From: Geosiphon pyriformis uo1
Taxonomy: Eukaryota; Fungi; Glomeromycota
Direction of reading: 5' to 3'
Assembly (NCBI GenBank): GCA_016748015.1
Contig: JAAOMT010000144.1
Location: 74,557-138,556 of the forward strand
DNA: 64,000 nt
The notes beneath the pieces are model-generated. The model was given only the letters and a program-made list of their open reading frames with translations. It searched no databases and had not been told where the DNA came from. This document shows positions 1 to 64,000 of this stretch, one piece after another (the first letter of the stretch is position 1; every line of letters begins with the position of its first letter). The position numbers and the translations under genes are program-made.

Positions 1-26
1 ATTTTAATAATTTTAATAATAAAAAA

Positions 27-72
27 GTGGTTGGGCTACACTGCAATCATGTAAAAAATTTAAATAAAAAAA
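27..72 (+). mobile_element. Extreme 3' fragment of the resident LINE family (terminal motif plus A-rich tail)
   Basis: gtggttgggctacact...gtaaaaaatttaaataaaaaaa matches the 3' end of the LINE at 31521-31562 (gtggttgggctgcactcgtaaaatctttaataaaaaaaa). Confidence 0.5.
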
Positions 73-2414
73 CCACAAATATCATCTTAATTAATTCAGA
101 AAAAAATTGAATGTTAGTTTATTTAATTTTATATTAAGACTATATATTTCATTTTTTTGAAAATATAACACAAAATGGTACTATTGTACTTTTTTATATT
201 TTCCAATTACTTTTAATCAAACGAAAAGCTTGGAATAAATTTTAAGTTTAATTATATACATTGATAATTTTTTATAAATTTTTTATTTTTATGTTATGTT
301 ATTTAATGTCACTTGTCAAAAAAATTGAAAATAGATTATAATTTAGATAAAAAAAAATTAAATTAATAACTATTTGAATCAATATATATATATATTATTA
401 ATATTTTATATTAATATTTAACAGTATTCTTAAAATTTCATTTTTATAATTCAGTTTAATATTTAAAAGTAAAATTATTTAAATGTTTCTGTGAGCAATT
501 TTTCTAGTTAAAAAATTAAAATTAAAAACTTCAATAAACAAACTTATTAAATAATAAATTTATATTTTACAATTAAAATATTTCTGTTATCACATTTTTA
601 TAACAAATTTTATGTAAATTGGTTTTAAATTCAATAAAATATTATTTTTAATAATATTTTTATTTTTTCATGAATACACTTTTATTTTAATTAAACAAAT
701 GATTTGCACTATTGTAAAAAATAGTTCTTTTAATTATAATATATGATAATTAAATAAAAATTATTTCAATTTTAATATTTATATTGCTTATTAATTATGT
801 CAATACTTAGTTTGGCAAAATTTAATCATATAAATAAAATAAACAAATGTTTAAAAGAAGTTAAAAGTTTAAACTTTGAAAATTCAAATTAAATAAGTCA
901 ATTTTATCAATTGTATTTATTTGTTTTCTCAAGTAATAAAAATTTTAGAAATTTTTAGAAATTTTTTTGCAAATAATTTTTAACCATAATTTTTAATTTC
1001 TCCTAACTCTTTTACTTCACATTTCAATTTATGAATGAGATTAGCCCGACTTCGCCACATTTTTTCTAATTATTTTTCATAATAACAGTTCATTTTCTCA
1101 AATTTCAGCCACAAATCCATAATAATTATCGCAGGTTTCTTTGTTTATAAATTCCTTTTTATTTCCCAACCCACAACAAAAGATAAAAATGGTCTTCACA
1201 CCTCGTCCCAAAAACTGGATAATTGACATGAGAAAAATTATTTTCAAAGACTATGAAACTAATAATTTCCTACTTGATTATTTTTCAAACCTTAAATGAT
1301 TTCCTGCAATGAAGCCTTCATATTTGACAGCTTGAAGTCTTTGGATTTAATAAATGACTTTTGTAGAACATAATATATCGTTAGGGTAGTATATAATACT
1401 AATATTGCCAAAAGACCCCTGTTAATATTGTGAATTTTCATAAATTCCATTCTTGGACAATTTTCCAAGCCAAAAAATTCCATTAATTCGAATTCTTGGA
1501 GCTTGAATCTTCAATCAGAACACGAGATTACAGTTTCAATAATAAACTATACAAAAGTAATTAATGGTCTTTTAACCATAATTAAAAACGTGCATTCCGT
1601 GTCACACTCGAGATTTTTTTAATTGATTGGAAAAAATTTTTGACAAACCATGTGCGTGAATCAGGATAAATATTAAAAGGACATTTTTCTCCTTTTGCTA
1701 AAGATTTCCCAAGAGAACACAGGAAGCAAGCTTTATAACAGAGATAGCCAAAATAACGAAAACTTGTTTGTAAAATCTTCCGTCAAAATATTCTCATTTA
1801 TTTATTTAGTGATATACGGATTGTTACTTTTATTTGTTTCTAAATTCGGCGAAAACTAATCATGGTGCCAAGAGCCCAAGCTCCCTTTCCGCAACTTCCC
1901 AAAGTTCAAACCACAGGCTAATAACTAAAAGCCTTTTGGTTTTACAATTACTATCATATACCCATGTTGTACATCATAAGCAAATGTGTCAGTATAGTAA
2001 ATGCATATAATAGGTTTCTAACATTGCATAACCGTAACTTGACAACTCAAAAAAGATAGCTTGAATTATCGTCACTAGGCCTGTGGAATATAGAATTCAG
2101 TGCAACCAATCACATTTATATCAGTTACATCTGCAGTGACTCGCATGATAAACTTATACTGGTATTAGGAAAAGCCAAACCCCTTCGTCCCTCTCCATAA
2201 AACTCCTTGTTAACGCCTCCCATCGTCTTATTTGGTCAAACTATAAAACCTTTCCTGAACCTTCCCTTCGTCGCCATACTTAAAGCCACCGCCTTCTTTA
2301 ACGCCAATATTATTGTTTTTTCTAATCCTAAAAATATCAACTAGACATTTGTTTCTTTTTTACACTTAATCTTTCTGTACTTGGTAACATTATCCACAAT
2401 AAAAGTTTTTAATT

Positions 2415-3548
<1,134 letters not shown>

Positions 3549-5222
3549 AATTTTTGATTTTATCATAATTTGATTTCTGTCATAAATTTGAATATATATA
3601 TATTATTATATAATCAACATTATTTCTTCGTCGGCTATTCTTTCCACCATTACTATTACTTTTACATATTTGCTTTCTCCTTTGGGTCATTTTCAACAGT
3701 GTTTTGCCTCTTTTACCATTTTTAATACCTTGGTGTTTAGAAACGAGGGCTTGACGAACGTGTTTATTCTTTCCGAGTTTTATTGGATGGGTGGTTGATT
3801 AATTGATAATCAAAGTTTGATTTCACAAAATATGGCCAAAATTTTATTTCTTTTTGTTATTTCAAATTCGGACTCCAGGATCAACCCAAAACACCTTAAC
3901 ATTGTATATGTTCTGATCGATTTAGTTTATCCGATTATTTTGATATTTAATGCGAAAGCTCTATGCGAATTGATTTGCAAAAACTTTTTTCAATATATTC
4001 TACAAAACAAAAATATTCAAGAAATCTCAAGTTTGGACGTGCTGAAAAGTCTAGTGCTCAACGTTTCTTCTCTTTCTATTACGCGTCTTCTTGGGAGATC
4101 ACGAATACACAACTACCAATCACTGATTCAAGATAATTCGATGTTCGTTGGTTGCAGAGCTTTGGCGCGAGATCTACCCTAATTGAATAGGTCAAAGAAC
4201 ACACATTTAGGGCGTTGAGATTCCAATATCAATTACCTAAATTGTGGCAAAAAAAAATTGAAAATTTTGAACCAAAAGGTGTATCATGTAAATTGGATAA
4301 TCCGTTTCCAACCAGAAGCAGGAACCTGAGAATTTGGAGATTTAGGCTAGATTATGCATTAAGTCCATCATTAGTTGTTGATTGTCCTTCCATCAACAGT
4401 TGGGTGGAACATTAACAACTATCCGTGGGCTATTAAAATAAATAGCACCATCGTGATCCTGTACAACTAGTTTTGGGATTTTATCGTGGAGAATTAAATT
4501 TGTGCCTGTTAAAGAAATTCAGGAAACAAATTGATGGTTGTTCCCCATATAGGTTTAATTTTGATCAGCTGCATTCATAACAGTGAATCTTGTGGAAGAT
4601 CGAAACTATTGTCTTTTCGGAATAAAGTTATTTTTAAATGGAAGTATGGTTCTGCGGAAACATTAAAGGTTAATCTGACAACTCGATTTCATCCAATGAT
4701 ATCTCCTGAATTTTATGTGCATATTGGGGAGATCTACTCTCGTACCCTTAGCAAATTCCCTTGTAGCACATTTCAAACATTTTAAGTTTCGATTCACAGA
4801 TTGCGTAGTTTTTAAATAACAAATTACTTAATAGAAACTTTTTAAATTTTCACAAACAATTGTTTTAAAAACAGCTACGGATTTTCTTGTAGCATTTTGT
4901 TGATCAAATGAGAAAAACGATTTTGCGCCAATGCTTGGTATTTTTCAAGGGAAATTTACTTTAAAAAAATTTTTTTTTTTACCGAAAAACGGTATTTAGA
5001 AAATTTTGACTTTTTTTAAACATTCTATATTAGTTTAAATGAAAACCGATTTTTAGTAAATTTGTCTTTTTTAAACATTCCATATTAGTTTAAATGAAAA
5101 TAAGTTAAAAAATTGATTAAGGTCAGAATACTTTTTATTATTAAAAATTTAATAATAAAATTAAATTTTTGATGGATTTATATTTATATAATAATTGATT
5201 TTTAAATAATATATTAACCTAA

Positions 5223-5255
<33 letters not shown>

Positions 5256-8200
5256 TTAATTAATTTAAAATATTTTTAGTATTTTATTAATCAGAATTTT
5301 TCTAATAATTTCATAACAAGAATTAGTTAAAAAATTGGTTCAAAAAAACATTTAAAAGAGGCAAAAATTAAACAAAAATTAAAACACAAGTAAAATTTAT
5401 TGTATAAAAATTTAAAAAAATCAAATTTACTTTGTTCGATCGAGTTTTGTGTGTTTAATTATTTAATAATCATTTATTTAGTTAAAAAAATTTTTTTATT
5501 GTGTATAATTTTTTTGTATTTAAAATGATTACAACTTATAGAATCAAAGCTGAATATGATAATATTAATTTTTTGAACAATTATGATTAATATAATACGA
5601 CAAAAAATAAAAATTTACAAGATAGAAAAAAAAAAATTCTTTTTATTTTAATGTCATTAACGCATACTAATGTTTTACTTGTAGACAATTAATTGTTCAA
5701 AGTATTTTAAATTTTAAATTTGTGTTTAATTAAAAAGATAAGCAATTTAAAATAATTTTAATATAAATAATTTTAAATAAATTTATTTCTTATCTTTCTT
5801 TTTCATTATTTGCAAATTTAATAGATTCTACAACTTTTTCACCTGTCAAAGCCTTGAATTTAAAATTTAAAATGAACAATTAAAAATGTTTTGCCGTAAG
5901 CATCTTATTTGAACCTGATTTTTTCAAAGTAATTCAAGCCAAAAATTTTTTTTTACTGTAAAAAATATGTGTAATAGCTGATGTAAACCTATTTTATACA
6001 ATCGTAAAATAAAAATATCGCTTTTTATAATTAATGCTCAAAGGTTCATTACTATTACAGAAAAACTGACTAATTGTAAATGGTTTTTATTGTGTAAAAA
6101 TCAATTCATAGTTACAAAAATAGCTTTTTGTCACATGAAATCAACTTATTGTTTTACAAAATAACCATTATTACATTTTCATTAAATAAGACATAAATAT
6201 TTTAATTAAATTCACTTTTATTAGCGTTAGATGTACTATCAGTTTTATAATAAAATGTTAACTTTACCATTTTTTGGAATATTTTTTATAATCCATTATC
6301 ATTATGGATAAGAAAGCTTTTTAATTTTAATAATGTATGTTTATGTTTAATTTTTTTTTAAAAATTTATCAAATATGAATATTACTTGTATAATAATTAA
6401 CACATTTAAATTATTGTTTTTAAAAAATTTTATACAAATTTATGAAAAAATTTATCACTTTATTTTTTTAAAATATTTTTTATATAACAATTAAATATTG
6501 TTTGCTTTTGTTTTTAATATATTTTTGATGTAATTTTCAACTTATCAGTTTAATTGACTTAAAATTGTTATCTTTTTTTTGAATCTTCAAATATAAAAAA
6601 GCAAATAGTTTTGCAGTATCCATGAATAACTCTTTTATAATAGACCTTTCAATCATACTATTGCATGAAGACTCAAAATTTTACAAGTTATTTTAATGAA
6701 AACTTTTCTATTATTACAGAGATGATACAAGAGCATAATTTTCATGAATTTAGAATTTTTGTCTCATATATATATAATGTTTATCTTTTAAAAAAAATAA
6801 TAAAATATTTTTATACTTTGAAAGCAACGGTCAAAGTTACTACAAATCAAAACATCTTGTGGAGTAATTTCTTTCTCGTTAAGTTCATCAAGTTAATCTT
6901 ATAATGACAAAATTTTCCGGCCTAAAGTTTTTATTGCTTCAATAAAGAAAACAATAAAGTGCAAATTTAATTAATAATCTCTCAAATAAGGTTTAAATTC
7001 ATTACATCACAAAATAATTTTTGTTTGCGTGAGCTTTTTAAAGAAAATTTAGTATTTTATATATCCGCCTGAATAAATCATATTTTCTTGGTAGTTTATT
7101 ATTCCTCCAGAATAGTCAATGTTTTAGGAATTTATTATTCCCTATATAAAACAGTTCTCACGCCAAAAAAATTTTGATAACTTTTTTTTTTCAAATGTTT
7201 TCATTCTTTATATATTACGACAAAATATGTTTTATCTAAAATTTGCATAAATATGGATTTCAAATGCTCTTGGCCAATAGAGCTTAGTTATACGGTGGAT
7301 TTTATTAAATTCAAAAAATTAATAGAGAAGCGATTTCATTCAAGTCACAAAAATAGATGGACTCAAACAGTGAATCCAACATTTATACCAAATCAATTTT
7401 TTCATTTTCATTTTGATTTAAAAAAATCAAAGTGGTAGTGCTTTGAAAGAGTACACTAAAAAAATGATTCTTTTTTCTTAAGATTCTTCGGGTGAAATGT
7501 AGGCGTTAGATCGCAGTTGAAAAACAATCTAGTTAATAGTTTCAAGGAAACGAAAATTTGGTACAAATTTTGTTATCACATATGGTTCAAAGATTTGGAG
7601 TCACTGATATACTATGAAATCCTATTGGTTGAACAGCAATATTACTCGTTTAACTATGACTTACCTTAGTTAAAATTTTAAATATAGAGAACAATCTAAT
7701 ATAAAAATTATTTTCAATCTCAACTCTACTCTGTTCCAATTTGGTTTCTCAATAATAAAATTCCCTTTCTGTCAAGCCAATTAATCGAAAGATATTACAA
7801 AGTATTATGATCCAACCAGAAACGCTGTATTCTTAGTTATAATTAATTTTTTTTTAATTTTTTTGGAATAATCTTCTTACGAAGCTGGTCAAATCCGCAA
7901 AATAACGATGGTAGTAAAATATTCAAACACCAAAAATTGATTATACGATTAGCTTATAGTTTAGATCCTATTTACCAGGTTACTTGTTGACCGAAAATTT
8001 TTTTGGTCCAACACAGTTTGAAAAAATTTTCGGGGCTTTCATTTTTCCTATTTCTAGAATTAGCAATTTTTCATAATTAAAAAATTTAAATAGATAACGA
8101 CTATTATTTTAGATCATTCGCCGATTTAATTTTTTTCATATACACGTATTATTATTATGTAATTGATAGATTCGGAGCTGATTGAATTTACGGCAAAATA

Positions 8201-9648
8201 TTCTATCCTTTATTGAAAAATTGATTAACTAATCCCTTTTTATGCGCAGTAAAATAAAGTTTTTTTTCTTTTGAAACTTGTCCACATTCTAATTCCAGCT
8301 TATCACTCATCACATAAGTATGACACTGGGAACAAAGGGGTTATAATTTAAAAACAAAGTATTTCAGATCATTTATGTAAATATTTAGGAACAAAGGGAA
8401 ATCCTTGAGCTTTTTTTTGAAAATTCCTAATTATAATCGCGTAAATCTTTATTTATTATGAGAAGATGTATTTAGCTAAGGTACAGTATTCCATGAGTGA
8501 AATAGTATTATTATAAAAGAATGTAATGCTTTTGATATTAGATTCTGTGTCTACAATGCTGAATCATAATCATCTTTGTGGCATACGATGTTTGGTTTAA
8601 CAAAAAACGAATCGCGAAAAATTCGTCCATCTTCTATGATAAAGCTTTCAGCTGACCATTCAGACCTGCTAGAAAACTTTGTTTTCGAAATTGGGAAAAA
8701 GAACATTCGATTTAAATATTAACTTTACTCTAAATATATCAAATTAAATATCATTTCTTCTTGGTTTACAATCTTTGCAATTGACTTTTAATTCTTTGTT
8801 CATCATTAAAGTACAGCTTTTTAATTTGACCAAAAATCATTTTTTTCTTGTTAATTCAAAATCTTTAAGAAAACTTGAATTTATTTCTTTTTTTTAAAAA
8901 ACGATGCGTTAAAAGCTAATAAGTACATTTTATGAAAAAATTCTATTTCTATTTTTCTAATTAAAATTTATTATAAAACTCAAAATTGCATGTACATGGT
9001 AAAAAAATTATTAATTTATTAAAAAACTATTAATTAAATCTTTTCACAATTTCTAAAATACATTTAAAATAATTTACACTTATTTTCATTAATTCGAAAT
9101 TTCATTATTTATTTACAAATTATTCAATATTTGTATTATTTTTTAATCTCATCAAATATTAAATTTAAATGTATTTATAAGCCTTTTTTTTACACTTTTA
9201 AAAGTTTTCATATCTGCTAAAGTAAAACTGAATGTGTAAATTGAAAATTTTTTTCTCTTGAAAATAGATTATCCCCATCGCCAGAGTTTTTACTATGTTC
9301 CTCTAAATCCCTCGAATCTTTGATATACAAATTTTTATTTATCTTAATTAAATTTTGTTCAATTGTTTTCTTTCTAAAAAAACATCTCTCTCAAGATATT
9401 ACCTGCTTCTAATAACCTGAATGTCAAAAAGAGTTCGCTTAGATAAATTTAAATTTACTTTTTCATAGAATTCATGAATTCAAAAATTTTTTATGAATTT
9501 CAAATATTCATCAATTAAAACATATCAAAATGGATGTAGCAATGACAGAAATTATGACAAAGAAAGCTTAATTCAAAATAAAATATAGTTTTTTATTATA
9601 CTTTGAGAATAAAAGTAAGATCCTTTTGAATATATTGCATTATTCTAA

Positions 9649-11001
9649 TTATTCAGTTATTAAATTTTCATTCGTCTCCGAGCTCCGAACATTAATTAAT
9701 GATAAATAAGTGTTCCATCCCAACGCTATAGTATTAACAACTAATAGCCGATGTTGCAAGGGCACGAATCGAAAGTTAATAAGTTGGACTGCCGGCCAAA
9801 GTTTATAATTGTTGACCAGGGCGGATGGATATCCCTATTATGAGAACAAATAAGTTAGGATGGTAGAACATAAAACAATTAATTCGAAACATTTGAAATA
9901 CCTTTTCCAACTTTTTTTTGATCGATTCAAGCTTTTGTCCCTCCATAATTCCTTGAGCAATAAAAAATATACCCATGAAGCATGGCGCGAAGAATATTTG
10001 ATCCATTGCTACTCGGGTTACAAGTGCTTTTTTTGAAATTAGAATAAAAGTTAGGCTACATGAAAGAAGTTGACTTTTGAAAGTACGCTTCATTAAAAGT
10101 CCTAAGAATGTNNNNNNNNNNNNNNNNNNNNTGTTGCAAGGGCACGAATCGAAAGTTAATAAGTTGGACTGCCGGCCAAAGTTTATAATTGTTGACCAGG
10201 GCGGATGGATATCCCTATTATGAGAACAAATAAGTTAGGATGGTAGAACATAAAACAATTAATTCGAAACATTTGAAATACCTTTTCCAACTTTTTTTTG
10301 ATCGATTCAAGCTTTTGTCCCTCCATAATTCCTTGAGCAATAAAAAATATACCCATGAAGCATGGCGCGAAGAATATTTGATCCATTGCTACTCGGGTTA
10401 CAAGTGCTTTTTTTGAAATTAGAATAAAAGTTAGGCTACATGAAAGAAGTTGACTTTTGAAAGTACGCTTCATTAAAAGTCCTAAGAATGTTTTCATACA
10501 TACCATTATTAGGATTTTTGATGGTCACGTAACGGTCCAAAACCCGATACCAATTGGCGACAGCTGGACCCTGGGAATAAATCAATTTCGATAACCGTCT
10601 TAGTACTCAAATTTGTTAGGGATTTCGAGCGAAATTTCTATGCTAGACTATTCAGAATCAAAGTGAGCTTACCGCCAATATCGTACCGAAAGCTATCATT
10701 CTTCCGGTTCTTTTAAAATCATGCACATTTTTTCGTTCAATAATTTGCTGTGCAATTAAATCCCCTGTTCCAAATAAGATACCTTTAGGTATAAGAATAT
10801 AAAGGTTATTGTGATTAAACTTACAACGGGAAAAAAGATCAGAAGATTAAGACATAGTCAGATGATGATAAAAATTTATTCTAGAATATTCTTCTAATAT
10901 TCGGAAGCAAAGAATCAAGAGAAAATACCAGTTCCGCAAGCTTGTGTAAAAATCGGATATCGACTGAGAGCTTTGTTATAGAAGCGAATAAAGGAAGACA
11001 T
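9649..11001 (-). CDS. SYM1: Mpv17/PMP22 family membrane protein (Sym1-like), about 186 aa, 5 exons (11001-10929, 10782-10673, 10570-10504, 10406-10282 or its duplicate 10026-9902, 9834-9649)
   Basis: Spliced [37 protein letters not shown]...RTGRM...[12 protein letters not shown]...[11 protein letters not shown]...[37 protein letters not shown], the Mpv17 signature. GT-AG introns keep frame. An in-frame ATG also lies at 11007. Confidence 0.92.
9752..10491. repeat. Exact 360-bp direct duplication (9752-10111 = 10132-10491) flanking a 20-N gap; probable scaffolding artefact
   Basis: Identical sequence at offset 380 with the N run (10112-10131) exactly at the junction. Confidence 0.9.
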
Positions 11002-11454
11002 TCTCATCCGGTTTGAGTATTAAGATGAGCCGTGGGTTAAAAACGATATTTATAAAGATTTTAGGGTGTACTAAGTGCTACAACATATATTCATTTGATT
11101 TAAAAGTTCCAGGGAGAGTAGAAATTAAGTGTTCTAGCATTAAATAATATTTGATAGCAAATTTTTTGATCCCTGTGCTTTTTTAAATATTTACATTGAA
11201 TGTAAAACGAGAATTTTATAAGCCTTTGTTCATGAATTCTAAAATCGGAACAAATTTTCTAAAAAAACAGTAATTATTGAAAATTAATTTTTTGCATCTT
11301 AAAAAATCTACGGTATTAATAATAGCTCATTAATTAATTTTAAAATCGATTTTTCACGAATTTTTGAACTTTTTTAAGATATTATCACTTAATATTTTTG
11401 ATATTATAGCATAATATAACTATAAAATTCGAAAACGTGACTGAAACAGATTGA

Positions 11455-12154
11455 TTAAATCCTACGTGGCTTTTTCTTTTCTCTCACCACTACCTCTAAG
11501 CCTCGAACTTCACTCAACTCTCTTTTCAGCAATGACATCTCACGTAACAACAAACTATTCTCCCGATGTAACAACTCGATCTGGTTTCTGGCATCTTCCA
11601 TTTCCTGTTTTGCTTTGTCTAACTCTGCACGCGTAGATGCTTTCTTGTGCTCTTGCACCGCAGCAACAGAATCTTGACGATTCAAATGAGTTTTCAGGAT
11701 TTCTAGGAGTTCTGGAGTACTGAAGCGTGGTATGTGAGAGTTAAAGGTTTCTTGAGATGAGGAAGAGATCATTGTGGCGGTGGCCGNNNNNNNNNNNNNN
11801 NNNNNNGTAGGAAGCAAAAGAACCATTCTGTAAATTTTTTGGTATCGGTTCAGTTGATTTTCCAATACTATTTTCTTCGGCATTATTGGGAGACGAAAAG
11901 AAACGAACTGGTTTATTTTCATCAATCCATTGGAAAAATTTACACTTATCATCATCGTCTTCTGTTCTAAATTTCGGACATCGCCAAAACCAACGACCAA
12001 AATTCTTCCCTTTTTTACTTGTTCGCCAGGCAATGGCTTCGAAATCACAATAACATTCTGGTGAGTTAACAGTATCCGGTGCGAAATCGATTTGATGGGA
12101 TGAAGAGGAATCGTTTTCGCCCGTAGATAATGAGGGTTTATTGTTATGGTTCAT
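11455..12154 (-). CDS. GRF-type zinc finger protein with C-terminal coiled coil (frame broken by the N gap at 11787-11806)
   Basis: CYCDFEAIAWRTSKKGKNFGRWFWRCPK...CKFFQWIDE fits zf-GRF (CxC...GRxFxxC...CxFFxW). After the gap: heptad-rich ELDKAKQEMEDARNQIELLHRENSLLLREMSLLKREL and a basic tail KKKPRRI. Confidence 0.75.
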
Positions 12155-14326
12155 TTATTAGCTAACCTGATCTTATATATCATTCGAAGTTTTCGCAGTA
12201 TAAGACTTGTCAAAGCAATTTAATTATTTTTGTGGGTCAAATGTCAAACAGACGACGCTTTAATATACATATGTGGGAATCAATTGTTCTATCCTGTCCC
12301 CTTTATCTCGGCTTTCTTACATATCACAAATGACCGTCGAGACAATTGAGCTCCTGAATTGATTGTTGCAGTGGTGGGTCTGACACTAGTTTGACGATCA
12401 ATTGCCAGATGGTGATTGTTGGGATGATGTGATAATGACCTAGATGAAAAGAGGTCAGAGGCCATGTGTCAATTCTCTTTAATATTAGGATATTCCGATC
12501 TGAAAAGCCAAAGGTTTACAAACATCCCATACCATCAATCTCGTAAACTTCAAAAAGATAATACAATTTTTAATTCTGAGCTTTGGAATATTTATTTGTG
12601 AATATGATTAGTTCATTTTCTTTAAACGGAATAAAGTTACATTCTCAGGTTTTCTATGAAACTGATGTATACCCTATGATAACAATTCGTTTTAAAAACC
12701 TCCCATTATGACTTTTCCAGAGTTTGAAGAATAAAGAAATAACAAGAAATTTCTCTCCATTTTACTATAGGAGTTGGAAGATGACTTGGATTTAGTTGCT
12801 CTTTGGTAGTATATCTAGAAATTGTGGAAGTATAGTTTGTAAAAGAAATCGAAATTAATTCATTTTAATAAATATTTCACCACCCAAAATAGTGATATTT
12901 CGAGACTCAAAATGAAAACATGCGACATATCGTAATTAGACTCTTATAAATTACAACATTTCCAGAACTGCTTTTAAATTAGATATATATGATGATAACC
13001 ATCGATTATGTTCCGGAATGAACTCAACATATCTATCAAAAATGTATTCGACAAAAGGGACGTTTTTCGCACGATTTCTTAGTATCTGGGCATAGAATTG
13101 GAGTTAGGGCCTCCCACTGACTTTTTTCTCGTTGATGTAATCGTGCCAACCGCTATAAAAGCCAAGACCATGGACCAGTTCATGAAGAAGCACGAAAGAA
13201 AAGTCTATCTGGTCTGTTTTAATAGTTGTTGCATATTTTACATATTACATACCAACCAAAGGTCTAATACCAGGCTCGCAACTTTTTGGATTATCCTCGC
13301 AAAATGAATGAAACTTTGCATTCACCCTAATTGGAACCTGAAAAGTTAATACTAATCTGATATAATTCCCAGCAACCTCGAATGAATTCTCACATATTTT
13401 TTTATCTTTAATTCCACATTTAAAATTGATTTGAAACATCTTTGTTTTCGATTTTCTAAAATTTTCGGTTGAATTATTATTTTGCCTAGAATCGCCTTAA
13501 GGAAAATATTGGTTTAATATCAGCCATAAATTTGCAAGCATTTTCTTTTGTGCCAGCATTTGAGGGTTTTAAGCATTGATCTGCTATTTGGGGATGGGTA
13601 GAAATGAATGATAATGTGAAAAATTAGGAAGAGTGAAGATAAAAGTTTTTTTGAAAAGTTAAAAGCGGGAAATCTTTGTTTCATTTTGAAGACTTTGAGT
13701 TTCCAATGAGCCAGATTATTTTTGAATAAGGCCTTCAGCTCGTAAAAATCTTCAAAAAACTTTTTCGCTTCTTCTCTTTTTATTTAACTTTTAAGTTATT
13801 AAATTCATTTCGATTTTTACAATAAAACTATTTTGAACCTTCTCAAAAATGCTAGTAATGTTATAATTTTTAGAAAAAACACTTTCCTTAAAGAATTTTT
13901 ATTGTTGAAACACTTTTGATGCTGCTGTCATTGATTGTCTCTTAGCATATAAAAATAAAATTTATGTAATCGCTTAAACTGAAGCAATTAGATTATATCT
14001 ATACAGGAAACAGTATTAAATAGTGTTTGAAGCTGGCATTTATATTAACGTTTCCTTTAAAGATCCAAAAAGTAAAATGAGAGATACTATGAAGACTAGA
14101 TGTTTGTGCCCCACAAATTTAGAAAAATCTTGTTTTTTGCCTATCTATTGATATCCAATACTTAATCACAATCACTCGTCTAAATAATTAGTCATCAATT
14201 GTAAGAATTTATCAACAGATCATGGATGGATAAAAAGTTTCTTTGTTATTTCGAAATTCTTTTCAAATTTGATTTAGAAGAGCTCCTCTAATAACTTACA
14301 AAATCATCCCCAAGGGGTAAAACATA

Positions 14327-15985
14327 ATGTCTTCCCAAAGAGAAGGTGAAAACGAAAGATTGATCCAGTCCGCAGAAATTTACTCTAATTACACGAACGA
14401 CAGGGATATTAGGAAAAATGTCAAAGTACCAGCAATAATAGATGCTGGCGAGCCTGTAAACGATCAGACAATGGAATTTCAATTTAAGCAGCGTATGGCT
14501 ATATATGTTGGCCTCGTTATGGCCATTTTTCTGGCTTCGCTAGACTCTACAATCGTATCTACTGCTCTGCCCACAATTTCGTCGGAATTCAATGCATTAT
14601 CTGATATCCCTTGGGTTGGTACAGCATATTTGTTAAGTTCCACGGCATCACAGCCACTCTATGGAAAGTTTTCCGATATCTTCGGGAGGAAGGCTTTATT
14701 CTTGTGCGCCATTTATGTTTTCTTGCTGGGTTCTCTGCTTTGTGGTGCTGCCCAAAGTATGATTATGCTGGTCATAAGTCGAGGTATCGCCGGGATTGGT
14801 GGCGGTGGTATCTATTCATTGGTAAATGTCATTATAGCAGACATAATCCCTTTACGAGAACGTGGCAAATACCAAGGAATTATTGGTGCAACGTTTTCAC
14901 TCTCGTCAGTTGTTGGACCATTAATAGGAGGTGCGCTTACAGATAATCTGTCTTGGAGATGGGCTTTCTATATCAATATTCCAATCGGGATTGCAGCGAT
15001 CATCGTGATTGTTAAACTTCTCAATCTGCCACATGTTCAAGGCTCATTAAAGGCAAAATTGTTACGCGTAGATTATTTCGGTACATTTATATTCGTAGTT
15101 GCTGTTGTATCAATTCTACTAACATTAAACTGGGGAGGGAATAAATACGAATGGACTTCACCTGTGATAATCTTGCTTCTTTTGGCGGGTGCATTCTCAA
15201 TATTGATGTTTATCTTTTATGAAGTTTACGTTGCTCCTGAACCAGTAATCACCGGACGTCTTTTCAAAATTCGGAATCCGCTGGCTGTTTTTGCCTGCAA
15301 TTTTACCACGGGCATAACTTTTTTGGGTCTTATATTTTATTTGCCAGTCTACTATCAAGCTGTGAAAGGTGATGGTGCTATGGAAGCAGGATTGAGGTTA
15401 GCCCCACTTATGTTGGGTATAGTTATTACGTCAGCTGTATCTGGTTTCGTGACCTCTTGGACAGGCTATTATCGAGGTTGGACCATTGTGGGCTATTCAT
15501 TAATAGCGATTGGAACCGGTTTATTAACAACGTTCACCGAAAAAACTGATCGAATCCAAGAAATTATTTACATTTTAATCATTGGGGGTGGTTTCGGAGC
15601 TTCACTTCAAACATCTCTTATAGCAGCGCAAACATCGGTTAATTATAAAGATGTTGCCGTCGTTACTTCTCTTACTGGATTTTTTCGATCAATTGGTGGA
15701 ATAGTTGGAGTTTCTATTTCTGGATCAGCATTCCATTATATGTTAGAAAAGCGACTCGTCGAAATTCTACCACCAAACGTGTCATTAGAAAATGTTATGA
15801 ATTCACTTTCCTATGTTCGAACCTTGCCCCTTGACGTTCAAGAACCGATTATTCAATCATATATGTGTGCGCTACAATATGTATTTCAAGTCTTGACTCC
15901 TCCAGCTGTATTATCGGTTTTTATAAGTCTTTTTATAGAGCATATTCCTCTGCGAAGAACCTTGGGTCCAAGATCGAACGAATAG
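14327..15985 (+). CDS. MFS transporter, DHA2 (EmrB/QacA/Vba-like) 14-TM family, paralog 1, 552 aa, intronless
   Basis: Motifs LDSTIVSTALPTI, GKFSDIFGRK (motif A), SRGIAGIGGG, GPLIGGALTDNLSWRWAFYINIPIG, many hydrophobic helices. Confidence 0.95.
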   Translation: MSSQREGENERLIQSAEIYSNYTNDRDIRKNVKVPAIIDAGEPVNDQTMEFQFKQRMAIYVGLVMAIFLASLDSTIVSTALPTISSEFNALSDIPWVGTAYLLSSTASQPLYGKFSDIFGRKALFLCAIYVFLLGSLLCGAAQSMIMLVISRGIAGIGGGGIYSLVNVIIADIIPLRERGKYQGIIGATFSLSSVVGPLIGGALTDNLSWRWAFYINIPIGIAAIIVIVKLLNLPHVQGSLKAKLLRVDYFGTFIFVVAVVSILLTLNWGGNKYEWTSPVIILLLLAGAFSILMFIFYEVYVAPEPVITGRLFKIRNPLAVFACNFTTGITFLGLIFYLPVYYQAVKGDGAMEAGLRLAPLMLGIVITSAVSGFVTSWTGYYRGWTIVGYSLIAIGTGLLTTFTEKTDRIQEIIYILIIGGGFGASLQTSLIAAQTSVNYKDVAVVTSLTGFFRSIGGIVGVSISGSAFHYMLEKRLVEILPPNVSLENVMNSLSYVRTLPLDVQEPIIQSYMCALQYVFQVLTPPAVLSVFISLFIEHIPLRRTLGPRSNE

Positions 15986-18900
15986 ACTCTATTAAAGATA
16001 GACAATGTGTTAACTATATTTAGAGTTCACTAAAGTAAGTTAGTGTTACTTGACTTGAGATTTTCAAATAATGTGATTGGCTGAATCAAATCATTTATTG
16101 ATCAATATAAAGATTTAATAATTGTATCAGTATTATCTTCTTATGGCTGGAGTTTGAATATATTCAAATATTTTGATCACCTTTTGACATTTCATATATG
16201 CAATAACATTCTGATATTATTAAATTTGGTTTTTTTTTCTGTTATTTTTGTATTTATAGACATGGTTTTATTTACTTAAAATCTAGTCTTAATTTTTATT
16301 ATTAATTAAGCATTTTAAATTTTTATTAATATCTAATTATTAGTTATTTGATTTATTCAAATTAATATATGCAAATTGAATTTTGGACTTAAAAAATTTT
16401 GTTGAAAATTATAAAATTATTAAAATAGTCAATATTAAATATATTTAAAAAGTATAAAAATAAATATTAATATGATTATTGACTTAATTAATAACTTAAT
16501 TATTAAATTAATTATTAATTCGATATTTAATTTAATTATTAATGTAATTACTAATTTGATTATTAATTTTTTTTTATAAATATATAATCAAAACTTCTTA
16601 AAACTGTAAAAATTTATTTATACTTGAATCAATTTATTTACACTCAGATCAATTTATTTAAAACAAATATTAATACAATAATATTAACTTTTTTATTTTC
16701 TTTTCACTATTTTTTTCTTTTTTTTTTCTTGATTTGTATAATTTTTAGTTTTTATAAAATATATTGAATAAAAATTTACTAAAAAGTACAATTAATATCT
16801 ATTATTAAATTTTAAAAGCACTAATATAAAACATAAAATTATATCAATTTGTTATTTTTCTGCTTTTACATTCTTTTGTTATTATTTAAAAAGAATAAAA
16901 ACTGAAATATTTATAAGACTGATTTTACATATTGAATTCTTACTAATTTAATTTGCTTATTAAAGTTGAATTACTTTTTTATTATTTTTATTTGCTATTT
17001 ATTAGCATATTACTGATTATAACAATATAATAATAATAACAATAAAAACAATAATTATAATAAGTAAAATTATTTAAAGTAAAAGATTTTTTAAAATAAA
17101 TTAATTGAATTTTATATATAATTTAACTATAATTAAAAATAATTGATTAAAAAAGTAATTAACTAAAAAAATATTAATTAATTAATAAGATAATTAACTA
17201 AATTGTTATAATCAATCATTAAATTAATTAATTAATAATATATTTATATATGGCACAAAAATAATAATTTTATTTAAAAAATACTGTAATACTATTTATT
17301 TTTATATTAGTTTTATAATTATTTTATAATGTAAAAAAATATTGAGTTTTAAGTAATAATATGTAGAATTTTCTTTTTCATCAGTTTTGCATGGTAATAA
17401 TGACTGGCAAATTAGATGCCTTGTTTGTTTTTATTAGTTATTAATTGTTTAATAATCTTAAACTATCATTATTTATGATTTAATATGTATAATCAGAACT
17501 GTGTTTAAAGTATTAATTTAAATCATTTTGTATTGTAATAATATATGTAATTTAATATTATATTAATCAACAATGTTTGCTATAAATTATTAATTTTAAA
17601 AAAATGTGTTCATTTTTGATCAGTCGTTACCAAAGTTAAGCAAAATTATACAAGATTAAAAGTATTTTTTATTAACCTGATTACTTTTTTATGGTATAAT
17701 GTACTTATTTCGAAAATTTATTAGAATCGATACAAAAAAATATTTCAACATTCAAGTATAAAAGTATGTAAAAATACATAATTACTAATATCTATTTTAT
17801 TTTCAATATGAAAAGAAAAATATTCACACACTGTATTATGAAGAATTGGAATTAACACAAAAACTTCAATAATAAATATTTAAAACCATAAAATGTATGT
17901 TAAGTCTAAAATACTAAATAATTTAAAACTAACTGGTAAATGGCTTTTTGGTGAAAGATGTTTTGAAAAACTTTATATACATAAATGCTTTTAAGACTTG
18001 GAATTTTCAACAAAATGTCTTAATCAATATTAAGTTAGAGTTTCGTATTTAACTAATAGAGCCGTTATTTTATATAAATGACTCAAGAATGTACCAACAG
18101 ATAATTATTTTTTAAATTTATTTAATAATAAATATTAACTGGTTTTTTCATTAAATATGTGAAACTAATAAGGTGAATAAAATTATAATAAAATTTAATC
18201 ATAAATGGTTGCATTATGTACAGTATACATGTATTAACAAATGAAAAAGCAAGTAACCCTCTACTGTACTTTGTTTATTTCAAAAAAATTCGATGATTTG
18301 TGTTGAGAAGAAATTCTCAGCAAAAATCTTACATTTAGGAGCAAATCTTGAACAACTTTTATTAGGTTATAACAATCTATGACAATTAGAAAAGCTTCTC
18401 CCAGGCTAAATCAATTTTTATAAGGAAAGATGCGTAGTTGAATTCCGGATGTTAATTCAGCAATTTCCCTGTGAATGACATGATTTCGTTTAAAATCCAA
18501 AAATAAACAAAAAAATTTGGTCTTTTCATACCCGCAAGAATGAGGAATTATTTTTGGGAAAAAAATATCAGACTTTTGAAGTCTAAATCCTTTGTAGACA
18601 TATTAACGCAAAATAGAATTCCGAAGCCAAATATAACATGAAACATTAGAATATTGAAGCTCAATTTCCACAAAAGAAATTCCAGAAACAAAATTGGACA
18701 AAAAAAGAACAAAGCGCACTAAGATACAGGAATTTATTTTTCAGTCTCCTATTCTTATATTATTTTTCAGTATATAAACTTACAATGAAAATTTTCCCTC
18801 AAAATTTTGGTTCTTTATTCAAAGATTGATGATTTTATTGTAATATTATTTGTTATAATTGATATAATATTATACAAATGAAATGGACTAATCTATTTAA

Positions 18901-19139
18901 AGAATTGAATTTACAGCGGTGGTTGATAAGATCTCTGTAAAAATTGAGATTTTGAAAGTTCCAACAACTGAAGCCCATTGATAATATAGTCTTTATTCAG
19001 GTATGCTATTCACAGACTGAAAATCACGCGTTTTCCATTGTAATATTTACAAAATGAGGAACTATCTATAATCAACACCCATGCTTTTTAACTGTGGCTT
19101 AGCCAAACAATTTGAAGGATCTGGCAATTACTCAATGGT

Positions 19140-20887
19140 TCAAACTCGAATCGCCATTCGTTTCAGCGTGATCTCATCCAATATCCGGCTAGTATAAACG
19201 GATTGCGGATGACGTACAAGAAAATTAAGTATATCTTGTCCGGGATCACCAAGAACCTTGATTCGTCGTGATTCAGCTTTATAAAATTCTTCCATCAATT
19301 CTACATCACTTTTTCGAAGCAATGCTCCATACCATTTACAAATTATCGCCAATATATTATCGATTGAAAATCGTTCCTCTGGTATATGACCCCAATTAGC
19401 ATGAATGAGTTCGAGATAGCCGTTTGGTATGCCGACTCCATAGGCAAGCTTGGGCCGTTTGCCTTCAATAATGGATTGCTTCAAATGTGAATCATGTGCA
19501 AATCCTGAAAATGGTAGTGACCCCGTCGAAATTTCATACATGACTATAGCGAAACTGTAAATATCTGCCGCCTGTGTATAAGCATCTTTACACCAGACTT
19601 CAGGAGCAATATATGGGACCAGCCCAAAAGGTGGTTGAAATTCCAATGGATCATTTTCAGGTCCACGACACATGGCTAAATCGGTGATCATCGGAACGGT
19701 ATTGTGCATCAATATATTGCCTGTGTTAAAGTCTCCATGTACTAAACCATATTTGTGAAATAGTTGTAACCCTAATGCTATATCTTTGGTTAATCGAAGT
19801 TTTTCTTGCCAATTTAACAGTGTCCATTTTTGATCAAGGTATTCTCGTAACGTGCCATTATTTGCTAATTGGTAGACCAATTCATAACGCCGGGTTTCTT
19901 CATTCCATGTTACGCCATAACAACGAATCACATATTTTATTCCTCGTTCAAAGTCCTCACCCCTACTAGGATCAATAATTAATAAAAGATTGGCTTGAGT
20001 CTTTGAAAAAATGCTAATTCGACAAAACTTACCCAAATTCGTTAAATCTTTGTAGCCAAAGCTTAACAGCCCGGAGCTTTATTTTGACAGATTCATTTTA
20101 GTCTCGATATGGATGAAGTGTTTAACGCAATTGATAATTTAAAAACAGGCTACCTCTTTGATGAAGAGTTTTTGACTTTTAAAAGACTTGATAGCCACTG
20201 TTGTTGGTCCATATCGTGGATAATTATCTCTTTGGACAGATTTTCTTGGGCCATCAGCCCAGAGTGCTGCGCTTACACTTCCAGTTCCACCTTCACCAAG
20301 TACACCAGGAATACGCACCAAGCCATTTGCTGGAATCCATTCAAGGAATGCAACTCTATTTCTTGTTTGAAATTGTGTTTCTTCAATGATTGAATTTATT
20401 TCGAGATTACCACTATCCCATTTTGGCCAATTTGTAATGAATTCTCGTTTTTCACATGCACCACACCAACCAATGTGACTTAAAGGTTGACGACAAAATC
20501 TACAAATTGTTCGACCAACTTCATCGTCTGATTTCCTAAGATAATTGGGCTCTGTTGAATGGAAAGATTCATGGTATAAAAAATTTGAATTGCAATACGA
20601 TGTTCCCAATAATGTTTGGACAACTTACTTGGAAAATCTTGAGGGTGAGTGGTTTCAAAATCAGATTTTTCAGACATGGCGTGTTTTGAACTGATAAATG
20701 AAGAGCTAAAAGATGAATTTTCTTGGCGCGAAAACTTAAAGCAGTTCATGAATGTGGACACACGCGAAAGTCGAAAATGGTATTTATGAAGTTTTTTGAG
20801 ACCGAGTTTGGGAATTTTAATAGATTTCCACAAGGACTTTTTACTTTGAGAACTCCTAAACTCGGTTTTACCGCTCATTTTGTGCAT
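19140..20887 (-). CDS. Tyrosine-kinase-like protein kinase of the type expanded in Glomeromycotina, about 508 aa, 4 exons (20887-20629, 20551-20154, 20076-20033, 19965-19140)
   Basis: GT-AG splicing gives 1527 nt in frame: CRFC...WCGAC...WDSGNLEINSIIEETQ...LEWIP N-module, GEGGTGSV, VAIK, FIKEL, HGDFNTGNIL, ITDLA, YIAPE, ADIYSFAIVMYEI. Confidence 0.88.
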
Positions 20888-21449
20888 GTTACCATAGATT
20901 TTAGAGACTTATTGCTGCCGGGAATGGAAAGTTTATGGTAGCAAAAAACAGTGCAGAGGAGGACAGCATTTTCTTTAATATGTGTGGCGGAAATCTATGA
21001 ATAGGCCAGCGATTCCCTGCAATAGAATTGTTTACAGTTAAGCCTGATACTTTTGTGTCTGCTATTAGCCATTCTTGGTAAGTAACAACGATGATTCACT
21101 GAAACCCGGACTGTAAGGGTTAATATTTTAGGAAATAACTCCCAAAAATAATGGCTGGAAAAGTTTAGGCAGATTCATTTGATCAATGATTAAGCCAAAT
21201 CAAAAGGGCTTAGATAATTGAAAATTTTTGCTGAGTAATGCCTATCCATAAAAATACATGATGGATGTGCTTCGGATAATAGAATCTTCAGTTTATAGAG
21301 TCATAAATGCACGTGATAATAGTGCAACAAGTTAAATCCATGATTTACCTCACAATATTCCTATTTAATCTATGTAAACACGATATCTAAACCAGCAATT
21401 GCATGTTTTGTTATTTTTTTAATATTAATAACTTTAACAATGGTTTTCA

Positions 21450-24400
21450 ATTAGTAAAATAGAATCAATTCTAAAAATATTCGCAAGCAGATTTATTTTT
21501 TAGTTAATTATTTTCTTAATCAATTATTTTTTTATTTAATTATATTTAATCACATTATTAATACATTTTTTTATTTACATTATAAATTATATTGTTTTAA
21601 ATTAATTTTATATTACATCATAATTTATTAATAATTATATATACTATTTTATTTTATAATTTGATCAATATTAGTATTAAATGTTTTAAATAAAAAAGAA
21701 TATTTTAAATCTGTTGAGACTTTTAAAAAATTTGGTATAATATACATTGAATAATTTAATGACAAACATAATATAATAAAGATTTGTTTTTAAATAATTT
21801 AAAGTATATATTGAATAATTAACAAATAATAATATTAATAAAAAAATCTAATAGTATATTAGAAATACAAACAATTTATTTTTAGATATTGTTAATATTA
21901 ATGCAAAAATTTGTAAAAAAAATTTTAAATTTATAATTATTGTATTAACTATAAAATATATTTTTATAAAAAAAGTTGTAATATATATACAATCAGTTAA
22001 GCAACCATATACATATATAAATTAAAACAACAAATTTAATATTTTAAAAGAAATATTAAATAAAAAAATATAGAATTGCCAATATTATTTTACATAAAGA
22101 ATTAACAATAAATTAAAGCAAAATTAAAAGTTATTTAGAAATTTTGAAAAATAAAATAATAATAAATTAGTTAATAAAATTTTTGTTATTATATTAGATA
22201 TTTAATTTTTTTTGGAAAATTATAATAAACTTATTATTTTTAATAGTGTTTAATGTTTTATATAATATATATACAGTTAATTATGTTTAATAAAGAATTA
22301 AATATTTTAAAAAATATTTTAAATAAAAATTTGGTTAATAATATAAATTAGAACAAACTTATTTTAGTTTAATACTTTAACAAATATATTAAGTTTAAAT
22401 ACAATTAATATAAAGAAATTTTGATTTTTGAATTTTTGATAAATAAATTTGGAATTCTACAAAAATTTTTGCAATTTGTCAAATTAAAAAAGAATTTATA
22501 ATATATTTCTTAAAGAAAAATATATAGTTTTAACAAAAAATTTATATTTAAAAATTAATATAATGAAATATTAAAAATTTTTAAAAAGATTAAAATAATT
22601 ACTGTTAAAATAATAAATTTTGTTTAATTAATTATATTATTAAAAAAATAATTATCATTGTAAAAACAAAAGCAAATATATAAAAAATATAATTAAATAT
22701 GTAATATTATTTAAGCATAAAAAATATTAATATTTATAACAAATTTTATAATAATTAATATAGCTTTAAAATTAATAATTAATCACAATTTTAATTTAAA
22801 GATTACCAAAAAAAAAGCTTTAAATTATTATATAAAATTGTTAAAAATAATAAATTCTATATAATTATATACAAAATTTTTGTACTTAAAGCCTGGTTTA
22901 ATAAATCAATAAGAGTTTTTAAATGAATTGATTTTTTTATGATTTAATTATTAATTGCAAAAAAAAAATTTGATTGTTTAATATTAAATTAAGATTAAAA
23001 ATAGGAAAAAAAAATTTGTTAAGTGTTAATAGATTTTTGTTTAAAAATATGTAAGACTTCATAATTATTATTCTTAAAAAATGTGTTTGCAAATTAAATA
23101 TTCTTGCGAATTATTAATCAATTTTAGTTTTTAAAAAAATTAATTGTTTTTTTTTATTTAAATTATAATATATTTGTTATTATAGATATATATTATAATT
23201 TTAATTAATGAAATGACTGGTTATATTTTTTTAAAGCATATTTTATTGTATCATAGTAAATAATAGTTAAGTTTTACTTATTAAATAAGATGAAAATAAT
23301 TTTTTTAATAAATATTGTATTACTTATAAAAAATTTTTTTTATTAAATTAAATACTACTTTAAATTTTTATTAAACTTTAAAAAGTATAATTTAATTATT
23401 ATTTAAATATATTTAATATATATTAGATTAAATACCGTTTACATGTTTTTTATATAAATAACTAATTACTTAAATTTATGTTAAAATCATATTAAATTTT
23501 AAATGTTTTTATTTTTTTAACAAATCTATTTTACTGTTTTATAATAAAAAAACCTATTAAATTCAAGTACTCAAAAAAATAAAGCATGTTTAATCACAAA
23601 ACTAGTCAATTATTAAAAAATTAATTAATTAATTTTATTTTAAAAATATTTGTTAAAGCAATAAGCTTTTTTTAATTCAAAAAATTCTAATACTGTTTTT
23701 TATTAATATTAACTAATAATTAAAAACACAGTTAGCAAAAACCAAATTTTTAAAATAAAAAATAGTATATTATTACAAATTAAAAAATTTTAACTTAATA
23801 ATAATAATTTTTTAGTTTAGAAAAAAAGTAATACTTCAATTTTTATAACAATAGCCCAAGTTTTTAAAATAAATAATGCTATTTAATAATTTAGATAAAA
23901 TATATGTTGGAATACAATTTTTTTGCTTTTTTAATAAAAAAAAAAATGCCAAAAGAATTATATTAAACAATACAATCAAATATTATCTTAATAAATATGT
24001 TGTAGCTGTTGTTATTCAAATTAAAAAAGTGTTATTGTTTATAACTGGATTGGAACCAATTATTATGGCAAAAAAAAACCAATATTAAGTAAAAAAACAC
24101 AGATTTATTTTTTAAAACAATAGTGATAAGTTCAAAATTTTTAAAAGCCATAAAAATATTGCTTTAAAGAATATTAAAAGAAAAACTTTTTTTAAAATTT
24201 TAATAAATATCCTGTTAAAATTGTTGTGAAAAAAAAATTTACGAGACTAAGAAGTGAAATTTTATGTTTTTATTAATAATTATTATTTTACAAATTAAAA
24301 TAATAATTATTAAATAAAAAATATTCAATATTATAACTGATTTATAATATATTTTAAAACTTTTTAATATTTAATAATCATTATAAATATTAAAAATTCG

Positions 24401-24800
24401 TAAAAACATATTTTAAATTTTAAATACACATTAAAATTTAATTATAATTTATTAAAAAAATGGATTTAATATTTAGTATTTTTTGTAATAATAATATTTT
24501 ACAAAAATGATAAATTAATTAATTATGAATTAATAAAAAATTGAAAATTTATTTTTAATGTTTTTTATTAAATTTTAAGTAATTTAAATTAAGATATTAT
24601 TAAGACATATTTTTATGAAAAAAATTGTCATAGTTTTTAAGACTTTAAATTTTTGCTAAATTTTTGTGAATTTAATTGATTTTATTAAGTCTTAAAAATT
24701 TTACTTAAAGCTATAAATTTTAACTGAAAATAATTGGTTTCCTGTTTTAGTATGTATGTAATTTAATAATTTAGTGATATTTTGATAACAATAACAATAA
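21450..24800. other. Extremely AT-rich block, probably a heavily decayed transposon of unresolved class
   Basis: Near absence of G/C and no long ORF. Same texture as the demonstrable ghost LINE at 37778-41133. No motif could be assigned securely. Boundaries approximate. Confidence 0.35.
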
Positions 24801-24812
24801 TAATTAAAACAC

Positions 24813-27800
24813 AAAAACTTCTTTCTTTCCTTTATCCCAAATTCTTGAAAAAGAGCCAAAAGTTTTTTGAAAAGAAGTTTTCTACAATTCAGTATGATAA
24901 ATCCAAATCTTTTCTGCTTAATTACAAGGCCATTGTTGGTCCCAATATTGCTGTAATGAAGAAGTCTGCTAAAGGCTTTAGTGCTGATACTGTTAGTAAG
25001 GACATTGCTTCTAGGAAAAAAAGGAAAGATGGTGTTTTGAAGGATGATACTGCTCAAAAAATAGTTGTGTCTAATAAAGTAATTGGTGGTTCTTGGGGAT
25101 CTGAGACTGAGAATACCACTGAGTCTGACAGTGTAAACATGGAAGAGAAGTTTTTGATTGAAGAAACTAGTGTAGATTATGAAGAAGGTAATCTTTTGGA
25201 AGGGAGAGACATTAACCAAACACCAAAAGGGCCCAAAGTAGTTACTAAGCAAGCTTTGGATAAACCTTTGGGCAAAATTAATTTTCTGGGCGATGATAAT
25301 GATGGTGATGTTCTATCAGATGGCCATTTAGAACTTCCTCCTCCTTTGAGAAATCTGGTTAATGTCCCTGTTCATAAGTCATTTGCTCTGGATATTGGGT
25401 TGGAAAAAGTGACTGGTAAATCTTCTCAAGAGAAACTTTCTGCAGTCAGGAAATTATTTTCAGAAATCAATAGTTTTGGGGGGCCTTTACCCTCTCAAAA
25501 TTTGCTGAGATCATCAAAGCAACATTTACGTCCGAATCAAGCTTGGCACAGGCTTCTAAAAAGGCTGAGAATGCAAAAATCTTGGTTAACACCAATCTCA
25601 AGAAACCAACTGGTCATTCAGATTGGGCTGTGATGGTAAAGAAAATTCCAGTTGGAACATCAGTTAAGGCTGTGCACACTGTACTTTCTGAATTTGGTTC
25701 TGTTGTGTCAATCAAAATGCAATTGGTAGGACTATGGCAAAAGGCTGTGGTTGAATTTGCCCAATTGAATCAGGCTGATTTGGTCACAGCTAGATGGTCC
25801 ATCTTGATCAGAAAGAATGCCGTGAGAGTGGCTAAGGCTAATTCGGACAAGGAATCATGGAACACAAGAAATCAGCATAGGGCTTTGCTCTACATACTGC
25901 CAATGGGCACTAATGCACATGATATCTGGGATTTCATTGGTTCTGTGGATGGGAGAACATGCGTCATTGATTGACATTCTGTTATATATGCTCAGACTAG
26001 ATGTACTATTGTCTGTTTTGACTCTGTGGCTTCAATTAATGCAGTTATGAAAACCACTCCTGTCTTGAAGGGCGCCAATCTGCGTTGGGCTCATATGGGT
26101 TCTGCTAAGTATGCTAAGTGTGGGAATTTGGGTCATACATCTTTGGGTTGTTCTGTGGGTGGGAAATCTTCTCCTGGTAGACTAGCTTGTAGAATATTGT
26201 CTGAGGATGATAAAAGCAGGCTGGCTTCTATTTATGTAAGGCGCTCTGTTTCAATATCCCATCCTGTGTCTTTTGGTGGCATTTCATGAACCAATGTTGT
26301 TGGTGGGTCTTTTTTTCCTCCTCTCTCTGTACGTGATGATTTAGCTTCTTCTGGTTCCTCTTCGGGGATAAAACCTCCTCCGTCGGTGTCTGTAGAATTA
26401 AATTATAGGTTTGCCACTCTTGAGCGTAATCTTGCCAGCCTCACGGAACACATGGACAAGTTGGCTAAAAGGTTGGACTCACTTGGGCCAATGGTTTCCC
26501 AGCCTAGCCCTGGATGTCAGCCATTGGTGACCCCTTCATCACAGAATCAAGGAGTGGATATAGTGATGAGTGAGGGTTCAGGTGTGGCCACTGGTGGTGA
26601 GGCTATTGCGAAAGTGGTGGTTTTTGATCCTTCAGTTGTCTCTAAAATGGAGGAAACTTTGCGCAATCTTTCAGTCACAGTTATGGGCCTCTCAGCCAAA
26701 ATTAACAATGCTGGTTTGGTTCCCAATGTTCATTCTTCTCAATGATGAAACTGGTTTGGAAAATTGCAACATGCAATGCTCGTAGTATCAATGTCCCTGC
26801 CAAGCAGAAAAATGTTGTTTGTTAGCACAATAATTCTGGGAATATGATTTCTATTGTTATGGAAATGAAATTGAGGTCTAATATTAGGTCTTGGATTATG
26901 AACAAGTTTGATGGGGTGAGGATATTCTCTTCTGGTTTGGACAATGGGATTTTTGGTGCTGGAGTGATGATCATTATGAAAAATTCTCTTGCTTGTCATG
27001 TTTCTAAGGTTGAGGAGGTACCTGGTCATTTTCTATCCATTTGGCTCTTTTTTAAGGGCAAGTTGTCAGTTGTGATTTTGGGCCTGTATGCAGATGCTTC
27101 TGCCAAGACTAGATTTGGCCAAGCTTGTGAAATTAACTCTCTTATTGCCAAGGCTGCTAATTCTTCTACGTTCATGGTTCTGGGTGGTGACTTTAATGAG
27201 GATGGATCTAGGAAGAGTGCTAGTCTTAAGTTCTGCTCAGATTTGGGGTTGGTCAACTTCTTTGGCAGACATCTTCTGGCCAAAGCTTCTACTTGGGGCA
27301 ATTCCCAGGGTGTCGTAAAGATTATCAACTACATTTTTGTGAGCAAAAGTTTGTTATCTGCTTTGGCTGGTTATGAAATCTCTTCTGTTTCTGATTTCTT
27401 TGATACTGATCATAATGCTGTTCTGGTTTCTGTTGATTTGGATGGTTTCTTGGATTCCCGTCTTAATAGTGAACGCAAACAGGTCAATAAGGATAAGTGG
27501 AAATTCAAGATCAAAGATACAGATGCTAATAAGTGGTTATATTTTAGGGAATGTTCTTTAGACAGGTTCTTGGGAAACATAGTTTTATTTAATAATGCAA
27601 AAGTTAATGGAGATTTGGATGCCATGTGGAGGATCCTTAAGGATGTGGTCTTTTACTCAGCAGATAAAGTGTTTTCTAGACGTTGGTTTAGCAAGTTTGA
27701 TTGTTCAAAAAATAAGCTGTCTTTGAAGTTTTTCAGGTTGGAGTTGTTGGTGGCCAAGTTGATGAAATGTTTGAGTTTGGGTCAGGTATCAGATGCTGCT

Positions 27801-30800
27801 CACTTTCTCAAGGTGTGGTCTGATCTTGATAGTAAGAGGATCTCCAAAGTGTGCACAATGTTTGATGATAATGTGAGCAGGGTGAGCATTCTTCAACACT
27901 TATCAAGGATCAAAAAATTGTACCGTAAGTTTAAATACTACGAGTCTAGGGTGGCCAGAGATATTTCAATCAGAAGAGCAATAGACAAATGAATGGAAAA
28001 CTTTAGCTTCAATAAAGGACTTATGATCAAGAGCATTTTGGATCGGCCATTCAAAAAAGTTGTGCTGAACCATTTGATATTGGACAATGAGTTGATTTTG
28101 GAGCCCAAGGAGGTTAAATCTGCTGTTGATAACATCATGGAAGGATGGACAAGGAAAAGAGTTGCTCTTGTCTTTCTGCCTGTTCGTTGGTCTAATCAAT
28201 ATGTCCCTCTGGACTATGTCAGTAATGATGCATTCTCGAAGGTCATGAATGTGATTAAATCAGATGAGTTTCTCTTAGTGGTCAAAGAACTGCCTGATGG
28301 GAAAGCTGCTGGCATGTCTGGTATTTCTAATGAGCTTTGGAAGCATGGAGATGCTCAGGTTCTGGGTGGTCTGCTTAACATTCTTAATGTGTGCTTAAAG
28401 TTAGAGGCAGTTCTTTTACAGTGAAGACAAACCTGAGTTTTCATGATACCAAAGCCCTATGATTGGAAAGAGACACTTACCAATATCAGGCCAATAGCAT
28501 TGATTGAGACAGCCAGAAAGATACTGTCTAAGATTTTTTTTGACAGAATATCTCTGGCTTGTAGTGTTTCTGATGTCTTTCATGGGGACAATTTTTCGGT
28601 TTTAAAGGGTACATCTACTCAAACTCTTATCTTTACCATTGGTTCTATTGTTGAAGATGCACTTGAGAAGAACAGGCAGCTTTGGCTAGTGCTTCAGGAT
28701 ATGTGGAAAGCTTATGACTCAGTTGGGTGGCCTCATCTGCGAAATAGTCTAATTAAGATCAAAATGTGCCCCTGTTTTATTGAACTTTTTGGAAATATAC
28801 ACAATAATTGGTCCAATTGGATAATGACAGACTTTGGTCTAACTGATGGATATGCTGTTCATAATAAGTTGGATTAAGGAGAAGTTTTTTCACTATTGTT
28901 GTGAAGGATCTTTTATGACCCTCTGCTTTGTGAGGTCAAAAGGCATAAACAATTGTACGGCTATAGATTGGATTTTAAATTTTTTACCAGGACAGGTAGA
29001 GCTGACCCTAAGGCAGCAGAACCTCTTTTTTTGCAGCTAGTGCCTTTGTGGATGACACTATTTGGGTTGAGAATTGTCTGGCGGTCACACAATGTATTTT
29101 AGACATTGTGAGTGAATTTTTTTCAATTAATGATATTGCTATTAACACAGACAAGACAGTTGTCATTCCTATCAATCAAGGGGCCAGGAAGGTTTCTTTG
29201 TCAATTAGTGGCTCTAGAATTTCTATTGCCAAGAAGGGTGTGTCTTACCAATACTTGGGGATTTTTTTTTCTACAGATGGCCTATCTAAGCCTAGTTTGG
29301 CCAAAGCCCATTCGGATATCAGGTTCTTTTCAAATGTTGTGCTAAGGAAGGCTGTTATTGAGAAGCAATTTTTGTATTTGGTATCTGCTGTTTTCAACCC
29401 ATAATTGGTTACAGGCTTTAATTTAGTTGTGTCTCTAAGAGTGTTTGTGAAAAGTGAGACAAAATGTTGAAGAAGGAGTTAAAGTTCAAGACCAATCTAC
29501 CCAAGGATTTTCCAAATGAGGCTTTGTATTATCCGGAATTATACAGTTTAAGAACTTTTGAACAGGTGCTGACTGAGAATATATTGGCTGGCTTGGTTGT
29601 GTTCGCAAATGCTGGTGGAATCCTTGGTAAACTTTTTGAGCACAGAGCCATAGAGTTGTAGGCCACTAGCTGGATGCCCCGGCACCCTCTAAGAGTTCCG
29701 ATCAATTTGCTGATTAATCCCACAAATTGCTTTTTGGCTGGTGTGACACATGTTCTCAAGTTGTGCAACCTCTCATTGGGTGGTAATCTGTCTGATGTTT
29801 TTCGGGCCAAGAATAGTATTGCAGTTTTAGACATGCTTGGTTTAGGGTCTTATTTGTGTGTGGCAAAGTCTTTTAGGAGATACAGTATAGTGTTCGTTTA
29901 TCAGCTTTTGGACTGCTGAGGTGCTTGTTTTGAGTGGAATACTTTTCACAAGTGGAAGAAGCTGGACCCTAGAGGCCCAGTTCCTGTTTGGTTTATCTTG
30001 TTGGTTGAATTTATTAAAGAAGGCGGTTTGTCGAATCATGTAACGTTGTTTCATTGTTCAGCTCTCACTGATTCTCCTTGTGACTTCGGTTATGTTAATG
30101 AGCGTCTACTAAATTCTGATTTGAGTTCTGTGACCATCTATACAGACGGTTCTGTCAAAAGTTTGGGTTCGTTGGATGCTCGTGGTGGTGCTGCCGCTTA
30201 CTTTCCAGATGCAAATGTTAGCATTGGGGTCAAGATGGATGTGTTGTTATCCTTAACTCTGGTGGAGCTACAAGCCATTGCATTAGCTTTAAAGTGTATG
30301 TCTACTTCTTGGTCTGTTGTTTTGTTTACTGACAGTCAGGTCTCACTAGACTTGTGCGAATCTGGCAGTGGTGTATTTAGTCCTGATTTTTATGATAAAT
30401 GCTGGATTGAGAAGAAACATATTCGCCATGTCATCTTTAGTAAAGGCTTGTTGGTTACTTGGAACAAAGTCAAGGGTCATTCTGGTGTTGTTGAGAACGA
30501 ATGTGCAGATTTCTATGCTGATGTCACTGTTGCCTCTAAGTTTTTTCTGCCCCTTGTGGTTTTTTATTGCTTTTTTAGAGTTAAAGACAGGCCTGTCTCT
30601 AGAAATGCTCGTTACATTGCCAAAAAATTGTTTAATGCTGTTCACTCTGTTGGTTGGAAGGCCAAATGTGTTGGTAACTTTATTAGAGTGGATCTCTGTT
30701 ACTATTTTGATAAGACCAATACCTTTTGTGTTTGGCATCCTGATGGCAAGATCAAATCTGGCTACACCAGTAGTGCATCAGTAACACTTCGGTCATATCT

Positions 30801-31562
30801 CATGAAAGCGCTCCACTATTGCTTACCAGTGGCCAAAAGGAAAAAATTGTATGATCCGAGATATCCAAGTATTGCATACATTCAGTGTGGGTTGGTGAAG
30901 GACTCCAATCATGTGTTTTCCTGCGTTCATAATACCAATGTTCAGGAAACTTTGTTGTTAGATGCTTCTATGGAGTGAAATGCAGTGTTGGAAATTGCTG
31001 CCAATGGGAATGCAATTGCTAATTCACTGTGTAAGACTGGGTCTTCCATCGACTTATTCACAGCGCTGGCTAAAAATTTTGTGTTGAAGGGCTGGGTGGC
31101 TGACACAGTAAGCCGTTTGGGTGCTGGTTTTGGTGGGGGTGCATTGGTTGTCGATTTCGTTTGTTGTTTTGCTGAGAGTCACAGGTCAGCCGTTTGGATA
31201 CCAGCAGCTAAGTTGAGATCCTATTATAAGAAGCATAATCTTCTGCCATAAGATGGCTCCTCCTTTTTGTCGGTGTCTAGTCTGTCTTCTTTGTGGTCTG
31301 CTGGGTCAATCCGAGATTTCGGTTTCAGGTTGGGTGTTTACATATGCTTTGGGTTGCACTCGTGCCTTACAAAATTGGACTTTGATTTCTTGAATGGTTT
31401 TCCTGTAGTGGGAGTTCTGGATGTGTAGAGCTGCCTTGGTTGGCTCAAGTGGCCAGTCATGTGTAGAAAAAGCATGAGCCATGCTTAATTTAGATTCTGT
31501 GTATTCTATGTACTTAGGTAGTGGTTGGGCTGCACTCGTAAAATCTTTAATAAAAAAAAAAA
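24813..31562 (+). mobile_element. Full-length non-LTR retrotransposon (LINE-C): ORF1 plus ORF2 APE endonuclease-RT-RNase H-zinc finger; inactivated by stops and frameshifts
   Basis: 5' motif cttctttctttcctttatcccaaattc shared with the other copies. ORF1 with degenerate knuckle KCGNLGHTSLGC. APE: TCNAR, GGDFN, INYIF, TDH. RT: RPIALIE, QDMWKAYDSV, FVDD, YLG. RNase H: IYTDGS, ELQAI, TDSQ, KVKGHSG. Poly(A) at 31552-31562. Confidence 0.95.
26745..31428 (+). pseudogene. LINE-C ORF2 (endonuclease/reverse transcriptase/RNase H), fragmented
   Basis: Starts MKLVWKIATCNARSINVPAKQ. Track ORFs 26844-27992, 27993-28424, 28443-28877, 29048-29404, 29464-29661, 29674-29919, 29998-30978 and 30985-31251 are colinear pieces separated largely by TGG>TGA/TAG and CAG/CGA>stop changes. 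Confidence 0.88.
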
Positions 31563-32824
31563 TAACAATAATTAAAATTTTAATAGTTTACTATTTAGAT
31601 AATTAAAAATATTGCCAACATTCTTGACTTTAAATTTCAATAGATAATACTATTGATTTCAGATTCTAAAGGTTTCAAAAAGTTAAAAGTAAAATCCATG
31701 ATTCAATATTAGGCCTATATATTCAAGACTGATAGCTATTTAGTAATATAGAGTATTGGGGTTGTAATAAAATGACACTCGAGAAAGCATCATACAGGAA
31801 ATAATAGTCTTATTTAGCAAATACTTAGTAAGATTGACTATTGATGTGTTATAACCTATTTGGTAGTAATATAAAAAATTACATAAATAAGTTAGTACCG
31901 TATTCTCCCGAAAATGAGCACTTAAGAAAATACAGTGTCTTTAGAAACTATTGACAAAATTTATACATTTAATTATCTTTATTTGGCTATACTAACAAAG
32001 AAATTAAAAGAGCAGGATGATCCAGAATTCTTTTTTAAACTGCTCACAAAAAAAAAATTTTCTTCGAGAAACTTATTTATCGTGTATTTGACATACTTTT
32101 ACCAAACAAATCTCTTTTCGTGAAAAAATAAAGGTATATCTTTTTCCTAATTCTGCAAAAATAATACGGATGAGTGAATAAGAGGGATTTCAAGAGATAT
32201 TTTAACACACACACATGGTAAGTAATAGTTCAAGTTAAAGGAAAAACCTATTTTTTATTTTTTTTTCTCCTTATACTTGTATCGTGGAAAACTTTGCATA
32301 TTACTTAAAAATTTGGCTAAAAGAGAATGTTTTCTTTTTGCAATGAGAAAAATTCTTATCTTCAATATTTTATTTAGATAAAAAATTTATGGGCAACTTT
32401 TTATTTCTTTTCCTAATCAAATAATATTTATGAAATGAATATTCAATTTGTTCATTTTAAAAGTCAAAATTTTCAATCTTTCCCAAATGATATTAAACAA
32501 AAACAATAATATAAACTGTGTAACGACATGTAAAGCCAAAAAATTATATTCATCTGTTCAAGGCTGAAATATATTATCTTACGTTCTCTATTTGTTTAGG
32601 GAAATATTTATGGTAGACTTTGATTTTTTAGTGAAACCACTTTTTACTTTATTTACTTTTAATGGGCAAAATAGTAACGCTAACATTATAATTTACTTAA
32701 ATCGTTTTATTTCCCTGCATACAATTGGTTATCATTAAAACCTGATTGGAATCGAAACGACTGTGAAAAATGGGCTTTAGGTAAAAGCGTGTTTTATTGT
32801 AAAACATTTAAGATAGTATAAAAG

Positions 32825-32858
<34 letters not shown>

Positions 32859-34755
32859 TTGCGTGAGAAACCTTATCCATTGTCAATCTTTCTAATAATG
32901 TTAATATATGTTTTTCATTTTTAAACTTGTCTTTTTAAGGTAACCTCATGACACGCCATAAATGAAAATATTAAAAAACATGTTTAAATATCAAGTAATC
33001 TGAATAGATTTTTGGTTATAATGTTTATAATTTAACTAAACGCACATGATTTTTTGCAGCGTTACATTCCATGGTTGGTAATTGAAAAAGTGGGATGATT
33101 TAAAAAACGATACAATTTCATTAAGAATCTAAGAATTTTACAAATATTCAGAAAACATATTTTTCAAAGATTGACAATTTTTTGGAATTTCTATATCAAA
33201 AAGAAAAAGATTTACTAAAAGATTTTAAAAAATGAAATCGATCTAGAAACTAATGTTTTCTGTTTTCACTAAATATCTATATATAAAAGAAATTTTTTTT
33301 TTTCTTGAAAAAAAAAAACCACTCCATAAACTGCTTTGTTGATTTATATTATCTTTTGTCAAAGAATAAAAATGTTTCACATGATCTTTACAAAATATTA
33401 TATTTGATATAATGCTGTGATAATCAATTTTGTCATAATTTTATAGTTGAATATAGTTGAATATAATTTTAATTTAAAAAAAAAAAAAAAAAAAACAGGT
33501 ATTGGGAGAGTTGGATTCAACTTAAAATAATCGCCTGATACATATAAATGCGACAACTCTTTTATTATTAGGAGGCATATACATGCAGGAGACTTCTCAC
33601 AAATCTTATTAATTAGGTAATTAGATGTGAATCATCGTTTTCCAAACAGAGATGTCCCCCAAAAACCTTTCCTTTACTAACAACATCAAACAACATTCTT
33701 AATGATTTTCAAGAATGTTTTCGAAGTTTCGTAGTACAAAGAAGATAAATAATATGAATCTCTATGATTTTCATTCATATTTTTAAATGGATTTATATAT
33801 AATCCCACATATAGCGATCAAACGGCCGAAAAGGAATTCAACTTTAAACCAAATTTAAAAAAGTGATCTGCCAAGTAAATAAAAATAATGATGATAACAT
33901 ACTTTGAATTATTCCCAATCAACTGTGTGGGATAAAATGGATGAAAAAGAGAAATTTATTACATTTATTTTTCAACCCCTAAAATCTTACCATAGATTCC
34001 TCTTCAAAAATTTGGAAAAATTAATAAATATTTTAATGAAACAAAAAAACTTGTTTGCGAAGAAAAAAATATTGGATTTTTCTTTTGAAATTCTCGAATA
34101 AAAAAATTTGGGAAATATTTTTCTCTCAAAATATAGAAAAAGCTTTGATAAATTAACGTAATTGAAACGTAATTGAATCGTAATTACTAAAATATGCAAA
34201 GACATCACCAATAATAGGTCAAAAGGCAACCTCGTTTTTTCCTTCCATATTGTTCATATCGGTTACCATTACAAGAAATTATTTGTCTTTAATATGATCA
34301 TTTATTTGTGTATTTGATCTTTCAAAATACCCAATTACCTCTTATATACTTGTGAATACGGGTTTTATCCTCAAAAATCAACCAACCAACCAATCTAATC
34401 ATTTCCCCCACTTTTAATCATAAGATAACCATATTAAGGTTACTGTATAACGTGGTAGTAATTTGAAATATTAATTTATATACCCATCATGGGGTTCAGG
34501 AGAGTTTCTCAAAGTAAATTAATCAAAGGGGTAATCTATAAATTCCTTCTTGAAATCATAATCATTGAAATATAATCAAAGTTTACCCTTTCTCTATAAA
34601 ATATAACAATTTTTGTTACAATTTTGAATTTAAAAATTTTCATTATAAACTTTTAAGAGAAAAATCAAGAAAATTTTGTTTGACTTGGGTGATTTGCGAC
34701 CACCAAACGTCTACGATACAAGAGAGAAACCAAAGAATCTTTTCCACCAAATATA

Positions 34756-36432
34756 ATGTCGCAACCAGATGTTCGCGAAATCAGTCCGTTGATACAGTAT
34801 CGACACAGTTACCCGACATATAGGACTTTACTTGATGATGATGATGCCATTATGGCAAAATGCAAAAGGGGTTCCGAACCTTTCGATTACATTTCCTATT
34901 TCAACGATCAAACGGCAGAAGTTTCTTCACGCGAGCGAATAATATTATTCATTGGTCTATGTTTGGCACTTTATTTGACGGCAATAGATCAAACCATTGT
35001 GGCAATCGCTCTTCCAAAAGTTTCCACGGCTTTTCACTCATTATCACATCTCTCCTGGGTCTCAACAGCGTATTTGCTAAGTTCAACCGCTGCCCAACCT
35101 ATATTTGGTAAGTTGTCGGATATTTTTGGGCGAAAGTTGACGTTCCTGCTTGCCATAGACACCTATTTATTAGGGTCACTGCTTTCTGGCGCTTCACAAA
35201 CCATGATCGTTTTGATTGCAAGTCGTGGTATTTCTGGAATTGGTAGCGGTGGAATCTTATCGTTGTCTAATATTATCTTGTCAGACATTATTCCAATGCG
35301 TGAGCGAGCAAAGTTCCAAGGAATTATTGGCGGTAAATTTGCAATCACTTCGGTCATTGGGCCATTGATTTGCGGAGTTTTGACAGATCACGTCGGATGG
35401 AGATGGGCTTTTTGGTTAAATATCCCAATTGGATTTGTTTCAACTTGGATTACTGTGAATTTTTTAAACTTGCCCCATGTTTATGGTTCCCTACAAGAAA
35501 AATTGATGCGAATTGATTTTCGGGGTACATTTGTATTTGTACTAGCCATTTTTTCAATCTTATTACCTTTGAATTGGGGTGGTATGAAATACGAGTGGAA
35601 TTCACCATTAATTATCTCACTCTTTTCCTTTGCCGCATTATGCATTCTGATCTTCATTTTCATCGAATCCAGAATTGCTTTCGAACCAATAATCGCCATT
35701 CGTATTTTTAAGATCTGGAATCCAGTGATCATCTTTATTTGTAACTTTTTAATTGGAATCACTTTTTTTGGAATTGCATTTTATTGGCCACTTTTCTTTC
35801 AAGCTATCAGAAGCGAAAAGAAGATGGATACGGCTTTTCGAATAGTTCCATTGACCGTTGGATTAGTGAGCTTTTCTGTGTGTTCCGGTTTTGCCACGAC
35901 GATTACTGGACATTATCGACCATTCCTAACCTTTGGTTATTCAATGGTTACCATTGGAGCCTTATTGCTAAGCACCATCAAAGAAACTTCAAATGATGCA
36001 CTAGCGTTCACTTTTATTTTAACTGCGGGTGCTGGATTTGGATCATCAATACAAACGGCTCTTCTTGCTGCGCAAACATCCGTTGCGTTTAAGGATATCG
36101 CCGTGGTGACCTCTCTAACTACATTCTTTCGATCAATTGGTGGGATTTTTGGTGTCGCCATTTGTAGCTCGGCTTTCAATCATTTCTTGGCACAACATTT
36201 AGTCGGATTATTGCCTCCGGGTATTGAACTTGGAAAAGTGATGAATTCCATTGCTTACGTGAAGACTTTGCCGTTGGATATTCAGCAGCCCATAATTCAC
36301 GCTTACGTACAGGCCTTGAATTTTGTGTTCCTTTTGATAGCACCTGCTGCTGCTCTTGCGGCATTTTTAAGTTTGTTTCTTAAACATGTCCCATTACGAA
36401 CAACGTTAGGTCCGAGGGCTGACGAAACATAA
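34756..36432 (+). CDS. MFS transporter, DHA2 14-TM family, paralog 2, 558 aa, intronless
   Basis: IDQTIVAIALP, GKLSDIFGRK, GWRWAFWLNIPIG. Colinear with paralog 1, including NDQT and the C-terminal HVPLRTTLGPR. Confidence 0.95.
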   Translation: MSQPDVREISPLIQYRHSYPTYRTLLDDDDAIMAKCKRGSEPFDYISYFNDQTAEVSSRERIILFIGLCLALYLTAIDQTIVAIALPKVSTAFHSLSHLSWVSTAYLLSSTAAQPIFGKLSDIFGRKLTFLLAIDTYLLGSLLSGASQTMIVLIASRGISGIGSGGILSLSNIILSDIIPMRERAKFQGIIGGKFAITSVIGPLICGVLTDHVGWRWAFWLNIPIGFVSTWITVNFLNLPHVYGSLQEKLMRIDFRGTFVFVLAIFSILLPLNWGGMKYEWNSPLIISLFSFAALCILIFIFIESRIAFEPIIAIRIFKIWNPVIIFICNFLIGITFFGIAFYWPLFFQAIRSEKKMDTAFRIVPLTVGLVSFSVCSGFATTITGHYRPFLTFGYSMVTIGALLLSTIKETSNDALAFTFILTAGAGFGSSIQTALLAAQTSVAFKDIAVVTSLTTFFRSIGGIFGVAICSSAFNHFLAQHLVGLLPPGIELGKVMNSIAYVKTLPLDIQQPIIHAYVQALNFVFLLIAPAAALAAFLSLFLKHVPLRTTLGPRADET

Positions 36433-37689
36433 TAATAACCGATAAAGGAAAAGATGTATCATAAAAAGGTGGATGTACAGATGGCGAACCTTTGTTTTTT
36501 TGTTCGAACAATCATTTCAAACATTTACAAACAATTATGTTACGTTCTTTTTCTTGTGAACATTATAATTTAGCTAGAATATAGTGAATAAAATCAATGA
36601 ATAGTTTTTGGGATCTACAAATATTAAGTATTTCCTTTTGGACGCCAAAATCAAAAATGGATTGTAAATAAAACAATATTTAATTTTCAATTTCCACAAT
36701 CAATTAATTTATTGATGGTGGAGATTCATTAAACCAGTTTAGGCTTCGCCGCTGTTCATCAACTAATCGAAAGTCTAACTTTACTTCCGAAATTGGAGCT
36801 TATTATATGAATGTACAGCACGATTAAAAGACATTTTTTTGCCCACCAGTTTTGTTCAAAACGTGAAACAGAAATATTATTTATTATTTATTATTTATTA
36901 GTTAATGAATTTGGGGTCTTGATTTAAGTTAGAGACCAAAGTACAAAATTACCAATTTGTCAACATATTGAATTTTAGAGAGATTATTAAAAATTTAAAA
37001 CCTTTTACTCTTGTTATTTCTAAATTTTCAAACTCTATTTTTCTGATTTCCAGTATGGAACGAATATCATTCATTACGAAGCTTTGAAGAATCTTTTTAG
37101 AAGGATTTTTATGCATGGTTACTCTTATTAAAAATGAAAGTTTGTTTAGCTTAGAATTAGTAACCTCCTCCTATGGGAAAGTTCGATTTTTTGGCAATAT
37201 TTTTATCATTTGGTAGTTTTTGTTGATGAATATCTTGTATATCATAACCTGTAATTTTAAAAAAAACTCCGTAAACAATTTATTACTCAAAACAAAAAAA
37301 ACAAGGCTGTATTTTTTTCATTGTATGCAAAGCTTGAATTAATGATGAAACTTGGACTATTTTTCTAAAGCGAGAAAAAGATGAAAGATCAAAATTATTT
37401 ATTTACTACCCACATGATACGCATGTTGTATTTTTGTTTTTCTCATTGTCATATAATGGAACACCACCTGAAACCATTATTAAAAAGTATACTTGCTCTT
37501 ACAGTCCCTAAAGTTGCTAGCTTGGAAAGAGGCAAGTTATTTTAATTAAAAAGACGAAAATAAATTTTTACAACTAATATTATGGCATGTTTCCATTTTA
37601 TTATGTAACATAATCTTATATATTAAATGTATCTTTTTGGTACTTGAAAGAGCTAAAAAGATTTATTTAAAAATTGTAATCTGTTAAAA

Positions 37690-37728
<39 letters not shown>

Positions 37729-40700
37729 TTGTTATTATTACTTGTTATTTTTAACTAACTTTGTTAAAATTGATTATTATTTTTTATTTTTATTGCTTAA
37801 CAAAGTGTGGTCCAACCATTATCCATGTACATAAAATTAAAACATCTTATAATAAACACAGCTTATTTTTTTTCTGCGCATGACCAGTTATCTGAGCCAG
37901 TGAAGACAACACTGCGCACTATTTAAAAAATTTTACCATACGCATAGATTCTGTCAAACATCTTATGAACACATAAATAAAAACTCAGCCCGCTAAAATG
38001 ACCGGAATAATTCAGATAATTTATTCTAAGTATAACTTTATCTTCTAAAATAATGATATATAATTTACCAACTGCATTGCAATCAACCATTTCAAACTTT
38101 TTTCATGTTTTACTCTCATCTTGATTATTAACAAATGTAAAAATTCTATAATTTTTTTGACAACCAATTTAAAAAATCTGAAATTTCTTAAAGCTTTGCT
38201 ATCCTAATTTTTTAACACAAAATTCTTTATTAGGACTATGTAAAGCTATTTTATAAAGATTAAATTAGCATTTCGAAATAAGAACTCAAAATTATTGAAA
38301 GATTATAAGACCCCAAAAACACTAATTACAGAATTAGCTCATATCTTTATATTTATAAATAATATTCAGTTTAATATTCATATTTGTAGCACAAATAAAT
38401 ACATAATTTAATAATTTGACTTTTTTACATTTAATATATGCAGACCTTAAGTATTTAATATTATATACTTTCTTTTGAATTATAACTAATAGTTTACAAT
38501 ACAGTATTTTACTATATAAATATAAAAAACTGCTTTATATGTATTATTAGTACTGGTTTTTATGTATAAATTAAAATATTATTCTAGAATTTTCTGTGCT
38601 AGTCTATATTTTTAAATAAAGTTTTAGTAAAATACTTTTTTGAATATCTTATTTTTTATTAAACATAATTAATCATATTATAAACATAATAAATAAATTA
38701 ATGAGCATTATTAAAAGTAAAAATGCTATTATAACTTTTAAGAAATCTTTTCAATATTCCATATAATAGTGTTTATTTAAAAAATAAAGTTATATTAATA
38801 CTTAGTTTATTATTGTTCAAAACTTCTAGATAACTTTTTAATTTAATTAAATTAACAATTAGATTTTTTTTCAAGATTTTTTTAATAATCTTGTATTTTT
38901 TAATTAATATTTATTGCAAAATTTTGGTCTTTTAATTCTTGTTTTCTTTAATAATGTATTTTAATATTAGTATTATGGCATATTATTTTTTACTTAAATT
39001 ATTTTTATTTTCTAATTTTATTATTATCGTCTTATTCAAATTAAATTATCATTATAATAATTTAAAATGATTTTTATGTTAAATTATAATTTATACAGAA
39101 TATTTTTTATTTAAAAAAATTTTATTAAATTTAAAATTTTAAATGTTTTTAAATTTAAATTTAATATAAAATATTAATAATTAAGCTTGTAAATAGTTGT
39201 TTGAAAAAATTTAATTTTTTCAATGTTAAAAACAATAGTTTTTTTTAATTAATGTATATTGTTTAAAAATTTTTCTAAAAAATATTGCTCTTGAAAACTA
39301 TTTTTACAATTAATTAAAATATAGTTGCATTTCAAAATAATGTATCTAATATAAATTAAGCTTAAGAAATATTTTAAAATTAATTAAATATCAAGAAAAA
39401 AAATAAAAAATTTAAAAATAGATAATTAAAAATTTTTTAATAATTATGTTTATTTAAAAAGATATTATTATAAAATTATAAATTTCTAAATTATTTAAAA
39501 ATCTAAATAACTTTTTAAACCTTTTAAAATTTCTATAATTTTTTAAACTTTTAAGAATGTAAAATAATGTTAAAATAATTCTGTTTGTTTTTAACAGATG
39601 ATAATATTTATAATATTTAAAATGACTTGAAAATAATTAATGTTAAAAATTTTTATTTAATTATATAGTAAAAAATTTCAATTTTTTTTGGTTTTTAAAC
39701 TTTAAAAAAGTTATATGAAATAATTTAATTTTAACTTACATATTTTTATTTTTACAATATTTATTTTGAATTTATTAATAAAAACTAGGTTTAAATATAA
39801 ATATTCAATTAAATTTTTTTAAAATTTATTTAATGAATATAATCCAATTATTATCTAATACAATATAACAACCAAATATTTAAAATTAAACATAAATTAT
39901 AAATAATCAGTTACTTAAACCAATTAAGACAATATTATGTATTTATTTCAATAATAATATAACTATTCAAATCTGGGAAAAATAAGCAAAGCTTATATGT
40001 TTCATAAACAATATTAAAAGTTTTAACAACATTAAATAAATAAATATTATTATTAAATAAAATTATTAGTAAACCATTGATAAATTTAAATATAATAAAA
40101 TTATTACATATTAAATTATTTTTTTTATATTAATCTTATATTTAAACTTATATAATTATATACTATTATAGTAATTAATTATTAAATATTAGATAGTTTA
40201 ACCAGTTTAAAAATTAAAGATATTATAAACAATTAATCTTTAAAAATAAAGTTTTTATTTAAAATTATATAAATATTAATATTAATTATATTAAAAAACA
40301 ATATCTGTAATATTAATAATAATAAAATACACATATTAATTAAAAATATTTAATAAGCAATATAAACATTTAACAATTTTTTGTATAATATATTAATAAT
40401 AATATATATAAATAATTAATTAAATAATTTTATCTTATTATAATATAAATATAAAATACTTAAATATAAATAATTATATAATTTTTATAATATATATATG
40501 CAAACAAATTATTAATTTTTTTGTAAATTTAAAAATTATATAAAATTTAAGATATTAAATTATAATAATACAAACTTAATTTATAATATTAATTATATTT
40601 ATATTAATAATATTAACATAAAAATTAGTTTTCTAATATATATATAATAAATTAATTTATAAATATTATAAACAAAGTATTTAATATTGTCAAATATTAT

Positions 40701-41339
40701 TATATTATAAGTTTTAATAAATACCAAAAAAAAATATAATATTATTAATAAATATATTTATATATTTATTTTCAAAATTCTTTAAATGGCTTTTAATCTT
40801 AAACTAAATAATACTTAAATTGTTTTTCTTAATAATATTAAATATGTAGTATTTTTTTAATTAACAATAATTATAAAAGTCTAATAACAACAGATTTTCT
40901 TTAAAAATATAAATATTCAAAGAAATTTAATTGTTTAAATTAATCAAAACACTACTAAAAAGCAGAATATATTTAAAAGCTAAAATAATTGTTTACAATT
41001 TAGTTATTGTTGATAAAATTAAACCCAAAATATTATTACCAATTTCTAATTTATAATTTGCAAAAAATGTAAATATACTGCTTATTACTTTAATAAATAA
41101 AGCAAAAAAAATATATTTAATTATATTTTTCTCTTTTTTTTTTATTTTTATTACAGGTTTTACGAATGAAGTCCAACTGCTATCTAGTACATAGAACCAA
41201 ACTAAGTGGAACTAACTAAATGCAGCTCACGCACAGACTACATGTGGTCAGCCACTCAGGCCAAACAAGGCAACATTATGCACTTATGTTGACAAAAGCA
41301 CTACCATCCAAACCAGAGAAAAATTGACACAATTTGTGT

Positions 41340-42345
41340 TGTTATCTGAGTAGAAAAACTGATCCAAAGTTATGAAGAAACATGACCAAAATGTGACATA
41401 ACACAGAATAGCACGCAATAATGTTGGATAACACGTTATAACTTAGAATAATGCAGAATAATGCATTATAATATAGGATAACATATAATAACACCAGATA
41501 ACATATTATAACATAGAATAACTAGTAATAACATAGAAAAACGAAGCAATTACAGAAATAGCAAAGCAATAGTTAGCAATAACAAAACAATTAGAAGTAA
41601 TCCTATAGAACAAAAAGAATGTATAAAATGAGTAGCTATAGAAGTTAGAAAGACATCCAGAGAGAAAATTAGACTTTCAGAAGTCAATTAAACTCTCAGA
41701 GTCAATTAGACTTGCAGGTTATAATTATTAAATACTCCTCCTTTCAAAGATAGTTGCTATCAACTAAAATGGAATTATATCAATAAAATATCTTTTTAAT
41801 TCTTCAAATCTATGTTATTATCCATTACTTAATCTACTGGCACAATAGCTCTTAATCACGGCTATTGACAAAACACTTATTTCTTATTTTTATTTTTTTT
41901 ATTTTTTTTATTTTCTTTTATTTTCTTTTATTTTTTTTTATTTTTTATTTTTTTTCTCTTTTAGAGTGGCAACATAAGAAAATTGACTGTTTGGGAATAG
42001 ACTTCATGATAGTCTGGTAAAAGAGGGAGGCTCCCCCTAGGTTTTAGATATTAACATTATCTTAATAGCTTACCAGAAAGGCGAAAAGATAATGTCAAAC
42101 CCTAACAACTGCACTCGTTAGCTCGGAGAAAAAAGCTCATATTTACAGAAAACGTTGCAATCGACGAAAAACAAACTCTGTGCCTTATAACCAAAAAACT
42201 CAATGGGTAAATTCACATTCAGGAATAGACCTTCAGAGACTGATAATCAAGACTAAGCCAACAGAATTATACAGAAGACGCATCCCCAATAATTGAGAGC
42301 ACCAAATGTTACCAGTTCCATTACCCACCAAGTTTATCCATAACA
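41340..42345 (+). repeat. 5' LTR
   Basis: Direct repeat of 43896-44912; TG...CA termini; followed by the PBS. Confidence 0.93.
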
Positions 42346-42347
42346 TT

Positions 42348-42364
42348 TGGTGCTCCCTGTGAGG
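42348..42364 (+). promoter_or_regulatory. Primer-binding site complementary to a tRNA 3' end (...CCUCACAGGGAGCACCA)
   Basis: TGG start 2 nt after the LTR end. The complement resembles the 3' ends of elongator tRNA-Met or tRNA-Ile(UAU) as I recall them; identity unconfirmed. Confidence 0.85.
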
Positions 42365-42480
42365 TTATAAAATCCACAGAAACAGAGTGCTCCAAAAATT
42401 CACAAAAGTGAAAGACCAAGAGAAAACAACAGAAAAATCACTTAGGATTCACAAAATCCTTATTTTAGCATTTCCTTTAA

Positions 42481-43290
42481 AAAACTCGTTAAATTAAAAC
42501 TCTGATTATTCAAAATCTGATCATTAAAACCCTGAACATTCGCAACTTACCTTTGATAAATTCGTTAAAAAAAAATTGTTAAAATTAAAAACTCCGATTA
42601 TTCAAAACCTGATCATTAAAACCCCAAACATTCAAAACTTACCTTTAATAAATTCATTAAAAACTCATTAAATTAAAACTCCGATTATTCAAGACCCGAT
42701 CATTAAAAACCCAAACATTCAAAAACTACCATTAATAAACTCGTTAAAACTTGTCAAATTAAAACTCTGATTATTCAAAACCCGATCATTAAAATCCCGA
42801 ACATTCGCAACTTACCTTTGATAAATTTGTTAAAAAAAAATTATTAAAATTAAAACTCCGATTATTCAAGACCTGATTGTTAAAACTCCAAACATTCAAA
42901 ACCTGATAATTCCAACCCCGCTATTGTATAAAAAACTTACCTTCGATAAACTTGTTAAATTAAAAACTCTGAAAATTATTCGAAACCTGATAATTCTAAC
43001 CCTGCTATTGTATAAAGAAACTTACCTTTAATAAAACTTGTTAAAACTCTGATTCTTCAAGACCCGATAGTTCAAAACCTGAACATTTGAAACCCGATAA
43101 ATTCCAATCCCACTAGTATAGAAAAAAACTTACCTTCGGTAAAATTCGTTAAAATTAAAACTCTGACCCGATCATTCAAAACCCAAATATTCAAAACCCG
43201 ATAAGTCTAACTCCGCTATTGTACAAGGAAACTTACCTCAGATAAAACCCATCAAACCTCTAGAAATTCAAAACTCCGATTATTTAAAGA
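42481..43290 (+). repeat. Degenerate tandem array (about 85-110-bp units built from ~15-bp aaaacccgatcattc subrepeats) inside the LTR element
   Basis: Recurrent ttaaaactccgattattcaa...cccgatcattaaaa...acattc...acttacctt blocks, roughly 8-9 units. Confidence 0.85.
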
Positions 43291-43639
43291 CCCATTGGAA
43301 AAATTCCAGAAAAAAAACTACCCAGATTCATACTTATCTGTGCAAAGACTGCCTTTTTTTGTGCCAAAAGTCAGTGTTGAGAAAAAAATTTGAGAATCAG
43401 CAGTACCAAAATTGATCAACAAATTATTAAACTTACTTGATGGCCCCGAGTCACAATCCACTTCCACGCATCATATATTTGAACTCCGAAGAAGATGAGC
43501 CAATCAGCGAAAATTGGAATCAGAACTTAATCCCGATTCAAACTCTACTAATGACGATGATGACAATTCAAACTCCACCAACAATGACAACAATGATTCA
43601 AACTCTGCTTCAAATACCAAACAATATATCATGCTTCTA

Positions 43640-43835
43640 GATTTTACAATGGAGCAGAAATTAACTCAATTCAGTGATAATAATGAGAGCATTATGGCTG
43701 AACGTGTGCATAATACGAATGCAGAATTTGAAATTAGATATCTTGGACAGACCACTATAGTTTTAAAAAAAAAAAAACACCATTCATGTACCAAAATAGA
43801 TTTAATAATAACAATAGAAATTATGGCAACAACAT
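43640..43835 (+). pseudogene. N-terminal dUTPase-like relic within the LTR element
   Basis: IMAERVHNTNAEFEIRY...HSCTKIDLIITIEI resembles dUTPase motif 1 (P.RAH..DAG.DL) and the following strand. Several substitutions are G>A/C>T type. Truncated before motifs 2-5. Confidence 0.55.
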
Positions 43836-43895
43836 TGAGACAAAAGAGAAATTTAGAAGATTTCGCAGGAGCTCAATTCTAAAAGAGAGGGATAA

Positions 43896-44912
43896 TGTTA
43901 CCCGAGTAGAAAAACCGATCCAAAGTTATGAAGAAATGTGACCAAAACATAACATAACACAGAATAGCATGCAATAACGTTGAATAATACATTATAACTT
44001 AGAATAACACAGAATAACGTGTTATAACATAGGATAACACAAAATAACATATAATAACACCAGATAACATATTATAACATAGGATAACTAGTAATAACAT
44101 AGAAAAATGAAGCAATTACAGAAATAGCAAAGCAATAGTTAGCAATAATAGAACAATTAGAAATAATCCTGTAGAGCAAAAAAAATGTATAAAATGAGTA
44201 GCTGTAGAAGTTAGAAAGACATCCAGAAAGAAAATTAGACTTTCAGAAGTCAATTAAACTCTCAGAGTCAATTAGACTCACAGGTTATAATTATTAAATA
44301 CTCTTCCTTTCAAAGATAGTTGCTATTAACTGAAATAGAATTATATCAATAAAATATTCCTTTAATTCTTCAAATCCATGTTATTATCCACTACTTAACC
44401 TGCTGGCACAATAGCTCTTGATCATGACTATTAACAAGACACTTATTTCTTATTTTTATTTTCTTTATTTTCTTTATTTTCTTTTATTTTCTTTTATTTT
44501 CTTTTATTTTTTTTCTTTTTTTCTCTTGTGGAGTGACAACATAGAAAAATTGACTGTCTGGAAATAGACTTCATAATAGCCTGGTAAAAGAAGAAGGCTC
44601 TCCCTAGGTTTTAGATATTAATATTATCTTGATAGCTTACCAGAAGGGTGAAAAAACAACACCAGACCCTAATAACTGCACTCATTAGCTCGAAGAAGAA
44701 AGCTTACATTTATGGAAAATGTTGTAATCGACGAAAAACAAACTCTGTGCCTTATAACCAAAGAACTCAATAGGTAAATTCACATCCAGGAATAGACTTT
44801 CAGAGACTGATAACCAAGACTAAGCCAACAAAATTATGTAGAAGACGCATTCTCAATAATTGAGAGCACCAAATGTTACCAGTTCTATTATCTACCAAAT
44901 TTATCTGTAATA
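43896..44912 (+). repeat. 3' LTR
   Basis: Direct repeat of 41340-42345, preceded by the PPT. Confidence 0.93.
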
Positions 44913-47900
44913 GTATCTACCAAACCTAACAGCAAAGAATTTCATAACACCAAGCATATAAATAACACCAGCTAACAACCTGAAATTGACACTATTAGAC
45001 AAGTCAGAAACCAAACTATTATCTCCAACCAAGCTGACCTTTTCCATATTCACTTTATGTTTGGCTCTAATAGATTATATCTTATCACAATGTAACTTCA
45101 CTACAAATCTGACGTATTTAACAAGAGCTAAAACAGCTTTTTTTTTCCCCTTAAAAACTAAGACAGCTTCAGCATACCAATCTTTTATTACAAAATCTTT
45201 GCAAATAGCCATATAAAGACTCACATCCAAAAAACACAATGAAGGCAAAAGCAAAATAGCAGATGTAAATAGATTCGAAAAACCAGACATTGACTTCCAT
45301 TTTTCAGTAGCTTTAACCAAAATGTCCCCATGCAGACCAGAGTTACCAGAACAGGTAAAAACATGGTCAGATAACTTTACCTTGTTACACATTAAGCACA
45401 ACACTCCAGAGTAACTCTTCTTATACAATCTTTTTCTAATTGCAATCAGCAGCTGTCTATATACAGCCTTTATCAAATATGTGCACAGATTGGCTGATTT
45501 CCTACTGGTAAACCCAAACAGCATATGTGAATCAGAGTGCCAAACTGCTGCAGTAGTCTTCCAATCTATTTTTCTAATTATAACATCTAAAACAATATCA
45601 AAACTTAGACCAGCCTCCCAACAAGTATGGCATATTGACTGGTATAAGTCTTGAACAAAATGACGAATATTGCCAAATACAGCAAATCCTTCAGCAACCA
45701 GAAATCTTTTCCAAATTCCAACTGACAAAAAAAAAAATAAAGAAGTCGCCTTATTAACTAATACATCAGTCTTAATATTATCTACTACACCTAAATGCCC
45801 CTTAACCTTTACCCACTTAATTGAAATATTTTTACTTATAAGGAGATTGTCTATATGCAATATTTTGATTCAACATTGGTTATGGAAGTCAGGCATAGTG
45901 AAAGAGGTCTCAAAAGTGCATGCATCAATTACAGATTGACTATCTGAGTATAAAACCACTAAGCACGAAGATGGAATACATTTTAAAGCTAATACTACAG
46001 CCTGCAATACAGTTAAAGTAGAGGACAAAAACCTATCTATTCTAATCCCAATATCTGTATTTGTAGCCAGAAAGTATACAGCCACTTCACTCATTACCTT
46101 AGTAGAACCAACATATTGTAAGGATTCATCTGTATAAATCTCAATGCAATCAGACCACACCTCTAGTAAACTATTACAAACATCAGAAAATCCATCAAAA
46201 TCCAAAACACTTAGCACATTTTTTCCACTAGCAGAAGCAGTACCGACCTCCAAAGAAACAGATTTGGTTATAAAATTAAATGTTAATGAGAACCAATAAG
46301 GCACTGGGCCTCTTGGATTCAACTGCTTTCAATGATAGAATGTCTTCCAGTTCATCATCTTTCCTTCCTTATTAAGAAGTCTGTCACCAAATGCAACACC
46401 AAATTATTTCAATGACAAAACAGATTTGAAATACAAGGACTGACCCAAGATGCTAGACATCGGAAAGTTACTACACCTATGAAAAGCACAAAGCAGATTG
46501 TTTGCCAATAACAACTCATTATTCAGAAAAATTTTCACCATCCCAGCCAGAAAATTGTTTACAGAACTAACATGCAATCTGACTGGAAATTGTAAAGGAT
46601 CCAGAATAACCCACCTCAAAACTTGTAAATTCAAAAATTTATAATCAAATAAGCATCCCAGAATGTCATGGCTATTGAAAAATGAGATCAGTAATACCAG
46701 CTTTTCTTCAGACTGTACTTGCTCAAAGGACTTCAAACTATATAAAGAAGAATAGTACAAGACCTCACTGAGAAAGTCACGTGGCAAATTAGCTTTGGCT
46801 TTAAGACTTTTTCTAATCATAATATTCCACTTACAATACACAGCTAAAGAAATGAAACTGAATTGTATATGATAACCAACTATGGGTTGCAAGACTGCTA
46901 ACACCAAATAACAGAATTATTTGTTTGTAATAGCCTTTTTTAACACTATATTAGAAAAAAACTTGATATTCACATGAGCTTGAGCCAAACTGAGTTTAGA
47001 GAAACCCTCAGTTGACAAAAATATGCCTAAATATTGGTGTGGCTCTTCTTTTTTAGCAATTGAAATTGGCAATCTATTAATTAATAGTGAGGCATTCTTA
47101 ATTTTTTGATTGATTGAAATAGCTACCATTTTATTAATATTAATTAAAATGTCATTAATCACAAAAAATTCACTTGCAATGTTCAAAATATACTGCATAG
47201 AAGCATGACTACTACCAATCCAAATTGTATCATCAACAAATGCACCAGCAGCTAAAAAAGAAGTTTTTTTTCCACTTATTTTAATCCTGCCAGACTTAGC
47301 TACGAACCTAGAATTAATCCTGTACCCACATAAGTGTTCATGCTTTTTTATCTTACACAGAAGTGGGTCATTAAAGATCTTCCAAAACAGTGAAGAGAAA
47401 ACCTCTCTCTGATCTAACTTGTCATGTATCTTGTAGTCTTTTAAGAGCCCAAAGTCTATCATTACTCTGTTAACCTGGTTTTCATGGATGTTACCAAAAA
47501 GTTGGATAAAGTGTTTACATATTTTTATGTGATACAAGCTTATTTGCAAATAATGCCAGTCTACTAAATCATAGGCTTTGTACATATTTTGTAGTACCAA
47601 TTAAAGCTCTCTGTTTTTTTCCAGAGCATTTTTAACAACCAAACCAATAGCAAAAATATGAGACTGGGTGGAAGTACTCTTCAACACTAAAAAGTTGTCA
47701 CCACAAAGAACATTAAACTTACTACAAGCCAATAATATCTGATCATATAGAATCTTAGATAGTATTTTATGTACAGTATTGACTAATGCAATAAGCCTAG
47801 TATTTGTTAGAACACAATTTTATTTGTAAGGTTTTGGAATTATAGAAATCTATGCCTTTTTCTAGGGATTAGAAACTACACCCTGACTTAAATACAAATT

Positions 47901-50900
47901 CAATAGCCTCAAAAGACAGGCCAAAATCTTTTTACCACAATGCTTCTAAAGTTTATTAGGTATCCCTGACAATCCAACAGCTTTATTATTTGGTAGGTTA
48001 TCAACAACCAAAGACAATTCCACCATACTGATTACATCCATTATACCAGAAAAAGCATTATCATTTACATAATCTAGAGGCATATATTGTCAAAACCAAA
48101 GGTCAGGCATTTTTGGAAAAATAGATTATTTTCTTGTCCACCCTTCTATAATTTCATTGACCTTGAGCAATACCTCTTTAGGCTCAACAACCAGCTCATT
48201 ATCTACTACTAAGTAATTCAAAACTACTTTGCAAAATGGATGTTTTAAGATGCTTTTTATTATTCTCCCTTTGTCAAAACAAAAATTTTCCATATAGCAG
48301 TCAATTACCTTTCTTATAGCAGTATCTTTAGCAATCTTAGACTCGCAATATTTGGACTTCCAATACTTCTTTCTTATTACTGACAAATGCTTAACCAACT
48401 TTACTGAGCTTACACCAGTCAAAATTATGCTATCAATCTTGGAAGCTTCAACACCATCAATAGCCAATCAGACCTTAATAAGACAGTTGAAATTCAATAG
48501 ATTACTGGAATTCCAATATTTCAAAATCTTTGCAATAAGCTGTTCCAATTTAAAGAACTTCAAAGATTGTTTATTCTTTAAACAGTCACATTCACCATAC
48601 CAAATCTTAGAGAAAACTGTATTGGCAGCTTGTACTATGGCCTCTTCCAGCATTTTCCACATTGTATTTAAGTCATCGTTGTTTTCTGCCTCTTCAAACA
48701 TATCTGACCTAACCAACAACTCAGCAGACACATGGTCCTTAAAGTCCAACTACTGAATATAATTCACATTCTTTAAATTGAATTTCTATTGGTCTCTGTT
48801 GACTTGCTTGTGAATGCTAATAAAATAGACATCCAGTAATCCACCCAGACCAATTAAAACTGAAACTGATTTATGATCTGAATTAAAAAACTCAAACACA
48901 TCATTGACTTTATGCAATGCAATAGCAGACACCAAATTTCCACTCACTAGAATAAAATCAATCACTCTCTTAACACCTTTAGAATTGCTCTAAGTAATTG
49001 CTTTGGCCAGCAAGTGCCCATTAAAAGTGTTAACTAGGCCCAACCCCAAACAAAACTTGAAACTTGCACTTTTCTAAGATCTATTTTTATTAAAGTCATC
49101 ACTCAAAATCACAAAAGAGCTGGAATTAACTGCCTTGAAAATCATAGAATTAATAACAGCAGCTTGACCAAAATGTGTGCCAACAGACACACCAGTATAT
49201 AGACCCAAGATTATAACTGAAAGCTTGTTTCTGAAAAAAGGTGCACAGAGATCAACTGACCAGGAATCTCATCTACTTTTGAAACATATTAAGCCAAAGA
49301 AGTGTTTATAATAATGCAATACCATTGCCTTAAAAACCAACATCCAAACCAGTAGTGAAAATCCAGACACCATCAAACTTACCCATAATCCAAGGCCTAA
49401 TATCAGATCTCAATTTTGTTTTAGTAACAATAGAAATCATATTACCCAAATCCTTATGTCAACAAACAATGTCATCTTGTTTAGCCAAATTCATCATACC
49501 TCTAGTATTACATGTAGCCACCCTCCAAACAAGCTCATTTATTGATGCAAATAATGTGTCAAGGAGCCTAAATTCACACACAACAGATCTAACTTTCCCA
49601 AAATCAAGTCGATAGAAACTTCAAGAGCTATCATTTTAAATTCTAACTCACCAACTTTAGAAGTCAGAACTTTTGAACTACTTAAATCCAAATCAACTGT
49701 TTTTTCTTCAATCTTGGGAGACGAAGGAAGAAGAGATGGCCATAGAATATCTAAAATCATATCAGCATCTGATATTGATAACACAAAGATAAAGACATCT
49801 GGATGTTCAACTTTGAGAACAAGCACCAGAAGCACCAGCTCCATACTATTTAACTTGTGCAAAACATCTGATACTTGATCAGCTAACAATTCCAAAAAGC
49901 ATTCTAATAAAGCCAGATAATTGTTAATTGAAGAACTATCATGATCGGCCAGAGTATCCCCTTTATCACAGACAACACCAAGAGAAGAAAAACCAGCTCC
50001 AGAGCCAGAACCAAAATGAGAGCCACCAAAAGGAGAGGCAATTGAAATTATCTGTGCCCAAAACTTGCCACCAAAAGCAGCAGAACAAAAGATAGGAACA
50101 TTCTTCTTTGTGTACAGCTTTACTAGCTGAAGATGATGTACATCTGAAGTGACCTTCTTAATAAACCTTAAGGATTTAGCATTGGGTGCAATAGTTGCAT
50201 TACACTCTATAGCAGAATGATTAAAGTGTCCACAATTCTCACAGCAAACCAGATCTAATCTAGCCCAAAAAAGTTTAACACCACCAAAAATTGGCTCAGT
50301 TTGATATGCAGATTCAAGACACTCCTCAGATTCAAAACCAACTACAGTGCATCAAATTTGGTTGCCAGTATTAAGTGAGCAATTGATGATACAAGTTTTG
50401 CCACCAATCTTGTCCAAAAGAGTGTCCAGATTATGAGCAGTTATACCCATAGACAAAGTAAACAACAAAACCCTAAACCAATCCCTTGATGCTCAGGTAT
50501 TGTGATCTCTTTCAGCCATAGCCACATGTACCAAATCTTTACCAATTAGAAAGGACCATCTAGCAGCCAAAAGTTCAGTCTGATCTGATTTAGTAAATTT
50601 TACCATAGTCTTTTGCCACAACCCAATCAGTTAAACTTTGATTGACTTAATTTCACCAAACTCAGCTAAAGCAGTAATGATCATTTTCTTTGGTGTGTTC
50701 ATAAGAATTTTTTTAATGACCACAGCCCAATTTGAATGGATTTCTTGTTTCTTAAGATTACTGTTTACATCGATTCCTTTTTCTCTGGCCAATGATGTGG
50801 TTATTTCTATGTTTTTTTCTGAAGTGAAGATAGATTAGATGATCTCTTCAAATTTTGAGGGAGTAGTAGTCTCCCCAAAACCATTGACTAATGAAAATAA

Positions 50901-53900
50901 TTTTCTGATAAATTGAGTTTTAGCTGTTACTAATTTTCCATCCACAGCTAATAGATTAATGTCCAAAGTAAAAAATTTTTTTACTAATACTTCAACCTAA
51001 GTTTTCACAATTTTAGGATCAATTTACTTTTTGTCAAGAAAGAAGTTGAGAGAAGGAGGGAGAGAGCCCATTTTTTCATCCATTTCAAAGTCTATAACTT
51101 CAACAGGAGTACTACTAATTAAACCAATATTGCTTTTTTTAGCTTTGGAAGTAAAAGCTGCTAAGCCAAGGAGAAAACCACCATTTGAGCCCACTACAGA
51201 GCGACCAGTCTCATTGTTACTGAATTCACTGTCCATATTCGAATACATGTCTTCACTGATATCAGATTTGACTAACAAAATTTCCTTTTCATCTCCAGAG
51301 TGTTTTATATTGCCAACAAAAATCTTCTTTTTTTAAGAGAAAATACCACCAACAGAGCCATGAAAAGCACTTTTTGGGCTTTTTTTCATAGACATACTGC
51401 TATTTGAAGCAGCCTTCAGGCTCACTACAAAGGGGTTATTAGCTTGAGAAATGTTGAAAGTAATATAACAATGAGATAAAAAACAAAAACTTCTTTTTCA
51501 AAATTTGTTTTTTGGAGAATTTGGACAAAGGAGAGAAAGAAGTTTTTTTTTTTCTTTTTTTAAATTGCTTTGTATTGTTGTTTTAATTATAAAACTATTT
51601 ATTAAAGAATTAATTAGATTAAAATCCAAACACTTCTTAAAACTGGTATTTTTTTTGAAATTATTTTTATTAAAATATCTTTTAAAATAATATATAAACT
51701 TTTATTTATTATCTTAATTATAAAAAAAAAATTTTTATTAGCTTAATTTAAATATATAATTAATAAAATATTAATATAAAAACCTAAAATAAAACAAAAA
51801 ACTTGTTTTTAAACAGCAATTTAAGCAACAAAAGTTAATTAGTTATTTTAAATACTTTTAAATATAATGACTTAAATTATTGTTTATAATAATTGTCATG
51901 TTATAACTTAAATAATCAAAGTTTAAACCAGAAATAAAGACTTATATACTATTAAACTTGTTTTTAATTTAAAACTTAATTTAACTTTTTAGTTTTATCT
52001 TAATAATAATAAATATTAGATTGTTTATTTTCTTGTTTTATTTAATAAAAATTTTTTATTTAATAAGATTGTTTATTCTTTTTATATTAGACAACTTACT
52101 AAAAAAAATACAAATATTTTATTTTTAGAAAACAATATACTAAAATTTGGTATTATTATATTAATAAAATTCAAAAGCTTATAAATACTAATTTTAAAAT
52201 TATTTAATTGCTTAATAACATAAACAAAAACATTAAAATCTGCAAATAAAACACCAAGTATTTTTTTAAAAAAATTTTTTAAGACCATATTAAAATTGAG
52301 AACTGGATTTATAAAAAAAGCAGTATTTTAAAAAAAAATAACAAAAAAAAATAAAGTATTTAATTTTTCAGATATTTATAAAACTTGATAAAAAAAAAAG
52401 CTTCAAACTTTTTTTTAATTTGTCTAATTATAAAATTGCAAATAAAAAGATATTATTAGAGAAAATATTATTTAAAAATAAAATTTGTTTATTACTATTA
52501 TCAACAAATCAATTAAAAAAGATTATTTTAAGACAAGATAACAAAATTTTTTACAATTTTTACAATAAATTAAGTTTAATTTAGTCCAAAAAAAATCAAC
52601 TCTATTATATACAAAAATAGTACAATAAATCTAATTTAATGTTTTTTTAAAATCAAAACAAATTGTTATATATTAAACTTTAATAATAGTAGCAAATATA
52701 TAATTAATAACACATATTTTTTTATTAGTTTTTTTCAAAAAATCTCTAAAAATATATATTATTATATTTATAAGCAAAATAAACAACAATAATTCTTAAA
52801 TAATTAGATTGTATAATTTATATTAGTTTTAATTATATGTATTAAATTTTTGCTAATTAAAATTAATAACTTAAATATTAATAGATCAATTTGGTCTAAT
52901 TTAACAAATTTTATAACTGTTTTTTGCCATAGTTTAATAAGTTACTAAACTTAAATAAAACTGAAACAATTACATTCTTAAATATATTTATAAAAATTTT
53001 CTTAATAATTATAGCTTAATTTATTTAAATTTTTGTTTTTTAGATTAATCATTATTAAGATCTTTTTTTTAATTATTAAAGTAATAATTTTTTTAAATCT
53101 ATTAATTAAAAAAAATAATTTAATAATTAATAATTTTGTTATAGCAGATTTCTTTTAAATTTTAATATGTTAATATTTAAAACATAAAATTTTTTGATAA
53201 ATACTTCTATTTTTTTCTTAAAAATTTTAAAATTAATCTACTTTTTTATTAAAAAAATAATATAATAAAAAGAAAAAGTTATTTCTTCACTTTTAATTAA
53301 AATTAATTATAACTAATAAAATATTTTCTTGTTTATTAGTATTTATTTTTTTACATTTAGTATATTTGTTTGAAAATTAAGAAAACTTTTATATTTATTA
53401 TCTATTTTATATTTATTATTAACTGTTTAAAAATTTACCAGTTCTTTTATTAAGTCTATTTTTATGTTTACAAATTACTTATAATCTGATATAATTTACA
53501 AATAACTTGAACTCCAAATCTATTTATTACTTAAGAGCTTAATATTTTTAATTAATATTTTTAATTTCTGTAAAAAACTATTACTGACTAAGTTAAATGC
53601 AATATTTTTAGCTATTTTTTTTTGTTATAATACCATTTGTGATAGCTATTGAATTTAAGACAAAAAATTTATATTGTATGAAATATTAATAATAATACAA
53701 AAAAAACAAAAAACTTTTTTTTCAAAATTATGTCTTTGGAAAATTAAATATAATAAAAAAAAATTTTTTTAATTAAATTTGTTTAAAAAATGATAACATA
53801 ATTAAAAAAGTCGAAGTTAAATTTAATGCTAATAATAACAAAAAATTACGAATGTAGTTTTTTAGAATTCTTATATGTTTATATATAATTATTTTTTTAT

Positions 53901-55274
53901 TTTGCAATTTTATAAGTTTAATAAAAACTTTAAAAATATTTATAAAAGATTATCAATATATATTAATTTTAATTACTTAAAAAACTATAAATATCATATA
54001 TAAAAAGTAAATATTTTTTAATATTATATAATTATTAACTTATTAAATAAATATAAAACAAAGACTCTTTTTTTATTCATATTTAAAATTATATCTAAAG
54101 CAAAAATTAAAATTAAAATTTATCTTATTTTTATTAGTTTTTAATAATAATATTATATAAAAAGCTCTTTTAACAATAAAAATAATTAAACAATATTTTG
54201 TTAAAGTGTTTTTTTAAAATAATAAAAAAATAAAACAGTTTTTATTTTTGGTTCAAAGTTTTTTTTTTAAGATTTTTCCAGAGTAATTTATTAAAAACAG
54301 TCTTAATAATAATAATATTATTGTCAAAAATTCTAGAATTTTTAATTACAAACTAATAATCAAGTTATTGTTTTTTTTTTTTTTTATTGTTGTTTGGATA
54401 ATTAAAAAAGCCAAAATAACCAAAAAGCAACTTTTTTTTCAAAAATATTTCAAATAAAACTTTTAAAAAATAAAAAATTAAGTTTTTTGGATATTTTTTA
54501 AAATACTTTGATTATCTTAAAGTCTATTTTTTTTCTTTAAAAAATAAAAAATTAATTTTTTTGTTTTTAGTGTTTTTACCAGTTTTGTATTAATAGTATT
54601 AATTACAATATCTAATTTTATTTTGAATAATAACAATAGTAACATATTTGTTACAGCTAATTTAGATTAATATTAAATTATATTGTTTAATACAATAGAT
54701 TTTGATTTTTTATTACTAATTTTAAAAGTAAAACAAGTTATATTTTTTACAAATAATTTTAATTAATAATAATAATAATAATATGTTATTTAATTACAAA
54801 AATTATTTTTTTTTAAAAAAATTCTGTTAATTTTGGTGGTATTTAGAAAAAAATTACTAATTGTTAAAAGTTTTTTGAATAAATGATTTTTATTTTGGCT
54901 ATTTTTAAATTGTAAAATTTTCTGTAATTTTTGTTTTGCTTTTGGTATTTTTAATAAAATTATCAATATTAAATTGAAATTTGCTAATTTATAACAATAT
55001 ATTATTGTGTATTTAAATTTTTTGTAGTTTTTGATGCTGTTTTTGCTTGTTAATTAGTAAAAAAACAGTATTGAATTTTTTTAATCAATTAAAAAAAGTT
55101 ATTATTTTGTATAATACTATTGTAGATTAAAATAATATATTAACAAATAGCAAAAAAAACAAGTATTGAATAATAAAAAAATAAAAGAAAATTTGACTTT
55201 TAATATAAATGTTGACACTCAGTTTATGTCTTTAAAGACTTAAAAAGTTTTTCTGATTCTGTTATATTTAAAAC

Positions 55275-55793
55275 TTAATAGGTAGTATGGTCTTCTTTTG
55301 CGTTTATACAAGCTTTAATACGAGCAAACATGTTATATATATATTAGTACCACCTCTTCTAGAGGATTTGCCCATTCTTTTTTACTATTCCAATGAAAAC
55401 CTTTTGAGATATAGTTTTTTTTGCCACCATTCCTTCTACTTTTTTCTCAATAAGGTTGAGATCTGGGCTATATGATAATAATTGATGAAAGTCTTGCTTA
55501 GATGTGAAGGACATGTTCTGGAGAATGGAAATGTACCCGAACCTGAGAGCTATTCCCGGACAACTTATTTGCCGACTTCTTCGAACGCCAGATGCCTTTC
55601 TTTGAGCGCTTTAATTTCGGCCGCCAAACGAAATGATTTTCGTGCATTAGGTAGGGAAAAAATAGATGAAAAGATGGACAAATCACGGCAGGAATAAATG
55701 AGGGGTTGTGTGACATCAGGGGCTAACCTAAAATAACATTTATGCGACAAATTTTCTTGATTATGTTACCTCCATTACTTTCCGCCGGGACTA
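55275..55793 (-). mobile_element. Internally deleted Tc1/mariner (IS630-Tc1) transposon relic
   Basis: Minus strand SYSPDLNLIE (cf. SPDLNPIE) at about 55446-55475 and MFARIKACINAKEDHTTY* (cf. MPRR..A.I.AKGGHTKY) ending at 55275. Tc1-like TIR TA|TAGTCCCGGCGGAAAGTAATGG at 55793. Partner TIR not found. Confidence 0.68.
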
Positions 55794-56396
55794 TAGTATT
55801 GGACTACTACAAACTTACAAAGATTTTATAAAACAGCAAAAAAATTACATTGAACAAAATTACCTACATTTCAAAAAATTATTTTGAAAACTTTTTATTA
55901 AACCAAAAATTTGATGGTTTGGTCCATGTAATTAAAGTAATATATATAATTTTATACTTCATTTATTTCCAATTTTTCTTACAACTTATTAAAAAATGGT
56001 TTGGACTTTGAAATTTTTATTTACTATATCTTAAATCTTAAAACTGCAATTACGTCAATCAATTATTATATTTTTTTGATTCCTTAGAGAAAATAACTGA
56101 TATATTTTTACAGTGAGAAATTCTTTATTGTCCATTCTTTATAGTTCACTTATTTGAAGATAAAAAGATGCTTTGTCAAAATATCTTAACTTTAAATTTA
56201 GGCCAATAATTATTGATACTTTTAAATACAAACTTATGCTTTTCGTCTCCGACAATAATTTGCAAACATCTAATTTTCGTATTTATTTTGTAAATCCTCT
56301 TTTTGGAACTAACTTTTTTCAAACACCCGCTAATCCAAAATTCTCGATGCAATTTTTGCGTAATCTAAGTGAAGTAGAAAGAGACCAACAAAGAAA

Positions 56397-56452
56397 CAGA
56401 CAAACAAACAAACAAACAAACAAACAAACAAACAAACAAACAAACAAACAAC
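56397..56452. repeat. (CAAA)n microsatellite
   Basis: About 13 tandem CAAA units. Confidence 0.9.
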
Positions 56453-56738
56453 CAGACATACAAATAAACTTTCAAGATCCAATGATTGGGCGTTTTTATC
56501 AATTTGAGGAATATCTTTTATGGCGTAATTAATAAATTCCCAATTGAGAGGGAAGAAAGATTATATTAAGAAATACATGATTGAGCTATGCTCGATGCGT
56601 TTTTACAAAAATTTTTTACCTCTTATGTGCTACACAGTTTTACAACTTCTAACTGTATTAAAATGTTTTTTTTTTTTAAATTTGGGTTAATATCGGACTC
56701 CAGGTAACGATATGTACTAATTTTACCGTTGAATATTT

Positions 56739-58418
56739 TCATTCAATATTACTAGGGCCCAAAGTTTTTCTTAATGGGACATGAGTGACAAATAAACTAA
56801 CTAGAGTGGCAAACCCAGCCGTGGGAACACCAATTTTAAATACATTTTGCAGGGCAATTACATAGGCATGAATTATAGGGTCTCTAATATCTTCGGGTAA
56901 GGTCCTTACAAACTCTATAGAATTCATGACTTGATCCAGGGGAATGTCTTCAGGTAAAAAATTTAACAAGCTACTTTCTAAAGAATTATTGAAAATCGCC
57001 CCACAAATGGCAAGTCCAAAAATACCACCAACGCTCCGAAAGAAGGTAACTAATGTGGTAACAATTGCGATATCTTTATAATTCACAGATGATTGTGGTG
57101 ATAAGAAGGCAGTTTGTAAAGAACATCCAAGACCAGCGCCGACAAGCCACATATAAGCTATTGCTTGAAGCTGATTTGTAGTCTCATTAAAAGTTCCCAT
57201 CAATCCGCAACCAACGGCAATTGCTGCATACCCAAAAGTAATCCAGCCACGATATTCACCACTCATGCTGGCGGAAAAACCGGACCCTAAAGAAAGTATA
57301 AGCATTCCAGCCAAATAAGGGATTAATTGCAGTCCAGCTTCAGTTGCACCTTGGCCTTTAACCGCTTGAAAATAAAGTGGAATGTAAAATATGGCACCAG
57401 TGTATGGAATACCGATGGCAAAATTGGCAATAAATGAAAGTAGCACGTTCCTAATCTTGAAAAGATGAGATGATATTGTGGGCTCAACTGCTATTCGAAG
57501 TTGGATAAATATAAATAATAGGGTAAGCAAGAGACCGATAACGAGCAAAGAGATAATTTTCGGCGAGTTCCAGGCGTATTTACTGCCTCCCCAGTTAAGT
57601 GGTAAAAGGATAGCAATAAAAGCAGCGAAGAAAACTATTGTCCCAAGGTAATCGACGCGATATAAATTCGCTTTAAATGAGCCGTAAACGTGTGGGAGAT
57701 TCAATAATTTGGCTGTAACTAAAATTGCCAATAAGCCTAATGGAATGTTGATGTAGAATGCCCATCTCCAAGATGCTTGATCTGTCAAAATTCCACCTAC
57801 AAACGGCCCGACGACAGAAGAAATTGCAAATGTTCCAGTAATAATTCCTTGATATTTTCCGCGTTGGCTCAAGGGTACAATATCAGTAATAATGATGTTG
57901 ACTAAAGAAATGATCCCGCCACATCCAACACCAGCAACGCCACGGCTTACAATTAAAAAAGTCATATTAGGTGCTGCACCACACATGACTGAGCCAATTA
58001 TAAAGGCCTCAATGGCGAACAGAAAGACAAATTTTCTTCCAAATATGTCCGAAAGTTTTCCATACAACGGTTGTGAGGCTGTAGAGCTAAGATAATACGC
58101 GGTGCCTACCCAGGCTATATCTGACAATGCATTGAATTCAGATGCAATTTTGGGTAATGCTATTGAAACAATAGTCGAGTCCAAAGCTGCAAGAAATAAT
58201 GCCAATACAAGACCGAGCATTAAGATAGTTCGTTCTTTAGTGGAAGTCTCGATTGTTTGATCGTTAACAGGTTCACTAGGTTTGAGAGGTTTATGGTTTA
58301 TCGTGTCATTTTTGATATATCCGGGAAGATTCGTTCTTGCCTCGTTTGAGGAATAATTTCGAATGTTGTTTTGGATTTGAAGTAATCGTTCAGTTTCATT
58401 GCTTTTTGATGGTGACAT
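56739..58418 (-). CDS. MFS transporter, DHA2 14-TM family, paralog 3, 559 aa from the first ATG, intronless
   Basis: LDSTIVSIALPKI, GKLSDIFGRK, SWRWAFYINIPLG, C-terminal HVPLRKTLGP. ATG at 58418 preceded by an A-rich context; the track start at 58469 is not ATG. Confidence 0.95.
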   Translation of the reverse strand: MSPSKSNETERLLQIQNNIRNYSSNEARTNLPGYIKNDTINHKPLKPSEPVNDQTIETSTKERTILMLGLVLALFLAALDSTIVSIALPKIASEFNALSDIAWVGTAYYLSSTASQPLYGKLSDIFGRKFVFLFAIEAFIIGSVMCGAAPNMTFLIVSRGVAGVGCGGIISLVNIIITDIVPLSQRGKYQGIITGTFAISSVVGPFVGGILTDQASWRWAFYINIPLGLLAILVTAKLLNLPHVYGSFKANLYRVDYLGTIVFFAAFIAILLPLNWGGSKYAWNSPKIISLLVIGLLLTLLFIFIQLRIAVEPTISSHLFKIRNVLLSFIANFAIGIPYTGAIFYIPLYFQAVKGQGATEAGLQLIPYLAGMLILSLGSGFSASMSGEYRGWITFGYAAIAVGCGLMGTFNETTNQLQAIAYMWLVGAGLGCSLQTAFLSPQSSVNYKDIAIVTTLVTFFRSVGGIFGLAICGAIFNNSLESSLLNFLPEDIPLDQVMNSIEFVRTLPEDIRDPIIHAYVIALQNVFKIGVPTAGFATLVSLFVTHVPLRKTLGPSNIE

Positions 58419-59796
58419 TTTTTTTTGTTTCGTTGTAAAATAATAGGACTTTAGAAATAAACAACTCACAGAGAAGAAAGGCTAATCTTTAAGAATATGC
58501 TTTTATTCTTAAAATTTTTTCAATGTTTTTCATGAATTCTTTGTTCAGATAAATCTGTTCTTTGTCAAAAAAATTAAGGAAGTTCTGACAATGTTTTTGT
58601 GCCTCATTATTTATATCGCTCGAGGTCTATTTTGATTGTGTTTTTAATTTTGATTTAATCGGCAACTCAAAAAAAAAAAAAATGTATGCAAGATGGCGTT
58701 GAATGCACTTCTGAACATTGTTATCGTGAGAGATTTGTTTTGCATCGGATAAAATTGTTATAACTCGAAAAAAATCCGAAAAATCGAAACCATTCGATGT
58801 AGAGTTGATTTATTCCCAATTAAATGAATGTAAATCGAGGCGAAAATATCAGTAGATTATGGACCATACGAAATCTCTCAATCGCTGATATATTCTCGCT
58901 TTGAAATGAGCTTTAATTAATAAAATAGGCAAATATATATTAAAAAGTTGAGAGAAAACTTAAGTTTTACCAACTAATTTTAACATAAAATGTTAAAACT
59001 AACCTTAAAAATGTGAAGGTTTCTTCAAAAGATATCGATTCCTTGGTTATTTAGAATTAGGTTAACGGGTTTTTTCTGTAAACGATCTGGCCTAAAACTC
59101 AGAACAAGATCTTTAAACCTATCCAAACAATAACTTTTCGCCATCTTGAGTTTTGACAATCAAAAAGTTTTAAAACTAAATTTCAGGAATTTTTTTTTTC
59201 AAAATAAATCGATTGAAATCTTATTACAACAATGAAAGTTTTCAATATTGTGACAAACTTTAAAATTAAACATTCTAGCTTTTTGTGATCAAGATTTTTA
59301 GATGTATACCAATGAGACGATCAAAAGAAGACGCTCGATCGAGAAAACGCAGATACAATTATGTTATTTTCGGACTTTATGAAATATTTTCTAGAAAAGG
59401 GGAATCCTTTTGAACTGAAAATCTTTATTATATTAAGTAAAATTCATTCAAATCATAATTTTTTGTTTCAAATAATTAAATATAAACCTTCATACCAATG
59501 ATAAGATATCCTTGTTTATTTTCAAATAAAATTTAAAACAAAATTTAAATATAAAAATTTTCTATTTATGTAAACGTAAACTTGATCGGGGAATTAAAGC
59601 TCTTTTTCTGAAAGTCAACAGATAAAAAACCTTTTAATCTCTTTTTTCAACGGAAGTTTTCAACTTGAAATTCATATGCTTTCAATACAATAATAATACA
59701 AAGATATGTTATCACAGGATTTCAATTTTATTATGATAACTCCTGAAATTAAAAAAAAACTTGGGCCAGATGATAAATAAAAGATTTGAAATCTAA

Positions 59797-59834
59797 AAAA
59801 GAAAAGAAAAGAAAAGAAAAGAAAAGAAAAGAAA
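59797..59834. repeat. (GAAAA)n microsatellite
   Basis: About 7 tandem GAAAA units. Confidence 0.85.
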
Positions 59835-60847
59835 TAGTATCGAAGTTTTCAAAATCGGAAAAATCTAAAAATAAAATTAATTTGAATTTAGCTCATTTTT
59901 AAAGGCATGGTTTTTTGAATCGTTATTTACCACTTACTTCTAACCTCCTGTCTTAACTAACTAGCCGCAATGGAATTTGTTTTTTAATGACATTCCTTTT
60001 TTTATGTTTTCCCTAAATAAAATATTAAAAAGAAAATTTCCCCCGATTACAAACAAACTGAAATCATTTAAGCAGAAAATTATTCTAATCGCCAAGCCAC
60101 AGAAAAAAAAATAATGCCATGTGAATATTTAATTTCAGGTTGAAAAATGAAAATGACATAATTTATGATATAATCAAGGAATATCATGGTTTTATTTGAA
60201 TCATTTAAAATACATAGGATACAAACACTACAAAGATCACTAATAATAAAAAGAAATTAGTAGCTTTTGTTTTGTTTATGTATAGTTATTTTATGATCGA
60301 ACTTTTTAATGAAAAAGCATTTTTTTGGCGATTGTACATAAAATAATATGAAATTTGCAAGATTAAATTTAACATTGAAAAATTTTATGTTTACTGTTGT
60401 CTATTGACCTTGAAACATATGTGATTCCAAATTTTGATTGGAAATTCTTTCGCAGAAGGTTTTGAAAATCAATTATTTTTTGGAAAGTTCTATTAGTTGA
60501 TATGTTTTCATATGAAATTTGTTTTTGATTATTGAATTTTTTTGTGTCTAAAAAAGAACTTTTCACTAAATCACTCAAAATATTCAATAAAAGTTTGTTT
60601 CAAACAAAAATAATGACATAAAGAGTACTATTACACCAATCGTTGACCCTTTTTTTAACAAATGTATATGGGACAGTAATAAGAGAATAAATAACTACAT
60701 ATACTTGCGTCTTGATCAGATTGATTTCCTAAACCTCCTGGTTTTCCTATAATATTAAATAACCATTCAAACTTCACAATTCCTACCTTTGATTCTGATA
60801 TAATCATCTGATTTTTAGAATTTCGTGAAACTGACTTGGACAAAATC

Positions 60848-61200
60848 ATGCGAACCTGGATATTTCCCTCCTTTGAGTAAATGGGACGACTGAAAAAAGT
60901 AAATTTATGACATAAAATTTATTACTCTGTTATATTCAAATTTTTGCAAAGTAAATTTCGTACTATTAAAGCAAATTTATTGATAAAATTTTTCCAAGAG
61001 TCTTTTAATATTCCACCTTTAAAAGAAACGTAATCGTATGACTTCCTTTTTGCTATTGAAATTATAAAAAAATGTGGCAAGCTCACTTAATATCCCAAAA
61101 CTAATGAAGAAAAGTTTTTCTGGGTATACGAGACGCAAAAACCAAGTGGATGGCTATGTTCATGTAGTCTCAATAGATCCTAGAATTCGCACTCCATTTA
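60848..61200 (+). pseudogene. TnpB/Fanzor-like RNA-guided nuclease pseudogene, 5' part up to RuvC-I
   Basis: MRTWIFPSFE*MGRLKK (cf. TnpB N-terminal RIYPT.EQ...L) at 60848. ETQNQVDGYVHVVSIDPRIRTPF with the catalytic Asp at 61176-61178 (DPG>DPR by G>A). Internally deleted. Confidence 0.75.
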
Positions 61201-63306
61201 CAGTCAGACCTCCATAAAAGAACCCTCGATAAAAGAACAACCTCTTACAAAGAACATTTTTTTATAGAACCAATTGATTAATTAACAATTTTCCCTTTAT
61301 ATAAGAACAATCTATAAAGGAACAAGAACATAATTTTATCAAAAATTTATTCGAAATTTACCTTCATATAAGAACAAATATCACGTGCTAGATGTTAATT
61401 GGTAATTGGGAAAAGAGTTAGAACGTATTGAATTGATTTCATCCTAACTTTCTTTTAAATCGATTTAAATTGGACTTACTCTTTTTAATCTTGTCTGTTT
61501 TCATGTACAGCCACTTAATCCCTATTGTATTCCAATTCAAGCTTGCTAAAACCAAATCTAATATTATCATTATAGGCACATTTTCTAACAGACTTGCTAA
61601 ATTATCACCTTTATTCAAAAAACAAAAATTACCGGCAGTTAATGATGCTCTTCATAAAGAAATTTGTCAATATACCAAAAATCACTATGGCACGAAACAT
61701 GATGATATTGTAGCTTACTTCAATCATAAATATCCAGAACTTCATATTTCTCGTGTCTCCAAGATAATCAAAGAGCATGCAAAGTGGTTGAATATTGGAA
61801 TTGATGAAATCTCAGAAAGATCTATTCGACACAAAAGCGTTAAATTTCCATTATTAGACCAAGCTTTAAGTTATTGGGTAGAACAAGTAACTGCAGCCAC
61901 TATTGAATTCAATGATCAACTAATTATAGAGAAAGGAAAAGAATTTGCCAAACTTCTTGGTATGCACGAAAATGAAATGCAATTCTTAAATGGATGGGTT
62001 CAAAAATTCAAAAAACCAAACCAGTTACGTGTTTACCAATTTCATGGTGAAGCAGGAAGTGTATCAACTGAAAGTTTACCAGAAGAAAGAAGAAAATTAA
62101 AAACCATTATATCTGAATTTGATCCTGCTGACATATATAATGCTGATGAAACAGGATTATTTTTTCGTATGAGACCAAATCAAACACTTGCAAAATGTCA
62201 AAATGCAGGAAAAAAATTGGTATATTATATTTACCAATTTTTATCGTTATATATTATTGTTATATTAAATTAATTGGGTTTTTTATAGGATAAATCTTGG
62301 ATTACAATTCTTCTTGCTACAAATTCAACTGGATCTCACAAATTGCAACCTTTAGTAATTAAACATGCAAAAAATCCAAGATGCCTTAAAGGAATTAATA
62401 CTTCCAAACTACCAGTAATTTACAAATTCAATTCCAAAGCGCGGATGCACTCAGATATATGGAAAGCATGGCTCAAATATATAAATGAAGGCTTTCGAAT
62501 TCAAAATCAGCACTTTTAGTTAATAATGCAACTTCTCATCATACTCAAATCGGAGAAGATTCATTCCAATTAACCAATATTACTTTGCACTATTTTCCTT
62601 CAAATACAACATCACATCTTCAACCAATGGATGCTGCATTATCAAATCTTTCAAAGGCAAATATAAGCATTTATATTGTCAACATATTTTACATCAATTT
62701 GAACAAAAAATTAATATTGAACAGTTAAGTAATATAATATATACAGTATTATTATCATTATATATTATATAATTTTATCTAATATTAATTTATTTTTTAG
62801 AAATAAATTAAACATAAAACAAGCAATTGATTATGTTGTTCAATCATGGTTTCAAGTAACACCTGTTACAATTCAAACCTGTTGGCAAAAAACGGATATT
62901 CTTTTCTATAATCAAGAATTAGAAATTCAAGAATCCGAAACATCAATTGCTATGGATATATTCAACAATTTACCATCAAATGCACAACAATTGTTCAAAA
63001 ATCTCGAAGATTATACTGTAGCAGTTGATGAATTATTGGCAACTGAAAATATTCTTGATGATAATTAAATTGTAGATATGGTTTTAGCCGATGCTCAAAT
63101 TGAAACCAATACAATTAATGACTCGGAAAAAGAATTAGAAGAATCTCCACCTGCTATAATTACAATTACAGAAGCATTAGATTTGAAGAGCAATTAGCAG
63201 AAGAAAATTTTGGTATAGAAAACCAAAATTACTTAATAAAAAATTATATGAATACGAAAAAATGAAGGAAGATTCTAAAAAACAGGTAACAATTAATCAA
63301 TATTTT

Positions 63307-63339
<33 letters not shown>

Positions 63340-63462
63340 TGATTGATTTAATAAATAAATATAATTTATTTGATAATAATTATAAAACTTTATAATAGAA
63401 CACCTCTAAAATGGAACATAATTTGCATGTCCCAACTGTGTTCTTTTATAGAGGTCTGACTG
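61201..63462 (+). mobile_element. pogo/Tigger-type DNA transposon, structurally complete (2262 bp), transposase inactivated
   Basis: TIRs CAGTCAGACCTC(C/T)ATAAAAGAAC, 22/23 identical (61201-61223 and 63440-63462). TA duplicated at 61199-61200 and 63463-63464. Subterminal AAGAAC repeats. Confidence 0.96.
61620..63070 (+). pseudogene. CENP-B HTH plus DDE_1 transposase with two spliceosomal introns (62220-62288, 62724-62800); frameshifted
   Basis: FPLLDQALSYW, FLNGWVQKFKK, HGEAGSV, IYNADETGLFF; after the intron DKSWITILLATNSTGSHKLQPLVI...NPRC; LLVNNATSH (second Asp to Asn); FPSNTTSHLQPMDA; AIDYVVQSW...TIQTCW. Ends approximate. Confidence 0.88.
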
Positions 63463-63952
63463 TACATGGTATTCTCCAACAAAAGATGTGGGCAAATAGG
63501 ATCTTGTGACATCAGTCATATTGTTCGCCTCTGCAAATTTATGAATGACCTTTGCTCAAAGAAAGATAAATTAAATACCTGCTCAAAACATAAGAAACCT
63601 AAAGCCAGAAAATTAGAAAAGGCGATTACGTGCATGCATCAAAAGATCTTATACTCGCAAACAGAAAGGCTGTCACAGTTTTCATTCACGAATTTGATGC
63701 TATCGTCATTCCTCCCTTTGAGGTATCGGACATGGTGGTCGAAAAGCACGCGAAAAACAGTTAGAAAGATGATATGCTGATTTCGTCAACGTCTGATCAT
63801 CAAGGCAGAGTACCGAATTATCATCCAAAATGAGGCTTATTTGTAAAACGCCGGAATTTGTTATGGATAGAGATGAAAATAGCGCTCGGAGGATCTTCCT
63901 CCGGACATTGCTTGATGGAGCAATGCTTATTAATGATGTTCATGTGAATTAA
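63463..63952 (+). pseudogene. TnpB/Fanzor-like nuclease pseudogene, 3' part (bridge helix region, RuvC-II, zinc ribbon remnant, RuvC-III)
   Basis: Across frameshifts: TWYSPTK / IGSCDISHIVRLCKFMNDLCSK...ARKLEKAITCMHQKI / RKAVTVFIHEFDAIVIPPFEVSDMV / RKTVRKMIC*FRQRLIIKAE...IIQNEAY / MDRDENSARRIFLRTLLDG...TAA. Confidence 0.88.
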
Positions 63953-64000
63953 TAAATCTTTGTGACTCCTTCCCCATTTAGCATATATTTTAATTAATTT

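Follow-up and report, generated by a model that had tools for sequence, protein, structure and literature searches.

Two parts of the window (the whole stretch of 64 000 nucleotides of Geosiphon pyriformis DNA that was analysed), 61066-61200 and 63465-64000, are best explained as the remains of one dead, 5′-truncated copy of an IS607-like family with Fanzor2 as cargo, split by a pogo transposon; we put the probability of this reading at about 93%. Fanzor2, the family's cargo gene, would encode a eukaryotic DNA endonuclease of the TnpB type that is guided by RNA and has a rearranged RuvC site. As to the source, which belongs to the Glomeromycotina, protein P0001 proved identical to KAG9307454.1 of Geosiphon pyriformis. 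A preliminary description of this DNA had proposed the relic of a Fanzor/IS607-TnpB-type nuclease in a fungal genome, and this identity is borne out by the best solved match of the family, mimivirus L79, and by colinear relatives. It had also spoken of a hidden gene split by pogo. What stands of this is a Fanzor relic interrupted by pogo; it is not a gene hidden by pogo alone, because the ORF is present for only its last 47% or so and at least seven breaks are independent of the transposon.

Structure of the Fanzor2 relic

The 5′ piece (61066..61200, + strand), delimited by DNA matches to paralogs and by a tblastn match to residues 433-466 of P0017, contains the end of the REC/WED-RuvC linker followed by the RuvC-I motif VVSIDPRIRTPF. 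The feature had been taken to start at 60848, which is too far upstream: homology begins only at about 61066-61075. The 3′ piece (63465..63952, + strand) was delineated from the list of ORFs and from colinear tblastn matches to P0017, P0177 and P0170, and it runs through three frames. It opens with TWYSPTKDVG, and a 1-nt deletion after 63493 makes a TAG at 63497-63499; then come GQIGSCDISHIVRLCKFMNDLCSK, a 10-nt deletion after 63660, FDAIVIPPFEVSDMV at 63693-63737, more small deletions, a TGA at 63778-63780, the peptide QNEAY, a net deletion of 62 nt at about 63846 and MDRDENSARRIFLRTLLDGAMLIN, with a stop at 63950-63952. By tblastn, the relic is colinear with residues 433-647 of P0017, an intact relative of 647 amino acids. 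At 63953..64000 (+ strand) follows what decay has left of the family's non-coding 3′ tail, as seen by alignment with eleven paralog 3′ ends; position 64000 is the end of the contig as well as of the window, and the decayed copy reaches it.

All the peptides quoted in the preliminary description were found at their places, and the three acidic RuvC residues that it regarded as kept are confirmed at the level of codons: Asp (GAT) at 61176-61178, Glu (GAG) at 63832-63834 and Asp (GAT) at 63872-63874. The frame of the Glu codon differs from that of both Asp codons. Pfam gave no match to any of the window's Fanzor2 pieces because they are too short and broken, and the identification therefore rests on paralogs and intact relatives.

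The pogo insertion and its empty site

The insert, at 61201..63462 (+ strand), is a defective DNA transposon of the pogo type (Tc1/mariner superfamily), as indicated by its inverted ends, its Pfam domains and its full-length copies. It has short inverted ends (23 nt, 61201-61223 and 63440-63462, by inverted-repeat search), a duplicated TA on both sides, an HTH of the CENP-B/Tc5 type (HTH_Tnp_Tc5, 1.6e-7) and a DDE_1 transposase (1.6e-8). These are shared with the pogo/Fot1-type Tc1-mariner elements of fungi, from which the window copy differs by private deletions (11, 6, 7, 1, 22 and 1 nt when compared to five other copies) and frameshifts. The transposase exons (about 61470-62219, 62289-62719 and 62792-63290, + strand) and the two GT..AG introns between them (62220-62288 and 62720-62791, + strand) were read by eye from the sequence; the ORF is broken in the window copy and in all five other pogo copies examined. 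At least 15 full-length copies, 88-94% identical, are found in the genome, matching positions 1-2264 of the element end to end.

The TA target site has its left copy at 61199..61200 (no strand assigned) and its right copy at 63463-63464, so that 61201-63464, i.e. 2264 bp, comprises pogo and one TA of the duplication. These borders, at which pogo had been said to split a gene, proved exact, the inverted ends being flanked by TA. At least 14 paralogs at other places in the genome have the uninterrupted site CCATTTACATGG and read CCATTTACATGGTATTC with one TA only; the two halves are thus contiguous in paralogs, and none was seen in which they are non-adjacent. Excision of pogo in silico rejoins VVSIDPRIRTPFTWYSPTK. 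Single blastn alignments with paralogs cross the junction, from 61075 to 63810, at 70-82% identity, and the alignment of the junction with intact relatives goes up from 33.5 to 49.7 bits after excision (E from 1e-3 to 1e-8). Excision followed by homology search, a check suggested in the preliminary description, gives colinear matches to intact relatives over their last ∼215 residues, the Cetraspora protein P0177 having a summed E of 1.7e-29 against the whole window. In contigs from the DNA runs, all of one sample, read depth is ∼73 on unique flank as compared to thousands on pogo, and short contigs span only 26-27 nt past each pogo junction, the bridging rule being 31 nt; the sample is probably the same as that of the assembly and the runs are therefore not independent support.

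RuvC signature and relationship to known systems

The literature defines Fanzors by a rearranged RuvC layout (PMC10530073, PMC10711439), one feature of which is that the canonical place of the RuvC-II Glu is taken by a residue that is not acidic, Pro or Gly (PMC10530073). The layout claimed for this DNA matches the published signature: the family has DPG, IPPF at the canonical Glu position and an alternative Glu in E.YTSKTC. DPG is kept in paralogs (GATCCTGGC), and relatives read SIDPGVRTPFTWYSP; the window reads DPR (G to R), with the catalytic Asp codon kept at 61176. The canonical RuvC-II Glu position is a proline in the window sequence at 63693-63737, which aligns to FDVIVIPPFDASEM of P0017, and in RuvC-III the window has MDRDENSARRIFLR (Asp codon at 63872), aligned to MDRDVNGARGILLR of P0017. 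The alternative Glu lies six residues before CxxC in paralog L006 (NEVYTSKTCGCCG) as well as in P0017 and P0177; its codon in the window (63832) is in QNEAY, and the CxxC that it should precede is deleted.

Paralogs and relatives match PF07282 and PF12323 (HTH_OrfB_IS605), the latter being carried by the relatives. Among solved structures, the family scores best against mimivirus L79, a Fanzor2 also known as ApmFNuc/ApmFz2 (PDB 9b0l): a paralog fragment matches it with E of 3.9e-11 and P0017 with 3.5e-17. The nearest full-length matches that bear a name include a Naegleria protein. With the Fanzor2 nucleases of IS607-like elements, such as L79 and that of Naegleria lovaniensis, the family shares DPG, the IPPF proline, the alternative Glu, the PF07282 zinc ribbon and the DRD..GA..I motif of RuvC-III; the relatives, in addition, share the N-terminal HTH_OrfB_IS605 and an upstream serine-recombinase gene. 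The window copy differs from Fanzor2 in having only ∼215 codons, DPR, no zinc ribbon and broken frames. Over the RuvC half, the Geosiphon/Glomeromycotina clade as a whole has only about 45-50% identity with the Naegleria protein, and it matches L79 less strongly, as measured with the paralog fragment. Canonical IS200/IS605 TnpB (ISDra2; PDB 8bf8, 8exa, 8h1j) belongs to the same RuvC fold family and has a zinc ribbon (E of 5e-9 between P0017 and these structures), but its catalytic Glu stands where the family has proline and it has D-hydrophobic-G instead of DPG.

Decay of the copy and state of the family

All 40 DNA matches to paralogs begin at 61066-61093. The paralogs have ∼1 kb further upstream in common with each other, and a homology search found this 5′ part nowhere in the 64-kb window. 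The window copy thus keeps the last ∼215 of ∼460 codons, and over half of the ORF is missing, including the N-terminal WED/REC part with HTH_OrfB_IS605. In what is left, there is no continuous reading frame: compared to 24 paralogs, the frame changes are deletions of 1, 5 and 10 nt, and there are two premature stops (TAG at 63497, TGA at 63778). The zinc ribbon, CxxC...CxxC, was lost through the net 62-nt deletion, as judged against paralogs L012, L006 and L013. The copy differs from the family majority in 40 of 480 columns. Repeat-targeted C>T hypermutation was considered as the cause of the decay but is not marked, C>T and G>A together making up 18 of the 40 differences, a share similar to that in other copies. 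We take the window copy to be a dead and presumably silent relic which cannot work and has no function now.

The genome contains 82 matches to PF07282 (zinc ribbon, TNB), and a first look with P0017 gave 447 candidate loci; Geosiphon pyriformis has at least 80 decayed copies of the family, the window relic being one, which are now 70-82% identical to one another. Not one of the 82 matches in the genome has an open frame longer than 183 amino acids around it. No intact copy was found in the assembly, either among these matches or by full-length protein scoring of 68 of the 447 candidates, the inspected loci leaving out some longer copies (C621:3344-4828, C694:572873-574189 and C783:2563-4313). 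The earlier suggestion that this lineage hosts or hosted a Fanzor family is therefore supported by these matches and candidates, but the intact copies that were hoped for did not turn up, and we would expect no live copy in Geosiphon itself.

The architecture of the family is IS607-like, a serine-recombinase relic being followed by the Fanzor2 gene. A fragment upstream of paralog L022 matches the Resolvase-bearing Scutellospora protein P0229 (E 1e-12, pairwise), of the three matches to PF00239, two fall on Fanzor copies, and relatives carry Resolvase plus TNB. Pfam found nothing at threshold on the recombinase fragments of the paralogs examined, which are too decayed. The recombinase (TnpA) is thus a feature at the level of the family and is absent from the truncated window copy. 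The N-terminal 190 amino acids of P0017 were also considered as a Resolvase domain; Pfam finds none there, and the stretch is an alternative frame of a decayed tnpA.

Even a copy with a broken ORF could be useful if it were a non-coding ‘ghost’ element, consisting of the scaffold of the 3′ guide RNA (fRNA) and the right end and served in trans by a live Fanzor. Relatives transcribe a guide RNA from their 3′ end (PMC10530073), and the family has a non-coding 3′ tail of ∼57 nt which in paralogs stops sharply at ...GTTACAATCCATCCG and looks better preserved than the ORF. In the window, however, no part of the copy is preserved as badly as the tail, which gives a poor alignment with those of the paralogs, no matching 5′ end lies upstream of 61066, and an intact nuclease to serve such an element was found neither among the 82 PF07282 matches nor among the 68 of 447 candidates scored in full length. 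We consider this possibility to be quite improbable.

Phylogenetic position

In a tree obtained by a quick search, for which the Geosiphon copies were read through and X was written at each break, the window copy belongs to a star-like clade of 12 copies from Geosiphon (SH-aLRT 98), itself part of a larger group that takes in Cetraspora and Gigaspora (SH-aLRT 95); bacterial TnpBs are outside a branch with SH-aLRT 99. This position bears on the idea that the stretch is bacterial TnpB DNA, be it a contaminant or sequence recently acquired from the endosymbiotic Nostoc. The idea has some appeal: Nostoc lives inside Geosiphon, published work places ‘pro-Fanzors’ in cyanobacteria (PMC10711439), and, over the RuvC half, the Cetraspora relative has 46-50% identity with IS607 TnpBs of cyanobacteria and Chloroflexi. 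These ‘pro-Fanzors’, i.e. prokaryotic IS607 TnpBs (Yoon et al. 2023, PMC10711439), have the same active-site layout and a serine-recombinase partner. The Geosiphon copies differ from them in being numerous, in lying on fungal chromosomal contigs and in forming with fungal sequences a clade apart from the bacterial ones. Moreover, the transposon sitting in the relic is a eukaryotic pogo with introns, itself highly repeated in the Geosiphon genome; at least 80 copies of the Fanzor2 family are spread across many large fungal contigs, and reads cover the relic to the same depth as the unique fungal flank. A bacterial origin of this kind is thus very improbable.

It is hardly conceivable that the frame changes are introns of a live Fanzor gene with 5′ exons farther upstream, for, even if eukaryotic Fanzor genes may carry introns (PMC10530073) and the ORF list alone does not separate introns from frameshifts, the changes are short deletions relative to paralogs rather than GT..AG inserts, TAG and TGA stops interrupt the frame, the zinc ribbon is gone, the 64-kb window holds no 5′ homology and the intact relatives are single ORFs.

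History and significance

The reading of a dead, pogo-split copy implies the following succession of events. The family would have spread in a burst, the window copy retaining only its last ∼215 codons; pogo would then have landed at a TA within the region coding for RuvC-I, duplicating the TA, and both the relic and the transposon would have kept decaying. Pogo is younger than the Fanzor2 copy, because it is 6-12% away from its relatives as compared to the 40 differing columns out of 480 for the window copy: the Fanzor burst was the earlier one and the pogo burst came later. By analogy with characterized relatives, the nuclease of a live member would bind an RNA made from the 3′ end of the element and cut matching DNA, and mobility of the element would be due to a serine recombinase encoded upstream.

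The locus itself matters little, being a dead fragment and an ordinary relic of a known kind to which the nested pogo gives a relative date, and it leaves knowledge of how Fanzors work unchanged. The family is of wider interest. A sizeable IS607-like Fanzor2 family is present in Geosiphon pyriformis and, by homology, in Cetraspora, Gigaspora, Scutellospora and Diversispora, and standard annotation misses it or labels it as ‘hypothetical protein’. No mention of a Glomeromycotina Fanzor2 clade was found in the searchable literature on Fanzor, IS607 or TnpB with Geosiphon or Glomeromycotina, and none of five Glomeromycotina genus names is present in the supplements searched. The finding is of use for the annotation of repeats in arbuscular-mycorrhizal genomes, and it directs attention to intact relatives as candidate compact genome editors.

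Intact ORFs of the same clade, 460-650 amino acids long, exist in metagenome and run assemblies, the closest being in runs SRR15128685, SRR17222375 and SRR31320655. In the case of P0168, a gene with a Nucleocytoviricota minor-capsid P11 domain is only 0.75 kb away from such an ORF. A scan of IMG/VR with P0017 gave no match, which is uninformative as only near-identical peptides were sought. It is conceivable, if rather unlikely, that this Glomeromycotina Fanzor2/IS607 clade also occurs in giant viruses of early-diverging fungi, perhaps with live members. If so, giant viruses would have been the carriers by which this nuclease family entered or left arbuscular-mycorrhizal fungi, and the well-kept 3′ tail of ∼57 nt would be the guide-RNA scaffold or the recombinase site of an unexploited clade of nucleases.

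A Fanzor2 relic split by a pogo transposon

Several agreeing lines of sequence evidence identify the DNA on either side of a pogo transposon, at window positions 61066-61200 and 63465-64000, as being of Fanzor/TnpB type, as the preliminary description had proposed. Pfam gave no match on these two pieces themselves. When intact relatives (P0017, 647 aa; P0024, 463 aa; P0170, 487 aa; and P0177, from Cetraspora pellucida) were aligned to the window with tblastn, however, their last ~215 residues or so matched the relic colinearly, with E-values summed over the whole window of 1.7e-29 for P0177 and 2e-23 for P0170, and the same search found no match of these proteins elsewhere in the 64 kb. Removal of the pogo lifted the score of the junction peptide from 33.5 to 49.7 bits. 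A 170-aa ORF from a paralog, for which an exhaustive profile-free search found 3237 relatives (one of them, P0001, has the same sequence as the Geosiphon pyriformis protein KAG9307454.1, at 100% identity), matches the mimivirus 'TnpB-like protein L79' (PDB 9b0l, a Fanzor2) with an E-value of 3.9e-11, followed by Cas12f and TnpB structures. P0017 carries both PF12323 and PF07282 and matches L79 at 3.5e-17.

The insert, window 61201-63464 (2264 bp), is assigned to pogo because its ORFs carry a Tc5/CENP-B-type HTH (E 1.6e-7) and a DDE_1 domain (E 1.6e-8; Pfam). It has 23-nt inverted ends, CAGTCAGACCTCCATAAAAGAAC and GTTCTTTTATAGAGGTCTGACTG, with TA on either side, and its borders are fixed by at least 15 other genomic copies that align end to end (bases 1-2264) with 88-94% identity. 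Comparison with five other copies revealed six private deletions (11, 6, 7, 1, 22 and 1 nt), so that the window pogo is defective; ORFs were broken in all six copies compared. Two short GT..AG introns were read by eye at 62220-62288 and 62720-62791. The pogo family is very abundant, its summed contig depth running into thousands vs ~73 in unique flanks.

That the two flanks belong to one element follows from the paralogs. When the genome was searched with each flank, both halves were found directly adjacent in dozens of copies, and the empty site CCATTTACATGGTATTC, with a single TA, is present in at least 14; once the pogo had been removed in silico, blastn gave single alignments that begin at 61075, cross the junction and reach 63810, with 70-82% identity. 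The earlier reading of the pogo borders and flanking peptides agrees with the window sequence, and its proviso, that paralogs might show the halves to be non-contiguous, is answered by these adjacent halves.

The 'hidden gene' of that reading stands as to Fanzor identity and the split by pogo, but the copy is non-functional. Homology begins at 61066-61093 with every paralog, whereas the paralogs have ~1 kb of further upstream sequence in common; since this 5′ part is absent throughout the 64-kb window and the flank upstream of the relic occurs nowhere else in the genome, the copy lacks ~245 of ~460 codons, among them those of the WED/REC/HTH part. Relative to 24 paralogs, the relic has lost 14 nt after 61141, 1 nt after 63493 (creating a TAG at 63497), 10 nt after 63660, 1 nt after 63738, 5 nt after 63746 and 5 nt after 63774; the Trp codon of ...CWAHYRF has given way to a TGA at 63778, and a net 62-nt deletion at ~63846 removed the entire CxxC...CxxC zinc ribbon. 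The non-coding 3′ tail can scarcely be made out and reaches the contig end at window 64000 (C401:138556 of the assembly). This end falls exactly at the decayed tail, and the assembly probably broke there in repeated DNA.

Three features define Fanzors: a DPG RuvC-I motif, Pro/Gly at the canonical RuvC-II Glu, and an alternative Glu six residues before the first CxxC (PMC10530073, PMC10711439). All three are found in the paralogs and relatives, as GATCCTGGC (DPG), IPPF, and NEVYTSKTCGCCG or NEAYTSKTCSWCG. The window copy has kept the residues previously pointed out, namely Asp 61176, IPPF, Glu 63832 and the last Asp at 63872; DPG has become DPR, and the Glu codon is out of frame with both Asp codons.

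Of 480 well-defined columns, 40 set the window copy apart from the majority of its family, with a mild GC-to-AT bias and, over these 40 differences, no sign of hypermutation. Pogo copies are 6-12% apart. These values place the Fanzor burst first and the pogo insertion after it, both elements then continuing to decay. In contigs built from the DNA runs of one sample, depth over the relic was similar to that of the unique flank (~73), against thousands over the pogo, and short contigs extend 26-27 nt across each pogo junction; these are consistent with the assembly, from which they are not independent.

The family in Geosiphon

The proposal that this lineage hosts or hosted a Fanzor family is borne out by 82 matches to PF07282 (Cas12f1-like/TnpB zinc-ribbon domain) in the 128.3-Mb, 792-contig assembly (124 of 124 candidates scored). 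Family copies share sharp 5′ and 3′ ends, the latter being ...GTTACAATCCATCCG, preceded by a ~57-nt non-coding tail (L044:881-960 (-); L046:973-1048 (-); L030:1305-1382 (-); L037:1448-1504 (-)). To judge from local alignments, conservation seems higher in the tail than in the ORF; as short alignments favour high identity, this is a lead only. The motifs ACATAG[C/T]AATG and TGCCTAT are common to the tail and the 5′ end and make the tail a candidate guide-RNA scaffold or recombinase-binding site.

Paralogs carry, immediately 5′ of the nuclease ORF, decayed fragments of a serine recombinase (IS607 tnpA; SSAKQKEDLE.., DIGSGVNFKRQGLKTLLER..), at L022:2047-2217 (-), L051:422-660 (+), L026:2614-2867 (-), C649:450176-450481 and C783:2607-2912. 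This arrangement makes the family IS607-like, with the architecture known for Fanzor2, and not a nuclease gene standing alone. One such fragment matches P0229, a Resolvase-bearing Scutellospora protein, at 1e-12; of the three PF00239 matches in the genome, two fall at Fanzor copies, and several relatives combine Resolvase and TnpB domains. Residues 1-190 of P0017 (L067:56-625) are an alternative frame of a decayed tnpA. Because they resemble out-of-frame translations of the Geosiphon recombinase relics, this N-terminal extension probably arose from faulty gene calling, and the nuclease proper would be of ~460 aa.

The suggestion of intact copies elsewhere in the genome found no support: no PF07282 match is in an open frame of more than 183 aa (124 of 124 candidates, whole genome), and all reported P0017 matches spanning more than ~250 query residues contain internal stops (68 of 447 candidates scored). 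No Geosiphon protein is among the matches listed for P0017 (356-1132 aa) or P0177 (219-696 aa; best 120 of 1470). For three Fanzor matches, 'open frame' values of 439-542 aa are listed, with stops inside nonetheless (C621:3344-4828, C694:572873-574189 and C699:428610-429554); a search for a less decayed copy would best begin at these loci.

Relationships and significance

A maximum-likelihood tree was made by a quick search from the RuvC half (58 rows, Geosiphon copies being read through with X at every break). It places the window copy among 12 Geosiphon copies that form a star-like, unresolved clade (SH-aLRT 98), nested in a group that also holds metagenome ORFs and sequences from Cetraspora and Gigaspora (SH-aLRT 95). 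The enclosing clade (SH-aLRT 99) adds Diversispora, a chytrid, a second Geosiphon lineage and the P0017 group, but none of the cyanobacterial and Chloroflexi TnpBs, which makes recent acquisition from the Nostoc symbiont unlikely. The second, distinct Fanzor2 lineage (L001, C701:385596-386183; L003, C404:445313-446116) groups with a chytrid (Borealophlyctis) protein, apart from the main Geosiphon clade, and is the least decayed seen, with one stop over 200 codons.

Another intact relative, P0168 (646 aa; L069:4592-6532), is encoded on a dense, intron-free contig of 47% GC, 0.75 kb from a gene for a Nucleocytoviricota minor-capsid P11 C-terminal domain (L069:7274-7726 (-); 36.8 bits, cut-off 27). 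This context is probably that of a giant virus, and the neighbourhood hints at giant-virus carriage of the Fanzor clade.

The object in the window is thus an unremarkable relic that no longer functions and belongs to a known type, a Fanzor2 carried by an IS607-like element and nested with a defective pogo. It is of use for annotation and because it points to intact relatives elsewhere, and the genome searches show that the Fanzor family to which it belongs is abundant in Geosiphon.
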